Part shown: in pieces, positions 1 through 64,000 of the stretch
Numbering within the stretch: the stretch's first letter is position 1
Layout of the letters: each line of letters begins with the position of its first letter
Assembly (NCBI GenBank): GCA_024398965.1
Contig: JAKSIF010000009.1
Location: forward strand, 25,581 to 89,580
DNA length: 64,000 nucleotides
Direction of reading: 5' to 3'
Origin: Fibrobacter sp.
Lineage (GTDB): Bacteria > Fibrobacterota > Fibrobacteria > Fibrobacterales > Fibrobacteraceae
Translations under genes and position numbers: made by a program
Notes under the pieces: generated by a model
Databases searched by the model: none
Told to the model about the DNA's origin: nothing
The model's input: the letters and a program-made list of their open reading frames with translations, nothing else

Positions 1-1281
1 GGAACCCTTCAGGGTGCCTGTGACGCCTGCGGGCAGACCGCTGATTGTTGCGCCGGTGGCGCCTGCAATGGTAAAGTAGAGTTCGTCGATGGCGCTGCCT
101 GCAGCAACTGTCTGATTGGAGCTGCCGGCGCCGTGCTTGGTGAGGCTTGCGGAGCCTGCTGCGACGGAACTGCTGGAACTTGCAACGCTGCTGCTGGATT
201 TGGCGGAACTAGAACTTGCCGGCTTCACGCTGCTGGATGATGCCGGAGTTACCTGGCTAGAGGAACTTGCCGGGGTAACGGTGCCGTTGGAACCGGGATC
301 GGGCAAAGTGGCGCCTGCATAAAGTTTAATGGAATCGCGAAGGGCGTAGGCCTTTGCCTGGGTGCTGACGTCGGTAAGGCTCATTGAGTAGCTAGGCTTG
401 AAGGCTGTGCCCGTGCCGGCTTCCTTCTTTTTCACGTTTTCTTCGTAGTTGTTGATCATCTGGGCGGCGGTAATGGCGCCGTCGCTAGTGTACAGGTCGA
501 GAGCCTTCTGCACGTTCAGGAAAACATTGTTTTCGATGCGGATGTCTGCTTCGATGGCCGCACGGACGCAGTAGCTGGTGTTCTTGCTGTCAAAAAGGTT
601 GTTTGCCACATGGACCTTGCCGAAGCGTACGCGGGGCATGCGTTCCACAACGCCGTCTGCCCACCAGGTGTGATGGAAAGTGACGTTGAGGTGGCCGCGG
701 TCAGAAGTCTTTGTCTTGCTGTTGCCAATGAGGTTGGAAAACTGATGGCCAGTGCTCTTGCTGGTGTAGCTGAACTTGGTCCAGGAGATGGTAACGTAGT
801 CGGATGCGTTGGTAATGTCCAAGTTGCCGTCGTGGCCGTCATAAATATCTACGTGGTCGATCCACACATTCTTGGATTCGTGATTCACCTGGAGGCAGTC
901 TTCGTCATCGTCATCATGGGCGCCGATGCCTTGGAATTTCAGGTTGCGGATAATGACGTTCTTGGAACCGGAAAGCTTCATGGCGCTGCCGGTAGTGGGC
1001 TGAGTAATGACCGCGCCCTGGTAACCATAGATGGTGACGTTGCTGCCCACGTTGATGGGGCCGGCGTAGGTGCCCGGCTTTACGTAGATAATCTTGTTGC
1101 CTGCGGAGGCGTACTTTGCCAAGTCGGCGGCGTTACTCACGGTAACTTCGCTGTATCCCTTGCCACCGGTGGTGCCGCCGTTCTGGGTGGCGAAACCGGT
1201 CATTGGAAAGTCCGGAGAGGTGACTGCCATGGCGGCGGTGGCGAGGCCGAATGCGACGGCTGCGATAAGTTTAGAATTCAT
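1..1281 (-). CDS. Secreted pectate lyase, family PL1 (3' end runs off the window)
   Basis: Not in the ORF track because it has no stop in the window; translated by hand from ATG at 1281: MNSKLIAAVAFGLATAAMA signal peptide, GFATQNGGTTGG, NVIIRNL, VWIDH and RMPRVRFG PL1 motifs, then a Ser-rich linker and a further module. Confidence 0.92.
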   Translation of the reverse strand, partial: MNSKLIAAVAFGLATAAMAVTSPDFPMTGFATQNGGTTGGKGYSEVTVSNAADLAKYASAGNKIIYVKPGTYAGPINVGSNVTIYGYQGAVITQPTTGSAMKLSGSKNVIIRNLKFQGIGAHDDDDEDCLQVNHESKNVWIDHVDIYDGHDGNLDITNASDYVTISWTKFSYTSKSTGHQFSNLIGNSKTKTSDRGHLNVTFHHTWWADGVVERMPRVRFGKVHVANNLFDSKNTSYCVRAAIEADIRIENNVFLNVQKALDLYTSDGAITAAQMINNYEENVKKKEAGTGTAFKPSYSMSLTDVSTQAKAYALRDSIKLYAGATLPDPGSNGTVTPASSSSQVTPASSSSVKPASSSSAKSSSSVASSSSSVAAGSASLTKHGAGSSNQTVAAGSAIDELYFTIAGATGATISGLPAGVTGTLKGS

Positions 1282-1494
1282 ACCCAAAAATCCCTTTTGT
1301 TTTACACCAATGAATTTTGAGATTGCGCAGATGAATTTTGCGTCGCTTGTTATGATGTTCTCAAAATTCTATACATAATTTACATTGAAAAATTTAAAAA
1401 GTCAACATAAATACAAGTAAAAATGTAAAATATATTGAAACAAACGTTTTGAATTGAGGGGAATTGTTCTCAAAATTAATCAAATTGTTCTCAA

Positions 1495-1560
1495 AAAGAA
1501 AAATCCCCGCGCGCGGCGGGGATTTTCCAAAATCTGCCGCCTTGCGCGGGGATTTTCCAA
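1495..1560 (-). terminator. Intrinsic terminator hairpin downstream of traB-family gene, partly duplicated
   Basis: AAAATCCCCGC/GCGGGGATTTT stem next to an A-run; the 16-mer GCGGGGATTTTCCAAA occurs at 1516 and 1546. Confidence 0.6.
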
Positions 1561-1583
1561 AGTTTGTCAAAAAGAATTTGTTG

Positions 1584-2753
1584 TTACAAAGCCTGGTAAA
1601 TATTAAAAATGGCGAGAATCTTTCCGATGATGGCGGGGATGCCTGGGCAAAGGAAGCAAAGAATCACGCGGGTAACACGGTTCTTCCACCAGCGCTTTAC
1701 CTGCCAGATGTCGTCGCTTAAGGTTTCCATTTCAGATACGCGGGGCGGGCGCATGTAGACCTGGGTTAGGGCGGTAAAGAAACCGACGCCGATAAGCGGT
1801 GTAAGTCCTGTGAAGGGGGCGGTTACAAGAGCCACTAGGATTGTCAGCGGGTGACCGCCTGCGATGATTGTGCCCAGCATGGCGCCGCCGCCAGTAAGCA
1901 TGGCCCACTGAAGGCTGAGTTCGCCGGCCTTTTCGGCGCCGGCGTGGATGCCTACGGCGATGATACTTGCAATGATGGCGATGGGAATGGCCCAGCCGAT
2001 AATCTTCCAAATGGGTGCGCTCTTGGGAATTACGCAGATGCTCTCTTCAGAAGGGAGCTCCTTGTTGTCTTCGATAATGCTTGCGATACCGCGCATGTGG
2101 CCGGCGCCAATGACGGCGATGATCTTCTTGCCAGGGGCGTTCTTGATCTTGCTTGCCAGATACTGGTCGCGTTCGTCGATAAGGACCTGCTTGACTTCGG
2201 GGAAAGTCTTGCCGAACTCCTGCATCATGCCGTTTAAGGCGTCCTGTTCCTTGATCTTGGCCAGTTCTTCTTCGCTGACCTCGGTCTTGTCGAAAATGCT
2301 TGCGAAAAGTCCGCCCAGAAGGTTCAACTTGCGGTACCAGGGAGTGCATGCCCAGGTGCGGCGCAAAGTGATCTTGATGTCGCGGTCTGCCAGCACCAGT
2401 TCGTGCCCGGCGGCTTCGGCGACGTCTACGGCTTCCTTCAACTCGGAACCGGGCTTGACTCCGGTCTGGGAGCCCATACGCTTTTGGTAGGAGCCCAGAA
2501 CCAGATTGGCGATAAGGGTTCCCAGCTGCTTGTTCTTGATAACTTGGCGAAGGTCGGTCTTTTTCCAGCTGTCGGGGTCCTTGATGGACTTTAGTCGGCC
2601 CTGGTCCAGCTCTACGCAGACTGTGTCCGGCGATTCTTTTTCGATGGTTTCGCGAACCAGGTCCTTGGATGCCTGGGAAATATGTGCGGTGCCAATAAGG
2701 ATGATTTCTCGATCGCCGTTGTTTATTCTGTAAATATCTGCGTTTTCGCTCAT
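1584..2753 (-). CDS. TraB/PrgY/GumN-family protein with C-terminal membrane helices
   Basis: IILIGTAHIS, VCVELD, LADRDIKITLRR, ERDQYLA and VIGAGHMRGI motifs; hydrophobic C-terminus. Confidence 0.88.
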   Translation of the reverse strand: MSENADIYRINNGDREIILIGTAHISQASKDLVRETIEKESPDTVCVELDQGRLKSIKDPDSWKKTDLRQVIKNKQLGTLIANLVLGSYQKRMGSQTGVKPGSELKEAVDVAEAAGHELVLADRDIKITLRRTWACTPWYRKLNLLGGLFASIFDKTEVSEEELAKIKEQDALNGMMQEFGKTFPEVKQVLIDERDQYLASKIKNAPGKKIIAVIGAGHMRGIASIIEDNKELPSEESICVIPKSAPIWKIIGWAIPIAIIASIIAVGIHAGAEKAGELSLQWAMLTGGGAMLGTIIAGGHPLTILVALVTAPFTGLTPLIGVGFFTALTQVYMRPPRVSEMETLSDDIWQVKRWWKNRVTRVILCFLCPGIPAIIGKILAIFNIYQAL

Positions 2754-2915
2754 AGGGCGTAATGTAGTAAAAGTCCTTGTATTTTGTTGAAAATAATGCT
2801 TGTAACTCAGTTTAGGACAGCATGTTACGTAAAAAATTCGCGGTTAGTGGCCATTTTGGGCTAAAAATGTTTATATTTAGGCGGGATTTAGAATTTTTTC
2901 GGAGGTCAAGTTCCT

Positions 2916-3527
2916 ATGAAAAAGCTTTTGGTGTGTCTTTCTCTCGCTGCTATGGCCCTTACTGGTTGTGGTGGTACCCGTTCCGACGATCCCGAGGCAT
3001 TGGATAATGCCTTGGTGGCTTTCACTTCTTGCGTGCAGGGGTCTCGCTGGCAGGAAGCTCTGGAGTACGTGACTCCGGACGAAGCTAACGCAATCGCCAC
3101 TTCCGATGGTTATGAGTTCAAGGAAGAATATATGCTGGCAGCACGTCGTCTGCCCCTCTCGACTCTCCGTAAGGCTGGCCTCGAAGTTGACGGTAGGGGC
3201 CGTCTGGTCGGTATCAAGGAAGCTATGGACGAAGCTAACGGTCGTAGCGTCATGTCTGCAGAACAGGCCAAGGTCGGTACCAACCTGAAGCAGATGGAAG
3301 ATGAACGTATCAAGCGCCGTCTCGAAGAAGGCCAGCGTGTTATGCAGGAAGAAGCAAACGCTGCTAACCAGGAACAGGAAGAAATCGTTTACTCCAACAA
3401 GCTGACCGAAGAAGAAAAGCGTAAGTACGGCAGCACTGGTGAACTTCGCGCCGCCGAAGAATACCAGGATGAAAACACCCAGCAGGCTGAAGAAGAACTC
3501 TACAGCGGCGACTACGAAAATCCGTAA
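2916..3527 (+). CDS. Hypothetical lipoprotein
   Basis: MKKLLVCLSLAAMALTG-C lipobox, strong host-like codon bias, terminator downstream. Confidence 0.8.
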   Translation: MKKLLVCLSLAAMALTGCGGTRSDDPEALDNALVAFTSCVQGSRWQEALEYVTPDEANAIATSDGYEFKEEYMLAARRLPLSTLRKAGLEVDGRGRLVGIKEAMDEANGRSVMSAEQAKVGTNLKQMEDERIKRRLEEGQRVMQEEANAANQEQEEIVYSNKLTEEEKRKYGSTGELRAAEEYQDENTQQAEEELYSGDYENP

Positions 3528-3548
3528 TCGCAGGGTTGTGTAATTTAA

Positions 3549-3575
3549 GAAGCGGGTCCTTGACCCGCTTTTTTT
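3549..3575 (+). terminator. Intrinsic terminator
   Basis: AGCGGGTC-ctt-GACCCGCT followed by a T-run. Confidence 0.8.
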
Positions 3576-3646
3576 GTTGCCATGGGGTCGGGTTGACCGG
3601 CTATCTTGAATAGCGAAGAAGCATTTTTCTATTTTAGCGTTTATAG

Positions 3647-4078
3647 ATGAACTCTCGAATCCTTGACATTGCTGTGCTCCTTGGGAGTCTGCTTCTGTGC
3701 GCTTGCGGCGACATGGGGCCAAACCCTGCCGCCGATGGTGCTCGTTTTAGCAGGTCTTTTCGTTACTATTACGTAGAGGAGTGCCGCTACGATCGTTTTG
3801 GAACCTATGACTGCAGTCGGGCTGCCGCGGTCAGTCCGTCCTATTATGCCAGTCTGCGAATCGATTCCGATGGCATGGCGACCCTTCGTCTGGATGGCTC
3901 CAGCTACTACTACTTCGAGTCCGAGTACGACGAGGGGCGTGACGATTATGGTGGAGGCTTCTACCAGTTCTACGAGAACGATGGGGAAGTCACTTTGTAC
4001 AAGGACGGGTCCGAATTGATTTTCTGGAACACTTGGGACAATACGGCCACGGTTTACTCATACGACCTTCCGTATTAA
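3647..4078 (+). CDS. Hypothetical Tyr-rich lipoprotein
   Basis: LLLCAC lipobox; 143-aa ORF. Confidence 0.7.
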   Translation: MNSRILDIAVLLGSLLLCACGDMGPNPAADGARFSRSFRYYYVEECRYDRFGTYDCSRAAAVSPSYYASLRIDSDGMATLRLDGSSYYYFESEYDEGRDDYGGGFYQFYENDGEVTLYKDGSELIFWNTWDNTATVYSYDLPY

Positions 4079-4127
4079 TTTCACCCTTCATTTTTCATCC
4101 TTCACACTTCACCCTTCATTCGTAATT
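4079..4127. repeat. Tandem heptamer array (YTTCAYH)
   Basis: tttcacc cttcatt tttcatc cttcaca cttcacc cttcatt cgtaatt. Confidence 0.75.
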
Positions 4128-4146
4128 ACTACATTTGTCCCCACTT

Positions 4147-4815
4147 ATGAGTAATTCTGAAAATTTTGTGATCGCCCTGGACGGCGGTAGCGGCACCGGT
4201 AAGAGCACCACGGCAAAGATTATTGCCAAGAAACTGGGCATTACCTACCTGGATACAGGTTCTATGTACCGCGCAGTGACCTTTGCGGCTCTCGAAAAGG
4301 GAATCCCTGCAGAAGAAGGTCCTGCCATGGACGAATTGCTCAAGAATCTAAAGCTTAGCTTTGACTCTGAAAACCACATTCTCATCGACGGCGTTTCCTA
4401 CGAATCCGACATTCGCGGTATGCGCGTTTCTTCTAACGTGAGCATCTACTGCGCCCTGCCGTCTGTCCGTAAGGCCATGACCGAGAAACAGCGCGAAATC
4501 GGTGCTGTTTCCAGTTGCATTCTGGATGGCCGTGACATCGGTACCGTGGTTTTCCCCAACGCCAAGTACAAGTTTTTCCTCGTTACGGACGTGAAGGTCC
4601 GCGCCGAACGTCGCCTCAAGGAACTCCTTGAACGTGGCGAAAAGGTTACCTACGAGGAGGTTCTGGAGAACCTGACCGAACGTGACCGTCTGGACTCCTC
4701 CAGAGCTACGGCCCCTCTCAAGAAGGCCGATGATGCTATTGAAATTGACACTACACAAACCTCAATTGAACAACAGGTTCAGAAGATTCTCGACTACGTA
4801 GGTGTAGTGGCGTAG
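4147..4815 (+). CDS. cmk: Cytidylate kinase
   Basis: IALDGGSGTGKST P-loop, YLDTGSMYRA, ILDGRDIGTVVFP, ERDRLDSSRA; ATG at 4147 preferred over the upstream TTG. Confidence 0.96.
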   Translation: MSNSENFVIALDGGSGTGKSTTAKIIAKKLGITYLDTGSMYRAVTFAALEKGIPAEEGPAMDELLKNLKLSFDSENHILIDGVSYESDIRGMRVSSNVSIYCALPSVRKAMTEKQREIGAVSSCILDGRDIGTVVFPNAKYKFFLVTDVKVRAERRLKELLERGEKVTYEEVLENLTERDRLDSSRATAPLKKADDAIEIDTTQTSIEQQVQKILDYVGVVA

Positions 4816-4852
4816 CTTGAATTTTTTGATCCACAACCAAAAACAAACTAAT

Positions 4853-6601
4853 ATGGCAAATAATCTCAAATTCGGTTCCCAGGCAGACCTCGACGAAATC
4901 CTCGCTGCAGAAGCAGAATGCGGCGCAGACTTCCGCAAGGCTAACGCTGACGTATATGCTGGCATGGACTGCCTCGAACAGGGCAAGCTGGTTGTCGGTA
5001 AGATCAGCCAGGTCAACGAACAGGAAGTTCTCGTTGACGTTAACTACAAGTCCGAAGGCGTGATCGATCGCGCAGAATTCAAGGACTCTGATTCCCTGGA
5101 CCTCGGTTCCGAAATCGAAGTTTTTGTTGAAAAGCTGGAAGATGAAGACGGCCGTCTCATCCTCAGCAAGCAGAAGGCTGACTTCGTTCGCGTATGGGAT
5201 CGCATCCATGCTGCATTCGAAAACAACGAAGTTGTCCGCGGTACCCTCACCAAGCGCATCAAGGGCGGCGTAGTTGTCGACCTCTTCGGTATCGATGCCT
5301 TCTTGCCGGGTTCCCAGATCGACCTCCGTCAGATCCCGGACATCAACGCCCTCATCGGTCAGGACTTTGACCTCAAGGTTATCAAGGTTAACAAGGCTCG
5401 TCGTAACATCGTCGTTTCTCGCCGTGTTGTTCTCGAAGAAGAACGCAACAAGCAGCGTGGCGACGTTCTCGAAACCCTCGAAAAGAACCAGGTTCGCAAG
5501 GGTATCGTCAAGAACATCACCGACTTCGGTGCATTCATTGACCTCGGCGGCGTAGATGGCCTCCTCCACATCACCGACATGAGCTACAAGCGCATCAACC
5601 ACCCCACCGAAATGGTCCAGCTCGGCCAGGAAGTGGAAGTCATGGTGCTCGACTTCAACGACAAGAAGGAACGTATCTCTCTCGGCATGAAGCAGCTTAA
5701 GCCGCATCCCTGGAAGGATATCGCTGAACGTTATCCGGAAGGCGCAATCGTTAAGGGTAAGGTTGTTTCCATCACTGATTACGGTGCATTCATCGAACTG
5801 GATTCCGGCGTTGAAGGCCTCATCCACGTTTCCGAAATGTCCTGGACTCAGCACGTTAAGCATCCGTCCAAGATCCTCACCGTTGGTCAGGAAGTTGAAG
5901 CTGTCGTTCTCAAGGTCGAAGAAGAAGCTGAACGCATCTCTCTCGGCATGAAGCAGCTCGAATCTGATCCGTGGGATTCCATCGAAACCGAACTTCCCCC
6001 GGGCGCACGCGTTGTTGGTGAAATCCGCAACATTGCTTCCTTCGGCGCATTCGTCGAAATCAAGGAAGGTGTTGATGGCCTCATCCACGTTTCCGACATG
6101 TCCTGGACCAAGAAGATCACCCATCCGAACGAAATGGTCAAGAAGGGTGACAAGGTTGAATGCGTCGTTCTCGCTGTCGATAAGGAAAAGCGTCGCATTT
6201 CCCTCTCCATGAAGCACCTCTCCGAAGATCCGTGGGATTCCATCGATTCCACCTACCCGGTTGATGCTGAAGTGAAGGGCCAGATCGTTCGTATGCTCGA
6301 CCGCGGCGTTGTCGTCGAACTCGGTGAAGGCATCGAAGGTTTCATCCCCGTTTCCAAGCTCACTGCTGAATACATCAAGGTTCCTGCCGATGCATTCAAG
6401 GTTGGTGACGAAGTTCCGGCCGTTGTTACCGAAATCGATCAGAACAACCGTAAGATCTACCTCTCTGTGGTTGACTACTTCAAGAACCGTGAATCCGCTG
6501 AGCTGAAGGCTTGGATGGACTCTCACAAGCCGGGCGAAAACGGCACCACCATTGGTGACGCAGCTCCCAAGGCTAAGAAGGCCAAGAAGGAAGAAGCATA
6601 G
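4853..6601 (+). CDS. rpsA: 30S ribosomal protein S1
   Basis: Six S1 repeats (FGAFIDLGGVDGLLHITDMS etc.); directly follows cmk. Confidence 0.97.
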   Translation: MANNLKFGSQADLDEILAAEAECGADFRKANADVYAGMDCLEQGKLVVGKISQVNEQEVLVDVNYKSEGVIDRAEFKDSDSLDLGSEIEVFVEKLEDEDGRLILSKQKADFVRVWDRIHAAFENNEVVRGTLTKRIKGGVVVDLFGIDAFLPGSQIDLRQIPDINALIGQDFDLKVIKVNKARRNIVVSRRVVLEEERNKQRGDVLETLEKNQVRKGIVKNITDFGAFIDLGGVDGLLHITDMSYKRINHPTEMVQLGQEVEVMVLDFNDKKERISLGMKQLKPHPWKDIAERYPEGAIVKGKVVSITDYGAFIELDSGVEGLIHVSEMSWTQHVKHPSKILTVGQEVEAVVLKVEEEAERISLGMKQLESDPWDSIETELPPGARVVGEIRNIASFGAFVEIKEGVDGLIHVSDMSWTKKITHPNEMVKKGDKVECVVLAVDKEKRRISLSMKHLSEDPWDSIDSTYPVDAEVKGQIVRMLDRGVVVELGEGIEGFIPVSKLTAEYIKVPADAFKVGDEVPAVVTEIDQNNRKIYLSVVDYFKNRESAELKAWMDSHKPGENGTTIGDAAPKAKKAKKEEA

Positions 6602-6755
6602 TCGTTCGTAAGGCGAACGTCGCACCCAAGCTAGCTTGGGTATGACCGAGCCGAAGAATGACGCACGACGAAGTCGTGCCATTGTAGTGAGCTATGAGGT
6701 GTGAGCCGTGAGCGGCTGGCTAAAACTGACTGCTCATGGCTGATTACTCAATGCT
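6601..6755. repeat. Cluster of short palindromes plus inverted heptamer arms
   Basis: CGTTCG-taagg-CGAACG, CCCAAGCTAGCTTGGG, GCACGAC-gaa-GTCGTGC, then tgagcta tgaggtg tgagccg tgagcgg ... gctcatg gctgatt actcaat. Confidence 0.65.
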
Positions 6756-6760
6756 AAAAA

Positions 6761-6798
6761 AGGAATCCCGTGGTTAACGCCACGGGGTTTCTTTTTTT
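6761..6798 (+). terminator. Intrinsic terminator of cmk-rpsA
   Basis: GAATCCCGTGG-ttaacg-CCACGGGGTTT plus T-run. Confidence 0.8.
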
Positions 6799-6810
6799 AT
6801 TTTTCCACAT

Positions 6811-7872
6811 ATGGAAAAGAGAATCAAGGAACTGGATGTACTCCGTGTTGTGGCCATGCTGTTTGTGGTGACATACCACTTTGGCTGTGATTATGGTGCC
6901 AGGGAAATTCCTTTTTTCAATCTGTTCTGTACAACCCCCAATTATGACTTTGGAAATATTGCGGTAACAATCTTCCTTGTTCTTTCTGGTGGGTTGCTTT
7001 ATAAGAAGTACGGGAAATTTTTTGATGGAACAGGCTCTGTATCCTTGAAGGTTTTTTACTTGAAACGGGCCAGGTCCATTTATCCGCCTTTCTGGATTTT
7101 CAATCTCTACATTGTCCTTAGCATGGCCCGCCATTTCGTTTCGGATGGTTCGCCTTTCTATGCGGGAAATCCTGCGAAGCTATTGCTTACGGTGTTCGGC
7201 TTTGATGGAATCGCCCAGCGCCTGGGTTACGAAACCTACTTCTTCTGTGGCGAGTGGTTTGTTGGCGCCATTGTTGTTCTTTACCTGCTGTTTCCGCTGT
7301 TGGCAAGAATTTACCAAAAGGCTCCCGTGGTCTTGATGCTTGCGTTGGTTGTTCTGTATGGCCTTCAGTTCCTCCTGCTTGGCGAAAGCCTTTCTCTGAT
7401 TTGTATTTCTCCCGTTACCTGGGTGTTCAAGTTCTGTCTTGGCTTTGTCATCTTTGATCGTCTTGACGCTCTTAGAAATTGGCGCTTGGCGCTCGGTGCC
7501 CTGGCGTTGCTGCTGGCGCTGACCTTCGTTGACGTCCCCGGAATCCTGAATGAAGATTGCCTAGGGACGGTGGCGGCACTGGCCTGGTTTGTGGTGGTGT
7601 TTTACTGTTCTCCTTGGCTGTTGAAGTTCTCTGCAGTGGAATGGGTTGTGGCAAAGTTGGCTGTTCTTTCCTATTGCGTCTTCCTGGTTCAGCATGTGGT
7701 TATTTCCTGGAGCCAGATTGGATTTGTTAAGATTTTTGAAAAGATGCAGTGGCACTATTCCTCCTTGGTTACGCTTGTTCTCCTGATTGTTACCGTGGGA
7801 GTCATTGTTGCTGTTTCCTGGATTCTGAATATGCTGTCCAGTAAGGTGATTGGATTACTTGACCGCAAGTAG
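6811..7872 (+). CDS. Acyltransferase family 3 (OafA-like) membrane protein
   Basis: RIKELDVLRVVAMLFVVTYH, AVTIFLVLSG, FYLKRARSIYP, EWFVG motifs; about 10 hydrophobic segments. Confidence 0.88.
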   Translation: MEKRIKELDVLRVVAMLFVVTYHFGCDYGAREIPFFNLFCTTPNYDFGNIAVTIFLVLSGGLLYKKYGKFFDGTGSVSLKVFYLKRARSIYPPFWIFNLYIVLSMARHFVSDGSPFYAGNPAKLLLTVFGFDGIAQRLGYETYFFCGEWFVGAIVVLYLLFPLLARIYQKAPVVLMLALVVLYGLQFLLLGESLSLICISPVTWVFKFCLGFVIFDRLDALRNWRLALGALALLLALTFVDVPGILNEDCLGTVAALAWFVVVFYCSPWLLKFSAVEWVVAKLAVLSYCVFLVQHVVISWSQIGFVKIFEKMQWHYSSLVTLVLLIVTVGVIVAVSWILNMLSSKVIGLLDRK

Positions 7873-7891
7873 TTTTTCTATCTTGGATAAT

Positions 7892-9175
7892 ATGAACCTG
7901 AAAGGCAAAAAGATTCTCCTTGGTGTGTCTGGCGGTATTGCCGCCTACAAGTCCTGCGAACTTTTGCGATTGCTGCAAAAGAAGGGCGCCGAGGTTCGTG
8001 TTTGCATGACCGAGGCCGCTACCCAGTTTGTGGCGCCTCTGACTTTTGCTTCCTTGAGCAAGTGCCCGGTGTACCTGAAGAACGGTGCTCCCGAGGCTAG
8101 ACCCTTTCAGCATATCGATTTTCCCCGATGGGCCGATTTGTACCTGGTGGTGCCTGCCACAGCCAATGTGATAGGCAAGTTCGCCTTCGGAATCGCCGAC
8201 GATCCGGTAAGTCTTTGCTTTATGAGCTGCGATTGCCCGCGCTTTGTGGCGCCTGCCATGAATGTGGCCATGTATAATTCTCCTGCGGTAAAGCGTAATC
8301 TTGAAATGCTCCGCGGTTTTGAAATGACCCATGTGCTGGAATCTCCTGCGGGTTTCTTGGCTTGTGGCGAAGTGGGGCAGGGAAGGCTTTTGGAACCTGC
8401 GCAGATTGTTGAATATCTTGAAGAGTGTAAAGCGGAAAGCTTAAAGGTTAAAGGTTCCCGAGTTGAATCGCATTCTTTGCCCGAGGATACAATCGAAAAG
8501 AACGGTCGCCGCGTCCTCATCACTGCAGGCCGTACTGAAGAGGCTATCGATCCGGTCCGCTATATTTCCAACTGCAGCAGCGGAAAGACCGCTGTAGCCC
8601 TGTCTGCGGTATTCCTTGCCAACGGTTACGACGTAGAAGTTGTGGCTGGCCCTATGGAGGCCAAGTTCCCCGGTGGAGTCAAGGTGACGAAGGTGCGCAG
8701 CGCTTGCCAGATGCACGATGCCGTTTTGGAACGTCAGCCCGATGTCGATGTCCTTGTGCACTGTGCTGCGGTCGCTGATTACCGCCCGGCAAATCCTGCC
8801 GGCGAAAAAATCAAGGACAGCCGCAGTCAACTGACAATCGAGCTTGTGCCCAATCCAAACATCTTGAGGGATTGTTCCGCAGCTCGACGCATGGCCCGAG
8901 AAAATCAAGACGTAAATCAGCAGGCTCGCCTGGCGAACCAGATCATTATTGGGTTTGCCTTGGAAACAGACCATTTCGAAGAACATGCTGCAGAAAAGTT
9001 CCAGAAGTCCGGCGCCGACGCCCTTCTGTTGAATGCTCCCGTGGCAAGTGACAGCGGTTTTGGCTTTGACAATGTCCGTTACACCTTGGTAGAACACGGT
9101 AAGCCCATCGCCCCTATGGAGATGGGCAGCAAGATTTCTCTGGCAGAAACCATCGTTCGCTTTTGCTCTAAGTAG
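7892..9175 (+). CDS. coaBC: Bifunctional phosphopantothenoylcysteine decarboxylase/synthase
   Basis: ILLGVSGGIAAYK, VPATANVIGK, APAMNVAMY, LACGEVGQGRL, TAGRTEEAIDPVRYISN, AAVADYRP, GFALET. Confidence 0.95.
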   Translation: MNLKGKKILLGVSGGIAAYKSCELLRLLQKKGAEVRVCMTEAATQFVAPLTFASLSKCPVYLKNGAPEARPFQHIDFPRWADLYLVVPATANVIGKFAFGIADDPVSLCFMSCDCPRFVAPAMNVAMYNSPAVKRNLEMLRGFEMTHVLESPAGFLACGEVGQGRLLEPAQIVEYLEECKAESLKVKGSRVESHSLPEDTIEKNGRRVLITAGRTEEAIDPVRYISNCSSGKTAVALSAVFLANGYDVEVVAGPMEAKFPGGVKVTKVRSACQMHDAVLERQPDVDVLVHCAAVADYRPANPAGEKIKDSRSQLTIELVPNPNILRDCSAARRMARENQDVNQQARLANQIIIGFALETDHFEEHAAEKFQKSGADALLLNAPVASDSGFGFDNVRYTLVEHGKPIAPMEMGSKISLAETIVRFCSK

Positions 9176-9184
9176 AGGTTCCTG

Positions 9185-10114
9185 ATGTCCGACGAATACA
9201 ACTTTAGTGAACTTCGAAACTATCTGGAAGGCCAGATTGACTTGGGCGATGCCGAACTGTATCTTGATGAGCCCTGGTCTCCTCCGGTAAAGCGTGCTGC
9301 GGCTCCTGCAGCCATGTCCGCCCCCGCGATTCCTCGTCCGGCACCTCGTGTTATTCCGCCCCGTCCGGCGGCCAGTTCTTCCGTGGGCGCCTCCTTGAAT
9401 CCGCCTCCTCCTATGCCGGCGCCGTCTGCGGCTCCGCAGTCTGCAAATCCGCAGGATATTGTTTTCGAGGATCTGTTCGGTTCTCCGTCTGCACCGCCAA
9501 CTATGTCGGCTCCTGCAGCAGAGCCTTCTCAGGTCCTGCAGCCTATGGCAAGGGCTGTAAGCAATGCTGCCTACATGTCTGCCGATTCTCTGGATGTCTT
9601 CTTTGACACCGTCAAGTCTGAAACAATCTATGCTAAGGAAGCCTCCCTGGCGAAGTACCTCGGTCCAGCCAAGCCCCGTCTCTTGCTGCTTTTGCCTGCA
9701 GTAAAGCCGGGCGAAAATCCCGAAGCATTCTTTAGCAGTCCTGTTGGCGAAATGCTTGTTCGTTTGTTTGCAAACCTGGGCTATACTCAGGACCAAATGG
9801 GCGTTACCTATTTCTTCAAGTCCACGGATCGTCCGATAGCTCCGTTGATGGCTACTGCCCTCAAGAAGATGCTGACCAAGGAACTTTCTTTGATTTCTCC
9901 CGAAGTCATGGTGACCTTTGGCGTACCGCTGTTCCAGAATCTCTTTGGCAGGGCGAAGAATTTTGACGATCTTGCCGGTACGGATTTGGAAGTGGGCGGC
10001 ATCAAGACCTGCTCTCTCATAGATCCCTACGCCATGGTCAATGACAAACAGATGAAGTGGCTTACCTGGAAGGTGCACATTCCTCGTAGCACTTATTTTA
10101 CGGTCAAACAGTAA
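9185..10114 (+). CDS. Uracil-DNA glycosylase family-4-like fold protein, catalytic motifs degenerate
   Basis: N-terminal helix, Pro/Ala-rich linker, then a domain that aligns by eye with UDG-F4 secondary-structure spacing (PRLLLL, GEMLVRLFANLG, ELSLISPEVMVTFG, K-W-TW); position between coaBC and dnaB. Confidence 0.6.
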   Translation: MSDEYNFSELRNYLEGQIDLGDAELYLDEPWSPPVKRAAAPAAMSAPAIPRPAPRVIPPRPAASSSVGASLNPPPPMPAPSAAPQSANPQDIVFEDLFGSPSAPPTMSAPAAEPSQVLQPMARAVSNAAYMSADSLDVFFDTVKSETIYAKEASLAKYLGPAKPRLLLLLPAVKPGENPEAFFSSPVGEMLVRLFANLGYTQDQMGVTYFFKSTDRPIAPLMATALKKMLTKELSLISPEVMVTFGVPLFQNLFGRAKNFDDLAGTDLEVGGIKTCSLIDPYAMVNDKQMKWLTWKVHIPRSTYFTVKQ

Positions 10115-10140
10115 AAACGCCCTAGAATAGCGAATATGGG

Positions 10141-10166
10141 AGACCCTGTGAAAACGGGGTCTTTTT
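10141..10166 (+). terminator. Intrinsic terminator
   Basis: AGACCCTGT-gaaa-ACGGGGTCT plus T-run. Confidence 0.7.
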
Positions 10167-10197
10167 CATAAATTATATTTCCCTCGGATATTTATAT

Positions 10198-11610
10198 ATG
10201 GCAGATTTCGATAATCAGAATACGTATGAAGGTCGTCAGGTCCCTATGGACCTTGATGCCGAGCGTTGCTTGCTTGGCAGCATTTTGCGAGATCCTGAGG
10301 TCATGGGCGAAGCCATCATGGTCATCAAGGATGAATCCTTCTTCTATTTGGAGAAACACCAGCTGGTGTGGACCGCCCTTTGTAACCTAAATAGGTCGGT
10401 AACTCCCATTGACTTGGTAACCCTTGCCTCCGAACTGGAGTCCATGGGCAAGTTGACCCTGGTGGGAGGACGAGAATACTTGTTCGAGTTGATGGAATCC
10501 GTGGCGTCGTCTGCGAATACCAGTTGGCATATCGAGCTACTTCGCAAAAAGGCATCGCTTCGAAAGCTGATCAAGATGTCTTCGTCCATCATCAAGAATG
10601 CGATGGATTCTGCTGCGGCTCCCGACGAAGTCCTGCAAGATGCAGAAAGGGATATTTTCGCCATTGCCGATGACCAGGTTCGCGACTCCCTCAAGCCAAT
10701 CAACCAGTTTGTGAATCCCTTGTTGGAGCGTTTGAATAACCGCAAGGATGGCATTACCGGTATCCGTACCGGCATTACGGAATTGGATGAACTGACCAAC
10801 GGCTTGCAAAAGTCCGACCTGATTATTTTGGCTGCTCGTCCTGGTGTGGGTAAGACTTCTTTCGCCTTGACCATTGCTGCCAATGCGGCTATCAACTTTA
10901 ACCAGAATGTGGCCTTCTTTAGCTTGGAAATGGATGGTGTCCAGTTGGCTCAGCGTCTGCTGAGTTCCCAGGCCCAGATCGACCAGAGTAGGCTTCGCAA
11001 TGGTCGCCTGAATTCCGAGGAAAAGAAACGAATCATTGCTGCCGTAACCCCCATTAGCCAGGCTCCGTTATACGTAGATGACAATGCCGACCTTGGCATT
11101 ATGGAACTGATGAGCAAGGCTCGCCAGCTTAAGCGTAAGGGAAAGCTGGACCTTTTGATTATTGACTACCTGCAGTTGATGAAAACCGGTAAGGAAGAAA
11201 ACCGAGCCGTGGCCATCGGTGCGATTTCCCGTGGTCTTAAGATTCTGGCCAAGGAAATGCAGATTCCTGTTATTGCCCTGGCTCAGCTTTCCCGTAAGGT
11301 GGAAGAAAAGGGCCGTGAGCGCCCGCAGCTTTCCGACCTTCGTGAATCTGGTTCTATCGAACAGGACGCCGACATGGTGTGGTTTGTAGAACGTAAGTTC
11401 GTGCAGACCCACAGGGATGAAGACCGTAACTCTGCTGAACTGATTGTTGCAAAGCATCGTAATGGTTCTGTGAAGGACATTTCCATGACCTTCATTCCGG
11501 AATACACAACCTTCTATGACGCAGCACCGGAGGGTGAGGGTGGGGAAGGTGAAGCCTATGCCTACGACGGTGGTGCTGATATGGGCCCCGCGGATTTTGC
11601 AGACTTTTAA
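10198..11610 (+). CDS. dnaB: Replicative DNA helicase
   Basis: AERCLLGSIL, ILAARPGVGKT, FFSLEM, IIDYLQLM, LAQLSRKVE, RPQLSDLRESGSIEQDAD, IVAKHRNG. Confidence 0.98.
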   Translation: MADFDNQNTYEGRQVPMDLDAERCLLGSILRDPEVMGEAIMVIKDESFFYLEKHQLVWTALCNLNRSVTPIDLVTLASELESMGKLTLVGGREYLFELMESVASSANTSWHIELLRKKASLRKLIKMSSSIIKNAMDSAAAPDEVLQDAERDIFAIADDQVRDSLKPINQFVNPLLERLNNRKDGITGIRTGITELDELTNGLQKSDLIILAARPGVGKTSFALTIAANAAINFNQNVAFFSLEMDGVQLAQRLLSSQAQIDQSRLRNGRLNSEEKKRIIAAVTPISQAPLYVDDNADLGIMELMSKARQLKRKGKLDLLIIDYLQLMKTGKEENRAVAIGAISRGLKILAKEMQIPVIALAQLSRKVEEKGRERPQLSDLRESGSIEQDADMVWFVERKFVQTHRDEDRNSAELIVAKHRNGSVKDISMTFIPEYTTFYDAAPEGEGGEGEAYAYDGGADMGPADFADF

Positions 11611-11623
11611 GGAGTTTTAAGTT

Positions 11624-12406
11624 ATGTCTTTCTTCTTACGCCCATTTGCTTGGATCGGTGAAATCATTGTCACCGGTATTTCCAACATTGGCGAAGTGGT
11701 TTGCATTTTGCTGAGCACCCTTAAGCAGCTGCGCTATATCCACAAGAATCCGGACCTTATTGTTAAGCAGATGATTTCTATCGGCGTGTCATCTCTGCCC
11801 CTGCTCTTTGTGACATCCATTTTTACCGGCATGGTGGCTACGGTTTGCGCCGAGTTCGAATTCCATAACCTGGTTGCAGACAAGTTTGTTGGTACCGCTG
11901 CATGTAAGATGGTGCTGATTGAACTTGGCCCCCTGCTTACGGCTATCGTGCTGTCCGGTCGAGTTGGCAGTGCCATTGCAGCAGAACTTGGGTCCATGAA
12001 GGAAAAGGAAGAGCTGGCCGCCTATACGGTGTTGGGCCTGGAACCCTATCGTTATCTAGCGTTGCCCCGCTTTGTCGCCTTCATTACCATGATTCCTTGC
12101 TTGACCATTATTTCCAATGCCCTGGCTATTATCGGGGGCTGGATCGTCTGCGTTCTTGGCCTGGACATTACGACGTATACCTATGTAACTGGCATGCAGT
12201 ACCTGTTTGATCCCATGGATCTTTGGTCTGGCGTGCTCAAGTCCTTTGTTTTTGGTACATTGATTTTCTTGTTGGGATATTACCATGGCATTAATGCAAA
12301 GGCTGGCGCTAAGGGCGTTGGTGTTGCTACCATGAGCGTGGTGGTTTCCAGTTGCTTGATGATTTTGATTTCTGACTTTGTGGTAGACGCAGTTCTATTC
12401 TTCTAG
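11624..12406 (+). CDS. mlaE: MlaE-family ABC permease
   Basis: ELGPLLTAIVLSGRVGSAIAAELGSMK and PRFVA motifs. Confidence 0.92.
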   Translation: MSFFLRPFAWIGEIIVTGISNIGEVVCILLSTLKQLRYIHKNPDLIVKQMISIGVSSLPLLFVTSIFTGMVATVCAEFEFHNLVADKFVGTAACKMVLIELGPLLTAIVLSGRVGSAIAAELGSMKEKEELAAYTVLGLEPYRYLALPRFVAFITMIPCLTIISNALAIIGGWIVCVLGLDITTYTYVTGMQYLFDPMDLWSGVLKSFVFGTLIFLLGYYHGINAKAGAKGVGVATMSVVVSSCLMILISDFVVDAVLFF

Positions 12407-12413
12407 GTAAGCT

Positions 12414-13208
12414 ATGCCAAACGTAAAGATCGACCCGAATGATATTGCCATCCGCCTCAAGGGGCTTAAGAAGTCCTTTGGTCCCCAGAACGTCCTTTGC
12501 GATGTGAATCTGGATATCCGCCGTGGCGAAACCATGGTGATTATCGGTAAGTCCGGTGGCGGCAAGTCCGTTATTCTTAAGCACATGATTGGGCTTTTGC
12601 AGCCGGATGGTGGTGAAGTGACTGTGGACGGCGTTACCATCAGTACCCCGAAGTTTTTCGACACCCATACCATCCGTCGTAAAATGGGTATGCTGTTCCA
12701 GATGGGCGCCCTGTTCGACTCAATGAACACTGGCGAGAACATTGCCTTTGCCCTGCGTGAACATCATCCCGAAATGTCCGAAAAGGCAATCCAGGATGTA
12801 GTGACGGAAAAGCTCCAGATGATTAACCTGGTTCCGGAGTTCAGAACCAAGATGCCCTCTGAGTTGTCCGGCGGTATGCGTAAGCGCGTTGCTCTTGCTC
12901 GAGCCATTGCCTTGAATCCCGAAATTTTGCTCTACGACGAACCTACAACTGGTCTTGACCCCATTACCAGCGACGTGATTAACGATTTGATTCTGGATAT
13001 GCAGAGTAAGCTTGGGGTAACCTCCGTAGTGGTGACCCATGACATGGTAAGTGCTTTCAAGGTGGCCGACCGTATAGCTATGCTTTACAACGGACGTATC
13101 ATTGAAGTGGGTACGGTAGACGAAATTAAGAACACTAGTAACCCATATGTGCACCAGTTTATCACCGGACAGCGTAAGATTTCGGTGGATGAGGGGCATC
13201 AGGACTAG
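12414..13208 (+). CDS. mlaF: MlaF-family ABC ATPase
   Basis: GKSGGGKS, LFQMGALFDS, ELSGGMRKRVALARA, LLYDEPTTGLDP, VVVTHD. Confidence 0.92.
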   Translation: MPNVKIDPNDIAIRLKGLKKSFGPQNVLCDVNLDIRRGETMVIIGKSGGGKSVILKHMIGLLQPDGGEVTVDGVTISTPKFFDTHTIRRKMGMLFQMGALFDSMNTGENIAFALREHHPEMSEKAIQDVVTEKLQMINLVPEFRTKMPSELSGGMRKRVALARAIALNPEILLYDEPTTGLDPITSDVINDLILDMQSKLGVTSVVVTHDMVSAFKVADRIAMLYNGRIIEVGTVDEIKNTSNPYVHQFITGQRKISVDEGHQD

Positions 13209-13273
13209 TAAAAAGGAAAAAAAAGCAACTTTTTTGAAGAGAATAAGTTAAATTAACCCAAAGAGGTTTTTTT

Positions 13274-14530
13274 ATGAACAAGAAAATTTTAGCTGGACTT
13301 TCTGGTATTGTCGTGGCAGGCGCCTTCTGGGCCTGTGGTAGCGGCGAAATCAATGAGCCGACTTTTGACGATACTGTTATTATGAATCTTTATCCGAAGG
13401 ATGATGCTGAAGCAGCAAGTTCCTTCATGAAAGAAGCCTTTGCTTCTGCACGCGAGGCATGCAAGATTGATGTTGACCCCGCTGGTTGCGAAGCTCGCAT
13501 TAACGCTGCCGACCCCGATAAGAGTGGTGATGTCGTCAGCTCTTCTTCCGTTACTGAAGAACCGGGTCCGGGTAACCAGGGCCAGACTCCGGTAGTTCCG
13601 GTGTCTTCTTCCTCCATTGTTATCAACAACAACGTGTCTTCTTCTTCTGTAGGCCCGATTATTGTTGATCCGACTTCCAGTGGCTCCGAAGGCACTCCGT
13701 CACAGACTGTTACTGGTCTGGGCTCTTGTGCTCCTGCAACCGCTACCATTGAAAAGGGTGGTTCTACCGGTTGGGCTTTCAAGCTGAATGCCACTAATCC
13801 GGCAGGCGTGTCTGTTACCCAGTTGATGAAGGGTAACTTTACATGGGAATTCGAAGGCGCTTCTACTCCTAGCGAAGCTGCTACTGGTAAGCTTAACTCT
13901 ACTCCGGTTTCCTACGCAAACTCTGGTTCTTACGGCGCCAAGGTGACTGTGGCTGTCGGTACCAGTGTCGAAACCATTACTTGCACTCCGCTGCAGGTGA
14001 ACGGCGACCCGATTACCGGTTGTGAATGCGCTCCTGCTGCACCAACTCATGATTTTACTTCAGAGCCCAGTGCTGTGTGGACAGTAACAGGTTGTAAAAC
14101 AGCCTCCGAACCGCTGACATATAACTGGGATGGTACTGCAGGAGAAGCTTCTTTCTCGAAGACTTTTACTGCAGCAACTCCGGCATATGCTCCCAAGTTG
14201 AAGGTGGGTAATAGCGATAACACTGTTATTGACGTGACTTGTGCACCTGTGAAGGTTACTGAAGGTGCTGAATATGAAATCAAGGCAAGTCAGGATAAGG
14301 TTGTGTTTGAGGCTGCTGGCACGTATGCAGTGGTTGTATCTGGTGGAAGCAGCTTGACTGCATGTCGTATTTCGTGCAACGCAAACGGCCCTCTGACTGC
14401 TACTGCTAAGGGTAAGACCTTTACTGGTAGTTATTACTTGAATTTCGAAGGCATCGACGTTAGTTGGTGTAATACGACCCTTGATCTTGAACTTTCTGCC
14501 GCCGCTACCTGCGAAGCTAGCTGGAACTAG
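13274..14530 (+). CDS. Cys-containing lipoprotein with Ser-rich linker and Ig/PKD-like beta modules
   Basis: AFWAC lipobox; SSSS tracts; paired Cys; YANSGSYGAKVTV PKD-like strand pattern. Confidence 0.75.
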   Translation: MNKKILAGLSGIVVAGAFWACGSGEINEPTFDDTVIMNLYPKDDAEAASSFMKEAFASAREACKIDVDPAGCEARINAADPDKSGDVVSSSSVTEEPGPGNQGQTPVVPVSSSSIVINNNVSSSSVGPIIVDPTSSGSEGTPSQTVTGLGSCAPATATIEKGGSTGWAFKLNATNPAGVSVTQLMKGNFTWEFEGASTPSEAATGKLNSTPVSYANSGSYGAKVTVAVGTSVETITCTPLQVNGDPITGCECAPAAPTHDFTSEPSAVWTVTGCKTASEPLTYNWDGTAGEASFSKTFTAATPAYAPKLKVGNSDNTVIDVTCAPVKVTEGAEYEIKASQDKVVFEAAGTYAVVVSGGSSLTACRISCNANGPLTATAKGKTFTGSYYLNFEGIDVSWCNTTLDLELSAAATCEASWN

Positions 14531-14555
14531 TTCATAGTCATTGCGAATAAGATTC

Positions 14556-14588
14556 AAAAAGACCGGCTCGAAGGAGTCGGTCTTTTTT
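14556..14588. terminator. Bidirectional intrinsic terminator
   Basis: AAAAAGACCGGCTC-gaag-GAGTCGGTCTTTTTT between convergent genes. Confidence 0.8.
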
Positions 14589-14636
14589 GTTCTAAAGTCA
14601 AGAGAATCGTTAGAAATATTCTCTAAAGAAAATCGC

Positions 14637-15554
14637 TTAGTTGTTCCTGTTGGTGAACTTGGCTATTTCCTGTCCGATTTCCTGGGCGAGGTGGGGATCT
14701 TCGTTGTAAAGGGCGTTGATCTTTTTGCAGCCAAGTTCCAGGAGTTTGCGGGCATCTGCAGAATCCCTTTTTTCGCGGAGCTCCTGCAGGGAAAGGTCGA
14801 TAAGCTTAACGTCTTCCTGGGCGGGGTAGCCCTTCATGAAGTCGTAGAATCGCTTGATTTGAACCTTGTATTCGGCGTTGGACTCCAAGGCCAGAAGGAA
14901 GGGGATCACTCTAGTGTTAAGCAGGTTTCCGAGATCGCCCATGAAGGTGTTCAAGGTCAATCCTTCGGGGAATAGCTCGCTGTCGTTCTGCAAGTCATCG
15001 TTGTCTACGAAATCGCCGGCCTCGAACTGGGAAAGCATTTCGTTGAGAACGTCCATTTCCTTGCGCTTGGACTGTTCGCGGTACATGGCCTGGTAATAGA
15101 TGGGCAAAGTCGTTAGGCAGTAGTGAGCCTGGTTTGCCCCAATGAACTCGCCAATGTAGTAGATGTCGGCGTCCTCGTTCAGGATGTCTTCTTCGTTAGT
15201 GAAGTTTCCGATTCTTGCTGGAATGGGAATGACTTCCATGTTGGACAGTTCATGAAGGCGTTCGCGCATGGCGTCCACATCCAGATTCTCGGGAAGTTCA
15301 ACACCATCTTCCTGCATGGTTTCTAGCAGGTTGTTCAACTTGTCGTCGACGGCGTCGTTCATGGCCTTGCGGCTAGGCACCTTAGGTGAAAAACTGCGGA
15401 AGTCGCCTTCCAGGGTCAGGAGACCGTTCTTGATCATGTCTTCAAAGGGGGTGATACTGCTATCTCCCTCGGGGGCGGGTAAAATCCTAGCGTAGGCAAT
15501 CATGCGCCCGCACAGATTGTTGTCGTCACCTTTCTTTTGGACAATTCCTAACAT
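14637..15554 (-). CDS. Hypothetical acidic cytoplasmic protein
   Basis: Long ORF with host-like codon use; ATG at 15554 (MLGIVQKK) preferred; no family recognised. Confidence 0.75.
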   Translation of the reverse strand: MLGIVQKKGDDNNLCGRMIAYARILPAPEGDSSITPFEDMIKNGLLTLEGDFRSFSPKVPSRKAMNDAVDDKLNNLLETMQEDGVELPENLDVDAMRERLHELSNMEVIPIPARIGNFTNEEDILNEDADIYYIGEFIGANQAHYCLTTLPIYYQAMYREQSKRKEMDVLNEMLSQFEAGDFVDNDDLQNDSELFPEGLTLNTFMGDLGNLLNTRVIPFLLALESNAEYKVQIKRFYDFMKGYPAQEDVKLIDLSLQELREKRDSADARKLLELGCKKINALYNEDPHLAQEIGQEIAKFTNRNN

Positions 15555-15570
15555 ACGAAACGAAATATAC

Positions 15571-15601
15571 AAAAAGTCGCAGGATATTTATCCCGCGACC
15601 T
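15571..15601 (-). terminator. Intrinsic terminator of the pectinase pair
   Basis: GTCGCAGGAT-attt-ATCCCGCGAC with an A-run on the left (U-run on the minus strand). Confidence 0.6.
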
Positions 15602-15650
15602 TGAAAAGATGTTGACGCTTAGGAAACGTTATAGCGAATGTAACCTTGGA

Positions 15651-17798
15651 TTACTTGATCCTTACGACACTTTGCTTCTTGTATCCCGGGGCAGAAACTT
15701 TCATTAGGTAGATTCCAGCGGGAAGCTTGCCTTGCGTAGTAGACATCAGCTTGCCCTGCAGGTTAAAGAATTGCACGTTCATGCCGGTAGAGGTTGCAAG
15801 TTTCTTTTGGGCTAGAATAGTTGTCACGCTGTCGCCTGGATTTTCAGGATCTGTAATGATGGGCTCGTCTGAAGTATCTCCGGGATTCTCGATTTTTTCC
15901 ACATTCAGGGGGGTGAGCTTGATCTGGTCCAGGTTGGGACCGTCGTTACCGCCTACGGTGGCGAACTGGATGTAGCTCTTGCCGCGGGGGAGCGTGATTG
16001 TTGCTTCCATTGACGGATAGGTGGTCCAGGCGCCTGTCTTGTCGAAGGATTTTTCCGTTGCGTCGCCGGCTCCTTCGCCGGCTTCGTTACCGAGGCACTT
16101 GAACGCTAGGGATCTTGCTGCGGAGCTGCCGTTGGCGTAGAACATTTCCATGGTGTACTCGCCGGCGGCGTCAACGTATACCGGGATGTTGACGAAGGAG
16201 GCTGCGCCAGCGCCGAAGTTGACGTAGCCGGATCCTGCAAAGCCTGCGTTGGAACTTTCGTAGACGGCGTTTTCAATGGCGCCGTCTTCTGCCTGGAATA
16301 CGCCTGTGCCTGCTCCTGTGAAGTTGGCGGTAAGTTCGATGTCGCCTGTTGCCTTGATTTCTGCAGTAGCGTTAGAAGCGTCTATGGCTGAGGCGCTGGC
16401 GCCTGTCCAACCCGAGAATTTCCAGCCGTCGTTAGCCTTGGCTGTAAAGGAGACTGTCTTGCCTTCGGCCACCTTGTTGCCGCTCAAGCTGGTTACGATG
16501 GAACCGCCCATAGCGTTATTGATTTTCACGTTGTAGTATGTAACGTTGCTTTCTACGACGGCAATTTCATTGGAAGTGGCGCCTAGGCCACCCATGGAAT
16601 TGGCGGCACGTACGGTAACTTTGGAACCGGGGGCGAGATTACCCACATCAATGCTGTTCTGGATAACGTTGGCGTGGTATTTGCCGTTTACAAAAACAAC
16701 CCAGTTCAATGCGTTTTCATCGTCTGCCCAGACAATGTCTGCTCCATCCTGAGAAATTTTGGGCGCGCCCATCTGAACTGTTAGTTTGTTCGGTTCCCAC
16801 TTGTCGGAACCGCCAAGAACGTTGGCTAAGGTATACTTGCTGGCATCACTTGCGTTCCATACCGTCTTTAGGGACTTCGCCGTGGAGGCATCCTTGCCTC
16901 CATCAAAAGAGGTCTTACGCCTACTGACGTCAATTGCGCCGCCATTGCCATTTTTACTGTTGTATTCACCGAAAACATCCGGGCCGGAATTCATATCCGG
17001 GCCCCAGCCTTCTGCCTTGGGCTGGGCGTACATGGTGGTGTTCAGGAATACGGTTTTTGCGTGCCCCCAGGAACGCCCTAAATAGAATGTTCCGTTGTAG
17101 CTCCCGTTAGAAACGTTGATCTTTGAATTGTTAAAGACGTAGCCCCAGCTAGTAGAAGTCTTGGCTGCGGTAATGTAGCCTCCATTACGGGTCATGACCA
17201 GGTTGGTGCCTTCAAACCATACGTCGCCATCGCCACAGATAAAGTCCACGGTTCCCTGAATTTCGCCGCCTTCCCAGTAAACGCGGCCTGTTCCGTTGGT
17301 GTAGTATGTGTCCTGCCCGCTGAGCAAACGCACGTTCTTAAAGATGTACTTGTCTCCCTTATGCTGGATGGTCACCTGGCGAGCCGCAGAAGACGTGGCG
17401 TAGGAACTCTTGTTCTGAATGGTCAGATCCTGCATGTACATCCCGTTGTTGTTAGGGAAGTACAGCGTTGCCGTAAGGCTGATGCCTTCGGTATCCGTCT
17501 TGTTGGCAATGATGGCCTTATCGCGGGTCTGTCCAATCAGGGAAACGAAGGAGGTGGAAAAAGTGCTCTTGCCGTGGGTGTCTCCGGTAAGTTTCGTAAT
17601 GTCGTATTCTCCATCAGGGAAGAACATGACAAAGCGGTTGTTTTCCGTAGGCTTTGCCGCGGCGGCGGCAGCGACTGCCGCCTTGAAGTCACCATCAACG
17701 CCAACTACAAAGTCAAACTTTTTCTTGGTAATGCCAAAGGCGTCTGTAACAAAACCTGCAGCAAGAAAGGCGGAAATCAGTAAACGAGTCTTGTTCAT
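15651..17798 (-). CDS. Pectin methylesterase (CE8) with Fn3-like and InlB-type repeat modules, CBM35 and basic C-terminal domain
   Basis: QVTI, QDTYY, YWEGGEIQGTVDFICG, YLGRSW CE8 motifs; QAEDG...GFAGSGYVNF...YANGS...TGAWTTY...PNLD CBM6/35 module; FFNLQGK...GIYLMKV tail; SD AGGGGTG before ATG 17798. Confidence 0.92.
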   Translation of the reverse strand: MNKTRLLISAFLAAGFVTDAFGITKKKFDFVVGVDGDFKAAVAAAAAAKPTENNRFVMFFPDGEYDITKLTGDTHGKSTFSTSFVSLIGQTRDKAIIANKTDTEGISLTATLYFPNNNGMYMQDLTIQNKSSYATSSAARQVTIQHKGDKYIFKNVRLLSGQDTYYTNGTGRVYWEGGEIQGTVDFICGDGDVWFEGTNLVMTRNGGYITAAKTSTSWGYVFNNSKINVSNGSYNGTFYLGRSWGHAKTVFLNTTMYAQPKAEGWGPDMNSGPDVFGEYNSKNGNGGAIDVSRRKTSFDGGKDASTAKSLKTVWNASDASKYTLANVLGGSDKWEPNKLTVQMGAPKISQDGADIVWADDENALNWVVFVNGKYHANVIQNSIDVGNLAPGSKVTVRAANSMGGLGATSNEIAVVESNVTYYNVKINNAMGGSIVTSLSGNKVAEGKTVSFTAKANDGWKFSGWTGASASAIDASNATAEIKATGDIELTANFTGAGTGVFQAEDGAIENAVYESSNAGFAGSGYVNFGAGAASFVNIPVYVDAAGEYTMEMFYANGSSAARSLAFKCLGNEAGEGAGDATEKSFDKTGAWTTYPSMEATITLPRGKSYIQFATVGGNDGPNLDQIKLTPLNVEKIENPGDTSDEPIITDPENPGDSVTTILAQKKLATSTGMNVQFFNLQGKLMSTTQGKLPAGIYLMKVSAPGYKKQSVVRIK

Positions 17799-17809
17799 TT
17801 TCGTCACCC

Positions 17810-19729
17810 CTATTTGGAAATTCTAGCTGAAGTTCTTGCAAGAATTCTGTTTCCCTGTCTTACTGTAATCAAGTAACGTCCTGCATTCAGTTGATTCAGG
17901 TTGACAGAGGTTTCCCTTGAAAGGAAGTTCTTGATCATGTTGCCCTGGATGTCGTGGATGACAATCTGGAAATCTCCACCTGGAATTGATCCTAGGAATA
18001 AGGTGTTTCCGATGACGGAAATTTTCATGGTTTGGGAAACTGCTACAGAAATAGCGGTAGGATCACTGGACTCAGAAGATTCTATGGAAGAATTTGAACT
18101 AGAGGGTTCGTCAACCTTGCTTGAACTACTTTCGGATTCCTGAGGCAAGTCAATTTTACCAGCTTTCAATGAAGAACTCATCCAGCCGATAGCATCGATA
18201 TTTGCCATGCCGTCCTTGGTGAGGCTGGTGAAGGTCAGTTCGCTGTAACCCTTGGGAAGTTCCACTTCAACCGCTGCGGTTTTCCAGGTGGTCCAGCCAC
18301 CAGTGGCGTCCATGCTGGCAGATTCCACCAGAACTTTTTCGCCAGCAGAAATGCTGAAACCTCGTGCAGCGCTGCCGCCGTTGGCGTAGCGAACGTAAAG
18401 GGTGTACTTGCCAGCTTCTGTGGCAGTAACGCCATAAGTTACGTAGCTTCCCACGGCGTTATCGACGTTGGCGTATCCGTCGCCGATAAATCCGGTGTTT
18501 GTCGTTTCAGCCTTTATGCCTTTGATGTCCACGGAATTTGCACCGTCAATGACGAAGGAACAGCTATCGCTTCCGCACATGGCTACAGGAGGCGGCGGGG
18601 GAGGAGGCGGAACGTAATCATCGTCTAGTTTTTCGATGGCGGCCAGGTAGGCTGCTTCTGTGTTAATCAGAGCAGTACCGTATTCGCCAGCCCACTGGTA
18701 ACCGGTGCGACGTTCCTCGGAAATCTTGGTAAAGTCCTGTGTCTTGGTGCTGGCTCCATCGCGGTCGCAGAAGAAGTAGTTGTCGTTGTTCACTTCGTAA
18801 AAACGATACCACAGAACGCTACCATCTCTCTTGTCGAATGTTCCTGCGCTCTTGTTAAAGTAAAGTCCGGTAACCTTGGTTTTCTTGTACCAGTTGATGG
18901 CACTCTTGACTGCCAGCTGAATTTCGGGAGTCTGATTAGGCCAGTTCATCAGGAACCAGACGACGCCTGCGGATTCGCTGCCGGACTTGCTTTCCAGTTC
19001 GTAGGCGCGTGCCGGGCGGGGTGCGTAATTGGCGGTGTCGTGCTGGGCGCACCATACGGTGGGAACGCCGTTGTTCACGATCTGAGCCTTCAGCAGATAA
19101 TTGATGGCCTTGTCCATGGCACCGCTCATTTTGGCGCGGGTGGCGTCGTCGATAATGTCGCTATCGAAGGGTGACGTCTTGTTGGCGATATCCATCATGG
19201 TCACCATGGCGCGAATCATGGCGTTGTCGTTCAGCGTAATATGATCGCTGTAGTTACCTCGCTTAGGCCAAACCTGGGGCAGGCCACCCGTGGAACGCTG
19301 CATGGTCAAAAGGAAATTTACAGCCTTGTTGAAGCTATTCTTGAATGCTGTTTTATAGGTGCTGTTGGTCGTTTCCTTGTAGCGCACTGCCAACAGTCGC
19401 ATTTCCTGCACGGTGGCATCATTATCGATGGTGGCCAAGTCGCCGCCGCTGGCAGAACGCCATTCGGACTTGTTGCCACTAGTATAAGGATTCACATACT
19501 TGCTGGCCATAGCCTTATAAAAACCGCCATTGCTGATCTGCCAGGTGGTCATGTTGTAGGCGTACTGGTCCAAATCCATGGAGCCTGCGGCTTTCGTTAG
19601 TTCAGAATAACCGCGGTAACTATTGATTTTTGAAACCGCAGTGGATGGCGGCTCGTAAGTAGCGCCAAACGCAGTCGTTGCGGAAACTGTAGCGAGACTT
19701 GCTAATGCCAGCAACTTGTTCATCTTCAT
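17810..19729 (-). CDS. Pectate lyase family PL10 (PelA type) with CBM35 and basic C-terminal domain
   Basis: TIDNDAT, ITLNDNAM, VWCAQHD, PRPARAYEL, WYRFYEV, RRTGYQW; poly-Pro linker; TGFIGDGYAN...YANGG...TGGWTTW CBM35; HDIQGN...GRYLITV tail. Confidence 0.92.
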   Translation of the reverse strand: MKMNKLLALASLATVSATTAFGATYEPPSTAVSKINSYRGYSELTKAAGSMDLDQYAYNMTTWQISNGGFYKAMASKYVNPYTSGNKSEWRSASGGDLATIDNDATVQEMRLLAVRYKETTNSTYKTAFKNSFNKAVNFLLTMQRSTGGLPQVWPKRGNYSDHITLNDNAMIRAMVTMMDIANKTSPFDSDIIDDATRAKMSGAMDKAINYLLKAQIVNNGVPTVWCAQHDTANYAPRPARAYELESKSGSESAGVVWFLMNWPNQTPEIQLAVKSAINWYKKTKVTGLYFNKSAGTFDKRDGSVLWYRFYEVNNDNYFFCDRDGASTKTQDFTKISEERRTGYQWAGEYGTALINTEAAYLAAIEKLDDDYVPPPPPPPPVAMCGSDSCSFVIDGANSVDIKGIKAETTNTGFIGDGYANVDNAVGSYVTYGVTATEAGKYTLYVRYANGGSAARGFSISAGEKVLVESASMDATGGWTTWKTAAVEVELPKGYSELTFTSLTKDGMANIDAIGWMSSSLKAGKIDLPQESESSSSKVDEPSSSNSSIESSESSDPTAISVAVSQTMKISVIGNTLFLGSIPGGDFQIVIHDIQGNMIKNFLSRETSVNLNQLNAGRYLITVRQGNRILARTSARISK

Positions 19730-20052
19730 AACATACATCCTTTTTTCACCATACACCATTATAAACTCTTCCAAATTATAATCTATGCAAAAAAGTCTAA
19801 AAGGGCGCTTTCACTCCAAGGAAAAGTTGTCTATAGACAACAGTCTCCCCAATCTAAATCTAAACTGTAAAATCCCCATTTTTTCAATAAAAACAGCATT
19901 TCCCCTTGTCAATTTATCCATATGTAGCGAAAAATGTAAAAAGTGTTTCAAATTATGTAGGTTGAAGAAAATCGTAATAACGAGAATGTCATTTTTATTA
20001 TAGGAATTGAGATTGGCTCGCTTTTTGCTAACTTTGGATAGTGAAATTTTAA

Positions 20053-22257
<2,205 letters not shown>

Positions 22258-22328
22258 GTAGCGGTTGTTTCTGCGCTGCAGTTTTATCCGAACTTTGTTC
22301 GGAGAAACTCCGGTGAAAATCAAATCTT

Positions 22329-22363
22329 AAAAGGCCTTGCGGGTTACCTCGCGAGGTCTTTTT
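22329..22363. terminator. Bidirectional intrinsic terminator after icd
   Basis: AAAAGGCCTTGCG...CGCGAGGTCTTTTT. Confidence 0.75.
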
Positions 22364-22383
22364 CTGAATCAAAGCGGTTCAGC

Positions 22384-22512
22384 TTACTTGATGTTCACCT
22401 TTGTTACGGAAGGTGCCATGTTGTTTCCTGCCACCTTGACGACGTAATTGCCGCGGGGGAGGGACTCTACAGAAATCTGGCTGTTTCCTGCGGAGGTTAC
22501 TACGTGCTGCCC
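22384..22512 (-). pseudogene. 3' remnant of a secreted-protein gene (basic C-terminal domain only)
   Basis: Minus strand reads GQHVVTSAGNSQISVESLPRGNYVVKVAGNNMAPSVTKVNIK*, resembling the C-terminal domains of the PL10/CE8 genes; no start or signal peptide upstream. Confidence 0.65.
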
Positions 22513-22596
22513 TACGCTATCGTTAACGGCAAGGTCATTACCTCTGACGCAAGCGATGAAAACCTCAGGTCCAAGAAGTATACCTTCGAAGACTAA
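22492..22596 (+). pseudogene. 3' remnant of an unidentified gene
   Basis: Reads GGYYVLPYAIVNGKVITSDASDENLRSKKYTFED* with host-like codons, followed by its own terminator at 22613-22646. Confidence 0.4.
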
Positions 22597-22654
22597 GGTC
22601 TAGAAACTTCAAAGAAAAGGCGCTGTCTACGGGCCGCGCCTTTTCTGTATATCA

Positions 22655-23047
22655 GAAAACTACCGGCAACGCCGGTAGTTCCGTAAAAGCCTTCTGGCGG
22701 TCATGATAACTGTTTATTGAGGTTTGGACCGCCGCTTTTTTAGCGATTTGGCAAAGAGGCGGTCTAATATCCTTATAATTTAGATTTGGACCGCCATTTT
22801 GCCTTGATTAAGACCGTTTTTTTGGATTTCAGATAGCAAAACGAACCAAAAGACGGTCCAAGAGAATGCTTTTAATCAAATGGACCGCCACACTTCTGTG
22901 AAAATGGCGGTCTAAAAATGATATTTGATGTACTTGGACCGCCAAACTGAATATTATGCGCAAAATTATGCAGGTGACAGATTATTGTGCGTGCCCTTGC
23001 ACACCGCTAGTATTGTAAGGCAACGCTCGTATATGAAGAACCACCGG
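22655..23047 (+). mobile_element. Non-autonomous IS200-derived element (MITE-like)
   Basis: 22655-22706 matches 34112-34163 at 49/52 nt (only the 3-nt hairpin loop differs); 22987-23047 matches 34724-34784 at 56/61 nt; no transposase between the ends. Confidence 0.85.
22696..22943. repeat. Array of four 38-bp palindromic units GGCGGTC-N24-GACCGCC
   Basis: Units start at 22696, 22758, 22852 (GACGGTC variant) and 22906; each has exactly 24 nt between the arms. Confidence 0.85.
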
Positions 23048-23268
23048 TTTCGCTCTGTCTATCCAGATGGGAATCCGTTTTTAAAATTTGAAATAAACAA
23101 ATGTGCAGTAGTTGATTGTGAAATGTAAACTGCCGTTTACGTTTTGACCCGTTTATATATATATTATAGAGTGAGGTATGGCTAAGACGGCATGCCGTTT
23201 TAGTTATATTGACAATGAATGTGAAGGCTTCCGATGTCGGAGGTCCCTTTGTTGCGTGGAGAGAAATC

Positions 23269-23853
23269 TTGAAAAGGCTGTACAAAAAAGGTTATACGCT
23301 TATTGAAGTCCTAGTGGTTGTGATCATCATAGGCGTTTTGTCGTCTATGGGGTATGCCGGCTTGAATCAAGCTGTAATCAACGCAAGAACTAAGGATGCC
23401 GCAAGAAACGTAGCTGCTTTCATAAATAGCATTGGAGCTTTGTCTACACAACAAAACAAGGCAATGTGCTTAAAGATTGTTGATGGAAAAACACTGGCTG
23501 CATACAAAGCCGATGATGCTGGTACAGGATGCGATGTGCAGGGTGGCGTTATAGACAAGATTACCTTAGAGGCTGCCTTGAAATTTGTTTCATCAGGAAA
23601 ATCTCCCAATAATGCAGTTACCGTTCTTTCCTCGAATTCTGCAGAAGCTATTGTTAAGCATCGCATCGGTTATAGCCCCTTCCGTGGAGTGTGCTCGTCC
23701 TCTACGGAGTGCTCTGGAGAGGGATTCTATTTAATTCAGTACGGTTCGACAGACTTGTATGCGGCTGTTGCTAAATCTCCCTCTGAACGTGCTGTTGTTT
23801 CGTTTTGGGGCTTTGGTGCAGATGAAAGCAGCATTGGTTGGAGTGAACTATGA
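23269..23853 (+). CDS. Type IV minor pilin, FimT/FimU-like
   Basis: Class III signal KKG|YTLIEVLVVVIIIGVLSSMGY with E5; probable TTG start at 23269 after GGAGA (ORF track start 23209). Confidence 0.8.
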   Translation: MKRLYKKGYTLIEVLVVVIIIGVLSSMGYAGLNQAVINARTKDAARNVAAFINSIGALSTQQNKAMCLKIVDGKTLAAYKADDAGTGCDVQGGVIDKITLEAALKFVSSGKSPNNAVTVLSSNSAEAIVKHRIGYSPFRGVCSSSTECSGEGFYLIQYGSTDLYAAVAKSPSERAVVSFWGFGADESSIGWSEL

Positions 23854-24317
23854 GCAAGCTGGTGTTTGGAAATAAACGTGGTATTGGGATTACAGAAATC
23901 CTGATTGCATCCCTTGTCCTGGGGTTCTTGCTTACTGCGCTTTTGCAGTTGCAGGAAAGCAATCGTCTTGCTCTGTTGCGAATTCGTTCTCGTGACGGAG
24001 CCGTTGATGTTGCAAGGGACGTGATGGATTCGCTTTCAGCAATTGGAATTAGCAGCCTAAGGGGTGTTGGTGACGACAACGAAATAAAGTTGCAGCGTTC
24101 AAGGTCATGGGAGGGTCAGCCAGGTTTGGTGCCCTACACAATAAAAGTGGATTATGATGTTACAGTCAAAGTGAGTGGAGACGATTTGTTCCACAGTACT
24201 GAGTCATCAAAATTTGAAACAATTGACAATGTATTTGCCAAGAAAATTGATGTCAACGTAGCCTGGCAATTTAAGGGAACTACCCAGTCCATAAATGTAT
24301 CGGGGGTATTACGATGA
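23850..24317 (+). CDS. Type IV minor pilin, PilV-like
   Basis: KRG|IGITEILIASLVLGFLL with E5; ATGA overlap with the previous gene. Confidence 0.75.
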   Translation: MSKLVFGNKRGIGITEILIASLVLGFLLTALLQLQESNRLALLRIRSRDGAVDVARDVMDSLSAIGISSLRGVGDDNEIKLQRSRSWEGQPGLVPYTIKVDYDVTVKVSGDDLFHSTESSKFETIDNVFAKKIDVNVAWQFKGTTQSINVSGVLR

Positions 24318-25609
24318 GTAGTAAAACTTCAAAGAACGGTTTTACCCTGATAGAACTGTTGGTCTATATGGGCTTGATTGGCATTATTGTTGTAATTGCT
24401 GGCGAAGCTTTTTCTAACAGCACGAAATTCCGCATTCGTACCGAAGGTATGCTGAAAGGACACGCTGAGGCTCAGGATGTTGCTGGAATTCTTCGAGAGG
24501 ACTTGAATCAGATGGGGGCAAAGACATCCTTTGAAACGGATGGGGCCGTCGTTCAGTCTGCCGCATACATTGACGCCGCTTCGGAAACGGATAAATCATC
24601 ATTTTCCTTGAGTAAGGATCGTGATACGATTGTCTTCAACAAAATTGTCTATGATGAGTCTGGCAGTGCACAATATGTACAGCGAGTAAGTTGGATGTTT
24701 GTTCCAAACAAGGGGTTATATAGAGGTTGTAAGACTCTTTGGCCGTCTAGCGCGGATCCTGCAGAGTGCCATTCTAGCGATTCGGATCCGGTCTTGATGT
24801 CGAACAAGGTACGATCGTTTAAACTGTGGCCTGGAGTTCGTCTAGAAGATGGAGAATCTGGAAGAGAAGATGTGTTTGCTCTGGGGACTGGTTTTACCCT
24901 TGCGCCTCGTACGGTTAGTACTAGTTCAACTTACTATCTGATGCCCGTTCTAACTCCGAATGCGGAGGAGACATCTGTTGATGTAAGAGGGTTACAGACT
25001 AACGATGGCAATAGTGGGACAAGAATTGCTTCTCAACTTTATTTGCTTGAAGGCGGTAGTCCAACGTTGAGCACTGATGCATGGAATAGCTGTAAGACAT
25101 TTACTTTTGACGCGTTCTCTACGTATGCCGTTTCCATGAATATTTCCTCTAGTTGCAGAACGAGTTCCCCAAATTACATGTGTGATTTCCAAGCAGGAGT
25201 AGATCATATTGGCATTGGATTTAGAACTCCAGAAGGAACTTTGATTCCTGGCATTAATGATTTTATGACTTATCCTACGCAGTCTATTTCGGGAGCTGAA
25301 GCGGCTCGATATGCTGAGTTTAGTGTGCCCACAAGAGTGGATAACGCCTGCCTTGCCATAACAATTGCGTTGTACTCACCAGAGGTCTACAAAGGAAACT
25401 TTTCTATTTCAAATATAACGATATTTAAACGAAATGCTTCCGAGTATGTATTCAACCAGAGTGTAGGGACTGCGGCTTATGGAGCTTCGTCTTCAGAAAA
25501 CAAAAACGAAGTGAAGGCATTTAAACTAGTAATGGATGTGTCTGTGAATAAAGAAGTTTCTCATGTTGAAAATATCATTCTGACACCAAACAACGGAACG
25601 GAAGGTTAG
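24314..25609 (+). CDS. Type IV minor pilin, PilW-like (large globular domain)
   Basis: KNG|FTLIELLVYMGLIGIIVVIAG with E5; ATGA overlap. Confidence 0.82.
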   Translation: MSSKTSKNGFTLIELLVYMGLIGIIVVIAGEAFSNSTKFRIRTEGMLKGHAEAQDVAGILREDLNQMGAKTSFETDGAVVQSAAYIDAASETDKSSFSLSKDRDTIVFNKIVYDESGSAQYVQRVSWMFVPNKGLYRGCKTLWPSSADPAECHSSDSDPVLMSNKVRSFKLWPGVRLEDGESGREDVFALGTGFTLAPRTVSTSSTYYLMPVLTPNAEETSVDVRGLQTNDGNSGTRIASQLYLLEGGSPTLSTDAWNSCKTFTFDAFSTYAVSMNISSSCRTSSPNYMCDFQAGVDHIGIGFRTPEGTLIPGINDFMTYPTQSISGAEAARYAEFSVPTRVDNACLAITIALYSPEVYKGNFSISNITIFKRNASEYVFNQSVGTAAYGASSSENKNEVKAFKLVMDVSVNKEVSHVENIILTPNNGTEG

Positions 25610-25610
25610 T

Positions 25611-28600
25611 ATGAAATTGCAGAAAAATAAAGGCGTTGCCCTTATCACAGTTCTTTTGTTTATGTTGGTAGCAACAATTGCTGCTACGGCCGTTTTTAAA
25701 TGGATTCAGGCCCAGAACCGGGCAAGCGCTTCTCAACTCAAGCAGAATGAGGCTTATCAGGCGTCTCAAGCTGGTATAAATGCGGCAAGGTCCTGGCTTG
25801 CCTATAATGGGCAAGAAACTGCAGCTTTAGTCACACAGTTTGAACGAGAAAAAACACCCATTCTCCTAGATTCTATGCTGACTCCGTTAACATCAAAAAT
25901 GCAGCAGGGGTATTCTGTATACTTGACGAATGTTGACGCAAGCAATGCATCGGATGTAAAGTTGAAGATTGTCTCTGTGGGCAAGGGACGACATAATTCA
26001 GTTTATTCCCAAGTGGCGATTCTTGGAGTAAACGGTTTGTATAAGGTGAAAGTCCCTGTTAAGATTTCTAAGGCGTCTGTGCCATATAATTACTCCTATT
26101 TTGGAGGTTCCACCACTTTCCAGGGCGAACATAAGGGAACCGCCATGTTAATCAATGGAAACTGGAGCGGAAACCCTGGCGAACTTGATGAGGATTTCAT
26201 TGTTACAGGAAATGTCTCATTAAGTGGTAATAAAATTGAAATCGGGAAAACAGCCTGTATTGGCGGGGACATGAATACCCAGAACGGTTCTATTGTCAAT
26301 GATATCTATGTGGGTGGAAAGTCTGTTAACATGGATATTTCAGCAAGGGGAAATGCCTATTTCGAAGGGGATGTTTTTGAAAAATCTTGTTGGTCATGGC
26401 CTGGAGGTTCCAGTTGCTCTTATAGTGTAGGTGCAAAGTCTGATACAATTGCCAAGAACATGACGTTGAATGGAACTATGGGACTGAATTTGCAAAGTCA
26501 CAATTTTGTTGTAGGCGGAAATCTTTGCTTAACCAATAGAGGAAAAATTGATTTTGGAACAAGCACGAGCAAGAAGTTTATGGCTGTGGGTAACGTGTAT
26601 ATACCTTCGGGTACGAACGCCCTTCAGCCTTTTGAAGATTGGAGTGATGAAGCTGATAAAAGAGCGGGCAGCCGCTATCTTGGAGGACCTGGTAAAGACG
26701 TATATGTTGCCACGGCAAATGTATGTAAAAATTCTGATCGTCAAAAATATAGACTTAGTAACTGTCCAACAACATATACACTGTATGATTACGAAGGAAA
26801 TGTCTCTGGGCAGACAAAATTCTCTAGCGATGGAAATGTAACCAAATCCATTCCTGCAACGGCTCCGTTTGAATGTGCAGAATCTGTCAAGGAATACTGT
26901 GATTCTAAATGGGAGAAAAAGGCTGGGGGATGCGATGGAAGCAAGTATAAGATCGACGACTTGCTGTCAGCTGGTTATGATCAATTCAAATCTTTTGCAA
27001 ATAAGGCGAAGTGCACCCAGAATGTGCTAAATTCCAGCACTACTGAATTCGATGCTTCTGCAATGAGTTCCTGCTACACAAATCAATTAAATGACGCCGA
27101 CAGCAACAGGGCTAACCTTTATAATGAATATATGGTTGTCCGCTTTGCTGGGGGAAGCGAAGACGGAGCTGCCAAAATACTGGGAAGTGTCAAAGGCAAG
27201 CTAAAGGGAAAGTTTATTTTCCTTTTTGAGACTCAGGTAAATTACAATATTTATATGCCCGAAACTACGGATGACAGCTATGTATTTGTCTATATGAAGG
27301 AAGGTAGTACTTCTGAAATTTGGCAGGGGGGAAGCACAGGTCCTTGGAACTACTTCTTCTATTTGGAAAAGAGTGTCAAAAAGTTAACAACATCAAAGGA
27401 TTGGAACGGATCGTTCTATGCCGCAGTAGGTGATGGCAATTGCGCTAAAATCAGTCAAATGGATGGTGGTGGAAAACTCAATTTTGACCCTGAACTAATG
27501 CAGGACATGATTGATGCTGGTATCATCTGCGCTTATGGTGAAGTGTGTACTCCGTCAACGGGTTCATCTACTCCTGGCAGTGGCTCTGGTGAAGAAAGCT
27601 CTGGAGCATCAGATGGTTATGACAACCAGTGGATTTCCTATGGCCCTCGTGTAAAAATAAATCTTGCATCTCAGTATGCGAATACGGAGTCTTTTGAATA
27701 CAGCGAACTGAATCCGTCCTTAATCGTAATGCCTCGCTTGATTTACCTGGCCAAGGACAAGAAACTTTACGAAAATGGATCTTACCAGTATTCCGTATTG
27801 TACTTGGGCGGTGCAAAAAATCCCTCGGATGAGGGAACCTTCGCGGGTGATGTCAGTTGCTATGTAGGAAATAAAGTGGAAGCTGGAGCCTCCATCGGAA
27901 AATCAGACCCCTTTACCAAAACTGGTTTGCATACTTGCTTATATAAGGAATATGTTGACGGAGTTCAGTTATCTTCTTATTTCTGGGTTTGGGTCGTTGA
28001 CGAATCTTCAAGTACCGTGGTTTCTTTCCCTTCTGCCTCAGATGAATTTGAATGTTCTGAAGGTGGCGAAACGAAACAAATTGCGGTAAATATTGCTAAC
28101 AGTGGAAATGAGGGAAAGCTAAAGGTTCTTGTGTACAATACAACAGGAAGTGGTATTGGTATTTCCGCAAATAGTTCCTACTTGTCCTCCAAGGGGGCAG
28201 AAGGTTATACCACAACCTATGAATTTAATGTTCCCAAGGCTACAAGTATTCCTGATTTGTTTACCATGACCATGAATGACTGCGAAAACGTGACGGGATT
28301 CGTCCAGTTCCAGATGGTCGACGACAATGCAGAAGACCTTGTTTTTGTAGGTTCTCCTAGCAATTTGCTTTATATTTTCTCAGGTCCTGAGCCTAATGTG
28401 CAAAGAGAAGAAATTTCTCAGGATATGACCTTGGACGCTCAAGTCAAGGATTCTTTGAATAAAATACCTGATTGTAAAGATATAGATGGAGGCATGATTG
28501 GAGAAGAGGTATGGAGTGCTCGCACCATAGAAAGTAATCCTGGTGGTTGTAAGAAACGCCAAAGTCCCTCCATTGGCCCGTGGCTTTGCAATGCTGGCGA

Positions 28601-31600
28601 GACCGTTGACAACATGACTGCAGCTGGTTATGACGAGGATCTGTGCGAAGTTGTTCAGACGAATCATCCTCAAGTTGCTGGCGGAAAAATTATGACTTAT
28701 GTTTACGCAAGTCTTAAAGCTCGCCCCTTGACCTTGACCATTGATGTTAGCGGCATTAAGGGTCGTGTGACTACAGATACAGTGAATACTTGGCATAAGG
28801 AAAGTCGGACCAATGTAGATGACACGGAATATGAAGTTGCTGTTATCGATGAATATGGCAAGGAACTTGGCGTCTGCCGTACAGGAGGAGCTGGCCAATG
28901 TAAATTTACCACTTATGCAGGCGGTACCTACCATCTGTTAGCTTCTTCCACAAACTTCAGCCACTATAGTGTATATTGCAACAGTAACGCTACCTGTACC
29001 AAGACTAAATGGTACTACCATAAGGGAATCAAGAGAGAACTTGTGGTAGTCATGAAGGAAGATACTAAGGTCAGGGCAAATTTCACGAGAACAGGTTATT
29101 GCTTTACTGAAGATTTCAAGCATCTACACAGTTACTGTAGTTATGATGTGACCCCGGTGGCTTACGCAGGTGGAGAAGAACTTTGGTTAAAGAATGGTAA
29201 AGGCGGGTGGGTTGATAAAGGTTCAATTAATGGTTATTTAAAAAATTTAGATGGGTCTGGAACGTTCAATGCCGTAGAGGCTACTGTTCACGATTATGCA
29301 AGAGGTCCACAGCTGGATGGGTCAACTGCTTATTGCATAGACCAGTGTGTGACTACAAAGAATTATCGGTATACGGGTAATAAGGAAACTGGTGTTCCCG
29401 ATGCAAAATTTCGATTCTATCCTACCATCTGTTCTGTTACGGGGAACAAGGATATTCCCGAGAATGAAACTGCTGCTTATAAGGAAGATCAGAATAAGGA
29501 TTACTGGAGCTATTGGGACCCCGGAGAAAGAGAATATCCTTCTCCAAAAGCTTCAAACAAACATTATGCTTGTGCTGTTGGAAAGAACGCCTCCGACCCG
29601 GCAATTAGAGACTGTGATCCGGAAACGGATCCAAAACACTGTATTATTGATGAATGTAAGGGACCTGCTCCATTAGACATGCCTAGAGTTAGGGGCGGCT
29701 ATTACCGCCCTGACGATCCCTATTCTCCCTGGATGCGAGTCTTGGGAGTACATATGTCCCAGAATGTGAAATCGGGACCGATTATCGGTCAAGATATAGG
29801 CTCCCAATGGAATACGGCTCCTTTTGTCAACAGAGACCAGGGATATATGACAACTGGTCATAATACAACGACTCCTGATGTTGTTATGCGCAAAGCTGCG
29901 GCTGGGTACAATGGTACCTATAGCAAAATTTTTAAGATTATGACGAATACAGCATCGTATTCTTGGGGTAGTGGCAATACATTTATATTTAGGTCTAACC
30001 CGTCTGCCACATCCTTCTACCACGCTACAGTAATTGCTGGTGACCAAATTGAAAAGTATAAGAACCAGGGTGTTTCCGCAAACGAAACCCGTGGTAGCCA
30101 TATTCTCGTATGTTATTGTACAAATGAAACATGCCCAGCCTATAGTCCCTACGATCCTCCGACAAGCGGTGAATATAGCCGCGGTTGGGGGTCTGCTGTA
30201 AACCTAGCCTCTCGATTCCGTGAAACAGGAAAAAAACCATACAACGATTACTCGAATTCAAATCCGGGAAAAGGTTTTAAGGATTTTTGGAACATTGATG
30301 GTGGTACTGACAATTTAGGGCACTGTGCAGTAGCCCCTGTTGTTACGAATATTCCATTCTCTGAATTGAAAGATCGAGTCCTTGAACTTAAGGTTGACTT
30401 AGATGAAGATACGGCATTTGTCACTCTGGCTTATTCTTCAGACATTTCCAATGTTGCTGGCGTTGGTATCAGCTCTTACATGGTGTATTCCAGGGCGTCA
30501 TTTAACCTAAACGACCCCGAACTCTTCGGGTTTAAAAAATCCTTGGGATACAAGGAAGAAGAAACCCCCATGTACAAATTTAAGCACAATGTGAATGGCG
30601 CTCAGGATTCTGCAGTTTATGTTGGATTCTCTATGCATGATCCCTATGAGCAGGTTTATAATATTGAATGGCGTTCTGGCGGTAACTGCGATACAAAGTT
30701 GAATATGCGTCCTCAGATCTACTGTGGATTTGAAAATAATGTGGCCCCAGTAAATAAGACCAAAATGCCTGTGTACTATGTGTATGACTACTGCCCCGAT
30801 GGTGCCGAGTGTGATTGTGATTATTCGTTTACTTTGAATGGAAATCCCTGGTATGGAACCCTTAGTGAAGTCCGTAACTATTCTTATGGTGAACTTGCGG
30901 TTTCTGCAAATTGTCGTGTTGTCCGTGATGGCATTGATGGCGCAACCCGTACAGAGGAACATGTCACGGGAGCTTGCAATGCTTTCTCTACCTATGATCC
31001 GTCAATTGAAAATTCTTGTACGGAAACATACAACATATTCCTTCAAAGAGAAGTTGCGTCAAAAAGCGATAACTTTGATTATATCGATCTGAATGAATCA
31101 AGGATATCCTCCATTGACAGAACATACGCTTTTGCGGATAACAAGGTGTCTGTGAGTGTTTCGCCAAACACATCAGTTGATGAAGCCAGCACTGCGACAA
31201 ACATTAGTGACCTCAATATGACCATTACATGTGGCGAAGGTAGCTGTGAATATGCCAAGAACTGGTACTTAAAGGATGCCTCCTATTATAGCACTACAAC
31301 AACTCTTGGGGTCAAGGAACTAGACGGGGTGACTTATAACTATCCGAGACTGCAAAGAAATGTTAATTTGGCTGGAACGAATTTCCCGAAACTTCTAAAA
31401 CTTGGCTTTAATGTGGAAGGTGCCTGGCATAATCCTGATCCTTCTCAAAAGGGTTTGCCTAACGAGTCTGGTGTTGATACCTTGTATCTAAAGCTAAGAA
31501 GTAAACTTGGGACTCCCTACCTGAACCTCCGTGATGCAGATCTTAGTTTTGATTTTATTCAAAGCTGGAATATGGATACCGTGCAGTATTGGCTGCAAGA

Positions 31601-34070
31601 TAATTTGGGGAATAACAGCCCCGTTATGAATATTGAAACCAATTACGGTAAGGCAACCGAAGAAAATAGAGCTCTGTATGTGGGTGGGGATGATGGTTAT
31701 GGCGGTTATCAGCCTATAACTGTCGGAACCGTACCAGGTGCTTATGGAATCCCCGCAGAATGTTATTCCATTAGTAGACCAAACCAGTCTTTTGATCCGG
31801 CTCATTGCAGTGATGTGGAAGTTGATGGGAAACATTACAACTGTTGCCAGGAAGGTCTTGCCTGGTGGCTGGATGCCAATGGACAAAATGTATTCCGTAG
31901 ATACTCTACGGGAAGCATGACTTCTGAATGGTATAAGGGTGTCACCCCTGATTTCGATGTTGAACGCGTGTCGAAAATCTTCTTTAGGCTTGTTAATCGA
32001 AACGAAGCCGGTGCTGGTGAAACGGATATTCGTGCAGAGTCCTTTAACGGCGATATTTCGGAAACTGGAACAGCAGCCTTCGTTCATGTAGGTAACCTGA
32101 AGGCATCTTGTCCCAATGCGTTTGGTTTGGATAACTGCCGTGTAAATGGCGTTGACGCTAAAGATGCTGCTAAGAAGGCTGTGTTCAATGCCGGCGAAAC
32201 GGTTATCTTGACTGCAAATGTAACCAAGTGTAAGGATGCCTACATTACAAGTAGCATTGATGGTTTGGAAGGGGATACTCCGGAATGTGTGGGCATGACA
32301 ACTCTCGCAAGTTCTCCGGCAACACTCCCCATGGAAGAAAGCGATCAAGATATTTCCCTAACAGTAAGCTCTGCGATGTCCAATTGGATGACCAAGTCTT
32401 GTAGCCAGTACATTCATGTGAACCCTCTTAAGTCTAACTGTACTTGGGTAGGAACAGATGCGGTTAACTATCTGGATGATCCTGCAACTCGGGATAAGCA
32501 TGAGGTTGTTTATGTGAATGACGGAAGAAATTTCCAGGCAAGTAAACCTAAGTTAGGGGCTTCTTTCGAGGGATCCTTAACAACGTTACGTACATCTCTC
32601 TACAAAAACGGAGGTATCTTTAAAAACACCGCCGGGAATGTTGAAAATTCGAATATTGAACCCTATAAAACATCCAATGCTTTTACAAAGACCTTTATCC
32701 CCAATGGTAGCGGTAAGTACGAATTCCTTTATGGAACCAATGGAAGAAGTGCGACAAACGAGCATTCCGGTGTTATCGGTGATGGAAACTGCTATGTAGA
32801 TGTTGTTGTGGAACCGGTGAAGATATCTTGTTCTGTTGCAGAGGACTCTAAGGTTGCAACGGGTGGCAAGAATATTATTTTCTCGGGAACAACTAACGCT
32901 CATAAAGATGTGGCTAACAGATATTATAAAGTGACAGGACCTGATGGTTATACTTTTACATCAGGTGCTAATCCTTTTAATGTGGTAAATGTAACTGAAG
33001 GCGCAAATACATTTACCTATAATGGTTATAAAGCTCCCCATGACCCTGGAACCTATGAAGTGAGTGTAAGTTTTTACAATCAACCATACGAAAGCTGCGG
33101 CACATTCAATGTAAGTTCAATGGCGATATCAAATTGTAATGCTCCAGACGTAACATACGTGGATGACGGAAGAAATGTTGGAAGACCATCGTATTCCGTT
33201 ACCTTATCTAATTACGGAACTAGTTCCAAAAGAGGCTTCTATAGAGATGGAATCTATTTCTCTGACGATGGCAATGTATCCTCAAATTCAGGGGTATTTG
33301 CAAAGAACGCCTACGATCCAATGGGTGGGTTGACTACACCAGAAAGCAAATACAAGACACATGAATTCACACTCCTTTATGGTGTGGGCTCAAGGGCTTC
33401 TCAACCTACTGGGGAATATGCTACCCCAACAGGCTGTGTTCAGAAAGTGACAATTGAACCTGTAACCTATACTTGTCAAATTGATGAGTCTTCTCGATTT
33501 GTCAAGGGAAACACATCTGTAACGATTACTGGGGTAACCAACGCTCACAGGGACGTTGCTAATCGTAGGTTGAGAATTACTGGGCCTAATGGGTATTCTA
33601 AGATTTTGACTGATTTTAACGTAACTAATGTTTCTGAAGGTGCAAATATCATTACATACAAGGGGTATACAGTTCCTGCTACCAATGGAGAATATCATGT
33701 TTCCATGAGTCTTAAGGATCAACCCTATGTGGATTGCGGTACCATTACAGTCGGAACAGAAAATCTCGCTTCCAAGGTAAGCTTTGCTTTGGAATCTGAT
33801 CAGATTGAACGTTCTGGTTATGCTGATAGACAAATGTTTAATTTAGCATCGGGACAAGTTGTCTCCGTCAATAAGACTACGTCAAAATTGACTATCGGAT
33901 GCTGGAGTGGAACGCCCAAGAATATCAAGTATCAGAATTGTCGAAACGAGATAAAGACTAAAACGATACCTTGCAATAATTGGACTCCCCTTGACGACAT
34001 TCCTGAACAATGTACAGTTTATGTGCAGGCTGATGGAAATGACATTCACATGAAATTTGGTGCTTGGTAA
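25611..34070 (+). CDS. Giant PilX/GspK-like minor pilin fused to a Cys-rich multi-domain putative adhesin (2819 aa)
   Basis: NKG|VALITVLLFMLVATIAATA (no E5), QAYQASQAGINAARSWL PilX-type helix, IVSVGKG strand; about 2650 aa of Gly/Ser/Thr/Cys-rich extracellular-type sequence. Confidence 0.8.
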   Translation: MKLQKNKGVALITVLLFMLVATIAATAVFKWIQAQNRASASQLKQNEAYQASQAGINAARSWLAYNGQETAALVTQFEREKTPILLDSMLTPLTSKMQQGYSVYLTNVDASNASDVKLKIVSVGKGRHNSVYSQVAILGVNGLYKVKVPVKISKASVPYNYSYFGGSTTFQGEHKGTAMLINGNWSGNPGELDEDFIVTGNVSLSGNKIEIGKTACIGGDMNTQNGSIVNDIYVGGKSVNMDISARGNAYFEGDVFEKSCWSWPGGSSCSYSVGAKSDTIAKNMTLNGTMGLNLQSHNFVVGGNLCLTNRGKIDFGTSTSKKFMAVGNVYIPSGTNALQPFEDWSDEADKRAGSRYLGGPGKDVYVATANVCKNSDRQKYRLSNCPTTYTLYDYEGNVSGQTKFSSDGNVTKSIPATAPFECAESVKEYCDSKWEKKAGGCDGSKYKIDDLLSAGYDQFKSFANKAKCTQNVLNSSTTEFDASAMSSCYTNQLNDADSNRANLYNEYMVVRFAGGSEDGAAKILGSVKGKLKGKFIFLFETQVNYNIYMPETTDDSYVFVYMKEGSTSEIWQGGSTGPWNYFFYLEKSVKKLTTSKDWNGSFYAAVGDGNCAKISQMDGGGKLNFDPELMQDMIDAGIICAYGEVCTPSTGSSTPGSGSGEESSGASDGYDNQWISYGPRVKINLASQYANTESFEYSELNPSLIVMPRLIYLAKDKKLYENGSYQYSVLYLGGAKNPSDEGTFAGDVSCYVGNKVEAGASIGKSDPFTKTGLHTCLYKEYVDGVQLSSYFWVWVVDESSSTVVSFPSASDEFECSEGGETKQIAVNIANSGNEGKLKVLVYNTTGSGIGISANSSYLSSKGAEGYTTTYEFNVPKATSIPDLFTMTMNDCENVTGFVQFQMVDDNAEDLVFVGSPSNLLYIFSGPEPNVQREEISQDMTLDAQVKDSLNKIPDCKDIDGGMIGEEVWSARTIESNPGGCKKRQSPSIGPWLCNAGETVDNMTAAGYDEDLCEVVQTNHPQVAGGKIMTYVYASLKARPLTLTIDVSGIKGRVTTDTVNTWHKESRTNVDDTEYEVAVIDEYGKELGVCRTGGAGQCKFTTYAGGTYHLLASSTNFSHYSVYCNSNATCTKTKWYYHKGIKRELVVVMKEDTKVRANFTRTGYCFTEDFKHLHSYCSYDVTPVAYAGGEELWLKNGKGGWVDKGSINGYLKNLDGSGTFNAVEATVHDYARGPQLDGSTAYCIDQCVTTKNYRYTGNKETGVPDAKFRFYPTICSVTGNKDIPENETAAYKEDQNKDYWSYWDPGEREYPSPKASNKHYACAVGKNASDPAIRDCDPETDPKHCIIDECKGPAPLDMPRVRGGYYRPDDPYSPWMRVLGVHMSQNVKSGPIIGQDIGSQWNTAPFVNRDQGYMTTGHNTTTPDVVMRKAAAGYNGTYSKIFKIMTNTASYSWGSGNTFIFRSNPSATSFYHATVIAGDQIEKYKNQGVSANETRGSHILVCYCTNETCPAYSPYDPPTSGEYSRGWGSAVNLASRFRETGKKPYNDYSNSNPGKGFKDFWNIDGGTDNLGHCAVAPVVTNIPFSELKDRVLELKVDLDEDTAFVTLAYSSDISNVAGVGISSYMVYSRASFNLNDPELFGFKKSLGYKEEETPMYKFKHNVNGAQDSAVYVGFSMHDPYEQVYNIEWRSGGNCDTKLNMRPQIYCGFENNVAPVNKTKMPVYYVYDYCPDGAECDCDYSFTLNGNPWYGTLSEVRNYSYGELAVSANCRVVRDGIDGATRTEEHVTGACNAFSTYDPSIENSCTETYNIFLQREVASKSDNFDYIDLNESRISSIDRTYAFADNKVSVSVSPNTSVDEASTATNISDLNMTITCGEGSCEYAKNWYLKDASYYSTTTTLGVKELDGVTYNYPRLQRNVNLAGTNFPKLLKLGFNVEGAWHNPDPSQKGLPNESGVDTLYLKLRSKLGTPYLNLRDADLSFDFIQSWNMDTVQYWLQDNLGNNSPVMNIETNYGKATEENRALYVGGDDGYGGYQPITVGTVPGAYGIPAECYSISRPNQSFDPAHCSDVEVDGKHYNCCQEGLAWWLDANGQNVFRRYSTGSMTSEWYKGVTPDFDVERVSKIFFRLVNRNEAGAGETDIRAESFNGDISETGTAAFVHVGNLKASCPNAFGLDNCRVNGVDAKDAAKKAVFNAGETVILTANVTKCKDAYITSSIDGLEGDTPECVGMTTLASSPATLPMEESDQDISLTVSSAMSNWMTKSCSQYIHVNPLKSNCTWVGTDAVNYLDDPATRDKHEVVYVNDGRNFQASKPKLGASFEGSLTTLRTSLYKNGGIFKNTAGNVENSNIEPYKTSNAFTKTFIPNGSGKYEFLYGTNGRSATNEHSGVIGDGNCYVDVVVEPVKISCSVAEDSKVATGGKNIIFSGTTNAHKDVANRYYKVTGPDGYTFTSGANPFNVVNVTEGANTFTYNGYKAPHDPGTYEVSVSFYNQPYESCGTFNVSSMAISNCNAPDVTYVDDGRNVGRPSYSVTLSNYGTSSKRGFYRDGIYFSDDGNVSSNSGVFAKNAYDPMGGLTTPESKYKTHEFTLLYGVGSRASQPTGEYATPTGCVQKVTIEPVTYTCQIDESSRFVKGNTSVTITGVTNAHRDVANRRLRITGPNGYSKILTDFNVTNVSEGANIITYKGYTVPATNGEYHVSMSLKDQPYVDCGTITVGTENLASKVSFALESDQIERSGYADRQMFNLASGQVVSVNKTTSKLTIGCWSGTPKNIKYQNCRNEIKTKTIPCNNWTPLDDIPEQCTVYVQADGNDIHMKFGAW

Positions 34071-34072
34071 TT

Positions 34073-34103
34073 AAAGAAAGGCTCCCTTCGGGGAGCCTTT
34101 TTT
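34073..34103 (+). terminator. Intrinsic terminator of the pilin operon
   Basis: AAAGGCTCCC-ttcg-GGGAGCCTTT plus T-run. Confidence 0.85.
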
Positions 34104-34235
34104 GTATAACTGAAAACTACCGGCTAGGCCGGTAGTTCCGTAAAAGCCTTCTGGCGGTCATGAAAGAAGAAATCCTTTGATTAATATTGAAATGCGGTCT
34201 GCCAACTGCATCACAATAAAATCAAAGGATTTAAA

Positions 34236-34673
34236 ATGAATGATAGAAATAAATCAACAGCCCATACCACATGGAATTGTAAGTACCATATCGTGTTTGC
34301 ACCCAAGTTTAGAAGGAAAATTCTATACAATCAGAAACGAGAGCTTGTAGGAAGAATTCTCAGAAAATTGTGCGAATGGAAAGATGTGGAAATAATAGAG
34401 GCCGAAGTCTGTCCAGACCATATTCACATGCTGGTCGCCATACCGCCGAAACTCTCCGTTTCGAGTTTCATGGGGTATTTGAAAGGAAAGAGCAGCCTGG
34501 AATTGAATGACACGGTTCCTGAATTGCAGAATAAGTACGGGAACCGAGTCTTTTGGTGCCGAGGATATTATGTTGACACGGCAGGAAAAAACGCAGACCG
34601 AATTAAGGCGTATATCCGGCAACAGTTAGAGGAGGACAAACTAGGAGAACAACAGTCAATGTTTGGCAAGTAG
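34236..34673 (+). CDS. tnpA: IS200-family Y1 (HUH) transposase
   Basis: CKYHIVFAPKFRR, PDHIHML (HUH), GYLKGKSS, FWCRGYYVDT, IKAYIRQQ. Confidence 0.95.
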   Translation: MNDRNKSTAHTTWNCKYHIVFAPKFRRKILYNQKRELVGRILRKLCEWKDVEIIEAEVCPDHIHMLVAIPPKLSVSSFMGYLKGKSSLELNDTVPELQNKYGNRVFWCRGYYVDTAGKNADRIKAYIRQQLEEDKLGEQQSMFGK

Positions 34674-34822
34674 TGCCCGTTTACGGGCGGCCTAGTAAGG
34701 ACCCTAGCAGGTGGCAGATCGACGTGCGTGCCCTTGCACGCAGCTAGTATTGTAGGGCTACGCCCGTATATGAAGAACCACCGGCGAAGTGAACTGACCC
34801 CAAAAAGTTGGACGGTTTAAAG

Positions 34823-35719
34823 TTAGGATAAAACTGGGTTATGAGTCCGGTATTGTACCGGACTCATTCCTTTTAGGCGCAGTTTTATCCGATCATTGTT
34901 ATAGTACTCGATGTATTTCTTGAGTTCTTGCTTGAAGTGGTCCATATTCTTGAAGGTGTTGGGATAGAGCAGTTCCGATTTCATAATGCCGAAGAAGTTC
35001 TCCATCATGGCGTTATCCAGGCAGTTGCCCTTACGGCTCATACTTTGCACGATGTCATGGTCTCGCAGAGTATTTTGATAGCTGTAGTGCTGGTAATGCC
35101 AGCCTTGATCGGAGTGCAGTACCAGTTTGTCACCAACATGCTTTCGTTCTAGCGCCTTGTCCAGCATCGTCATCACCATTCGCAGATCCGGATGGTCTGA
35201 TATGGTGTAGCTGATGATTTCTCCGTTGTACATGTCCAGTATCGGCGACAGGTAGCACTTGTCCTGGCCGATATTTATTTGTGTCACGTCCGTTGCCCAT
35301 TTCTGGTTTGGAGCTGATGCAATGAAGTTCCTGTTGATTACGTTTGGTGCAATTGCTCCTACTTCGCCCTTGTAGGAACGGTACTTGTTACGTCTGCGGA
35401 CGTTCTTCAGGTTTTCCTCTTTCATGATGCGGTATACCGTCTTGTGGTTAATCGAGAAGCCTTCGTTTCGTAGTTCGTCCCTTATGCGTCGGTAGCCGTA
35501 ATAGCCCTTGTTCTTTGCGTGTACGGCCTTGACTCGCTCTCGCTCGTCAGCGTAGCGGTCCGTCTTTTTCCGGATGTTGTAGTAGTATGTGGAGCGGGAG
35601 AGTCCGCTTGCCTTCAGGAGATGCTTGAGCGCGTGCTTGTCGCTCAGTCCTCGGACTGTCTCGGCCCTATACCGAACATCTCGGCATTCTCTTCCTGGTC
35701 TAGGGCCTTCAATTTTTTT
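34823..35719 (-). CDS. IS3-family OrfB DDE transposase (expressed by -1 frameshift)
   Basis: Frame extends upstream of the tracked ORF: SGLSRSTYYY, YGYRRI, then KWATDVT, LHSDQGWHY, SRKGNCLDNAMMENFFG; A7 slippery run at 35713-35719. Confidence 0.88.
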   Translation of the reverse strand, partial: KKIEGPRPGRECRDVRYRAETVRGLSDKHALKHLLKASGLSRSTYYYNIRKKTDRYADERERVKAVHAKNKGYYGYRRIRDELRNEGFSINHKTVYRIMKEENLKNVRRRNKYRSYKGEVGAIAPNVINRNFIASAPNQKWATDVTQINIGQDKCYLSPILDMYNGEIISYTISDHPDLRMVMTMLDKALERKHVGDKLVLHSDQGWHYQHYSYQNTLRDHDIVQSMSRKGNCLDNAMMENFFGIMKSELLYPNTFKNMDHFKQELKKYIEYYNNDRIKLRLKGMSPVQYRTHNPVLS

Positions 35720-36168
35720 AGGTAGGCATTCTCCGCTTCAAGATACTCCACACGCTCTCTAAGGCGTTCAAGTTCGGTCATGCCTTTTGTGGTTCTCTTC
35801 TTCTTGGGCATCTTAGGTGGCCTCCCTTTGGGCTTTGTTGCAAGCAGTTCTTCATAGCCGCCATGGCGGTATTTTCTCAGCCAGGACTTGATTGTACTGA
35901 AGCTGATTCCGTACTTGACGGTCGCTTCGCAACAAGATAGCGATTGTTGGATCACAGCGTCAATAGTTTGACGTTTCAGCTTCGCCGTCGCTTGAACATT
36001 CGGCTTCCGATTGGTACGCCAATCGCCTGTTAGCCTAAATTGCTGTATCCGTCGTTTGATTTCACTCAATTCAATCCCCGTTTGTTTGGATATGGAGGGC
36101 GAATCAACGTGTGAAAGATGTAGCTCCAGGACTTTAGCCCATTCTGCTTCTGTGTGTTTCTTATACAT
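35644..36168 (-). CDS. IS3-family OrfA (HTH)
   Basis: Two HTH-like segments, WLRKYRHGG, LRERVEYLEAENAYLKKLKAL coiled-coil end. Confidence 0.9.
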   Translation of the reverse strand: MYKKHTEAEWAKVLELHLSHVDSPSISKQTGIELSEIKRRIQQFRLTGDWRTNRKPNVQATAKLKRQTIDAVIQQSLSCCEATVKYGISFSTIKSWLRKYRHGGYEELLATKPKGRPPKMPKKKRTTKGMTELERLRERVEYLEAENAYLKKLKALDQEENAEMFGIGPRQSED

Positions 36169-36316
36169 GAAAACCCCGAAAGTTGTGTCCAACTTTCGGG
36201 GTTCACATCACTTCGCCGGTGGGTCACTTTTTTTTCTTCTATAATATTTTCGGTTTTAAAATGAAAATTACACATTTTGTGTTACGCAAAATGTGTAATT
36301 TTTGTATATTGTGGTT

Positions 36317-37441
36317 ATGAACGAATATGTGAATCCTTTTTTCATCTATGGCTATGCTGGTCCAAAGTATTTCTGCGATCGTGTTTCCGAGACGGAACAG
36401 TTAATCTCTGCATTAAAAAATGGGCGGAATGTTACCTTGCTGAGTCCTCGTCGCATGGGGAAGACCGGTCTTATTATGCGGGTGTTTGATGAGATTAAGA
36501 AACGAGATAAAAATTCAGCTTGTTTCTATGTGGATATCTATCCAACAAGGTCTCTTGAAGATTTTGTTACTCTGCTGGGTAAAGTTGTTCTGGGTGCTTT
36601 AGACGGCTTGGGCAAGAAGGCCTTGAATGCTGCGGTCTCCGTTTTCAAAAGTTGTAAGTTGACTATGGCCGTTGATCCTGTGACGGGAAACCTTCAACCG
36701 GCACTTGATTTCCATCCTAAAGAAACAAAGAATACTTTGTCTGATATATTTTCATACTTGAAAAATTCAGAAAGGGAATGTTTTATCGCTATTGATGAAT
36801 TCCAGCAGATTTCAGAATATGGTGATGAAACCGTAGAAGCTTTGTTGCGTTCGTATGTCCAGTTTTGTCCGAATGTCCACTTTATTTTTTCGGGTAGCAA
36901 GCATCACCTGATGTCCGAAATGTTTAGCTCCGTGGGGCATCCGTTCTATCGTAGCACGGAAATGTTTCATCTTTACGCTATTGAAAAAAAGTCGTACTAT
37001 GAATTTGCCAATGGCTGGATGAAAAAGGCTAAAATCAATTTGCCTAGAGATTGCTTTGAAGCCTTGTATGATCGGTTAGAAGGGCATACTTGGTATATGC
37101 AGACCGTGTTGAACCGTCTTTACGAGATGGCGCCAAAGGAGGTTTGCCTGGACGATGTCAATATGTGTATTCGCAGGATTATGGTGTCCGAGATGGATGC
37201 CTATCAACGAATGCAGAATGTCTTGACTTTTAACCAGAATCGTCTGCTGTTGGCCATTGCGCTTGCGGGCTGTGTTTCTGCTATTAATTCAGGTGAATTC
37301 GTAAAGAGCAGCGGGTTGAAAACGGCTAGCTGTGTTAATCGTGCTTTGGAGTATTTGCTGGACAAGGAATATGTGATGCAAACGCCAAAGGGATATGTGG
37401 TTTACGATAAGTTCTTTGCTCTGTGGCTTAAGGGGATGTAA
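36317..37441 (+). CDS. Archaeal-type (COG1672-like) AAA ATPase with C-terminal winged helix
   Basis: NPF...FCDRVSE, SPRRMGKTGL Walker A, IAIDEFQQI Walker B, FIFSGS, GHTWYMQ, YDKFFALWL. Confidence 0.85.
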   Translation: MNEYVNPFFIYGYAGPKYFCDRVSETEQLISALKNGRNVTLLSPRRMGKTGLIMRVFDEIKKRDKNSACFYVDIYPTRSLEDFVTLLGKVVLGALDGLGKKALNAAVSVFKSCKLTMAVDPVTGNLQPALDFHPKETKNTLSDIFSYLKNSERECFIAIDEFQQISEYGDETVEALLRSYVQFCPNVHFIFSGSKHHLMSEMFSSVGHPFYRSTEMFHLYAIEKKSYYEFANGWMKKAKINLPRDCFEALYDRLEGHTWYMQTVLNRLYEMAPKEVCLDDVNMCIRRIMVSEMDAYQRMQNVLTFNQNRLLLAIALAGCVSAINSGEFVKSSGLKTASCVNRALEYLLDKEYVMQTPKGYVVYDKFFALWLKGM

Positions 37442-37452
37442 GTCGGCTAGTA

Positions 37453-39249
37453 TCACCCTTCTAGGCTGCCTTCGATGATCCAGCGGCAGAGTTCTTCGAT
37501 GCTGGCGTAGTCGGGGAGGGTCTTTATGAAGTTGGGGGATTTGCTGCGGTCGATGAACTTGCTCCAGGTGGCTTCGTTCTTGGCGTCGAGTCCCAGGTGT
37601 TCTTCGATGGCGCCCTTGGTCCACACCCAGATTCCCTGGCTGCGGAGTTTGGCGTGAATGCTTCTGATGGGGCGTTCTGCCTCGGGCATGGCGGCCATCA
37701 TGGCGTAGGCCTGAGCCGCAGTAGTATTGCTGTGCTTGCTTACGGGCAGTCCGTTCACTAGGCGCAGGTGCTGGTGGAAGGCCAGCTCCCTAAAGAGCCC
37801 CAGGCAGTATTTAATGTCGGGATCGTTGTAATCCAGGAAGCCGTCGTGGGTGGCGGTTGTAAAGGCGTAGTCCAGGTCCACAATGGCGCGAACCGGCATG
37901 TCCATGGCGTCTAGCACCTGCATGCTCTTTCGGGTGTTGCTGACGCCACCTTGGCGTACCAGGGCGCATTTGATCAGTGCGAAGCTTTGCCCTGTAATGC
38001 GCTCGAAGAGCGCAGGCAACACCCGCAGCTCTGTCTTGCCTTCGGTAAGCAGTACATAGTCGGCAAAGAGCAGTTCGTTGCTGTTGCTTAGGCTGAAAAG
38101 CATCTGGAGCTGGCTGGGCGCGTCTTGCACCACCTGGTGTACGGCGTCTTCCATACGCTTACGCATAAAGGTGCCGCGTTCCTTGTTCTTGCGAATCAGA
38201 AGTGAGGTGCTTACGTCTTCGCTGGTGACCATCTGGGCGGAGTGGGTGGCGAACACCACCTGGTAACCTTCGTTGCTCAGGTTCTTGAGGGCCACGCGGA
38301 CCAGTTCCACTGCCTGCGGGTGCAGGTACAGTTCCGGGGAATCGATGAGCAGCATGGTGCGGCTCAGGTAATGATTGTTGTGGTGCTTCTTGATGTCGGC
38401 CAGGTAGCGGATCAGTGCCATCTGGATGGCTCGCTTGGATCCTGCGCCCATGCGTTCGATATTGCGTTCAAAGCCGTCGTCTTCGTCAATGACCTTGAGG
38501 GTAGCCTTCTTGAGGAAGGTTTCCAGGGTGGGTACGGGAATGTCCAGCTCCACCTTGACGCTGGGGAACAGGGGTTTCAGCTTTTCGTTGACGTCGTGGT
38601 CAAAGGCTCCCAGCTCCTCGGCGCGGTTTTCGCTGTCGGGGGAGAGTATGTCGCTGAACTTGTTCAGAAGCAGGTTGATTTCGCCACCGAAACGCCTTTC
38701 AAGGGGCTTGAAAATTTCGTGAAGTAGCTTAGTGAAGGCCTGGTTGCCTTCAAAATCCCAGATGGCGATGGATTCGGGGAACATTCTGTTGAATGCAGCC
38801 AAAAAGTCGGGATTTGCTCGGACCCATTCCTGCCTGTTCGCCCCGTTTCGCTTATTTGAGGGCACAAATACGAAGATTTCTACGGATTCCGGGTTTTCTC
38901 CCGGGATTCTTTGCACCTTTTTGATGCGAAGTTGACCTACGACCTGGGCGTTTACATGCAAAAAGGGCTTGATTGCCGCAGCGCGTTCCTCGCCAAGACG
39001 GGCGATAACCTGCTCGGATATGCCGTCGAAGACGCCTTCTACCTCCACGGCTTCGTTGGGGTCGTCAAAATAGGAGATGTCCAGGGAAAAACTGGACAAA
39101 AGCCAGCGGATTCCCATTAAAATGTTTGTTTTTCCGGCGTTGTTGTAGCCGATCAGTGCCGTAAAGTTACTAAGAGGGAATGTCTGACGCTGGATAGAGC
39201 GCAGATTCGCGATGGTAATTTCGGATAATCTTAGTGCTTGTGGCTGCAT
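37453..39249 (-). CDS. OLD-family ATP-dependent nuclease (ABC ATPase plus TOPRIM)
   Basis: Start MQPQALRLSEITIANLRSI at 39249; GYNNAGKTNIL, MGAGSKR, LLIDSPELYLHP, FATHS, TOPRIM LLTEGKTE and IVDLD, GAIEEHL. Confidence 0.88.
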   Translation of the reverse strand: MQPQALRLSEITIANLRSIQRQTFPLSNFTALIGYNNAGKTNILMGIRWLLSSFSLDISYFDDPNEAVEVEGVFDGISEQVIARLGEERAAAIKPFLHVNAQVVGQLRIKKVQRIPGENPESVEIFVFVPSNKRNGANRQEWVRANPDFLAAFNRMFPESIAIWDFEGNQAFTKLLHEIFKPLERRFGGEINLLLNKFSDILSPDSENRAEELGAFDHDVNEKLKPLFPSVKVELDIPVPTLETFLKKATLKVIDEDDGFERNIERMGAGSKRAIQMALIRYLADIKKHHNNHYLSRTMLLIDSPELYLHPQAVELVRVALKNLSNEGYQVVFATHSAQMVTSEDVSTSLLIRKNKERGTFMRKRMEDAVHQVVQDAPSQLQMLFSLSNSNELLFADYVLLTEGKTELRVLPALFERITGQSFALIKCALVRQGGVSNTRKSMQVLDAMDMPVRAIVDLDYAFTTATHDGFLDYNDPDIKYCLGLFRELAFHQHLRLVNGLPVSKHSNTTAAQAYAMMAAMPEAERPIRSIHAKLRSQGIWVWTKGAIEEHLGLDAKNEATWSKFIDRSKSPNFIKTLPDYASIEELCRWIIEGSLEG

Positions 39250-39367
39250 ACCTTGAATGTATATAAAAATGGGCCGTTGTCCATAGGCAACGGGATTATT
39301 TTTTTGCGTTGTCTGCCATAGGGGGCTGAAAATTATATTTATATTGGTGAAGATGAGTTTGGATTGT

Positions 39368-41044
39368 ATGAAAGTGCGTTTTGCTACCATGGGTGCCATT
39401 TTGGTGGGCTGCCTGTCTGCGACTTTTGTTGGTTGTTCTGAATCTAGCAGTGTGGCCGGCAATAGTGCCGAAACCGGGTCTCCGGAATTGGCTGGTATTT
39501 TATATTTGGACGACGGCACTCCGGCCCGTAACGCCCGAGTGCGTATTGTGGGCTCCAGTTTTGACTATTTTCACGGTAGTGTTCTTGACGATGTTGTGGA
39601 GGTGAACGCCGATTCCAATGGTGCCTTTGCCGTGGATTCTCTGCCTAAGGATTTGTCCAGCTATTCCTTGGAAGCATTCCATGAGGAATCTGGAAAGCGT
39701 CTGTTGATCAAGAACTTGAGCAAATCCGACAGTCTTGTTGACGATACCCTCCAGAATCCGGGTTCTGCCATTCTTGATATGGAACAGGAGTCAGGTCTTG
39801 ATATAGAGGGCCTGACGGGCCGTGCCACCATTGTGGGTACCACATTTACACAGGATGTGGTTGTCAAGGATGACCATGTCTACGTTGATTCCCTGCCGGA
39901 AGGATCCTTGGATGTGGAGGTGCGCCTGTTTGCGAAGGATACGATTCTTGCGTCCTTTGACAGGTTGAATGTCGTTGCGGATTCTACCGTGCGTGTTGAA
40001 GTCAACTATTTCGTAGAAAAAGAGCCCCAGGTGCCGGATACGGTTGTTCTTGACTATGCGGCATCCCTGAAGCTCCAGAATGTTTCCTTTGATTCTGCGG
40101 GTCCGGTGCTTACGGATATTCCTCTTGCATTCCGCATGAACAGTTCTGTTCTGTCTTTCGATAGCGTTACTGTTGCGGATAGCCTGGGCCGTTTCGAGGC
40201 TTATCGCATCAATGCCACAGGCAAGCTGTCCAATTCACTGCCCATTAGCATTGCCCGTCTTGATTCGGCGGCAGGGGAGGCTGTGTTCTGGGTCCGACTC
40301 GATTCCTTGAATTTGGAAGACTCTGTAAAGATTGTGTACAATTCTCAAAAGGAGTCCCGTTATGCAACAGACGTGTTCCCATCCAATGCTGGCTATCGCC
40401 TGGTATGGCACTTTGATGAAGGTGCCGATGTTGTAAGTGATGTGGCCGAAAACAAGATTGTTTCCAATGGAATCCCTAGTGGCGTCAAGGTAATTGATGG
40501 GGTAGTAGGCAAGGCCTATGAATTCGATGGCTCCGCCTCGGTGACCGTCAAGAGTTCCGACGATAGTGAACTGAATCTTTCTGCGGACACCTTGAGTTTT
40601 GCACTTTGGGTTCGCCTGGACGATAAGGAAAATTCCAACACCATCTTTGCTAAGGATGGAATGTACAGCCTGTCTTACGTGCCTAAGGATGGTTTCGTGG
40701 TGCAGGTCCTTGAAGATGCAGACACTGCGCTGTATGTCAACACCTACCATGGTGGCGATAGCTTGATTACCGCCGGGGAATGGAACTTCGTGTATTTCCA
40801 GAACCGTAATGGAATCTACGGCTTGTACGTCAATGGAGTCAAGATCCCCCAGGGCGAAATCAAGGCTGCTACAACCACAAAGCGCGACACTTCTGCGGAC
40901 TTTGTTCTAGGCAAGGGTTTCAAGGGCGCTATCGATGAACTGTTCCTTGGCACGGAAATGCGTTACGAGGAATGGATTTACGTGATGTATGCGAACCAGG
41001 ATCCCAAGGGCATTTGGCCTGAGTTTACCGCGGTAAAGAAATAA
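39368..41044 (+). CDS. Lipoprotein with DUF2341-like and LamG/concanavalin-like domains
   Basis: FVGC lipobox, AGNSAETG motif; LPISIARLD...AVFWVRLD segment; LVWHFDEG, GVVGKAYEFDG, FKGAIDEL LamG motifs. Confidence 0.75.
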   Translation: MKVRFATMGAILVGCLSATFVGCSESSSVAGNSAETGSPELAGILYLDDGTPARNARVRIVGSSFDYFHGSVLDDVVEVNADSNGAFAVDSLPKDLSSYSLEAFHEESGKRLLIKNLSKSDSLVDDTLQNPGSAILDMEQESGLDIEGLTGRATIVGTTFTQDVVVKDDHVYVDSLPEGSLDVEVRLFAKDTILASFDRLNVVADSTVRVEVNYFVEKEPQVPDTVVLDYAASLKLQNVSFDSAGPVLTDIPLAFRMNSSVLSFDSVTVADSLGRFEAYRINATGKLSNSLPISIARLDSAAGEAVFWVRLDSLNLEDSVKIVYNSQKESRYATDVFPSNAGYRLVWHFDEGADVVSDVAENKIVSNGIPSGVKVIDGVVGKAYEFDGSASVTVKSSDDSELNLSADTLSFALWVRLDDKENSNTIFAKDGMYSLSYVPKDGFVVQVLEDADTALYVNTYHGGDSLITAGEWNFVYFQNRNGIYGLYVNGVKIPQGEIKAATTTKRDTSADFVLGKGFKGAIDELFLGTEMRYEEWIYVMYANQDPKGIWPEFTAVKK

Positions 41045-41065
41045 GTCGTACCGTTTTCTTGAAGG

Positions 41066-41093
41066 AAATCCTCCTGCGATGGGAGGATTTTTT
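41066..41093 (+). terminator. Intrinsic terminator
   Basis: AAATCCTCC-tgcgatg-GGAGGATTT plus T-run. Confidence 0.75.
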
Positions 41094-41205
41094 ATTTGGT
41101 CCGTGAAAATTTGAGCACTAGGATGAAATTTGTCTTTGTAAGAGGTTTTTGTCTTGGGATTCGCTAATTTTTATTCCCGTTATTTTGTATTTTTGAGCGG
41201 AAAAA

Positions 41206-44016
41206 TTGGATTTTTTAGTTACAGGTAGGTTTATTCTGCGTTCCCGCTTGTTGTTTTTTGTGTTTATGATGGTGGGCCTGGTTCAGGCTCAGCTTTTGGA
41301 CATGTCCGAGATGTCCGAAAGTTACATGGTGGAGAATAAGATTCACAAAGTGAAGGTGGAAGGTACCGTCCACATGGACGAACGTTCCGTGCTGAGCCGA
41401 ATCGGTATTCGCGACGGTCAGAGCTATTCTCCCACGGGCCTTACAGAAAAGGTCCAGTCTTCCGTGACTTCTCTTTACGAATCCGGCCTGTTTGACGATG
41501 TTACCGCCTGGATTGACTATGTTGGCGATGGTACCGATGTTGATTTGATCTTTAAAATTAAGGAACTGCCTGCCCTCGATACTGCTGTTCTGGAAGGCTG
41601 TGATGAAATTTCCGAGGAAGATCTGTCCCTGAAGATTCGTCTTGTTCCGGGACAGGTGTACAGCAAGAGCCAGCTGGAACGTGATCGCCAGGCTATTTTG
41701 GACTACTACCGTTCCGAAGGTTACCTGCTGGCAGAAGTGGGTTACCGCGAAACTCCCACCGATGAAAACCGTAATATGGTGACCTTTATCGTTCGAGAAG
41801 GTGAAAAGGTGAAGGTTCGTGCCTTTGATATCCAGGGTAACGACAATGTGCCCGCCGAAGACATCATGGAACACATGATTACCAAGATGGACCAGTGGTG
41901 GGGCGGCGGCGAGTTCAAGGAAAATATCTTTGAGGCGGACCGCGATACCGTATTGAATGCAATCCGTCATTTTGGCTACCTGGATGCAGAACTTACAGAA
42001 TACAGTGCCGAGTACCTGCCGGACTCCACCTGTTTGTTCTATATGGGTCGAATGGTTCCCATGGGTGAGAAACTGGATGCCCTGTACAAGCAGTTGAACC
42101 TGGCCTTGGGCGATTCTGCTACCGCTCTCTACAAGATGGCCGGCAAGCCCACTATGCAGGTTACCCACTTCTTCAGGAATCACCGCAATGTGGGTGAAAT
42201 GCCCTGGGTTTCCCGTCCTAAGCCGCAGGTCAAGACGGAAGAGGATGCCTGGAAGTACTTGAACGACATTATCCGTTATGAGGATGCCCGTAAGGAATGG
42301 CTCTGGATTGTGAGGGGCCGTAAGTGGAACAATCCTAAGATTGACTCCTTGTTGAAAATCGAGAAGAAGAACCACTACCAGGAAAAGCTGGTGGTTCGCT
42401 ACATGATCGAAGACATGTTCCCGGCCTTGAATAAGTACGACAACATCAAGACCTCTAGCGCAATTCTTATTCATATCCACATGATTGAAGGTCGTCGCTA
42501 CTACATGGGCGGTCTCCATTTCTCCGGTAACGAAGTCCTTAGCGATGGAATGCTGAACTACGCCTTCCGTCTGGATAGCGGCGAAGTCTTTGACCAGTAC
42601 AAGTATGACGCTTCCCGCAAGGCCTTGCTGGATGCCTACCGTGAAGATGGCTACCTGTTTGCTACCTACGAAGAAGAACGTACCTTTACCAATGATTCCA
42701 TTGTGAACCTGTCCTACAAGATGACCGAGGGCTTGCCTGCTCAGATTCATAAGGTTCATATCCATGGTAACACCAAGACCAATGAAAAGGTGATTCGTCG
42801 TGAAGTTCGTCTGTATCCGGGCGACACCTACCGTCAGTCCGCCCTTGAACGAAGCTTCCGTGAAATCATGCAGCTGAACTTCTTTGACATGGTCGTTCCT
42901 GACATCAAGGTCGTAGGTGAACAGGAAGTGGACCTTGACTTTACCGTTCAGGAAAAGGAAGCGGGAACTGGCCAGTTCAGCCTGGGTGTTTCCTATAGCG
43001 AAAGCGATGGTGTGGTTGGTACCGCCAGCGTGTCTATTCCCAACTGCTGTATGGGTGACGGTCAGGCAGCCTCCTTCAGTGTTGAATACGGCGAAGACAA
43101 GAAGAGTGCTGCAGTCAGCTTCCAGGAACCGTGGTTGCTGGATAAGCCCATTACCTTGGGTGCAAGCTTGAGCTACTCCTGGTGGAACATGAGCCGTTAC
43201 GATGACCCCGACATTACCCGTTACGGTGGAAGCGTCTATCTGGGTAAGCGCCTCAAGTGGCCCGACGACTACTTCTACGGTCAGATCGGTTACAGCTGGC
43301 TTATGAACAAGCAGGGCCCGAACATCGATGACAGCTACGTTGTCTATACCGGTGTGGAATCTGCAATCAACTTCCGACTGCTGCGTGACGACAAGAACCT
43401 GCCGCAGTTCCCCACGGAAGGTTCCCGCTACGTGCTCGACATTCAGTGGGCTGACGATGCCATCTTCAGTGACTTCAACTTTGTGAAGACCGAGCTTACC
43501 ATTAAGTGGTGGTTCCCGCTGTTCCGCGATCGCCTGACTCTTGCCTTGACCAATGAATACGGAGTCATCTTCGGCGACCAGCTGCAGTATCGTACTCTGT
43601 ACTCTATGGGTGGCGTCATGGGTTACGAAGGCATGATGCGTGGTTATAGCTCCGGCTCCATCGGTTACCGTCGCCTGGGCCGTAGCTTCCAGTACGTAGG
43701 TGCGGAACTTCAGCTTGGCCTTGTGCCTCAGACCTTCTATCTGTTGCCCTTCTTCTTTGACGCTGGTAACGTATTCGGCGAACGATACAACCCCAAGACC
43801 AAGGTTCCGGAACCCAGCCGCAACCCGCTTAGCGAATGGGATCCCACTAGCCTCAAGAAGGACATCGGCTTTGGCTTCCGCGTTGTTGTACCTATGCTTG
43901 GTATTATCGGCTTCGACTTTGCATGGCCCTTGGATGTGGGTGAAACCTACAGTGGCTTGCAGCGTACCGAAGTGGGCAATATGGAATTCAACTTCGTTAT
44001 TGGCCAGGGCTTCTAA
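41206..44016 (+). CDS. bamA: Outer membrane protein assembly factor BamA (start uncertain)
   Basis: POTRA repeats (GNTKTNEKVIRRE), SFQEPWL, MRGY loop-6 motif, FDAGNV, GIIGFDFAWPL, terminal FVIGQGF. Confidence 0.95.
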   Translation: MDFLVTGRFILRSRLLFFVFMMVGLVQAQLLDMSEMSESYMVENKIHKVKVEGTVHMDERSVLSRIGIRDGQSYSPTGLTEKVQSSVTSLYESGLFDDVTAWIDYVGDGTDVDLIFKIKELPALDTAVLEGCDEISEEDLSLKIRLVPGQVYSKSQLERDRQAILDYYRSEGYLLAEVGYRETPTDENRNMVTFIVREGEKVKVRAFDIQGNDNVPAEDIMEHMITKMDQWWGGGEFKENIFEADRDTVLNAIRHFGYLDAELTEYSAEYLPDSTCLFYMGRMVPMGEKLDALYKQLNLALGDSATALYKMAGKPTMQVTHFFRNHRNVGEMPWVSRPKPQVKTEEDAWKYLNDIIRYEDARKEWLWIVRGRKWNNPKIDSLLKIEKKNHYQEKLVVRYMIEDMFPALNKYDNIKTSSAILIHIHMIEGRRYYMGGLHFSGNEVLSDGMLNYAFRLDSGEVFDQYKYDASRKALLDAYREDGYLFATYEEERTFTNDSIVNLSYKMTEGLPAQIHKVHIHGNTKTNEKVIRREVRLYPGDTYRQSALERSFREIMQLNFFDMVVPDIKVVGEQEVDLDFTVQEKEAGTGQFSLGVSYSESDGVVGTASVSIPNCCMGDGQAASFSVEYGEDKKSAAVSFQEPWLLDKPITLGASLSYSWWNMSRYDDPDITRYGGSVYLGKRLKWPDDYFYGQIGYSWLMNKQGPNIDDSYVVYTGVESAINFRLLRDDKNLPQFPTEGSRYVLDIQWADDAIFSDFNFVKTELTIKWWFPLFRDRLTLALTNEYGVIFGDQLQYRTLYSMGGVMGYEGMMRGYSSGSIGYRRLGRSFQYVGAELQLGLVPQTFYLLPFFFDAGNVFGERYNPKTKVPEPSRNPLSEWDPTSLKKDIGFGFRVVVPMLGIIGFDFAWPLDVGETYSGLQRTEVGNMEFNFVIGQGF

Positions 44017-44024
44017 GGAGTTTT

Positions 44025-44546
44025 ATGAAAAAGATTCTTATTTTGTTCGTAATGACTTTGGCGCTGGGATTGTCTAGTGGCTTTGCCGAAGATGGTCTCC
44101 GCGTTGCTCACGTAGATTCCAAGCTGATCTTCGATGGTTACAAGGGAACCAAGAAGGCCCAGGAAGAATACGATCGCCAGGTGGCTAAGTGGGAACAGCA
44201 GGGTAACTTGCTGCAGAAGGAACTTGCCGCCATCAAGGAAAAACTTGATAAGCAGGTTCTGATGCTTAGCGACGAAAAGAAGCGCGAACTGGAAGCGGAA
44301 TACGCCAAGAAGGATACAGAACTTAAGAACTTCATTGACCGTGTGTACGGCCGTAAGGGCGAACTGATTTCCGAAAACGAAAAGGTGAGCGGTCCCATTA
44401 TCCAGTTGATCCGTAAGGCGGTTACCGAAATTGCCTTGCAGGAAGGCTACGACATGGTGGTTGACCGCGCTACCGGTGCGGTACTTTTCTGGAAGAAGGA
44501 AAACGACCTGACCCAGAAGGTTTTGGATTATCTGAATAACAGATAA
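44025..44546 (+). CDS. skp: Periplasmic chaperone Skp/OmpH
   Basis: Signal peptide, RVAHVDSKLIF, coiled coil, EGYDMVVD, DLTQKVL; follows bamA. Confidence 0.92.
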   Translation: MKKILILFVMTLALGLSSGFAEDGLRVAHVDSKLIFDGYKGTKKAQEEYDRQVAKWEQQGNLLQKELAAIKEKLDKQVLMLSDEKKRELEAEYAKKDTELKNFIDRVYGRKGELISENEKVSGPIIQLIRKAVTEIALQEGYDMVVDRATGAVLFWKKENDLTQKVLDYLNNR

Positions 44547-44600
44547 TTGCATAGCCCTAGGATTTGCTGAATTTATTCAGCGTCAAAAAAGTTATCTTGG

Positions 44601-44632
44601 TACCGCAGGGTTTTCCTGCGGTATTTTTTTTT
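44601..44632 (+). terminator. Intrinsic terminator of bamA-skp
   Basis: TACCGCAGG-gtttt-CCTGCGGTA plus T9. Confidence 0.8.
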
Positions 44633-44645
44633 GTTAGGAGTATTT

Positions 44646-45221
44646 ATGAAAAAAAGAGTTTTTGCCCTGGTTGTAGCATCCCTTGCAGCAGTAAGCTTTG
44701 TTGCCTGCGGTGACGACAGCAGTTCCACCAACGCATCCAATGAACCGGGTAAGGTGCAGCCGTCTGCATTGCCTGACACGGTTCAGACCTTGGATTCTCT
44801 GCTTAACGAATACAAGTGCCGTGAATCTTACAAGTGCGCCCACGTGTATCTTGTCGAAATGTCGAACATGATGGAATGCGATGGGGATGCCTGGGTTTAT
44901 CTCAGTGACTATCTGCCATCTGTTTGTGAAGAAGTTGCAGAACCGTCTTCGAGTTCTGACACCCAGGCAGAAAGTTCCAGTGATGTCATTGAAGAAAGCT
45001 TGTCTTCTTCTAGCGAGAGTTCGGAGTCTATTTTTGAACCTGCAACAGATTGCTATGAAGGTGGTGCGCAGATTACCATCAGCAATATTGAAAACTTGAA
45101 TATGCAGTGCGGCGGTTCTACGGAAGGCTGGACTGTTTATGATAAAGACCATTGGACACTTTACACATGTACGGATGGCGACTGGGTTGAAGAAGAAGCG
45201 ATCCCTTGCGTAATGGACTAG
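44646..45221 (+). CDS. Hypothetical Cys-rich lipoprotein
   Basis: SFVAC-GDDSSS lipobox, Ser-rich linker, small disulfide modules. Confidence 0.75.
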   Translation: MKKRVFALVVASLAAVSFVACGDDSSSTNASNEPGKVQPSALPDTVQTLDSLLNEYKCRESYKCAHVYLVEMSNMMECDGDAWVYLSDYLPSVCEEVAEPSSSSDTQAESSSDVIEESLSSSSESSESIFEPATDCYEGGAQITISNIENLNMQCGGSTEGWTVYDKDHWTLYTCTDGDWVEEEAIPCVMD

Positions 45222-45254
45222 ATGAATTTTTTATATTTTAGTAGTAAATAAAAA

Positions 45255-45317
45255 ACGCTCATACCTCAAAGGGAGCGTAGCGACCGACCTCACACCTCAA
45301 AGCGAAGCGAGCTCACT
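45255..45317. repeat. Heptamer/REP-like element upstream of ettA
   Basis: gctcata cctcaaa ... cctcaca cctcaaa with GCGTAGC and GCGAAGC mini-hairpin motifs. Confidence 0.55.
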
Positions 45318-47006
45318 ATGGCCGAAAATAAAGCAGAAAAGTTTGTATTCTACATGTACAAGATGTGCAAGTCTTATCCCAACAAGGAAGTCTTGAAGGA
45401 TATTTCCTTAAGCTTCTACTATGGCGCTAAGATTGGCATTATCGGCCAGAATGGTGCTGGTAAGTCTACGCTTTTGCGTATCATGGCCGGTATCGATAAG
45501 GAATTCCAGGGCGAAGCCTGGATTGAACCGGGCCGCACCGCAGGTTACCTGCCTCAGGAACCTCAGCTGGATCCGAACCTTACTGTCAAGGAAAACGTGA
45601 TGCAGGCTGTGGCTAAGAAGCAGGCTATCCTGGATCGCTTCAACGAAATCTCCATGAAGTTCGCTGAACCCATGGAAGATGACGAAATGAACAAGCTTCT
45701 GGATGAACAGGCTAAGCTTCAGGACATCATCGACGCTCAGGACCTGTGGAGCCTGGACCGCAATATTGAAATTGCAATGGACGCTCTCCGCTGCCCGCCG
45801 GGCGACTGGCCGGTGACCAACCTTTCCGGTGGTGAAAAGCGCCGTGTGGCTCTGTGCCGCTTGCTTTTGGAAGAACCGGACCTGCTCTTGCTGGACGAAC
45901 CTACCAACCACCTGGATGCAGAAACCGTGGCTTGGCTGGAACGCCACCTCCGCGAATACAAGGGCTCCGTGATTCTCGTGACCCATGACCGTTATTTCCT
46001 GGATAACGTTACCGGCTGGATTCTTGAAATCGACCGCGGTCGTGGCATTCCTTGGGAAGGTAACTATGCCCAGTGGCTGGACCAGAAGCTGGAACGTATG
46101 AAGAACGAAGAGAAGGGCGAATCTGACCGTCAGAAGCGCCTGGCTCGCGAACAGGAATGGGTCAAGCAGAGTCCCAAGGCTCGCCAGGCCAAGAACAAGG
46201 CCCGTCTTAAGGCTTACGAAGACTTGCTGGCCGAAGACTCCAGAGAAAAGATTAACGTGGCTCAGATCCACATCGCTAATGGTAACCGTCTGGGTGACAT
46301 CGTTATTCAGGCAGAACATCTGCAGAAGGCCTTTGGTGAAAAGGTGCTGTTCGACGATATGAACTTCAGCCTGCCTCGCTCCGGCATCGTGGGCATTATC
46401 GGTCCTAACGGTGCTGGTAAGACCACCTTGTTCAAGATGATTACCGGTTCTGAAAAGCCCGATGCAGGTACCTTGAAGATTGGCGAAACAGTCCAGATTA
46501 TTAGTATGGAACAGGGCCGCGATTCTCTGGATGATACCAAGACCGTTTGGGAATCCATTACCGGCGGTAACGACGAAATTATGGTGGGCGACCGCAAGAT
46601 GAATGGCCGCGCCTACTGTGGCTTGTTCAACTTCACTGGCGCTGCCCAGCAGAAGAAACTGAACACTCTTTCTGGTGGTGAACGCAACCGCGTGCTCATG
46701 GCCAAGAACCTGCAGCAGCCCGGTAACCTGTTGTTCCTGGACGAACCTACCAACGACTTGGATATCGAAACCCTCCAGGCTTTGGAACAGGCTATCCTTA
46801 AGTTCGCAGGCTGCGCCGTGATCATCTCCCATGATCGCTGGTTCCTGGACCGTATCGCAACCCACATCCTTGCTTACGAAGGCGACTCCAAGGTGGTCTG
46901 GTTCGAAGGTAACTGGAGCGAATACGAAGCCGACCGCCGCAAGCGTCTGGGCGAAGATGCCGAAAACCCCAAGCCCATCAAGTACAAGACTCTCACACGA
47001 AACTAG
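45318..47006 (+). CDS. ettA: Energy-dependent translational throttle (ABC-F) protein
   Basis: Two ABC cassettes; ISLSFYYGAKIGIIGQNGAGKS, KSPKARQAKNKARL linker, VWFEGNWSEYEADRRKRLG end. Confidence 0.95.
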   Translation: MAENKAEKFVFYMYKMCKSYPNKEVLKDISLSFYYGAKIGIIGQNGAGKSTLLRIMAGIDKEFQGEAWIEPGRTAGYLPQEPQLDPNLTVKENVMQAVAKKQAILDRFNEISMKFAEPMEDDEMNKLLDEQAKLQDIIDAQDLWSLDRNIEIAMDALRCPPGDWPVTNLSGGEKRRVALCRLLLEEPDLLLLDEPTNHLDAETVAWLERHLREYKGSVILVTHDRYFLDNVTGWILEIDRGRGIPWEGNYAQWLDQKLERMKNEEKGESDRQKRLAREQEWVKQSPKARQAKNKARLKAYEDLLAEDSREKINVAQIHIANGNRLGDIVIQAEHLQKAFGEKVLFDDMNFSLPRSGIVGIIGPNGAGKTTLFKMITGSEKPDAGTLKIGETVQIISMEQGRDSLDDTKTVWESITGGNDEIMVGDRKMNGRAYCGLFNFTGAAQQKKLNTLSGGERNRVLMAKNLQQPGNLLFLDEPTNDLDIETLQALEQAILKFAGCAVIISHDRWFLDRIATHILAYEGDSKVVWFEGNWSEYEADRRKRLGEDAENPKPIKYKTLTRN

Positions 47007-47029
47007 TTTCCTTTGGAAACTTGTTTCGT

Positions 47030-47127
47030 GAATTACGAATTACGGGTTATGAATTATGAGAAAGTCGCGGAATGTTATATTTCGTACTTTGTAATTCATA
47101 ATTCGTAATTAAATTGCGTAGCAATTT
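47030..47127. repeat. Inverted heptamer-repeat hairpin element
   Basis: gaattac gaattac gggttat gaattat ... ttcgtac tttgtaa ttcataa ttcgtaa, then AAATTGC-gta-GCAATTT. Confidence 0.75.
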
Positions 47128-47129
47128 GC

Positions 47130-47780
47130 ATGATTTTTCACGTTCTTAAGCATGAACTGCGATTGATTTTCCGGGAGCCCCGCTTCTGGATTCCCTTCAT
47201 TATACCGCCGGTACTGTTGGCGGCGTCCCAGGGGATTGCTGTGAACCGCTATGGCGGGCAGATCATGGAGGGCATGGAAGGTTACATGATGCTTTTGCTG
47301 GGTTGCCTCATGGCGCCTATGGGCGCTCCCTTAGCAGCCGATAGTTTCGCTGGTGAACGTGAAAGAAATTCCCTGGAACTGTTGCAGCTTTCTCCTGTAA
47401 AACCAGCCCATTTGTTTTGGGGCAAACTGCTGGCGGTGTTGCCGTTCCCTCTGATGTTTTCCTTGATTTGTCAGCTGGTTTATTTTGCGGCGCATTCTGA
47501 TGTTGTTCGCGGGGAGGCTGCTGCTGGCGCAATTCTCGGTTCCATGTCCGCATGCCTTTTGGTGAATGCATTTTCGTTGCTTCTTTCATTAAAAGCGAAG
47601 ACGGTGCGTGCAGCTACTCAGGGAACGCTGTTCTTTATTATCCCGCTGCTGCTTTTGGTACAGTTCGGGTATCAGACTTTTTTGCAGAGCTTGGTGATGC
47701 CTGTGATATGCTTGGCGGTATCGCTGTTTGTGTGTAGCGTGGCTACTGCGGTGGGTGTGCGAAAGTTTATCAGCTTGTAG
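47130..47780 (+). CDS. ABC-2 type transporter permease
   Basis: LKHELRLIFREP, AADSFAGERERNSLELLQLSPV, LFWGKLLA motifs. Confidence 0.85.
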   Translation: MIFHVLKHELRLIFREPRFWIPFIIPPVLLAASQGIAVNRYGGQIMEGMEGYMMLLLGCLMAPMGAPLAADSFAGERERNSLELLQLSPVKPAHLFWGKLLAVLPFPLMFSLICQLVYFAAHSDVVRGEAAAGAILGSMSACLLVNAFSLLLSLKAKTVRAATQGTLFFIIPLLLLVQFGYQTFLQSLVMPVICLAVSLFVCSVATAVGVRKFISL

Positions 47781-47836
47781 TTGTAAAGGAACTCGGAACT
47801 TGCTGAGTTTTTTATTTTGGGGTTAAGGAGAAAATT

Positions 47837-49321
47837 ATGTTTGGCGTAAAATTTTTGAATGCGGTGGCATCGTTTTTGATGCTTGCGGTTTTGGCCAATG
47901 GGGCCATTATTGACCAAAAGCAAGTAAAGGGGGCCTCTTACAGGGTTTACCTGGAAGATGGCGTTACCTTGCCTGACAGTGCTGAGGTTGCCCAGGGTAC
48001 AACGGTTTACGTAGATGTGGATGTTCAAAGAAACGATGACGGCATCTTTTATTTGGATGCGGCCTACTCGGCCGTGAATGCTTACGGCACCCCGGGTTAC
48101 TACATCAATGGCCAGATGAAAAAGATTGAGGCGGGTAAGCGATACTCCTTTGTGATGTCGGAATGGAATGTCCGAGTCAATCTTTCTGTTTTTCGATTGT
48201 ATTCCATTAAGTACACTGTAGATGGGAACGGCTCCGTTAGCATAAAGAATACGGTAAGGGATAACTATAATGGCGATGACTATTATATTTCGGGAAATAC
48301 CGTATTCCTGGTTAATGCCGATGATGGCTATTATATGTCTTCGGCTGCCATAAGAAACTGGCCTAATAAGAAAGTCATTTCTTCTGTAAATCAGTCAAAC
48401 GAAATATTTCAATTCTCTATTGACGGACAGGGCATGGATTACATTGTGGATGTGGTCTTTAAACCCATTGACGAATCGATTATGAATTCTATAGATAAGC
48501 ACTGTGAAGCCGTAGATTTGCCAACTTCTGCAAAACCGGGTGCGTCGATGAATTTTACCATTCTTTGTGAAGACGGGTATAGTGTGCAGCGCCTGCATAT
48601 ATCCTGTGCTGAGAAGGATCCGACCTGCGGTGATAACAATGTGTCAAAAGATTCGAAAGGGGTTTACACTTTGTTTAAGTCCAATGCTGCTACAACAGTG
48701 ACGAGCGATGTGTATTACAAAATGTTTTTTGTGGATGAAGGCGAATCCTATGCTCAAGATTTTTTCAGTGCCGGCGTAAAAGAGTATTTCTATGAAGGCG
48801 AGCCTATTTCCATTACGGCGAAACTTGCGGAAGATGAAATTATAAAGTCTATTCAGTATAGCTATGAAAGCGATACTGGATTGGTTAAGGATAGCTTGAA
48901 GTTTTCTTCTTGCTCTGCGACTTTCGATGATTGCGTAAGGGTGCCTAGCTTTACAATGCCTGGGACTCCGGTGACGATAACCGTTGTGCGTGAAAGTACC
49001 CTGAGTAGTTCCAGTGTTGCTGATGAAAATAGCAGCTCAAGTGGGGTTGACGAAAGCAGTAGCTCCGAGGATGATTTCGGGGACTTGACGGGTATTGAAT
49101 TCAGCACGTTACAGGATGGCTTGAAATATCGGGTTTCTGTAAGCGGTCGCAGCGTGATGGTTGACGGCTTTGATGCAAACGCCATTGTTGCCGTATTTGA
49201 CATGCAGGGTAGGGTGATGGTTGCCCAAAAGATGGCGCCTGGTTTTGCTGTTGAACTTCCTCGGTCTGGACGCTATTTGGTGAAGATGGGAAACGTCACT
49301 AAAGTGGTTGACGTTCGCTAA
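47837..49321 (+). CDS. Secreted protein with repeated beta modules, Ser-rich linker and basic C-terminal domain
   Basis: Signal peptide MFGVKFL...LANG; InlB-repeat-like segments; FDMQGRV...GRYLVKM tail. Confidence 0.75.
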   Translation: MFGVKFLNAVASFLMLAVLANGAIIDQKQVKGASYRVYLEDGVTLPDSAEVAQGTTVYVDVDVQRNDDGIFYLDAAYSAVNAYGTPGYYINGQMKKIEAGKRYSFVMSEWNVRVNLSVFRLYSIKYTVDGNGSVSIKNTVRDNYNGDDYYISGNTVFLVNADDGYYMSSAAIRNWPNKKVISSVNQSNEIFQFSIDGQGMDYIVDVVFKPIDESIMNSIDKHCEAVDLPTSAKPGASMNFTILCEDGYSVQRLHISCAEKDPTCGDNNVSKDSKGVYTLFKSNAATTVTSDVYYKMFFVDEGESYAQDFFSAGVKEYFYEGEPISITAKLAEDEIIKSIQYSYESDTGLVKDSLKFSSCSATFDDCVRVPSFTMPGTPVTITVVRESTLSSSSVADENSSSSGVDESSSSEDDFGDLTGIEFSTLQDGLKYRVSVSGRSVMVDGFDANAIVAVFDMQGRVMVAQKMAPGFAVELPRSGRYLVKMGNVTKVVDVR

Positions 49322-49346
49322 ATTCGGTGCGGTTCCGCCGTGACGG

Positions 49347-50471
49347 TTATTGAACGTCTTGTAATATGCGGCGAAACTGTTCCACACAGAATGCAGGGTT
49401 TTCAAAGAAATTGTCGGCGAGGATTTCCATGATTTCTTCGGAGTATTCCGTCTGCTTGCTAAGCAGCTTGACTGCGTTGATTTTACGGGTTAAATCGGTG
49501 GCGCCTGCGGGGGAGTCCGCGGCCAGTTCTTCGCCAAAATGTTTCAGCAGTGTCCAGAAGTAAATGGCAAACTGAACTTTAGTTAGGCTGTCACCGTCAA
49601 ACAGGCTCTTGGCGTAGTAGCGGAAAATCATGTAGGCAATGATGCGGGCGCCATCTTCGTCAGAGAATAATGACTGTGGTTGCTGCCAGCCTTTGCGGAT
49701 CATGCGCTCGTAGGCTTTGTCCCAGGCGGGGCCGTAGCTTTCGCCCTTGTTGAGGATTTCTATCCAAGTTTTGCGGACCGTTTCGTTGAACGGTGTTTCT
49801 GCGTTGGGATTTTTGTTGGAGGGAATTTCGTTGCCAGAGGTTGCTTCCGCAAAATCCAGAATTTCGATGAGTCGTTGGTTTAGGGGAACGCTGTTGTTGT
49901 TTAGGATGGCGAAGATTGCTTCCCGCTCTTCAAAGATGGCATCGCGGGCTTCTTCTGCGCCTTCCGGCATTTCGTCGGGTTCGTCGTTGGTTTCTGTGTC
50001 GATGAGGGTGAGGACGGCGCGGTCCTGTTTCGCAGCATCGGAACCTGCGGTAAGCAGCAGTCTCGCCGCTTCCTCGCAGCAGAGCCCCACGCCTTTTTCC
50101 ATGATGTCGCCGTAGACCTCCACAAAACGGGGATGTTCCCTACAGATGTCGCAGAGGACATTTTCACCATCGGGGCCTATATCTGTCCCGTTGCACCCCA
50201 TTTCGCAAATCATTTCGCAGAGTCCGTTCTCCTTCAGGAAGGGGCATCGGTCTCCTGGCAAGAGCTTGAAATGGCCGTCTTCGATGTTGCTCAGCAGTTT
50301 CTGAAGAAATTGCTGACGACGTTCGTCCGCCTTACCGCTTCTATAAAGATCGCGGTACTTGTCGTGCGTTTTTTCATCGACATCTACTTCCCAGCCCACG
50401 CAACAGGTATCGGAACATCTGCCTCCGAGGCATTGAAACTGGTGGTAGAAACTGGGTACGCGAAGAAGCAT
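49347..50471 (-). CDS. FliB-like (flagellin lysine-N-methylase family) Cys-cluster protein
   Basis: PSFYHQFQCLGGRCSDTCCVGWEVDVD, CPFL...GLC, LCDICREHPRF, GLCCEEAARLLL. Confidence 0.85.
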   Translation of the reverse strand: MLLRVPSFYHQFQCLGGRCSDTCCVGWEVDVDEKTHDKYRDLYRSGKADERRQQFLQKLLSNIEDGHFKLLPGDRCPFLKENGLCEMICEMGCNGTDIGPDGENVLCDICREHPRFVEVYGDIMEKGVGLCCEEAARLLLTAGSDAAKQDRAVLTLIDTETNDEPDEMPEGAEEARDAIFEEREAIFAILNNNSVPLNQRLIEILDFAEATSGNEIPSNKNPNAETPFNETVRKTWIEILNKGESYGPAWDKAYERMIRKGWQQPQSLFSDEDGARIIAYMIFRYYAKSLFDGDSLTKVQFAIYFWTLLKHFGEELAADSPAGATDLTRKINAVKLLSKQTEYSEEIMEILADNFFENPAFCVEQFRRILQDVQ

Positions 50472-50614
50472 TTGGTGGGGCCTTGTGGGGAAATTTTGAC
50501 GGAAAATTTAGAAAATAAGTGTCTTTATGTTCACTACTTGCGCGGCGGACCTGCTGTGCTGGATGTCTTTTTTAGGGGAAATCTGGGTGTGAAAAGTGAC
50601 GAAAATTTCATTTG

Positions 50615-50691
50615 GTGGGGAAATGTGGTGCAAGAGTGTAATAAAATGGTATGTAATCTTGCCAAAGTGGGTTGAAGTGGGTATATTTGGT
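50615..50691 (+). promoter_or_regulatory. Putative MraZ operator (GTGGG repeats) overlapping the dcw promoter
   Basis: GTGGG at 50615, 50667 and 50677, GTGGT at 50625, about 10-bp phasing; TATATTTG at 50682. Confidence 0.65.
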
Positions 50692-50744
50692 ACGTGTGTA
50701 TATAATTCCATGTGTTGTGTAAAGTGTAAATGGAATAGTGTGTA

Positions 50745-51224
50745 ATGAACGAACGTAACCGTTTTATAGGTCAAGCCAAGTCGGCTATCGACGGAAAGGG
50801 TAGGTGCGCCTTCCCTCGGGAGTTCCGTCGTCAATTGACCGCAGAAGACGGTACGGAATTCGTGCTGACGATCTGGGCTGACGGAAGACTCCGTCTGTTT
50901 GTAACGTCAGAATACGAGAAGTTCATGAACGAGTTGGATCAGTGGTCCGACCGCGAACTAGCAGAACAATTCCGACTGAGCCTCCGTTCCTCTTTAGTGG
51001 AACTGGATGGTCAGAATCGCATTTTACTCCCTAAGGATAAAATCCAGTATGCCGAGCTTACGAACAGCATTACGTTCGTAGAATACCGCGGCAAGTCTTT
51101 GGAATTGTGGAATACAGACAAGTACGAAGCCAAGCTTGCTTCTCAGACAGAAGAAGCCAAGGCTCAGTTCAACAAGCTCTGTTTTAATGCTGGTTTTGCG
51201 GGGGGATTGAATGTCCAAAAATGA
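50745..51224 (+). CDS. mraZ: Transcriptional regulator MraZ
   Basis: IDGKGRCAFP and LDGQNRILLP repeats, LELWN. Confidence 0.9.
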   Translation: MNERNRFIGQAKSAIDGKGRCAFPREFRRQLTAEDGTEFVLTIWADGRLRLFVTSEYEKFMNELDQWSDRELAEQFRLSLRSSLVELDGQNRILLPKDKIQYAELTNSITFVEYRGKSLELWNTDKYEAKLASQTEEAKAQFNKLCFNAGFAGGLNVQK

Positions 51225-52242
51225 TCCTCAAGTAAAATCCTTACATACAAAAGAATTTTCTGAAGCTGCCGTCGCAGGTGTTGAAGGTGGCGTGTTCTAT
51301 CATGATCCTGTAATGCTTAAGGAATGTCTCGAAGGCCTTAAGCTTAAAGGTAGTGAGGTACTTACCGATGGTACGTTTGCAGATTGCACTCTGGGCGGTG
51401 GCGGTCACTCTTACGCTATTGCCACTCGTCTTTCTAATGCAGGCACTCTCCACGCTTTCGACCGTGACGATGATGCCGTAAAGTTTGCAACCAAGCGCCT
51501 GGCTGGTGTTGCTCCCAAGTTCATTGTTCATCCGGTTCCCTTTGGCGAACTGGGTAACGAAATTCCGGCAGACACCTTGGACGGTGTTCTTTATGATCTG
51601 GGCATTAGCAGTCATCAGGTTGATGATTCCAGCCGCGGCTTTACCTTTGTTGGTAACAATCCTCTGGATCTTCGCATGGATCGTCGCGAAGAAGTTAGCG
51701 CCCAGGAATGGCTCCGCAGTGTAAGTGCAGACGACTTGGCAGAAGCTCTTCGCAAGAATGCCGATATGGATCGCGCATTCAAGCTTGCAACCCGTATTAT
51801 TGAAGTCGCCGCAGAAACAGGCCGTGCTGGCCGCGACATTCTGCCCAGCGATATCAAGGCTGTTGTAGAAGCGGTGTTCCCGGACAAGCGTCGTGATGCA
51901 AACAGCTTGCTTGCCCGCGTATTCCAGGCTGTCCGTATGGAAGTAAACGGCGAACTTCGCCAGATTGAAAACAGCCTCCGTGCCGCAGTGGATTGCCTTA
52001 AGGTTGGCGGTCGCCTGGTTGTGATGAGCTATCACTCTGTGGAAGACCGTTGCGTCAAGGATACCTGCGCAGAATTTGAAAAGGCCTGCATTTGCCCTGA
52101 ACATATGCCTGTGTGCGTTTGTGGTGGCAATCACCAGCGTCTTAAGAAGGTGAATCGCAAGCCGATTCTTCCGACAGAAAAAGAAATTGCAGTCAACAGC
52201 AGGGCTCGCTCTGCGAAACTTAGGGTATACGAAAGGGTATGA
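51211..52242 (+). CDS. rsmH: 16S rRNA m4C1402 methyltransferase
   Basis: HDPVML, DCTLGGGGHS, DLGISSHQ, LDLRMD, FQAVRMEVNGEL, SYHSVEDR, NSRARSAKLR. Confidence 0.96.
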   Translation: MSKNDPQVKSLHTKEFSEAAVAGVEGGVFYHDPVMLKECLEGLKLKGSEVLTDGTFADCTLGGGGHSYAIATRLSNAGTLHAFDRDDDAVKFATKRLAGVAPKFIVHPVPFGELGNEIPADTLDGVLYDLGISSHQVDDSSRGFTFVGNNPLDLRMDRREEVSAQEWLRSVSADDLAEALRKNADMDRAFKLATRIIEVAAETGRAGRDILPSDIKAVVEAVFPDKRRDANSLLARVFQAVRMEVNGELRQIENSLRAAVDCLKVGGRLVVMSYHSVEDRCVKDTCAEFEKACICPEHMPVCVCGGNHQRLKKVNRKPILPTEKEIAVNSRARSAKLRVYERV

Positions 52243-52550
52243 GTAGCGAAAATACAAATCCCGTGATTTACTCTAACCGCACCATTGTGCGGGGTTTCCT
52301 TGTTGTTGTGGTGGTGGCAGGACTTCTGCTGATTCTGCCTCTCTACATGCAGAATCGAATTTCTCGCTTGTATATCAAGTCCCATGAACTTTCCGAAGAA
52401 ATTGGTCGCTTGCAGCGTCAGATTCTTGTGCAGGAATTGGAAATGAATAAGCTGTCTTCCCTTGAAGCTTTGTCTGAGTACGGGGAAGAAACTGGCTTGG
52501 GCCTCAATGATGTGCCGACCAAGGTGCGTGTTGTAGGAGGTGCTCGATGA
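52239..52550 (+). CDS. ftsL: Cell division protein FtsL-like
   Basis: Single TM helix plus coiled coil; position between rsmH and ftsI. Confidence 0.65.
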   Translation: MSSENTNPVIYSNRTIVRGFLVVVVVAGLLLILPLYMQNRISRLYIKSHELSEEIGRLQRQILVQELEMNKLSSLEALSEYGEETGLGLNDVPTKVRVVGGAR

Positions 52551-54433
52551 ATATCAATGTTGATGCACTCTCTATCGCGAAGACTTTGGTTCTTGGTGTT
52601 GTCGGGGTTCTTGCTTGGCAGACTTTTAACATCCAGGTGCTGAATCGTGAGGTTTACCAGAATCAGACCAAGAGCATGGTGACCCGTACCAAGAACATCT
52701 TTGCTGAACGCGGCCAGATTATGGACCGTAACGGTGTTGTTCTTGCTGACAACCTGCGCGATACCATCAATCCTGAAGACTTCAGCAGAATCTTCTTGCA
52801 GGGTAAGCTTGCATCTCAGATTGTTGGCAAGGTTGGCTATAACGGAACCGGTAGCATGGGCCTGGAAAAGGTTTTTGACCTGCGCCTCCGTGGCAACGAA
52901 GGTTTCCGTGTCAGCATTCAAGACGCCAAGAAGAATGAAATCTATGGCCGTTCCGAGAACGTGGCTGAAGCTGAACCGGGTAAGAATCTTGTCTTGACAA
53001 TTGACAAGAACATGCAGGAAATTGTTGAAAAGGCCCTGAAGGATGGCGTAATCGAATTTGAGGCTAAGAATGCAAGCGCCGTTGTAGTTGATCCTTATAC
53101 CGGTGAAATTCTTGCCATGGCCAGCTATCCGACTTTTGACCCTAACTCCAAGAATCAGGGTGTTGGTCGTATGGCCAAGAATGACATTGTGGCCATGGCC
53201 TACGAACCGGGTTCCACATTCAAGGTTATCACCGCTGCTGCAGCACTGGAAAATGGTGTTGTTTCTCCGGATACAATCTTTGCAAATGAGGGCAAGTGCT
53301 GGAGCTGGAATCCCCGTTCCGAAAAGATTTGCGACACCCATATCTACGGGGATATGGATATGGCTGAAGCCATGGTTCAGTCCTCTAATATTGTTTTCGG
53401 TAAGATTGCCGATAAGGTGGGCGCCGATAAGCTTTATCGAATGGCTCGTAACTTTGGTCTGGGCATGAAGACCTCGGAAAGCTTCTATGGCGAAGAATCC
53501 GGTAAGCTGCTGCGCCCCTATGAACTTAAGGCCGATGATCGAACCTTGAAGACGATGGGCTTTGGCCACGCCATGATGGTTACTCCTATCCAGCTGGTGA
53601 TGGCATACTCTGCTGTGGCAAACGGCGGTAAGCTGATGGAACCCATGCTTGTAAAGGAATGGCGTGATTCCGAAGGTCATCTTGTAGAAAAGAAGGAACC
53701 GGTTGAAGTTCGCCGCGTGATTTCTGAACAGACTGCAGCCAGCATCCGTCAAATGCTTCATCGTGTGGTGAACAACGGTACCGCAAAGAAGGTTATGAGC
53801 AAGAAGATTCCGGATGTGATTTTCGGTGGCAAGACTGGTACCGCAGAAAAGTACAATCAGGAAACTCGCAAGTATGACCGTGATCATCAGGTGGCTTCCT
53901 TTATTGGCCTTGCTCCTGTTGAAGACGCTCGCTACGTTTGCATGGTCTTGGTGGACGATCCTCAGACAGCTCAGCATCATGGCGGTAATACCGCTGGTCC
54001 GATTTTCCGTCGCATTATGGAAGGCGTCTACTATCATCCGGAATTGTCTCCTGCATCCCATGCACTCTCTCTTGTTGATGCAAAGTCTAATTGCAAGAAC
54101 GATTTTGTTGGCATGATGGCTAAGGATGCAAAGACCATGGCTGAAGCAAAGAATTGCAAGGTCCAGTTTGAGGGTGAAGGAAATCGTGTGATTTCTGAAC
54201 GCCGCGATATGAGTGATTCCGTAGGCATCACCCTGGTCCTTGGAAATGTGGATGCGGGCAAAATGCCCAACCTGAAGGGCCTTTCCTTGAAGGATGCTCT
54301 GGAAATTGCAGGAAGCATTCGCATGAATGTTGAATATACAGGCAAGGGTCGTGTTGTTGCCCAATCCCCGAAGGCCGAAGAAGAATTGCGTAAAGGGCAA
54401 GTTTGCAAACTAACGTTGAAGGAGAGGGGCTAA
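52547..54433 (+). CDS. ftsI: Peptidoglycan transpeptidase FtsI/PBP3 with PASTA domain
   Basis: ERGQIMDRNG, EPGSTFK (SxxK), QSSN, GKTGTA, C-terminal MPNLKGLSLKDA PASTA. Confidence 0.93.
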   Translation: MNINVDALSIAKTLVLGVVGVLAWQTFNIQVLNREVYQNQTKSMVTRTKNIFAERGQIMDRNGVVLADNLRDTINPEDFSRIFLQGKLASQIVGKVGYNGTGSMGLEKVFDLRLRGNEGFRVSIQDAKKNEIYGRSENVAEAEPGKNLVLTIDKNMQEIVEKALKDGVIEFEAKNASAVVVDPYTGEILAMASYPTFDPNSKNQGVGRMAKNDIVAMAYEPGSTFKVITAAAALENGVVSPDTIFANEGKCWSWNPRSEKICDTHIYGDMDMAEAMVQSSNIVFGKIADKVGADKLYRMARNFGLGMKTSESFYGEESGKLLRPYELKADDRTLKTMGFGHAMMVTPIQLVMAYSAVANGGKLMEPMLVKEWRDSEGHLVEKKEPVEVRRVISEQTAASIRQMLHRVVNNGTAKKVMSKKIPDVIFGGKTGTAEKYNQETRKYDRDHQVASFIGLAPVEDARYVCMVLVDDPQTAQHHGGNTAGPIFRRIMEGVYYHPELSPASHALSLVDAKSNCKNDFVGMMAKDAKTMAEAKNCKVQFEGEGNRVISERRDMSDSVGITLVLGNVDAGKMPNLKGLSLKDALEIAGSIRMNVEYTGKGRVVAQSPKAEEELRKGQVCKLTLKERG

Positions 54434-55857
54434 TGCTGTCTGAAACTTTGATGAAGAACCTGGATGTTCGTGGTTTGTGTGACGATTCCCGTCGTGTGAA
54501 GGCTCACGACTTGTTCTTCTCGCTGCCTGCTGAAAACTATGAGGAATTCGCCCGCAATGCAATTGCCGCGGGTGCTGTTGCCGTTGTTGGCGAGACTGTG
54601 GCTCCTGAGGGATTGACTTCCAAGTGGATTCAGGTGTCCGATGTGAAGACTGCTCGCCTCGATGCTGCTAGGATTTTCTATAAGGATCCTTTTGCTAAGC
54701 TTACCTGCCACGCAGTTACGGGCACCAATGGCAAGACCACCAGCGCATTCCTGATGGATGCCATGCTGACGGCTGCTGGCAAGAAGGTTGCCCTGCTTGG
54801 CACGATCAAGAATAAGGTGGGCGATGTTTCTGTTCCCGCCAACTTGACTACCCCGGGTCTCTTGGACTTGTACGCATTCGCTGCCAAGGCTGTGGATGCG
54901 GGCTGCACTGACCTTGTGATGGAAACATCTTCTCATGCTCTTCATCAGTCCCGCATGGCAGGCGTCAGCTATAGAAGCGGCTTGTTCAGCAACCTGACTC
55001 AGGATCATCTTGACTACCACAGGACCATGGAAGCCTATTTTGATGCAAAGAAGCTTCTGTTCACGAAGTTCCTTGCTGCAGATGGCGTTGCCGTTGTGAA
55101 TATCGACGATGAACACGGCGCTGCACTCAGTGATGAACTGAAGGCCATGGGCAAGAATGTGATGGCTGTTTCCCGTCTCGGTAACGCTAAGGCCGACGTG
55201 AAGCCTGAAGGTGCTGTGGAAAATACCGAAGATGGCTTGAAGTTTGTTCTGCCGGCTATTAGCGGCGACAAGTTTGAAACTCCTCTTTGCGGTGATTTCA
55301 ATGTGGACAATGTCCTGTTGGTTCTTTCCTGGGCAAAGGCTGTAGGCGTATCTGAAGAAGCTATGCGTAAGGCCCTCGCCGAGATCCGTGTTCCGGGCCG
55401 TTTCGAAAAGGTCTGGAACAAGGATGGAAAGCATGTGATTGTTGACTATGCTCATACTCCCGATGCTCTGGAACGTGTGCTTGCCACTGCCCGCTCTCTC
55501 TGCCGTGGCAAGCTCTCTTGCGTATTCGGCTGTGGCGGTGACCGCGATAAGACCAAGCGCCCCATTATGGGTGCCATTGCGGAAAAGATGAGCGACAAGG
55601 CTTGGCTCACTTCCGATAATCCTCGTACCGAAAATCCGACTGACATTATCAATGATGTTCGTGCCGGTATGAGTACCGACAAGTTCGAGGTGGTTGAAAA
55701 GCGTGAAGAAGCCATTGCCAAGGCTTGTGCAGAACTTAAGGACGGTGACTGGCTGGTTGTCGCTGGCAAGGGTCACGAAGACTACCAGATTATCGGTAAG
55801 ACCAAACATCATTTTGACGACCACGAGGAAGTGGTGAAGGCTATGGAAAATGTTTAA
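54433..55857 (+). CDS. murE: UDP-MurNAc-Ala-Glu:meso-DAP ligase
   Basis: VTGTNGKTT, METSSHAL, NLTQDHLDYH, DYAHTPDAL, TSDNPR (DAP-type), AGKGHE. Confidence 0.96.
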   Translation: MLSETLMKNLDVRGLCDDSRRVKAHDLFFSLPAENYEEFARNAIAAGAVAVVGETVAPEGLTSKWIQVSDVKTARLDAARIFYKDPFAKLTCHAVTGTNGKTTSAFLMDAMLTAAGKKVALLGTIKNKVGDVSVPANLTTPGLLDLYAFAAKAVDAGCTDLVMETSSHALHQSRMAGVSYRSGLFSNLTQDHLDYHRTMEAYFDAKKLLFTKFLAADGVAVVNIDDEHGAALSDELKAMGKNVMAVSRLGNAKADVKPEGAVENTEDGLKFVLPAISGDKFETPLCGDFNVDNVLLVLSWAKAVGVSEEAMRKALAEIRVPGRFEKVWNKDGKHVIVDYAHTPDALERVLATARSLCRGKLSCVFGCGGDRDKTKRPIMGAIAEKMSDKAWLTSDNPRTENPTDIINDVRAGMSTDKFEVVEKREEAIAKACAELKDGDWLVVAGKGHEDYQIIGKTKHHFDDHEEVVKAMENV

Positions 55858-57232
55858 GCTGGATTTGAAAATTAAGGAACTGCTTGAAATTCTTGAAACC
55901 CAGGCTGTGGGCGTTAATGGCCGTACCCAGAACCGCAAGGTGAATCTTTGCATGGATTCCAGGGAACCTGCCAATGGTGTTGTTTTTTGGCCTCTTAAGG
56001 GTGCTCGTTTTGACGCCCACCAGTTTGTACCTCAAATGGAAAAGAATGGAGCTCTGATGAGTGTTGTGAATCAGGATGCCGTAGGTATTGAAACCTTTAA
56101 GATGTACGCACCGGTGGAAGATACCACCAAGGCACTTCTCAAACTGGCTAAGGGCTATCAGCGTAACTTTAAGGTTAAGAAGGTTGCCATTACTGGCAGT
56201 AATGGCAAGACTACGACCAAGGAAATGACCAAGGCAGTACTTTCCATGAAGTATAACACTCATGCAACAGCCGGTAATTACAACAACCATATCGGCGTTC
56301 CTATGACCTTGTTCCAGCTGAAGCATTCTCACGAAGCTGCCGTTATCGAAATGGGTACTAGCGGCCCCGATGAAATCCGCCCCCTTTCTTTGGCTGCAGA
56401 ACCGGATATCGCCGTGATTACCAATATCGGTGCTAGCCATCTGGAAAAGTTGAAGGATTACGATGGCGTATTTGCCGAAAAGAGAACCATCGTGGCTGGC
56501 CTTAAGAAGAATGGTCTTTTGATTGTAAATGCCGACGATGAACGTCTTTGCAAGCTTCGCAGCAATACCAGCTATAAGGTGGTAACCTTCGGTATCAAGC
56601 GTGGTATTTACAAGCCTGAAAAGCTGAGCTGGAACGAAGATAACTGCGCAACCTTCTACATTGGTCGCACCAAGTTCAGCCTGAAGGTTCCGGGTATCCA
56701 CAACGTTTATAACGCTCTGGCTGCAATCGCCATTGGCGAAGCTTATAAGGTTTCCAAGACCGATATCGCCAAGGCTCTCTCCAATTTCCATTCCACCAAT
56801 ATGCGTATGGAAATCAAGGTGGCCAACGGTTTCAAGATCGCTTCTGACTGCTACAATGCAAATCCCTCTTCTACCAAGATGGCTTTGCTGACTCTGGGTA
56901 GCGCTAGCGCAAACCGTCGTATCGCCATTCTTGGCGACATGCTGGAATTGGGTAGCCTTGCCGACAAGTTCCATCAGGAAATCGGCGCCATGGTTCCCGA
57001 AATGAATTTCGATATGCTTTTTACCGTTGGTGAAAAGTCCAAGCTGTATGTGAAGGGCGCAAAGGCCAAGGGCATGAAGAAGGCTTACCACTTCGAAAAT
57101 GTGGAAAGCCTTATCGCTAGCCTTACCGTAGTGGTTGCTGAAGGCGACTTGCTCTTGGTGAAGGGTAGCCGCGGTATGCATATGGAGCAGGTGGTTGACG
57201 CCATGCTAAAGCTGACAAAGGTAAGTGTTTAA
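55850..57232 (+). CDS. murF: UDP-MurNAc-tripeptide:D-Ala-D-Ala ligase
   Basis: ITGSNGKTTTKE, GNYNNHIGVP, IEMG, DCYNANPSS, LGDMLELG, KGSRGM. Confidence 0.95.
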   Translation: MFKLDLKIKELLEILETQAVGVNGRTQNRKVNLCMDSREPANGVVFWPLKGARFDAHQFVPQMEKNGALMSVVNQDAVGIETFKMYAPVEDTTKALLKLAKGYQRNFKVKKVAITGSNGKTTTKEMTKAVLSMKYNTHATAGNYNNHIGVPMTLFQLKHSHEAAVIEMGTSGPDEIRPLSLAAEPDIAVITNIGASHLEKLKDYDGVFAEKRTIVAGLKKNGLLIVNADDERLCKLRSNTSYKVVTFGIKRGIYKPEKLSWNEDNCATFYIGRTKFSLKVPGIHNVYNALAAIAIGEAYKVSKTDIAKALSNFHSTNMRMEIKVANGFKIASDCYNANPSSTKMALLTLGSASANRRIAILGDMLELGSLADKFHQEIGAMVPEMNFDMLFTVGEKSKLYVKGAKAKGMKKAYHFENVESLIASLTVVVAEGDLLLVKGSRGMHMEQVVDAMLKLTKVSV

Positions 57233-57264
57233 CAGATCTGTAAGGTTTGAATCGAAGGACTAAG

Positions 57265-58440
57265 ATGGACGAGCAAGTGCAACATCAGGGAATGAACAAG
57301 CTGCTGCTTATAGTAGTCTTGTTGCTGATTTGCTTCGGCGTGGCTGTGGTATATACCGCATCCGCTCCCTTTGCTGTTGCCCACGGACGTCCTGCAGAAT
57401 ACTATATGCTGGAACATCTGAAGAAGGCTGTTCCGGGTCTGATTGTGATGCTGTTTATTGGCCGCTTTATTGACTATGGCAACCTAAAGGTTTGGGGCCG
57501 CCTGTTCTTTGTAGGCGCTGCCATCTTGACTTTTATCGCCTTGATCCATGGCCATGGTGTCAAAGGTGCCAACCGTTGGATTTTCGGCTTGCAGCCTTCC
57601 GAATTCATGAAACTTGGCTTGATTATTTGGGTAAGCGTAAAGTTGTCTGAGGCTGGAGATAACATCAAGTCTCTTGCAGGAACATTGATCCAGCCGGGGA
57701 TCCCCTTTGGAATTACGGCCATACTGCTGGTGCTGCAGCCGAACTATTCCATGCTGATTATGGTAACCGGTATTGTCGTTAGCATTATGGTTGTTGCTGG
57801 CGTGAATTATAAGTACCTGGGCTATACTGCCCTGGGAGCCATACCTTTGGCCTTTGGCATCTTGATGAGTACTCATCACTCTAGAAACCGTATTCTTGCG
57901 TTCTTTGCAGAAGAAGGAAAAATGCAGGCTTCGAACTGGCAGGGTGATCATGCTTTGCAGGCTCTTGGCAATGGCGGATGGTTTGGCACAGGTTTTGGAC
58001 AGGGTGTTCAGAAGCTTGGTTACTTGCCTGAAGCACATAAGGATGTTGTATACGCAGTAATTGGTGAAGAGTTCGGCTTTATCGGCTTGTTTGTGATTCT
58101 TGCTCTCTTTGCAGTTCTTTTTGCTCAGGGCTTCAAGATTGCGCAGAATTCTGCAACCCGTTTTGGCAAGTACTTGGCTTTTGGTTTGACTCTTTCGCTG
58201 TTCCTGAACTTTTTGGTTCATGTATGCGTTTGCGTTGGATTGTTCCCCATGACGGGTCAGCCTTTGCCGTTCTTCAGCTACGGCGGAACGAATTTGATTT
58301 ATACCTCACTTGCTGTAGGGATCCTGTTGAACATTTCTCGTCCTACCTCTGGAAAGAAAGTCAAGGAACCTTACACCAGTGGTAGTTCGCTAGAAAGTAG
58401 CGTGTTTAGGAATTTTGATTTTTCAAGGAGAAACGCATGA
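57265..58440 (+). CDS. ftsW: SEDS-family peptidoglycan polymerase FtsW
   Basis: GANRWI, QPSEFMK, YLPEAHKD, IGEEFG, GQPLPFFSYGG. Confidence 0.93.
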   Translation: MDEQVQHQGMNKLLLIVVLLLICFGVAVVYTASAPFAVAHGRPAEYYMLEHLKKAVPGLIVMLFIGRFIDYGNLKVWGRLFFVGAAILTFIALIHGHGVKGANRWIFGLQPSEFMKLGLIIWVSVKLSEAGDNIKSLAGTLIQPGIPFGITAILLVLQPNYSMLIMVTGIVVSIMVVAGVNYKYLGYTALGAIPLAFGILMSTHHSRNRILAFFAEEGKMQASNWQGDHALQALGNGGWFGTGFGQGVQKLGYLPEAHKDVVYAVIGEEFGFIGLFVILALFAVLFAQGFKIAQNSATRFGKYLAFGLTLSLFLNFLVHVCVCVGLFPMTGQPLPFFSYGGTNLIYTSLAVGILLNISRPTSGKKVKEPYTSGSSLESSVFRNFDFSRRNA

Positions 58441-59540
58441 AGAAGTTTCTTTTCGTATGCGGCGGCACCGGTGGCCATATCTTTCCGGCGGTAGCCATTG
58501 CTGATAGCCTCAAGAAGATGGGCGTGACCGACATTACTTTTGCCGGCCGTAAGGATTCTATGGAAGAACGTCTTGTGGCTAAGAACTGGCCTTACGAATA
58601 CATTTCCGCAGTGCCTCTTCATCGTGGACCATTCCTTAAGAATTTGGCTCTGCCTTACAATTTGACAAAGTCTCTTGTTCGCGCCAAGAGCGTTATCAAG
58701 AAGGTTAAGCCCGATGTAGTTGTAGCTACCGGTGGTTACGTTTCTCTTCCCATTGTTCTTGCTGCAGGCTCCATGGGCGTGCCTGTCTATCTGCAGGAAC
58801 AGAATGCGGTTGCTGGCGTTGCCAATAAGATTGGTGCCCGCTATGCAAAGACCGTCTTTGTGACTTCTCCTGAAGCAGGTTCTTTCTTCCCTGCAGAAAA
58901 GGTTCAGGTTTTCGGAAATCCGGTTCGTGAACTTCCGTCGGGTGATTCCCTGGCCCGTCCTGCTGAATTTGCCGAAGGCAAGAAGGCTGTGTTTATCGTC
59001 GGTGGCTCTCAGGGTGCTGCTGGCATCAACAATAAGATTGAAGATAGCATTAAGGCTATTACCGCCCGTGACGATGTCTCTGTCGTTTGGCAGGTTGGGG
59101 TCAAGAACGTTGCTGCAATCAACGACCGCCTGGGTGAAATGCCCAATGTGGCAGTCCGTGGCTTCCTTGATGGTATCTATTCCTACATGAAGCATGCCGA
59201 CTTGATTATTAGCCGTGCAGGTGCATCCGCCTTGGCTGAAATTCTTGCCTTTGGCAAACCCTCCATTCTTTTGCCGTTCCCCCATGCCACTGCAAACCAC
59301 CAGGAACACAACGCTCGTGTTGTGGAAAAGGCTGGTGCAGCTCTTGTTGAATTGGATGCCGAAGACAATCACCTTTGGGAAAAGGTGGAATCTCTCCTGG
59401 CCGACGAAGGTCGCCTTGCAAATATGGCTGTCGCTGCAAAGAAGCTTGGCATGCCCGATGCTGCAGATCAGATCGCCAAGGTGATTATGGAAAAGGAATG
59501 CGGCTCTGTGAAGTCTGAAGAAGTAAAGGAGAATGCATAA
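58437..59540 (+). CDS. murG: Undecaprenyl-PP-MurNAc-pentapeptide GlcNAc transferase
   Basis: GGTGGHIFP, TGGYVS, EQNAVAG, GNPVR, GGSQGA, SRAGAS, NHQEHNA. Confidence 0.96.
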   Translation: MKKFLFVCGGTGGHIFPAVAIADSLKKMGVTDITFAGRKDSMEERLVAKNWPYEYISAVPLHRGPFLKNLALPYNLTKSLVRAKSVIKKVKPDVVVATGGYVSLPIVLAAGSMGVPVYLQEQNAVAGVANKIGARYAKTVFVTSPEAGSFFPAEKVQVFGNPVRELPSGDSLARPAEFAEGKKAVFIVGGSQGAAGINNKIEDSIKAITARDDVSVVWQVGVKNVAAINDRLGEMPNVAVRGFLDGIYSYMKHADLIISRAGASALAEILAFGKPSILLPFPHATANHQEHNARVVEKAGAALVELDAEDNHLWEKVESLLADEGRLANMAVAAKKLGMPDAADQIAKVIMEKECGSVKSEEVKENA

Positions 59541-60922
59541 TGCAGATTAATGATTGCAAGCGTGTCCGTCGACTCCATTTTGTTGGCATTGGTGGCGCAG
59601 GCATGTCTGGCATTGCAGAAGTTCTTCATGCCAATGGCTTTATCGTCAGTGGCTCCGACATGAGTGAAAGTGCCGTTGTGGATTATTTGCGCAATCTGGG
59701 TATTCGCGTAGATCCCAAGCACGATGCCAAGAATGTAGAAGACGCTGATCTGGTTGTCTATTCCTCCGCCGTTCCCCATGACAATCCGGAACTGGTTGAA
59801 GCTCGCAACCGTCGTATTCCTGTTATCAAGCGTGCAGAAATGCTTGGCGAACTGATGCGTATGAAGTATACGCTCTCTATCGCCGGTACTCACGGCAAGA
59901 CCACTACCACTTCCATCGTTGGCCAGATTTGGGAAGAAGCCGGATTGGATCCCACAATCATCGTTGGCGGTGTTGTAAAGGGTCACGGAAGTGGCGCCAA
60001 GGTGGGTAAGGGCAATTACCTCATTGCTGAATCCGACGAATTTGACCGCAGCTTCCTTTCTATGATGCCTTCTTCTGCCATCATTACCAACATTGATGCA
60101 GACCATTTGGATACTTACGAAAATATCGAAGACATCAAGGACGCTTTCGTACAGTTTGCAAATAAGATTCCGTTCTACGGCCAGATTATCCTTTGCCTTG
60201 ACGATTCCAACGTGCAGCAGATTTTGGCTCGCTTGAAGAAGCCTGTGATTACTTACGGATTCTCTCGCCAGGCTAAGTACCGCGTGGACAACCTTCGCTT
60301 TGAAAAGGGTTTCCCTGTATTTGAAATTTTGAATGACGGTGTTTCTCTGGGTGAATTCAAGCTCCAGATTCCTGGCCGCCATAACGTGCTGAACGCTACC
60401 GCTGCAGTGGCCCTTGCCATTGAAGAAGGCATTTCTGCCGATATCGCCCGCAAGGCTGTAGCTGCTTTCGAAGGTGTTAAGCGCCGCTTTGAATTTATCG
60501 GTGAAAAGAATGACGTGATGGTCTTTGATGACTATGCTCATCATCCGACTGAAGCAACTGCAACCTTGCTTGGCTTCCGCGATGCATTCCCGGACAAGCG
60601 TGTAATCGTTGCTTTCCAGCCTCATCTTTTTACTCGTACCCGCGACCAGCACGAAGCTTTTGGTAGTGCTTTTGCCAACTGCGATGTTCTGCTTGCAACC
60701 GATATTTACCCTGCCCGTGAAAAGCCTATTGAAGGTGTGACCGGCAAGTTGGTTTCTGATAGTGCAACGAATCGCGGCCATCGTGATGCTCGCTTTATCG
60801 GAAGCCTAGATAATTTGATTCCTGAACTCAAGAAGACTCTTCGCCCTGGTGACGTGGTAGTCCTGATGGGTGCAGGCAGCATCTATAAACTGGGCGAAAC
60901 AATTCTTGAGGAATGTCTCTAA
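59540..60922 (+). CDS. murC: UDP-MurNAc:L-alanine ligase
   Basis: HFVGIGGAGMSGIA, AGTHGKTTTTS, AESDEFDRSFL, DDYAHHPTE, FQPH, MGAG. Confidence 0.97.
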   Translation: MQINDCKRVRRLHFVGIGGAGMSGIAEVLHANGFIVSGSDMSESAVVDYLRNLGIRVDPKHDAKNVEDADLVVYSSAVPHDNPELVEARNRRIPVIKRAEMLGELMRMKYTLSIAGTHGKTTTTSIVGQIWEEAGLDPTIIVGGVVKGHGSGAKVGKGNYLIAESDEFDRSFLSMMPSSAIITNIDADHLDTYENIEDIKDAFVQFANKIPFYGQIILCLDDSNVQQILARLKKPVITYGFSRQAKYRVDNLRFEKGFPVFEILNDGVSLGEFKLQIPGRHNVLNATAAVALAIEEGISADIARKAVAAFEGVKRRFEFIGEKNDVMVFDDYAHHPTEATATLLGFRDAFPDKRVIVAFQPHLFTRTRDQHEAFGSAFANCDVLLATDIYPAREKPIEGVTGKLVSDSATNRGHRDARFIGSLDNLIPELKKTLRPGDVVVLMGAGSIYKLGETILEECL

Positions 60923-60961
60923 GGGTCTTTCGCAATTGTAGAAGCTGATTGGAGTAACTGA

Positions 60962-61804
60962 GTGAACGAACGTAAAACCACATTGCTTGGACGCCGCATG
61001 GGCTATAACGAGCAGAAGAAAAGAATGGAACGCAACCAGAAGATAAAGGCTGCGTGTTCCCGAGCTTTTCACTGGTTTAAACGTGGTGGCTGGATTGCAT
61101 GCGTGGTCGTTGTTGCTGCAATTGCTGTTCTGTGGCAGCAGCGATTCTACCTGCAGCAGGTCAGCCCTCTCAAGCTTCGTCACTTGCAGCGTGTTGAAAT
61201 CGAAGGCAACAGAATGCTTTCTTGGGATGATGTGATGCAGAATGCTCAGGTTGAAACTGGCATGCTCATGTCTGAACTGGATCCGGATTCCGTGAAGGCG
61301 GCCCTTATGGCTCTTCCGCTGATTCGTTCTGTTGAAGTGGAGAAAAAGTTCCCGTCTTCCTTGTTCATCAAGTTGCAGGAATCCACACCGGTTCTTTCTG
61401 TGCTTAGTGAAGGTTCTGCTGTGGTCTATTCAGAAAAGGGCGTGCCGCTGCCTCACTCGATGGCTACGGCAATGCGCTTGCCTGTAATGGATGTTGAATC
61501 TATGGAAAAGGTTAAGGTCCTTGCCGAATTCCTGAACGAAATGCGTGACAACGATAAGGACCTGTACGAGAAGGTTTCTCAGATTGGCTGGAGCGAAAAG
61601 GATAAGGCAATTGAAGTGTTCTACAAGGATGTAGGCTTCAAGGTTCTCTTTTCCGCAAACGGCTGGACTAAGGACGATTTTAGACTGTATAACTCGCTGG
61701 GTACAGGTTTCGTAAAGGACTTGATCTGTGCAGGCGAAGTGGATATGAGATTTCACGGTTTTGCGTACGTAAGACATTATGACAAGAGGTGTGTCAATGG
61801 ATGA
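60962..61804 (+). CDS. ftsQ: Cell division protein FtsQ/DivIB
   Basis: TM helix, POTRA (VEIEGNRML...IRSVEVEKKFP), C-terminal VDMRF; position before ftsA. Confidence 0.85.
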   Translation: MNERKTTLLGRRMGYNEQKKRMERNQKIKAACSRAFHWFKRGGWIACVVVVAAIAVLWQQRFYLQQVSPLKLRHLQRVEIEGNRMLSWDDVMQNAQVETGMLMSELDPDSVKAALMALPLIRSVEVEKKFPSSLFIKLQESTPVLSVLSEGSAVVYSEKGVPLPHSMATAMRLPVMDVESMEKVKVLAEFLNEMRDNDKDLYEKVSQIGWSEKDKAIEVFYKDVGFKVLFSANGWTKDDFRLYNSLGTGFVKDLICAGEVDMRFHGFAYVRHYDKRCVNG

Positions 61805-63038
61805 GTCAAAACAAATGAATAAGAAGGAAAACTATATCTTCGGCCTTGATATCGGGTCTTCGAAGGTAAACCTTTTTGTTGGAATTTCCGAGGGCGATTC
61901 TGTCCGCGTTGTTGAATGCGGGGATTTTCCGCTGGCTAACGCAGAAGAGCAGGACCTTGTCGTGGATACACTGCAGAAGGCCGCTCAGATGCTGGAACGT
62001 TCCGCAGGCGTTGATGTACGCGACGTTTACGTTGGCATTGCCGGAAAGCACGTGCAGTCTTTCCGTTACGAAGGCCTTATCACTTTGCCTACTGGCGAAG
62101 TTCGTGAAGAAGATATTGAAAACGTAAAGAAGCAGGCAAGTACGCTGCCAGCTTCTGCTGGCGAAATCATCCATGTATTCCCGGGTGAATACACCTTGGA
62201 CGACGACAAGCACATTCGCAATCCGAAGGGACTTTCTGGCCGCCGCCTTGGCGTAGAAGTCCAGCTGGTGACCTCTCGCCAGAACGCATTGCAGAACCTG
62301 ATCAAGTGCGTAACTCGTGCTGGTCTTAACGTGGCAGGCTTTGTGCTGGAACCTCTTGCAGCCGCCTGTGCCGTTTTGACTGACGATGAACGCGAACTTG
62401 GCGTGGCTCTTGTGGATATCGGTGCTGGCTCTGCTGATATCGCAGTCTTTGTCAATGATTCTGTGCGCTACACGGCCTCTCTTGATTTGGCTGGTAATGT
62501 AATCACCAGCGATATCAGTAAGTGCCTGAACGTGCCTATCTCTTTGAGCAAGGCAGAAGAAATCAAGAAGAAGTTTGGCACCTGCGTTCTTAGTACCTTG
62601 AACGAAAATGAAACATTCCCGGTTCCTGCTGTGGGTGACCGTGGTGATGTTCCCTGCTCTCGTAAGCTTCTTGCAAACGTGATCGCTGCACGTATACACG
62701 AAATTTTCATGCTGTTGTCTAATGACCTTAAAAAGCATCAGCTTGACACAATTATTAATGGCGGCATTGTTTTGACTGGTGGCTGCTGTGCTTTGGAAGG
62801 CATTGAAAATGTTGCATCCAAGGCCTTTGGCAAGCCGGTTCGCATTGGACATCCTAAGGGCATGAGCGGAATCCAGGAGGCTTTCCAGAATCCGTCCTAT
62901 GCAACTGGTATTGGCCTTCTGCACTATGCAAACAAGCAGAGCCGCGAAAGAAAACGCAACGAAACTGGTGCCCAGATTAAGGTTTCTATGAAGAAGGGTT
63001 TCCAGCGTTTCGTTGAATTTATCAGAACTTATTTCTAA
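61797..63038 (+). CDS. ftsA: Cell division protein FtsA
   Basis: GLDIGSSKV, LEPLAAA, VDIGAG, AEEIKK, VLTGG, YATGIGLL, C-terminal amphipathic FQRFVEFIRTYF. Confidence 0.95.
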   Translation: MDESKQMNKKENYIFGLDIGSSKVNLFVGISEGDSVRVVECGDFPLANAEEQDLVVDTLQKAAQMLERSAGVDVRDVYVGIAGKHVQSFRYEGLITLPTGEVREEDIENVKKQASTLPASAGEIIHVFPGEYTLDDDKHIRNPKGLSGRRLGVEVQLVTSRQNALQNLIKCVTRAGLNVAGFVLEPLAAACAVLTDDERELGVALVDIGAGSADIAVFVNDSVRYTASLDLAGNVITSDISKCLNVPISLSKAEEIKKKFGTCVLSTLNENETFPVPAVGDRGDVPCSRKLLANVIAARIHEIFMLLSNDLKKHQLDTIINGGIVLTGGCCALEGIENVASKAFGKPVRIGHPKGMSGIQEAFQNPSYATGIGLLHYANKQSRERKRNETGAQIKVSMKKGFQRFVEFIRTYF

Positions 63039-63069
63039 CAACATCAACACTCAATCAGGGAGATATAAA

Positions 63070-64000
63070 ATGAGTGAATCTACAAGAATCAATTTCGATG
63101 CAACTTCTCGCATCATGGGTGAAGACACCTCTTCTCGCAATGCCAAGGTCAAGGTCTTTGGCGTTGGTGGTGCAGGTGGCAATACCGTTAACCGTATGAA
63201 GCAGATGAATATTGAAGGCGTAGAATACTATGCCGTCAATACCGATGCAATGGCTCTTGACTTGAGCCTCGCTGATCACAAGATTGTCATTGGCGAAAAG
63301 ACCACCAAGGGTCTCGGTGCAGGTATGGAACCCGAAAAGGCCGGCAAGGCCGTTGAAGAAAATATCGAGGAACTCAAGGAAGCCATGAAGGGCGCCGACA
63401 TGGTGTTCGTCACTGCCGGTATGGGCGGTGGTACCGGTACCGGTGCTGCACCTATCGTTGCAAACGTGGCTCGCGAACTGGGTATCTTGACTGTTGCTGT
63501 TGTGACCAAGCCTTTCCGCTTCGAAGGCAACGCTCGTGCAAAGATTGCTCAGGAAGGTATCAAGAACCTCCGCGCTGCAGTTGACACCATCATCGTTGTT
63601 GAAAACAAGAAGCTCCTGGGTCTGCTCCAGACTTCTAATCCTTCTGCAACTATGGAAGAAGCCTTCAAGATGGCTGACGAAATTCTCGGCAATGCAGTCC
63701 AGAGCATCTGTGGCATTATGTTCCACCACGGCCTGGTCCATGTTGACTTTGCTGATATCCGTAAGGTCATGCTCAAGGGTGGTAGCGCTCTTATGGGTAC
63801 TGGCTGCGCTCAGGGTGAAAAGCGTGGTATTGCTGCTGCCGACTTGGCTCTTGCATCTCCGCTTCTGGAAGACATTGATGTTCGCGGTGCATCTGGCGTG
63901 CTCATCAACGTTGCCCATGGCGAAAACTACTCTTTGATTGAACACAGTGATGCTATGGAACACATTTACGAACGCGTTGGTGAAGAAGGTGATCCCAACA
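63070..64000 (+). CDS. ftsZ: Cell division protein FtsZ (3' end runs off the window)
   Basis: Translated by hand from ATG 63070: KVFGVGGAGGNTVNRM, AVNTDAMAL, AGMGGGTGTG tubulin signature, KPFRFEG, VDFADIR. Confidence 0.97.
   Translation, partial: MSESTRINFDATSRIMGEDTSSRNAKVKVFGVGGAGGNTVNRMKQMNIEGVEYYAVNTDAMALDLSLADHKIVIGEKTTKGLGAGMEPEKAGKAVEENIEELKEAMKGADMVFVTAGMGGGTGTGAAPIVANVARELGILTVAVVTKPFRFEGNARAKIAQEGIKNLRAAVDTIIVVENKKLLGLLQTSNPSATMEEAFKMADEILGNAVQSICGIMFHHGLVHVDFADIRKVMLKGGSALMGTGCAQGEKRGIAAADLALASPLLEDIDVRGASGVLINVAHGENYSLIEHSDAMEHIYERVGEEGDPN

What the first reader, a model, noticed from the sequence alone, without database searches (positions are those of the whole stretch)
9185..10114. 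Probable UDG family-4 pseudoenzyme retained between coaBC and dnaB
The C-terminal 180 aa follow the family-4 uracil-DNA glycosylase layout, but every functional residue is replaced. GEAPG reads LPAVK, the TN..KC Asn reads Y (VTYFFKS), the Fe-S cluster cysteines are absent, and the HP motif reads DP (LIDPYAM). Structural residues (ELSLISPEVMVTFG, K-W-TW) and the N-terminal helix plus Pro/Ala linker are kept. An intact ORF with host-like codons argues for selection on a non-catalytic role, such as DNA binding or a replisome/DnaB partner (inference).
Basis: partly seen in the sequence, partly recalled or inferred. Interest (0 to 1): 0.62.

Follow-up and report, generated by a model that had tools for sequence, protein, structure and literature searches.

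The report
Conserved catalytically dead UDG-fold protein
A Fibrobacter gene encodes a protein shaped like a uracil-removing DNA repair enzyme that has lost every residue needed for that job, yet has been kept under strong selection across its bacterial family, always just after the coenzyme-A gene coaBC, so it must now do something else.

Summary
Observation confirmed. ORF 9185-10114 (+, 309 aa) of a Fibrobacter genome has three parts: an acidic N-terminal helix (residues 1-31), a Pro/Ala-rich disordered linker, and a C-terminal domain. The domain folds as a family-4 uracil-DNA glycosylase (Foldseek: top 36 PDB hits all family-4 UDG/UdgX, E about 1e-10, TM 0.63-0.71). Motif A Glu, the uracil-reading Asn (Tyr209), motif B His (Asp280) and all four Fe-S cysteines are replaced.

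It is not decaying. It was found in 76 of 77 Fibrobacteraceae genomes searched, and 43 of 43 full-length orthologues are intact. dN/dS is 0.07 (N-terminal peptide) and 0.12 (domain), like coaBC and dnaB.

New here: fully canonical enzymes with the same three-part architecture exist in Myxococcota, and they also sit just downstream of coaBC. So this is a degenerate offshoot of a "long-form", coaBC-linked UDG subfamily. The old linkage is to coaBC (9-nt gap, coupled), not dnaB. A terminator separates it from dnaB in this window, and one Fibrobacter clade has lost the dnaB adjacency.

The pseudoenzyme reading is supported. The DnaB-partner idea is neither supported nor excluded. Earlier notes in this scan flagged similar degenerate coaBC-coupled UDG-like ORFs on other genomes (unchecked). 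I found no published description. Function is inferred, not shown.

The parts
9185..10114 (+). Whole ORF: 309-aa degenerate long-form family-4 UDG homologue
   Evidence: ORF list. 560+ cluster representatives in Fibrobacter. 76/77 Fibrobacteraceae genomes searched have it. 43/43 full-length orthologues are intact.
9185..9277 (+). N-terminal acidic helix peptide (residues 1-31, consensus FSELRNYLxGQxDLGxAELxLDEPW; net charge -8)
   Evidence: Most conserved part of the protein, dN/dS 0.07. Invariant columns. Shared with canonical long-form UDGs of Myxococcota. Modelled as a helix over residues 8-20. Charge.
9278..9541 (+). Pro/Ala-rich disordered linker (residues 32-119), with a short Phe-centred island (EDLFG, residues 95-99)
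   Evidence: pLDDT below about 55. Variable in length and sequence, dN/dS 0.25-0.31. 48% P+A. An island of the type [SD][LIM]FG, SAFG or IFD recurs in most species.
9542..10111 (+). UDG-fold domain (residues 120-309) with degenerate motifs: L170-P171-A-V-K174-P-G (motif A), Y209/K212/S213 (TN..KC), L226 (4th Cys), D280-P-Y (motif B), and a clade-specific C-terminal TWKxHIPRSxxF tail
   Evidence: AF2 pLDDT 92-98. Foldseek top 36 hits are all family-4 UDG/UdgX, TM 0.63-0.71. Motif mapping. dN/dS 0.12.
9173..9187 (+). coaBC stop (TAG 9173-9175) / Shine-Dalgarno-like AGAGG (9174-9178) / ATG (9185): translational-coupling junction
   Evidence: Sequence. The same tight junction or an ORF overlap is present in all orthologous loci with an upstream flank.
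7850..9175 (+). coaBC (Flavoprotein + DFP domains), the conserved upstream partner gene
   Evidence: Pfam E = 5e-53 and 3e-31. Adjacent in all Fibrobacterota loci and upstream in Myxococcaceae.
10135..10170 (+). Intrinsic-terminator-like hairpin (GC-rich stem, GAAA loop) followed by a U-run, between the ORF and dnaB
   Evidence: RNA fold -20.2 kcal/mol, z = -3.7, 0 of 200 shuffles fold as well. Present only in some Fibrobacter clades.
10198..11610 (+). dnaB replicative helicase, the downstream neighbour
   Evidence: Pfam DnaB_C E = 4e-98. Follows the gene in most Fibrobacterota loci but not in the clade of L010-L016, L019 and L048.

Best explanation
The ORF encodes a non-catalytic descendant (pseudoenzyme) of a 'long-form' family-4 uracil-DNA glycosylase. 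Long-form enzymes have three parts: an acidic N-terminal helix of about 30 aa, a flexible Pro/Ala-rich tether, and an Fe-S UDG domain. They are encoded directly downstream of coaBC. In the Fibrobacterota lineage the domain lost the Fe-S cluster ligands, the motif A Glu and the uracil-reading Asn. In Fibrobacteraceae it also lost the motif B His, so it can no longer recognise or excise uracil by the UDG mechanism. A canonical family-1 Ung elsewhere in the genome covers that job. What selection still preserves is the fold, a mildly basic domain surface, the N-terminal acidic peptide (the most constrained part) and co-translation with CoaBC. Shown: fold, homology, motif loss, conservation, purifying selection and operon structure. 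Inferred: the protein acts by binding rather than by catalysis. The UDG-fold domain would bind DNA or a DNA-maintenance partner, with the former base pocket occupied by an aromatic residue (Tyr/Trp/Phe at the Asn position across the family). The tethered acidic N-terminal helix would dock onto the same partner that its active relatives use, or fold back on the domain's basic face as an autoinhibitory DNA mimic. The precedent is UDG-fold modules used as non-enzymatic replication accessories (vaccinia D4 with A20; UDG-like N-terminal domains of SPO1- and T5-type polymerases).
For: - Fold: two independent AF2 models, one built without any canonical UDG in the alignment, both hit only family-4 UDG/UdgX at the top.
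- Homology: phmmer to 1ui0 E = 7e-4. hhalign to canonical long forms 86%, E = 4.8e-6. The deep profile search shows a continuum from degenerate to canonical proteins with the same architecture.
- Motif loss: judged against the family-4 definitions in PMC10359453 (GE(A/G)PG, the TN Asn, HPS..R) and the Fe-S cluster cited in PMC9266487.
- Selection: present in 76/77 Fibrobacteraceae genomes and 50/50 of the genus. 43/43 orthologues intact. dN/dS 0.07 for the N-terminal peptide and 0.12 for the domain, against 0.12 for coaBC and dnaB.
- No new conserved catalytic set: across Fibrobacteraceae genera motif B reads DP, EP, SA or SL and the motif A region varies freely, while the Asn position is always aromatic.
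- Redundancy: the genome has a canonical Ung with GQDPYH and HPSPLS.
- Operon: a 9-nt gap with a Shine-Dalgarno sequence overlapping the coaBC stop, universal in the loci read.
- Charge: domain pI of about 8-9, like the active enzymes; N-terminal peptide net -8.
- Precedents: PMC3201878.
Against: Within the genus, the residues that replaced the catalytic ones (K174, Y209, D280, Y282, N286) are invariant, which could also mean a new active site or ligand pocket. His-to-Asp at motif B recurs in unrelated lineages, hinting at a functional rather than merely tolerated change. Relatives outside Fibrobacteraceae keep the HP histidine and the stacking Phe, so they may retain some glycosylase activity. 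DNA binding is inferred only from fold and charge. The partner of the N-terminal peptide is unknown.
Confidence: 0.62

Rival explanations
1. Neo-functionalised enzyme. The domain is still a glycosylase, or another hydrolase or ligand-binding enzyme, that uses a new residue set (for example D280, K174, Y209) to act on a substrate other than uracil, such as a positively charged alkylated base or a modified cytosine, for which an Asp in place of the leaving-group-stabilising His would make chemical sense.
For: The replaced positions are invariant within the genus (K174, Y209, D280-P281-Y282, N286). The stacking Phe (F182/F183) and K212 are retained. Motif B His-to-Asp recurs in separate lineages, including P0192, which keeps CxxC and AEAPG. 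UDG-superfamily families with non-canonical motif A are active (families 2 and 5; general knowledge, and PMC10359453 for motif variety).
Against: At the family level the candidate residues are not conserved. Motif B reads DP, EP, SA or SL and the motif A stretch is free to vary in other Fibrobacteraceae genera that keep the gene under the same synteny. All four Fe-S ligands are gone. Pfam and TIGR00758 scores are far below their cut-offs.
Confidence: 0.15
2. Dedicated DnaB/replisome accessory. The protein binds DnaB or another replisome component and acts at the fork, for example as a tether or processivity-type factor.
For: The coaBC-X-dnaB-mlaE-mlaF order is conserved across several families of the class and on an unplaced contig carrying a degenerate homologue. 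In several Fibrobacter clades only about 25-35 nt separate X from dnaB. The Phe-centred linker island resembles the end of the beta-clamp motif QL[SD]LF (the resemblance rests on my own knowledge). Precedents exist in viral UDG-fold replication accessories (PMC3201878).
Against: A strong terminator lies before dnaB in this window. dnaB is replaced by a hexapeptide transferase downstream in one Fibrobacter clade, with no change in the protein. Canonical relatives with the same N-terminal peptide have no dnaB nearby. No X-DnaB fusion exists; the apparent 731-aa frame in L077 is an artefact. DciA is present. The linker island is not a strict motif.
Confidence: 0.13
3. CoaBC-associated factor. The protein works with CoaBC, for example as a regulatory or assembly subunit, or by binding a pyrimidine-nucleotide ligand related to the CTP-dependent CoaB reaction in the former uracil pocket.
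For: Translational coupling to coaBC is universal in Fibrobacter. coaBC adjacency is the only linkage shared with Myxococcota. Earlier scan notes report the same junction in other phyla (unchecked).
Against: The fully canonical, presumably DNA-acting, enzymes show the same adjacency, so the linkage does not require a CoA-related role. E. coli coaBC-dut is a similar operon without a known physical link (own knowledge). The pocket residues are not conserved across the family.
Confidence: 0.08
4. Decaying pseudogene or spurious ORF with no function.
For: Catalytic residues are lost. It evolves faster than its neighbours (50-70% identity vs 70-98%).
Against: All 43 full-length orthologues are intact. 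It is present in 76/77 family genomes. dN/dS is 0.07-0.12 in the ordered parts. Codon usage is host-like.
Confidence: 0.02

Closest known systems
Family-4 uracil-DNA glycosylase (UdgA; Thermus thermophilus 1ui0/1ui1, Thermotoga maritima 1l9g/1vk2, Sulfolobus tokodaii 4zby) and UdgX (6ail)
   Same: Same alpha/beta/alpha fold (TM 0.63-0.71, RMSD about 3.3 A over about 180 residues). Detectable sequence homology. Retains the stacking Phe, the Lys of VKC, the central beta-strands and the C-terminal K...W.
   Different: No 4Fe-4S ligands, no motif A Glu, Tyr in place of the uracil-reading Asn, and Asp in place of the motif B His. Scores below the Pfam and TIGR00758 thresholds. Carries an N-terminal peptide plus a linker of about 90 aa that the solved short forms lack.
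Long-form family-4 UDGs of Myxococcota (e.g. Stigmatella aurantiaca CP002271, Myxococcus hansupus CP012109; annotated 'uracil-DNA glycosylase' or 'DNA polymerase')
   Same: Same three-part architecture (N-terminal helix motif, Pro/Ala linker, UDG domain), similar length (about 310-340 aa), and the same position downstream of coaBC on the same strand.
   Different: They keep CxxC...C...C, GE(A/G)PG, TN..KC and HP, so they are presumably active. dnaB is not adjacent. Identity to the window protein is about 20%.
Non-catalytic use of UDG-fold modules in replication: vaccinia D4 (with A20) and UDG-like N-terminal domains of SPO1/T5-type family-A polymerases (PMC3201878; see also 9qhs and PMC13697223 for active fused UDGs)
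   Same: A UDG fold used, or proposed to be used, as a DNA-binding or processivity accessory independent of base excision.
   Different: Those are viral, and are either still catalytically competent (D4, phiLo) or fused to a polymerase. This one is a free-standing cellular protein with every catalytic residue replaced and no polymerase link.
E. coli dfp(coaBC)-dut operon (own knowledge, not tested here)
   Same: coaBC is followed in the same operon by a gene of uracil-in-DNA hygiene.
   Different: The downstream gene there is dUTPase, an unrelated fold and an active enzyme.

Membership tests
Family-4 UDG (UdgA, TIGR00758 / Pfam PF03167) | UDG-superfamily alpha/beta/alpha fold | tested here: met
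   Foldseek top 36 PDB hits are all family-4 UDG/UdgX, E = 1.6e-10, TM on target 0.63-0.71. The same ranking came from a model built without canonical sequences.
Family-4 UDG (UdgA, TIGR00758 / Pfam PF03167) | Score above curated profile thresholds | tested here: not met
   PF03167 17.6 bits vs cut-off 24.3. TIGR00758 11.6 bits vs 125.3.
Family-4 UDG (UdgA, TIGR00758 / Pfam PF03167) | Motif A GE(A/G)PG with the Glu (PMC10359453) | tested here: not met
   The Glu aligns to V173 or P171. The family consensus is LLPAVKPG, with no acidic residue at that position in any register.
Family-4 UDG (UdgA, TIGR00758 / Pfam PF03167) | Uracil-reading Asn in the TN(A/I)V.KC segment (PMC10359453) | tested here: not met
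   Tth N80 aligns to Y209, which is invariant in the genus and Tyr/Trp/Phe across Fibrobacteraceae.
Family-4 UDG (UdgA, TIGR00758 / Pfam PF03167) | Motif B HPS(S/A)(L/V)(L/V)R with the His and Arg (PMC10359453) | tested here: not met
   Tth H155 aligns to D280. The segment reads DPYAMVN, with no Arg.
Family-4 UDG (UdgA, TIGR00758 / Pfam PF03167) | Four Cys ligands of the 4Fe-4S cluster (Hinks et al. 2002, cited in PMC9266487) | tested here: not met
   0 of 4 are present. The CxxC region has no Cys, the third position is S213 and the fourth is L226.
Family-4 UDG (UdgA, TIGR00758 / Pfam PF03167) | Uracil excision activity | not testable with these tools
   Needs a biochemical assay.
Long-form, coaBC-linked UDG-F4 subfamily (defined in this report, not a curated family) | N-terminal L..YL..Q.(E/D)hG..E...(D)EP helix peptide, followed by a low-complexity linker, followed by a UDG domain | tested here: met
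   Alignment with Myxococcota long forms. The Fibrobacter profile matches them from profile position about 7-12 onward.
Long-form, coaBC-linked UDG-F4 subfamily (defined in this report, not a curated family) | Encoded immediately downstream of coaBC on the same strand | tested here: met
   Window, Fibrobacterota loci and 4 of 4 Myxococcaceae loci, two of them with one small gene inserted.
Pseudoenzyme (general definition) | Homologue of an enzyme, lacking catalytic residues, yet maintained by purifying selection | tested here: met
   Homology, residue loss, dN/dS 0.07-0.12, intact in 43/43 orthologues and present in 76/77 genomes. Loss of activity itself is inferred.
Beta-clamp-binding proteins (QL[SD]LF-type motif) | Conserved clamp-binding pentapeptide in a flexible region | tested here: inconclusive
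   The linker island (EDLFG, PSLFG, QNIFG, SGLFG) is seen in about half of the species, and weaker forms (SAFG, IFD) in others. There is no conserved Gln. Binding was not tested.

The most novel reading that the evidence does not exclude
Long-form UDG-F4 proteins are a widespread, unrecognised class of coaBC-operon DNA-maintenance factors whose real business end is the tethered acidic N-terminal peptide. On this reading, catalysis has been lost repeatedly in different lineages (Fibrobacterota, and the lineages of P0184, P0188, P0173 and P0186) while the tether and fold are kept. The fold would then serve as a non-enzymatic DNA or lesion reader, or as a replisome adaptor, in free-living bacteria: a cellular counterpart of the poxvirus D4-type accessory role, sitting next to dnaB.
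Probability: 0.2. Interest if true: 0.75.

Novelty: new variant of a known kind. Interest (0 to 1): 0.55.

Why it matters
UDG-superfamily proteins are textbook repair enzymes, and free-standing cellular members that have lost all catalytic and cofactor residues yet are kept across a bacterial family have not, to my knowledge, been described. None turned up in the literature searches run here. Three things follow. First, these proteins are annotated as "hypothetical protein" or, wrongly, as "uracil-DNA glycosylase", so repair capacity inferred from annotation is overstated. Second, the conserved N-terminal peptide shared with active enzymes points to an unknown partner or regulatory mechanism for a whole subfamily of bacterial UDGs. 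Third, the recurrent coaBC-UDG operon, like coaBC-dut in enterobacteria, poses a testable question about why coenzyme-A biosynthesis is co-expressed with uracil-in-DNA control. Fibrobacter is a major fibre degrader of the rumen and hindgut, so near-universal unknown genes in it are worth resolving.

Tried and rejected
1. Missing helicase loader. I asked whether the genome lacks a DnaB operator, which would make a conserved unknown gene upstream of dnaB a candidate. Rejected: DciA (PF05258) is present, 58 bits.
2. X-DnaB fusion as Rosetta-stone evidence. The 731-aa open frame in L077 is a spurious high-GC frame overlapping coaBC. The real gene ends 16 nt before dnaB.
3. Decay or pseudogene. Rejected by intactness and dN/dS.
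4. Strict beta-clamp motif in the linker. The island is too variable to call.
6. Widening the Myxococcota synteny survey with the genome search. The Stigmatella genome is not held, so I sampled four loci by direct look-up instead. One look-up (P0315) found nothing.
7. Taxonomic names for intermediate and degenerate singletons. The listing of cluster members gave no organism names, and P0188 is a singleton.
8. The profile search of A1 against PDB was no more sensitive than the single sequence.
9. Literature searches for Fibrobacter gene essentiality, and for any paper linking UDG with coaBC, found nothing relevant.
10. Model coordinates are not exposed, so pocket geometry and surface conservation could not be mapped.
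Full report
**The object.** The window holds an intact ORF at 9185..10114 on the + strand (309 aa, ATG start), flanked by coaBC (7850..9175; Pfam Flavoprotein + DFP) and dnaB (10198..11610; DnaB + DnaB_C). Names attached to close homologues and to the loci retrieved place the genome in Fibrobacter.

**Is it UDG-like?** By sequence alone the link is weak but specific. Pfam UDG (PF03167) scores 17.6 bits against a cut-off of 24.3. TIGR00758 (family 4) gives E = 0.17. phmmer against PDB sequences finds Thermus thermophilus family-4 UDG 1ui0 at E = 6.8e-4 and Sulfolobus tokodaii 4zbx at E = 0.04.

Structure prediction settles it:
- An AlphaFold2 model built only from 30 Fibrobacter orthologues (core pLDDT 65-83) hits family-4 UDG and UdgX structures in its top 36 places (E about 5e-9), followed by Mug and TDG.
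- A second model from a deeper alignment has pLDDT 92-98 across residues 130-300. It gives the same ranking, with E = 1.6e-10, TM on target 0.63-0.71 and RMSD about 3.3 A over about 180 residues.
- A profile-profile comparison of the Fibrobacter family against canonical long-form enzymes gives 86% probability, E = 4.8e-6, over 137 columns.

**Are the functional residues gone?** The family-4 definition comes from PMC10359453 (motif A GE(A/G)PG; the Asn of the TN segment and the motif B His, which hydrogen-bond uracil; motif B HPS(S/A)(L/V)(L/V)R), together with the 4Fe-4S cluster cited in PMC9266487. Every item fails:
- **Motif A Glu** aligns to V173 or P171. No register places an acidic residue there.
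- **The Asn** (Tth N80) aligns to Y209.
- **The motif B His** (Tth H155) aligns to D280.
- **The four cluster cysteines** align to non-Cys residues: the CxxC region has no Cys, the third is S213 and the fourth is L226.
- **Retained:** the stacking Phe (F182/F183), the Lys of VKC (K212), the central strands and the C-terminal K291...W295.

**Is it maintained?**
- The family has more than 560 cluster representatives at 50-60% identity.
- A profile search of 201 Fibrobacterota genomes finds it in 76 of 77 genomes of the same family, and in 50 of 50 of the same genus.
- All 43 full-length orthologues from species-representative genomes are intact.
- Pairwise Nei-Gojobori dN/dS is 0.07 for the N-terminal 31 residues, 0.12 for the domain and 0.25-0.31 for the linker.
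- On a matched set of pairs the whole gene gives 0.17, against 0.12 for coaBC, 0.12 for dnaB and 0.05 for mlaE. dS is near saturation for many pairs, so these ratios are approximate.
- Codon usage matches the neighbours.

Neutral decay is excluded. The genome also has a canonical family-1 Ung (GQDPYH and HPSPLS), so uracil repair does not depend on this gene.

**Where does it come from?** A profile search of 1.84 billion representative proteins returns only 102 hits at E of 1e-3 or better, and they form a gradient. The nearest are Fibrobacterota proteins. The farthest (for example P0190 and P0209) score strongly against Pfam UDG (up to E = 3.5e-39), carry every canonical motif, and share the same three-part architecture: an N-terminal "L..YL..Q.ELG..E...DEP" helix, a Pro/Ala-rich linker and the UDG domain.

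Those canonical long forms belong to Myxococcota (Stigmatella, Myxococcus, Archangium, Hyalangium). In 4 of 4 loci read they lie downstream of coaBC on the same strand, directly in two cases and with one small opposite-strand gene inserted in the other two. dnaB is not nearby.

Within Fibrobacterota, other families of the same class and order keep coaBC-X-dnaB-mlaE-mlaF. Their X has already lost the cysteines, the motif A Glu and the Asn, but it keeps the motif B "YHP". Fibrobacteraceae then lost the His as well.

Partly degenerate states exist elsewhere:
- P0199 keeps GEAPG and HP but has Asn-to-Tyr and no CxxC.
- P0192 keeps CxxC but has Asn-to-His and His-to-Asp.
- P0188 is fully degenerate, and its contig again reads coaBC-X-dnaB.

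The window protein is thus a degenerate offshoot of a coaBC-linked long-form UDG subfamily, and the N-terminal helix and linker are inherited, not new.

**Operon structure.** Nine nucleotides separate the coaBC stop (TAG 9173-9175) from the ATG, and an AGAGG overlaps the stop. Every orthologous locus with an upstream flank shows the same tight junction or an ORF overlap.

Downstream, a GC-rich hairpin with a GAAA loop and a U-run (10135-10170; -20.2 kcal/mol, z = -3.7) precedes dnaB. The consensus scan did not list it. This terminator occurs in some Fibrobacter clades. In others dnaB starts 25-35 nt after the stop, and in a third clade a hexapeptide-repeat transferase follows instead and dnaB is not within 4 kb.

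The linkage that is both oldest and tightest is therefore to coaBC. From my own knowledge, E. coli has an analogous coaBC(dfp)-dut operon. Earlier notes of this scan report coaBC-udg junctions in Acidobacteria and in a Lake Baikal bacterium, and three unchecked first-reader notes describe degenerate coaBC-coupled UDG-like ORFs on other genomes. I treat these as leads only.

**What does it do?** Nothing here shows function directly. The following constrains it:
- The most strongly conserved element is the acidic N-terminal peptide (net charge -8 over 31 residues), which active relatives share.
- The domain remains mildly basic (pI 8-9), like active enzymes.
- Within the genus the substituted positions (K174, Y209, D280, Y282, N286) are invariant. 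Across Fibrobacteraceae genera, however, motif B reads DP, EP, SA or SL and the motif A stretch varies freely. Only an aromatic residue (Tyr/Trp/Phe) at the Asn position is constant. That argues against a new conserved catalytic constellation and for a filled pocket.
- A clade-specific C-terminal tail (TW[KN]..[IL]P[RK][SC]G[FW]F) replaces the canonical terminal helix motif.
- The linker carries a short Phe-centred island in most species that resembles the end of the beta-clamp motif but is not strict.

My best reading, at about 0.6, is a binding protein rather than an enzyme. The UDG fold would act as a DNA- or partner-binding module. The tethered acidic helix would act as the docking or autoinhibitory element it already was in the active ancestors. 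Precedents for non-enzymatic use of the UDG fold in replication exist in viruses: vaccinia D4 with A20, and the proposed processivity role of UDG-like domains in SPO1/T5 polymerases (PMC3201878).

Rivals:
- **A neo-functionalised glycosylase (0.15).** Kept alive by the genus-level invariance of the new residues and the recurrent His-to-Asp change.
- **A specific DnaB/replisome partner (0.13).** Supported only by class-wide synteny. Weakened by the terminator, the clade that lost the adjacency, the Myxococcota context, the absence of fusions and the presence of DciA.
- **A CoaBC-associated role (0.08).**
- **Decay (0.02).**

**Limits.**
- No access to model coordinates, so surface and pocket mapping were not possible.
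- No taxonomic names for several intermediate sequences.
- The Myxococcota sample is one family.
- The second model's alignment contained canonical UDGs.
- Literature searches cover open-access text only. They found no description of this protein family or of the coaBC link.

**Verdict.** The finding is real and the pseudoenzyme interpretation is supported. The proposed DnaB partnership is speculative, and the better-supported association is with coaBC and with an inherited N-terminal tether. I rate it a new variant of a known kind, of moderate interest.

Noticed in passing
window 7850-10114; L079:4672-6972; L082:1668-4520; L083:2101-4472; L078:3684-6987; L084:2-1529: The coaBC-then-UDG-F4 gene order recurs in two phyla (Fibrobacterota and Myxococcota) and on an unplaced metagenome contig. 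Earlier scan notes report it in Acidobacteria and in a Lake Baikal bacterium. It parallels the coaBC(dfp)-dut operon of E. coli (own knowledge). I know of no explanation for why CoA synthesis is co-encoded with uracil-in-DNA genes.
   Followed up: partly
window 10135-10170: Strong hairpin (GAAA loop) plus U-run directly after the ORF's stop codon. It looks like an intrinsic terminator and was missed by the consensus scan. It is conserved only in some Fibrobacter clades.
   Followed up: yes
P0192, P0184, P0188 and window residue D280 (alignment A2): The motif B His is replaced by Asp in several apparently separate lineages. One of them (P0192) still has the CxxC cysteines and an AEAPG motif A, so the His-to-Asp change may be functional rather than simple decay.
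   Followed up: no
L013:4959-5594 (also L010-L012, L015, L016, L019, L048): In one Fibrobacter clade a hexapeptide-repeat acyltransferase gene starts 8 nt after the UDG-like gene and dnaB is no longer adjacent, while the UDG-like protein is unchanged.
   Followed up: partly
window 9467-9481 (residues 95-99, EDLFG) and the equivalent linker positions in L002-L048: A short Phe-centred island ([SD][LIM]FG, SAFG, IFD) recurs in the otherwise free-evolving Pro/Ala linker. It is a candidate short linear motif that loosely resembles the end of the beta-clamp-binding motif.
   Followed up: partly
window 6811-7872: The acyltransferase-3 family membrane protein between rpsA and coaBC is present in only about half of the orthologous Fibrobacter loci and is far more divergent (47-62% identity) than its neighbours. 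It looks like a variable insertion in an otherwise fixed housekeeping cluster.
   Followed up: no
window 8441-10078, minus strand: A 545-aa open frame runs antisense to the end of coaBC and most of the UDG-like gene. It is Arg/Gly-rich and probably a by-product of the sense-strand codon bias. Not examined.
   Followed up: no
L077:470-2515: In a high-GC Fibrobacterota relative, a 681-aa frame (731 aa as an open frame) spans coaBC in a shifted frame and runs into the UDG-like gene. It mimics a fusion in six-frame searches but is an artefact.
   Followed up: yes

Follow-up and report, generated by a model that had tools for sequence, protein, structure and literature searches.

Non-autonomous derivatives of the IS200/IS605 family (PATEs/MITEs) have a short non-coding interior flanked by the left end (LE), with its subterminal hairpin, and the right end (RE) of an autonomous IS200. 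The subterminal LE hairpin is the kind of structure bound by Y1 transposases. Arrays of protein-binding sites with inverted arms are known from other settings, such as GTATGA-N16-TCATAC for NikR, the Lrp sites located three turns apart in pap, the NrdR box pairs, and the RctB 39-mers. The REP/BIME of enterobacteria and the REPINs of Pseudomonas are described as short extragenic palindromic units that are clustered in alternating orientation, over-represented at the 3' ends of genes and in convergent intergenic regions, lineage-specific, and targets or neighbors of insertion sequences (IS) (PMC3337134, PMC1525189, PMC4550694). The BrickBuilt MITE of Porphyromonas gingivalis, a bacterium of the FCB group, has a repeat-array interior and is always intergenic (PMC4596501).

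The window (the whole stretch of 64,000 nucleotides of Fibrobacter sp. DNA that was analyzed) carries an element that resembles each of these systems in part. Like the PATEs/MITEs, it has IS200 ends, and TnpA could be provided in trans by an autonomous copy present in the genome. Unlike them, it carries between these ends a discrete host-type array of four phased palindromes, which also exists outside IS, and not the remains of a collapsed IS. A similar capture involving another arm family was found in a second species (G001). The organization as a MITE with a repeat-array interior is shared with BrickBuilt, whereas BrickBuilt itself is composed of gap-free tandem 23-nt direct repeats with small inverted-repeat ends and has no IS200 ends, spaced palindromes, or variable linkers (PMC4596501). 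As in REP/BIME, the arrays are dispersed extragenic clusters with alternating arm orientation, and the GGCGGTC family to which the window array belongs is multi-locus in one relative (G076). Unlike REP/BIME, the arrays are conserved in their 9–10-bp arms alone, the cores are long, unpaired, and of fixed length, substitutions break the pairing, and no RAYT is present. The spacing of the arrays is quantized in helical turns, which was not found described for REP/BIME in the literature searched. Inverted half-sites, a long non-conserved spacer of fixed length, and sites on one helical face are common to the arrays and to the phased operators of NikR, Lrp, NrdR, and RctB; a fixed half-site span and whole-turn inter-site distances, which characterize operator-type arrays, were both found. 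Unlike these operators, which occupy promoters or origins of specific loci, the arrays are dispersed (approximately 11 per genome), mostly located at gene ends, and equipped with lineage-specific arms.

The search for GGCGGTC-N24-GACCGCC with up to two mismatches returned exactly four matches in the window, three perfect and one with a single mismatch (Table 1). The expected number of matches was 0.16 ± 0.39, and none of the 100 dinucleotide-preserving shuffles reached four, which confirmed the four 38-bp units reported in a first-pass annotation of this DNA. The heptamer GGCGGTC or its complement occurred 15 times in the window, with seven of these occurrences concentrated in the 248 bp of 22696–22943. 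Throughout the assembly (3.59 Mb, 151 contigs), the window array was the sole site with at least three GGCGGTC heptamers within 120 bp, and when one mismatch per arm was allowed, the remaining genome matches stayed at or below the control level (9 vs. 20). The arms reach inward past the heptamer, typically as GGCGGTCTAA on the left and TTGGACCGCC on the right, and each 38-bp unit can be considered as two 10-mers around N18; the N18 between the 9-/10-mers equals N23–24 between the GGCGGTC heptamers. Seven of the eight arms are perfect, the cores differ completely from unit to unit, and the linkers (16–56 bp) contain no ORF. The exact 31-bp start-to-start period noted earlier for the first four half-sites (22696, 22727, 22758, and 22789) held, and it is a special case of a wider rule, as a 38-bp unit and a 24-bp linker make 62 bp, or six turns. 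The degenerate half-site listed at 22812 (GACCGTT) was not counted, as it lacks a correctly spaced partner and is not matched by any site in the homologous arrays.

Single-strand folding of the units was weak (−5 to −11 kcal/mol, z of −1.6 to −7.8). Unit 1 forms a 7-bp stem with a 24-nt loop (−7.1 kcal/mol as DNA), which is followed by the GCTTTTTT run; the terminator scan admits loops of up to 8 nt, and the unit was not called. The whole element folded as RNA with z = −7.8. In this predicted fold, the dominant feature is a 23-nt imperfect inverted repeat at 22804–22879 (78% complementary, 30 nt apart), which covers the linker between units 2 and 3 and the first part of unit 3.

Table 1. Coordinates of the palindromic units, the IS200 sequences, and the sister arrays of the same genome (G000)
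Feature	Position	Strand	Description
Terminator-like hairpin	22613-22646	+	11-bp perfect arms, then T-run; directly left of LE, at apparent insertion target
IS200-type left end (LE) of tnpA-less derivative	22640-22706	+	ends in GGCGGTCATGA = left arm of unit 1
Subterminal LE hairpin	22658-22680	+	10-bp perfect arms, 3-nt loop; stem conserved, loop varies between copies
Unit 1, GGCGGTC-N24-GACCGCC	22696-22733	.	left arm from IS200 LE; GCTTTTTT run 3' of unit
Unit 2, GGCGGTCTAA-N18-TTGGACCGCC	22758-22795	.	62 bp after unit 1 = 6 helical turns
Unit 3, GACGGTCCAA-N18-ATGGACCGCC	22852-22889	.	left arm GACGGTC, one mismatch; start 94 bp after unit 2 = 9 turns
Unit 4, GGCGGTCTAA-N18-TTGGACCGCC	22906-22943	.	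54 bp after unit 3 = 5 turns; GAAAAT directly before
IS200-type right end (RE) of derivative	22970-23049	+	87% identity to RE of full copy
Autonomous IS200 copy	34095-34784	+	tnpA 34236-34673, 145 aa; same LE including one GGCGGTC at 34153
TAGGACTAA arrays, G000	C13:19057, C57:46494, C64:51603, C70:27444, C75:31039, C86:157548		
TAGGACTAA arrays, G000, rest	C97:71348, C97:75635, C108:122268, C111:8300, C129:4388		

The array is the entire interior of a tnpA-less IS200 derivative, in the order LE, four units, and RE. When 22600–23210 was compared with relatives by BLAST, two short blocks alone matched (22637–22709 and 22969–23053), and these blocks recur 690 bp apart in the window at the autonomous copy, whose tnpA product gave a Y1_Tnp match of 132 bits. 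The LE was 93% identical to that of the full copy (34095–34163), and both ends of the derivative also aligned with IS200 copies in G001 and G076, the LE in a four-way alignment. The homology to the three other copies runs through GGCGGTCATGA to 22706, in agreement with the earlier statement that the first arm is the last part of the IS200 left end. The terminal palindrome of the RE is shorter in this derivative than in the other copies, and the LE hairpin is intact. The interior (22707–22969) is overlapped by mechanical ORFs of 44 and 67 aa alone and has no tnpA homology and no transposase gene. No family reached the threshold in an Rfam scan of the element; the LE gave a weak match (23 bits, below threshold) to STnc490, which we take to be an sRNA derived from the 5' UTR of IS200 tnpA. 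With respect to mobility, the element was single-copy in its own genome and among 101 species of the genus, and no syntenic empty site was found in five relatives, in which the region downstream of icd was non-syntenic.

Every aligned IS200 copy, of both subfamilies in the genome, begins right after a different hairpin and T-run, and these IS200 elements seem to insert 3' of intrinsic terminators. Hairpins with a T-run before the IS200 start were seen in the window at 22613–22650 and 34075–34105 and also in L131, L133, and L134. To the left of the element, the minus strand of 22384–22599 contains a 71-codon open frame that ends in LPRGNYVVKVAGNNMAPSVTKVNIK and has no upstream part. This frame resembles what would be left of the C-terminal sorting domain of a secreted protein after truncation at the point where the MITE and the pilin block begin, which suggests a rearrangement at the junction.

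Among the 101 species genomes of the genus, the AT-cored GGCGGTC pattern was present in this genome and in G076 alone. Two four-unit arrays of G076 (C21:37993-38262 and C24:11133-11413) are collinear with the window array, unit for unit; conservation covers the arms and a few nucleotides on the 3' side of each right arm and does not extend to the cores and linkers. Further single GGCGGTC units were found on C25 and C14 of G076. The C21 and C24 arrays have no IS200 ends, and G076 carries the same IS200 at 88% identity. The first-pass annotation had named spacing that is not conserved in other copies as an observation against the pattern; the spacing is conserved, with N23–24 in G076. The homologous steps of the three GGCGGTC arrays are 62/63/74, 94/105/105, and 54/64/64, and the linkers differ by indels of approximately 11 nt. 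At position 4, each arm has either G or T irrespective of the other arm, and unit 1 of all three arrays is followed by a T-run (GCTTTTTT or GTTTTTTTT). The C21 array is located between convergent genes, one of which is flavodoxin-like, and the other homologue is upstream of an MFS transporter gene. The array was not made by the IS, as its homologues stand outside any IS in G076. The GGCGGTC family is native and multi-locus in G076 and an orphan in this genome, and thus its import with the MITE, from a lineage in which it is native, is the most likely origin. A two-unit pattern scan of public genome and metagenome contigs returned chance matches in high-GC genomes alone.

A de novo search of the genome for heptamers that repeatedly form inverted pairs with constant spacing detected a second, much larger family. 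This family, TAGGACTAA-N18-TTAGTCCTA, comprised 46 units in approximately 11 arrays of three to five units (mismatches allowed), all of which were intergenic. The inner arm and the span are common to the GGCGGTC and TAGGACTAA families, and the resulting pattern, GGWCTAA-N18-TTRGWCC, was found in 9 of the 34 members of the genus that were sampled. In the search of 151 genomes of the phylum, the only match outside the genus was on a single strand in one genome of another family, and it was taken to be chance. A third family, TACATAC-N25-GTATGTA, was represented by 31 perfect units in G001. This species harbors a multi-copy IS200 MITE consisting of the same IS200 LE, four TACATAC units, and the same RE, with homologous cores between copies. 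Both ends were seen in the copy on C80 (L026, minus strand, approximately 1290–830), the LE and the start of the RE were seen in the copies on C84 and C85, and further copies share homologous cores. Arrays on C9, C15, and C57 of G001 have TACATAC arms, unrelated cores, and no IS ends. Arrays of this kind, differing in their arms, have thus been acquired by IS200 derivatives on at least two occasions. The TACATAC MITE of G001 was also seen at L095 and L096.

The arm sequences are lineage-specific, with GGCGGTCTAA in G076, TAGGACTAA in this genome, and TACATAC in G001. The literature was searched for the arm motifs in a bacterial context and for such arrays in this genus, and neither was found; the intergenic array class is so far found in this genus only and so far undescribed. 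On C13 and C111, the arrays are simple tandem repeats of 53 bp whose cores are almost identical, and the cores of the other arrays are unrelated. The presence of both young tandem repeats and old, drifted collinear arrays indicates growth by tandem duplication followed by drift, during which the arms and lengths were held. The earlier proposal of hairpins that capture variable sequence does not agree with this pattern, in which the young arrays are tandem duplicates with identical cores and the old homologues are collinear with drifted cores.

Two other palindromes were observed in the genome. GGTCTAA-N16-TTAGACC occurs in two copies with opposite orientation and the same core (G000:C60:841 and C108:163980) and represents a third, minor palindrome type in G000 with the shared inner arm. 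The 30-nt palindrome GGCGGTCTGGGGAATNAGGCTGTGACCGCC is conserved and occurs once per genome in approximately 25 species (e.g., G000:C103:10095-10124); it probably belongs to a conserved gene or RNA and is unrelated to the arrays.

The second IS200 subfamily (tnpA at G000:C78:23965-24321) starts with TTAGTCCT at C78:23776-23783 (L072), and TTAGTCCT constitutes the very first bases of this subfamily in all copies examined from five species (L131-L134). It matches eight of the nine bases of the TAGGACTAA-family arm. The first subfamily has GGCGGTC 15 nt after the LE hairpin. The chance occurrence of an array-type half-site in the LE was roughly estimated to be 1–2% for each subfamily. The array-binding protein may also touch the IS, or half-site motifs may have seeded the captures.

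Eight of the 11 TAGGACTAA arrays are located between convergent genes, 28–90 bp from the stop codons, and the genes beside the arrays are unrelated housekeeping genes, including dnaA, lspA, lgt, a dsbD-like gene, the PBP1 gene, and pmbA. For the convergent cases, T7–8 was observed after the first unit and A7–8 before the last unit. The mean number of T was 4.2 after first units vs. 1.7 after inner units, and the mean number of A was 5.1 before last units vs. 2.95 before inner units. The stems of the end units in this sister family tend to extend into the core, and toward the gene that runs into it, each array end would present a structure resembling an intrinsic terminator. In the window, the array is located 266–327 bp before a pilin-like ORF that starts at 23209 or 23270, which is consistent with the distance of approximately 300 bp given in the first-pass annotation. 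A special link to the pilin operon was not borne out, as the sister arrays adjoin unrelated housekeeping genes, mostly between convergent genes.

One TAGGACTAA array directly follows dnaA, and another is located 3 kb upstream. The array after dnaA is absent at that position in G072, G001, and G076, indicating that the arrays are lineage-specific insertions. A reading of this array as an origin of replication was rejected, as there was no DnaA-box cluster and no GC-skew turn and as the array is missing after dnaA in these three genomes. The absence of Rho was considered as a reason for protein-based termination and was also rejected, as Rho is present.

The steps from unit start to unit start took values of 53, 63, 74, 84, 95, 105, and 125 bp, with none in between. 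For 51 steps from the three arm families, the best period was 10.5 bp (Rayleigh R = 0.907, mean phase of approximately 0), compared with a maximum R of 0.47 among 2000 random step sets subjected to the same period scan. Thirteen independent steps from G042, G046, and G072, which were unseen when the idea was formed, gave a period of 10.55 bp with R = 0.95. For all 64 steps, R was 0.91, and 95% of the steps were within 1.5 bp of a multiple of 10.5, vs. 29% expected. Linkers of equal length were not homologous in sequence, and thus the quantization does not arise from a few shared linker modules.

The information content of 34 pooled units was approximately 2 bits over nine positions, 0.7 bits at the tenth, and approximately 0 outside. 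A partner at exactly N18 was found for 58 of the 67 perfect 9-mers, and the GGACTAA family always had the N18 span and no other. Among the arm variants, two were compensated, eight formed a wobble (G-T) pair, and 19 were broken. Pairing in the cores showed a weak excess over mismatched controls, at the first one to three positions alone. The helical register, the fixed span, the broken pairs, and the independent arms fit double-stranded half-sites for a symmetric protein better than selection for hairpins. Protein binding is thus the best supported of the readings offered in the first-pass annotation, based on the helical phasing, the fixed span, and the two arms that vary independently. The centers of the half-sites within a unit are 27–28 bp apart, a non-integral distance of approximately 2.6 turns. 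Only an elongated protein, or one that bends the DNA, would then have its two subunits on the same face.

The evidence was also weighed against readings in which the single strand is the functional form. If the units were REP/REPIN-like, i.e., ssDNA or RNA stem-loops copied by a Y1 (HUH) transposase (IS200 TnpA or RAYT) and serving as 3'-end stabilizers or terminators, then their inverted arms, extragenic location, and bias to gene 3' ends would be expected. The same holds for the array embedded twice between IS200 ends, the folding of the units, which is better than that of shuffles, the extended stems and T-runs of the outer units, and the one array-type half-site in the LE of each of the two IS200 subfamilies. 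However, helical-turn quantization is meaningless for single strands, loops of 14–24 nt with a strictly fixed length are untypical, and arm substitutions mostly break pairing (19 broken vs. 2 compensated). There is no RAYT, and the two Y1_Tnp genes in the genome belong to ordinary IS200 with their own, unrelated end hairpins. The cores are wholly different between units, and the units are therefore not recent copies; we consider this explanation unlikely. Even less probable, and very doubtful in our view, is a structured non-coding RNA gene or an sRNA expressed from the IS200 left-end promoter in place of the tnpA mRNA. The RNA folding score of the whole element (z = −7.8), the collinearity of the three homologous arrays, and the weak Rfam STnc490 match in the LE are compatible with such an RNA, whereas the lack of an Rfam family at threshold, the conservation limited to palindrome arms that are invariant and not covarying, the G076 homologues standing without the LE promoter context, and the phasing, which argues for a constraint at the DNA level, are not.

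Tandem duplication alone could have left a functionless, minisatellite-like stuffer with arms kept alike by gene conversion or recent origin, as might be suspected from the plain 53-bp tandem repeats of the C13 and C111 arrays and from the GGCGGTC array being single-copy here, with its native family absent from the genome. The cores and linkers are randomized while seven of the eight arms are perfect, lengths change by whole turns only, and the same arms persist in paralogous arrays within G076, which makes this origin quite improbable. A dedicated operator or enhancer array regulating the downstream pilin operon would be placed appropriately at 266–327 bp upstream of the pilin-like ORF, and phased sites are typical of enhancer-binding proteins. 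Its location inside IS200 ends, the G076 homologues, one between a flavodoxin-like gene and its convergent neighbor and the other upstream of an MFS transporter gene, the sister family mostly at the convergent ends of unrelated genes, and the absence of a sigma-54-type promoter on reading 22944–23270 render such a role highly improbable. We give almost no weight to attC- or CRISPR-like sites that capture foreign sequence into variable cores. Conserved arms with variable cores of fixed length are reminiscent of such sites, but the cores matched nothing in phage/plasmid collections or elsewhere in the genome beyond chance 11–14-mers, and the cores within young arrays are identical. CRISPR has direct repeats of 23–47 bp, in contrast to the inverted arms of 7–10 bp here, and GGCGGTC/GACCGCC does not fit the RYYYAAC/GTTRRRY of attC, with no cassettes and no ORF in the linkers. 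The attC-like or REP membership suggested earlier is therefore not retained, as the arm motifs are unfit and there are no cassettes, no RAYT gene, and no compensatory pairing.

On balance, we lean toward the reading that the units are phased half-site pairs for a dimeric DNA-binding protein, that they would also serve as a terminator or insulator module, and that the array here was imported as MITE cargo. The anatomy of the array, its IS200 ends, the homologues outside IS, the phasing, the fixed span, the lack of compensatory pairing, and the genomic contexts are the observations from which we infer protein binding, a terminator or insulator function, and a horizontal origin. Each unit would bind a dimer, or a dimer of dimers, of a putative sequence-specific double-strand DNA-binding protein, and the phasing would align three to five bound complexes on one helix face for joint action. 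The complex, together with outer units consisting of a hairpin and a T-run, could then provide a two-way transcription stop or an insulator between genes. If the cognate protein is present in this genome, the window array would act as a divider between the icd side and the pilin-like operon, and if it is absent, the GGCGGTC copy may be inert. The end units resemble intrinsic terminators and may have a role at the RNA level, and a hairpin-related logic is hinted at by the two cases in which the arrays are associated with a transposon of the ssDNA (Y1) type.

As a broader and more tentative proposal, which we regard as possible, the arrays may represent an undescribed class of chromosomal elements in the genus, composed of fixed-span half-site pairs that have lineage-specific arms and keep an exact helical register. 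A DNA-binding protein that co-evolves rapidly with them would occupy the pairs and thereby create a nucleoprotein boundary between genes (a barrier for transcription, topology, or replication), and IS200 elements, each subfamily with one cognate half-site in its LE, would repeatedly capture and spread the arrays.

For genome annotation, such arrays should not be confused with CRISPR, attC, or REP elements. They can be considered a natural experiment on helical-phase constraint, as homologous linkers change by whole turns only. From the two separate captures by IS200 MITEs, it appears that transposons of the ssDNA type can carry ready-made, putatively regulatory or insulator DNA between lineages, which bears on the spread of non-coding functional modules. 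If the arrays are protein landing pads at gene boundaries, they would offer a sequence-defined handle on the separation of transcription units or the organization of the chromosome in fiber-degrading bacteria.

What the first reader, a model, noticed from the sequence alone, without database searches (positions are those of the whole stretch)
23269..34070. Minor-pilin operon ending in a 2819-aa PilX-adhesin fusion instead of a separate PilY1
Seen: four translationally coupled genes with class III prepilin signals; three have E5 (G|YTLIE, G|IGITE, G|FTLIE) and the last lacks it (G|VALIT). Established: this is the FimU-PilV-PilW-PilX (GspH-I-J-K) tip-priming set, PilX/GspK lack E5 and are usually a few hundred aa or less, and in Pseudomonas and Myxococcus the adhesin is a separate PilY1. 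Here no pilY1 follows, and PilX carries about 2650 extra residues: a beta-solenoid-like stretch (about 26100-26600), a Gly/Ser linker (about 27560-27620), many Cys pairs and repeated Ig-like modules. The operon is visibly more AT-rich than icd or rpsA. Inference: a pilus tip complex with a covalently built-in giant adhesin, possibly an interchangeable cassette for plant-fibre or cell binding. This is the best candidate for an undescribed system in the window.
Basis: partly seen in the sequence, partly recalled or inferred. Interest (0 to 1): 0.82.

Follow-up and report, generated by a model that had tools for sequence, protein, structure and literature searches.

The report
Giant pilus-tip pilin cassette, Fibrobacter
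A gut/rumen Fibrobacter carries a four-gene set for the tip of its type IV pilus in which the last, cap-type pilin is 2,819 residues long; the design is known in smaller form from Thermus ComZ and cyanobacterial PilX, and this is a plausible but untested candidate for how the fibre-degrader grips surfaces.

Summary
Four overlapping genes (23269-34070, + strand) encode prepilin-type proteins. Three have Glu5. The last, of 2,819 aa, lacks it.

An AlphaFold model of residues 1-1190 (pLDDT 79.5) shows a small pilin fold, a beta-solenoid, a conserved alpha/beta region, a Gly/Ser linker and Ig-like sandwiches. Foldseek hits the Thermus tip pilin ComZ.

The genome (99.9% complete) has one PilB/PilC/PilD/PilMNOPQ/PilT machine and no PilY1.

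The cassette is not a one-off fusion. 131 of 151 Fibrobacteraceae genomes carry 1-3 copies, with last genes of about 2,000-3,200 aa. At least 266 clusters at 50% identity exist in public data.

Residues 1-740 are conserved family-wide. The last 120-420 residues are replaced even between near-identical genes.

Most likely this is a type IV pilus priming and tip complex whose cap subunit carries its own long, exchangeable distal body. An adhesin role, and any plant-fibre ligand, are inferred only.

The design is already published for ComZ, cyanobacterial PilX/HpsA and modular pilins. This is therefore a new, extreme variant and not a new kind.

This scan noted the same family earlier in three other Fibrobacter genomes.

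The parts
23269..23853 (+). Gene 1: GspH/FimU-like minor pilin, 194 aa from TTG 23269. Leader MKRLYKKG, mature N-terminus YTLIE with Glu5.
   Evidence: ORF; translation. GGAGAG lies before the TTG. Pfam N_methyl E=2.2e-7. NCBIfam PRK10506 E=1.5e-9 and GspH E=1.8e-7 over the first ~70 residues, both below cut-off. Homologues are present in 28 of the related loci parsed.
23850..24317 (+). Gene 2: small I-position minor pilin, 155 aa. Leader ends KRG, mature IGITE with Glu5.
   Evidence: No Pfam or NCBIfam pilin match. It is conserved at 41-51% identity in 33 related loci, with G11, G13, I14 and E16 invariant. The family profile gives no significant match to any solved structure; the best hits, over the N-terminal helix, have E of 0.1 or more.
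24314..25609 (+). Gene 3: large J-position minor pilin, 431 aa. Leader ends KNG, mature FTLIE with Glu5.
   Evidence: N_methyl E=4.5e-6. It is present directly upstream of the giant gene in 54 related loci. All 55 members of the alignment hit only N_methyl in Pfam.
25611..34070 (+). Gene 4: giant K-position (PilX/GspK/ComZ-like) cap pilin, 2,819 aa. Leader MKLQKNKG, mature VALITVLLFML with no Glu5.
   Evidence: NCBIfam T2SS_GspK E=4e-7 for residues 7-72. PilX_N scores 15 bits and 22.3 bits, below its cut-off. The family is documented.
25635..26090 (+). Pilin module of gene 4 (residues 9-160): a long N-terminal helix and a small beta-sheet.
   Evidence: AlphaFold model m37affd98fa26 has helices 10-65 and 67-80 and strands 100-147. 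pLDDT is mostly 84-93 from residue 41 onward, with dips. Foldseek hits ComZ 6qvi at E=1.7e-5.
26097..26603 (+). Beta-solenoid (residues 163-331).
   Evidence: Regular short strands, pLDDT mostly 85-95. Conserved in all 63 relatives compared. G183 and G200 are invariant; N182, V198, T199 and C216 are nearly invariant.
26646..27530 (+). Conserved alpha/beta region (residues 346-640) of unknown function. Residues 404-740 are conserved family-wide.
   Evidence: No match in Pfam, NCBIfam or PDB sequences.
27549..27614 (+). Gly/Ser/Thr-rich flexible linker (residues about 647-668).
   Evidence: Translation. pLDDT is below 50 at residues 651-667.
27618..29090 (+). Array of Ig-like beta-sandwich domains (residues 670-1160), conserved in about 25-50 of the 63 relatives compared, declining along the region.
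   Evidence: All-beta model, pLDDT 70-90. Foldseek hits TIE (6fwv), SdrD, complement/alpha2-macroglobulin MG-domain arrays and SbsC.
29181..32810 (+). Subclade-specific body (residues 1191-2400), Cys-rich and predicted mostly beta.
   Evidence: Homologous only in three representative loci plus the close relatives P0005-P0009. AlphaFold confidence was too low to assign folds.
32811..34067 (+). Hypervariable distal end (residues 2401-2819). It includes a tandem duplication, residues 2369-2529 (32715-33197) against 2585-2738 (33363-33824). It ends with the motif C-T-V-Y...K-F-G-A-W.
   Evidence: Identity to P0005 falls from 97-100% to 22-50% after residue 2400. Identity to P0006 falls to 22% in the last ~120 residues. 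Only three homologues exist among 5.8 billion clusters. The duplication is and the C-terminal motif.
34077..34100 (.). Perfect 10-bp-stem GC-rich hairpin 7 nt after the stop codon; a likely terminator.

Best explanation
This is the minor-pilin (priming and tip) operon of the cell's single type IV pilus machine.

The four products would be inserted in the inner membrane and cut after the conserved Gly by the one prepilin peptidase. They would then assemble in the order K, then J and I, then H, into the complex that seeds the fibre and stays at its tip.

The K subunit lacks Glu5, as cap subunits do. Its small pilin module continues into a rigid beta-solenoid, as in ComZ. After that come about 2,400 further residues of linked, narrow beta domains. 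The tip therefore carries its own long stalk and distal head, and no separate PilY1 is needed.

The proximal third (residues 1-740) is the conserved fitting to the pilus. The distal end is exchangeable and most likely binds a ligand.

Shown here: the genes, the signals, the fold of residues 1-1190, the gene inventory, the distribution, and the pattern of conservation and recombination.

Inferred: cleavage, incorporation at the tip, passage through the secretin, and adhesion. The ligand is unknown.
For: **Class III signals and E5 pattern.**

**Operon structure.** The genes overlap or nearly abut.

**Fold.** The AlphaFold model shows a pilin fold, a solenoid and Ig-like arrays. Foldseek hits ComZ at E=1.7e-5 and prob 0.98, and multi-Ig surface proteins.

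**Machinery in the genome.**
- One PilD.
- One PilC platform next to a PilT.
- PilB.
- pilMNO, a 665-aa gene and pilQ in one cluster.
- Major-pilin candidates.
- No PilY1 in a 99.9%-complete genome.

**Conservation.**
- The same H-I-J-K or J-K arrangement occurs in 69 loci.
- 131 of 151 family genomes have a match, 80 of 85 among high-quality genomes.
- At least 266 clusters at 50% identity match at E<1e-30.

**Selection and exchange.**
- Purifying selection acts on the body, with dN/dS 0.03-0.16.
- dS is mosaic along the gene, from 0 to 0.59.
- The C-terminus is replaced between near-identical genes.

**Published parallels.**
- ComZ as a tip pilin (PMC6561018).
- Cyanobacterial PilX solenoid proposed to replace PilY1 (PMC13759059).
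- Pili implicated in Fibrobacter adhesion to cellulose (PMC3079729, PMC4668043, PMC6851124).
Against: - No experimental datum exists for cleavage, piliation or binding.
- The HMM matches to GspK, PilX_N and GspH are all below the curated cut-offs and cover only the N-terminal part.
- The I and J assignments rest on position alone.
- No adhesin, lectin or CBM domain is detectable in this protein.
- The distal 1,200 residues could not be modelled (pLDDT 40.8).
- A mature protein of about 300 kDa must pass the PilQ channel. That is plausible only if it is a thin chain of small domains.
- A second, small E5-less pilin-like gene lies next to the second secretin (contig C62). The giant cassette therefore need not be the only priming set.
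- No pilus machinery gene lies in the window.
Confidence: 0.68

Rival explanations
1. The set forms the tip of a short, T2SS-like pseudopilus, for example with the second secretin, and not of an extended pilus. The giant protein would be pushed to the cell surface or released, acting as a surface-displayed or secreted protein.
For: - The best named HMM matches are to the T2SS pseudopilins GspH and GspK.
- The genome has a second secretin with its own small pilin-like genes.
- It also has an extra 441-aa GspE-like ATPase.
- Older Fibrobacter papers speak of 'type II secretion' (PMC3079729, PMC4668043).
Against: - Only one platform protein (T2SSF) gene exists, and it sits next to a PilT.
- A PilMNOPQ cluster and two PilT-like retraction ATPases point to a type IVa pilus.
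- No GspC/L/M-type genes were seen near either secretin.
- The matches to GspH and GspK are far below cut-off and cover only the part shared with type IV pilus minor pilins.
Confidence: 0.12
2. The N-terminal hydrophobic helix is only a membrane anchor. The 2,819-aa protein would stay in the inner membrane as a periplasmic or envelope-spanning protein and never be polymerised. The pilin-like neighbours would serve another role.
For: Cleavage is untested. Valine at +1 and the lack of Glu5 are also compatible with an uncleaved signal anchor. ComZ itself is not predicted to be a PilD substrate (PMC6561018).
Against: - The leader ..K-G|V-(A/S)-L-(I/V) is essentially invariant in about 70 homologues.
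- The gene always follows one to three true prepilin genes.
- The modelled fold after the helix is a pilin sheet, not a generic anchor.
- A periplasm is too narrow for a chain of more than twenty extended beta domains.
Confidence: 0.1
3. It is a pilus-tip protein, but its job is not adhesion to plant fibre. Alternatives are DNA capture as proposed for ComZ, binding of the cell's own exopolysaccharide as proposed for cyanobacterial PilX-EPS, cell-cell contact, or variation driven by pilus-specific phages.
For: - The closest solved relative, ComZ, binds DNA (PMC6561018).
- No carbohydrate-binding domain is detectable here.
- Hypervariable ends and recombinase-linked paired cassettes are typical of surface structures under phage or host pressure.
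Against: - The distal 2,000 residues have no counterpart in ComZ.
- Pili have been linked to cellulose adhesion in F. succinogenes (PMC3079729, PMC6851124).
- One relative has a weak, sub-threshold CBM64 match at its very C-terminus.
Confidence: 0.3
4. The giant ORF is an assembly or annotation artefact, either a fusion of separate genes or a decaying pseudogene.
For: It lies in an AT-rich stretch next to IS200 and IS3 elements. The genome is a 151-contig draft.
Against: - There are 8,457 nt without a stop.
- Full-length homologues of 1,974-3,201 aa occur in dozens of independent assemblies, including complete genomes.
- dN/dS is 0.03-0.16.
Confidence: 0.01

Closest known systems
ComZ of Thermus thermophilus (PDB 6QVI; PMC6561018)
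   Same: Both are E5-less, GspK-like pilin modules joined to a large beta-solenoid. Both are encoded among minor pilins and argued to sit at the pilus tip. Foldseek gives a hit at E=1.7e-5.
   Different: ComZ chains in the PDB are about 510-520 residues and consist of pilin plus solenoid only. Here the solenoid is short (about 170 aa) and is followed by about 2,400 more residues. There is no detectable sequence similarity. Whether the chain returns to the pilin sheet as in ComZ is unknown. ComZ binds DNA.
Cyanobacterial PilX (PilX-Com and PilX-EPS/HpsA) core minor-pilin sets (PMC13759059, Oct 2026)
   Same: Both are four-protein priming sets whose cap pilin carries a beta-solenoid. In the EPS subfamily, lineage-specific domains are grafted onto its distal end. 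The cap pilin is proposed to replace PilY1 in genomes that lack it. Some genomes carry several sets.
   Different: Synechocystis PilX proteins are 482-799 aa, and HpsA-like ones exceed 1,280 aa. The Fibrobacter proteins are 2,000-3,200 aa, with a different conserved middle region and a hypervariable end. No NCBIfam family other than GspK matched at E<=0.1. The phylum and ecology differ.
GspK / PilX / PilK cap subunits of the GspH-I-J-K and FimU-PilV-PilW-PilX sets
   Same: It holds the last position in the operon and lacks Glu5. The leader and first helix match NF037980 (E=4e-7) and PF14341.
   Different: Scores are far below the family cut-offs. There is no GspK alpha-domain: no PF03934 match fell in this gene. 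It is about ten times larger. In Pseudomonas, Neisseria and Myxococcus the adhesin is the separate PilY1/PilC, which is absent here.
Modular pilins (PilB and PilC of Streptococcus sanguinis; CofB; doi 10.1101/2021.01.27.428410)
   Same: All graft effector modules onto a pilin carrier so that the filament tip presents them.
   Different: The surveyed proteins carry recognisable domains such as vWA and lectin. The most extreme multi-domain case cited has 860 residues. Here no added domain has a database signature, and the protein is more than three times longer.
Verru_Chthon cassette proteins A-D (TIGR02600, 02598, 02599, 02596), an uncharacterised four-gene cassette of Verrucomicrobia
   Same: It also has three prepilin-type proteins plus one large protein (model of 1,296 positions). 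The first 56 positions of that model weakly match the N-terminus of this K protein (E=1.2e-3). Proteins D and C weakly match genes 1 and 3.
   Different: All scores are far below cut-off (17.9 against 332 bits for A). There is no similarity beyond the N-terminal helix. It is not a member.

Membership tests
Type IV pilins (class III signal peptide, Pfam N_methyl / TIGR02532) | Short basic leader ending in Gly, followed by about 20 hydrophobic residues. | tested here: met
   All four proteins show it. N_methyl is over its cut-off for genes 1 and 3. Genes 2 and 4 show the motif but no over-threshold HMM match.
Type IV pilins (class III signal peptide, Pfam N_methyl / TIGR02532) | Glu at mature position 5, except in cap subunits. 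| tested here: met
   YTLIE, IGITE and FTLIE have Glu5. VALIT does not. The same pattern holds in the related loci.
Type IV pilins (class III signal peptide, Pfam N_methyl / TIGR02532) | Cleavage and N-methylation by prepilin peptidase. | not testable with these tools
   One Peptidase_A24 gene is present in the genome. Processing itself needs protein chemistry.
GspK / PilX cap minor pilins | Sequence match above the curated cut-off of NF037980 or PF14341. | tested here: not met
   29.9 bits against 130 for NF037980. For PF14341, 15 and 22.3 bits against 25.5. Only residues 7-72 match.
GspK / PilX cap minor pilins | Last gene of an H-I-J-K operon, lacking Glu5. | tested here: met
GspK / PilX cap minor pilins | GspK alpha-helical domain inserted in the pilin sheet (PF03934). 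| tested here: not met
   No PF03934 match falls in this gene. The model shows a beta-solenoid instead.
ComZ-like / cyanobacterial PilX solenoid cap pilins | Pilin fold joined to a beta-solenoid. | tested here: met
   AlphaFold model, with pLDDT mostly 84-95 (with dips) over residues 41-331. Foldseek hits 6qvi at E=1.7e-5 and 5.8e-5.
ComZ-like / cyanobacterial PilX solenoid cap pilins | Solenoid inserted between the penultimate and last strands of the pilin sheet, so that the chain returns to the sheet. | tested here: inconclusive
   No return is seen within residues 1-1190. A short C-terminal motif ending in Trp is shared by many otherwise unrelated C-termini. The first 200 residues have no Cys, so the near-universal C-terminal Cys cannot bond to the pilin module. 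The full-length protein exceeds the modelling limit.
ComZ-like / cyanobacterial PilX solenoid cap pilins | Sequence homology to ComZ or HpsA. | tested here: not met
   Profiles A2 and A3 find no ComZ chain among PDB sequences, even at E<=10 for A2. No NCBIfam match other than GspK was found.
PilY1 / PilC tip adhesins | C-terminal beta-propeller (PF05567). | tested here: not met
   No match in the protein or anywhere in the genome at E<=0.1.
Verru_Chthon cassette (TIGR02596-02600) | Matches above cut-off to proteins A, C and D. | tested here: not met
   A: 17.9 against 332 bits. D: 24 against 70 bits. C: 18.4 against 256.5 bits.
GspI/PilV and GspJ/PilW (genes 2 and 3) | Fold or sequence match beyond the N-terminal helix. 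| tested here: inconclusive
   Family profiles match solved pilins only over the first 30-50 residues.

The most novel reading that the evidence does not exclude
Fibrobacteraceae display a roughly 300-kDa 'mega-adhesin' as the covalent cap of their type IV pilus. Its hypervariable distal module would be the long-sought pilus component that grips plant fibre or another gut surface. Cells with two or three cassettes would choose between alternative tips through a tyrosine-recombinase-driven DNA inversion lying between divergent cassettes.
Probability: 0.25. Interest if true: 0.75.

Novelty: new variant of a known kind. Interest (0 to 1): 0.55.

Why it matters
Fibrobacter is among the most effective cellulose degraders of the rumen and hindgut, and it needs tight contact with the fibre. 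Pili have been implicated in that contact since 2007. Yet the papers read here discuss only a handful of small pilin genes, and none mentions these giant proteins.

A family present in about 90% of Fibrobacteraceae genomes gives a concrete, testable candidate for the part of the pilus that touches the substrate. It has a conserved pilus-fitting base and an exchangeable head.

It also extends the 'cap pilin carries the adhesin, no PilY1 needed' design from Thermus and cyanobacteria to another phylum, and to a size three to five times larger. That raises the question of how such a tip passes the secretin.

Tried and rejected
- **Paralogues in the same genome.** tblastn found none for the giant gene. 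There is only a weak hit of gene 1 to another pilin on contig C128.
- **Domain searches.** Pfam and NCBIfam on the four proteins gave only N-terminal pilin matches. Pfam on three other family members and on 63 C-terminal 200-residue pieces gave only scattered sub-threshold Ig-like, CBM or lectin hits. None recurred and none was in the window's protein.
- **PDB sequence searches.** Profiles of the giant's N-terminal 385 and 1,519 positions found nothing. Profiles of the H, I and J families hit only the N-terminal helix.
- **AlphaFold on residues 1620-2819.** With an 8-sequence alignment, mean pLDDT was 40.8. The model is unusable, so no fold search was run on it.
- **Internal repeats.** Only one duplication was found.
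- **Fisuc_0251-0253.** I first guessed that the S85 pilin genes Fisuc_0251-0253 flank a giant gene. I dropped this guess: a complete 3.8-Mb genome in the set has both its copies near 1.37 Mb, and no paper mentions Fisuc_0254.
- **Recombinase in this genome.** The recombinase-flanking inverted repeat seen in relatives is absent from the window. No close homologue of that recombinase is in this genome (25% identity or less).
- **C-terminal return strand.** Whether the C-terminus returns to the pilin sheet could not be tested. Only contiguous sequences of at most 1,200 residues can be modelled.

Full report
**What is in the sequence**

Four genes lie on the + strand at 23269-23853, 23850-24317, 24314-25609 and 25611-34070. 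The first two junctions overlap by 4 bp, and one base separates the third and fourth genes.

The first gene most likely starts at TTG 23269. GGAGAG precedes that codon, and the resulting 194 aa match the 195-aa gene called in a relative.

Each product begins with a short basic leader ending in Gly, followed by a hydrophobic helix. The mature N-termini read YTLIE, IGITE, FTLIE and VALIT, so only the last lacks Glu5.

Pfam N_methyl is above threshold for genes 1 and 3. NCBIfam gives sub-threshold N-terminal matches:
- GspH and PRK10506 for gene 1.
- GspK for residues 7-72 of gene 4, at E=4e-7.

A perfect hairpin follows the stop codon at 34077-34100.

The operon is 43.0% GC in a 49.3% genome. 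GC3 of the giant gene is 38%, against 65% in the neighbouring icd.

The flanks are icd upstream and an IS200 transposase, IS3 remnants, an ATPase and an OLD-family nuclease downstream.

**The giant protein**

An AlphaFold model of residues 1-1190 was built on 64 sequences cut from related loci. Its mean pLDDT is 79.5. In order, it shows:
- a long N-terminal helix (residues 10-65) and a second helix;
- a small antiparallel sheet (100-147), which together with the helices forms a pilin fold;
- a beta-solenoid (163-331);
- a conserved alpha/beta region (346-640);
- a disordered Gly/Ser linker (651-667);
- several beta-sandwiches (670-1160).

Foldseek against the PDB returns the Thermus thermophilus competence pilin ComZ (6qvi, E=1.7e-5, prob 0.98). 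The other hits are arrays of Ig-like domains: B. anthracis TIE, SdrD, complement and alpha2-macroglobulin MG domains, and SbsC.

ComZ is a GspK-like pilin with a beta-solenoid inserted in its sheet. Its authors argue on steric grounds that it sits at the pilus tip (PMC6561018).

The rest of the protein has 70 Cys in total and a single internal duplication. It has no match in Pfam, NCBIfam or PDB sequences. A model of residues 1620-2819 failed at pLDDT 40.8. What the distal half looks like remains open.

**Machinery**

The genome is 99.9% complete. It holds:
- one prepilin peptidase;
- one platform protein next to a PilT;
- a 647-aa PilB;
- a pilM-N-O, 665-aa gene, pilQ cluster;
- two major-pilin candidates;
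- no PilY1.

A second secretin on contig C62 is followed by a 348-aa membrane protein, a 291-aa E5-less pilin-like protein and two small pilins. The giant cassette may therefore be one of two priming sets sharing one motor. That is what was recently proposed for cyanobacteria (PMC13759059).

**Distribution**

The giant protein has 16 relatives of 1,956-2,936 aa in the 90%-identity collection.

A scan of species-representative genomes gave 69 loci, almost all labelled Fibrobacter or Fibrobacteraceae. One is the cultured F. intestinalis ATCC 43854. The few with other labels look like binning errors.

In these loci the giant ORF is 1,974-3,201 aa. It has an almost invariant start..K-G|V-(S/A)-L-(I/V)-x-V-L-L-F-M-L-V-A-T-I-A. 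It is preceded by:
- a J-like pilin of 415-500 aa in nearly all loci;
- I- and H-like pilins in about half of the loci.

A profile of the first 385 positions finds 266 clusters at 50% identity with E<1e-30 among 1.84 billion representatives. Nearly all are 2,000-3,100 aa long.

Whole-genome searches give the following:
- 131 of 151 genomes of the family have a match, 80 of 85 among high-quality genomes.
- 94 of 100 sampled genomes of the same genus have a match.
- There are 1-3 copies per genome.
- Sister families of the order give weaker matches, to the pilin part only, in ORFs of 1,350-1,500 aa.
- None was found in the 113 genomes searched from the other 16 families of the phylum.

**Conservation pattern**

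- Residues 1-340 and 404-740 align in all 63 relatives compared.
- Residues 740-1180 align in roughly 25-40 of them.
- Everything beyond residue 1200 aligns only within a small subclade.

Against the closest relative (P0005), identity is 92-100% from residue 401 to 2400. It is 84-87% in the solenoid (residues 201-400). It then drops to 22-50% over the last 420 residues. Against P0006 the break comes in the last 120 residues. Only three proteins in 5.8 billion clusters match residues 2200-2819.

dN/dS along the body is 0.03-0.16. dS jumps between 0 and 0.59 from segment to segment. The gene is therefore under purifying selection and is a recombination mosaic with a replaceable end.

Closely related cassettes sit in different genomic neighbourhoods.

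Giant genes are on average 3 GC points below their flanks in 38 of 46 loci. The AT bias is thus a family habit and is not by itself proof of recent import.

**Interpretation**

The best reading is a type IV pilus priming and tip set in which the cap subunit carries a long stalk and a variable head.

This matches a published design. The parallels are:
- ComZ;
- cyanobacterial PilX, whose solenoid is proposed to take over the capping role of PilY1;
- the PilX-EPS/HpsA subfamily, which adds lineage-specific domains at the solenoid's distal end (PMC13759059);
- the wider concept of modular pilins (doi 10.1101/2021.01.27.428410).

The present protein fails the sequence thresholds of GspK and PilX_N. 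It lacks the GspK alpha-domain and shows no sequence similarity to ComZ. It is also not a Verru_Chthon cassette protein A. I therefore file it as a new variant that works like these proteins, not as a member of any named family.

Adhesion is inferred from three things: the architecture, the hypervariable end, and the literature linking pili to cellulose adhesion in F. succinogenes. No ligand-binding domain was found.

**Context in relatives**

In the locus of P0005 (L076), a second cassette lies divergently. Between the two sits a tyrosine recombinase flanked by 150-nt inverted repeats that are 93% complementary.

L009 has a 77%-identical recombinase flanked by the same 20-nt core repeat, 1,154 nt apart.

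Recombinase homologues lie within a few kb upstream of the giant gene in nine further loci. In at least four of these, they sit between divergent paralogous cassette genes.

This looks like an invertible switch between alternative tips. It is absent from the window.

**Earlier notes of this scan**

Three earlier reports describe the same family in other Fibrobacter genomes and reach similar conclusions. My Foldseek link to ComZ was obtained before I read them.

**Limits**

Noticed in passing
L076:6229-7694 and L009:6387-7580: A tyrosine-recombinase gene lies between two divergent minor-pilin cassettes. It is flanked by inverted repeats: 150 nt at 93% complementarity in L076, and the same 20-nt core, CTATTTTGCCATAAWATA, in L009, about 1.15 kb apart. 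This looks like an invertible switch that could choose which tip cassette is expressed. It is not present in the window.
   Followed up: partly
L024, L028, L030, L038, L040, L046, L049, L050, L052, L059 (recombinase hits): Homologues of that recombinase (27-35% identity) lie within a few kb upstream of the giant gene in nine further loci. In L024, L028, L038 and L046 they sit between long inverted repeats made by divergent paralogous cassette genes.
   Followed up: partly
own genome, contig C62:1975-6205 (outside the window): A second secretin (581 aa) is followed by a 348-aa membrane protein, a 291-aa E5-less pilin-like protein with a solenoid-like tail, and two small prepilins (124 and 104 aa). 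This is a compact second pilin set, possibly a second priming complex or a pseudopilus.
   Followed up: partly
window 25611-34067 compared with L076:10001-18544: Synonymous divergence jumps from about 0 (residues 1-160 and 2201-2400) to 0.44-0.59 (residues 161-400 and 761-1190) within one gene pair. The giant gene is a recombination mosaic.
   Followed up: yes
P0013, residues 2652-2693: The extreme C-terminus of one family member has a weak, sub-threshold match to the cellulose-binding module CBM64 (E=5.8e-4, 20.3 against 25 bits). One other member gave E=0.009. The window's protein shows nothing of the kind.
   Followed up: partly
C-termini of the giant proteins (window 34008-34067 and loci): Nearly all family members have a Cys within the last 3-25 residues, and many end in Trp. 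A subset with otherwise unrelated distal regions shares C-(T/S)-(I/V)-Y...K-(F/W)-x-N-W. Its function is unknown.
   Followed up: no
L012, L014, L017, L031, L075: Typical Fibrobacter cassettes sit on contigs filed under Sodaliphilus, a Methanomethylophilaceae archaeon, Alistipes onderdonkii, Bacteroidaceae and Senegalimassilia. These are most likely binning errors in the metagenome-assembled genomes.
   Followed up: no
window 34236-36192 and 22655-23047: An IS200-type transposase (34236-34673) and split IS3 remnants (34823-36192, - strand) lie directly downstream of the operon. Closely related cassettes sit in different neighbourhoods in other strains (L076, L078). Another note of the scan proposes IS200-mediated mobilisation. 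I did not test that.
   Followed up: no
G029:C6:141447-142571: One genus member's copy of the giant gene has an in-frame TAG inside the conserved N-terminal region. It may be a pseudogene or a sequencing error.
   Followed up: no
related loci L015, L023, L027, L031, L044, L045, L051, L053, L054, L056, L063, L066: In many loci my motif scan found only the J-like pilin directly upstream of the giant gene, with no H- or I-like pilin. J and K appear to be the obligate pair, and H and I may be shared between cassettes.
   Followed up: partly
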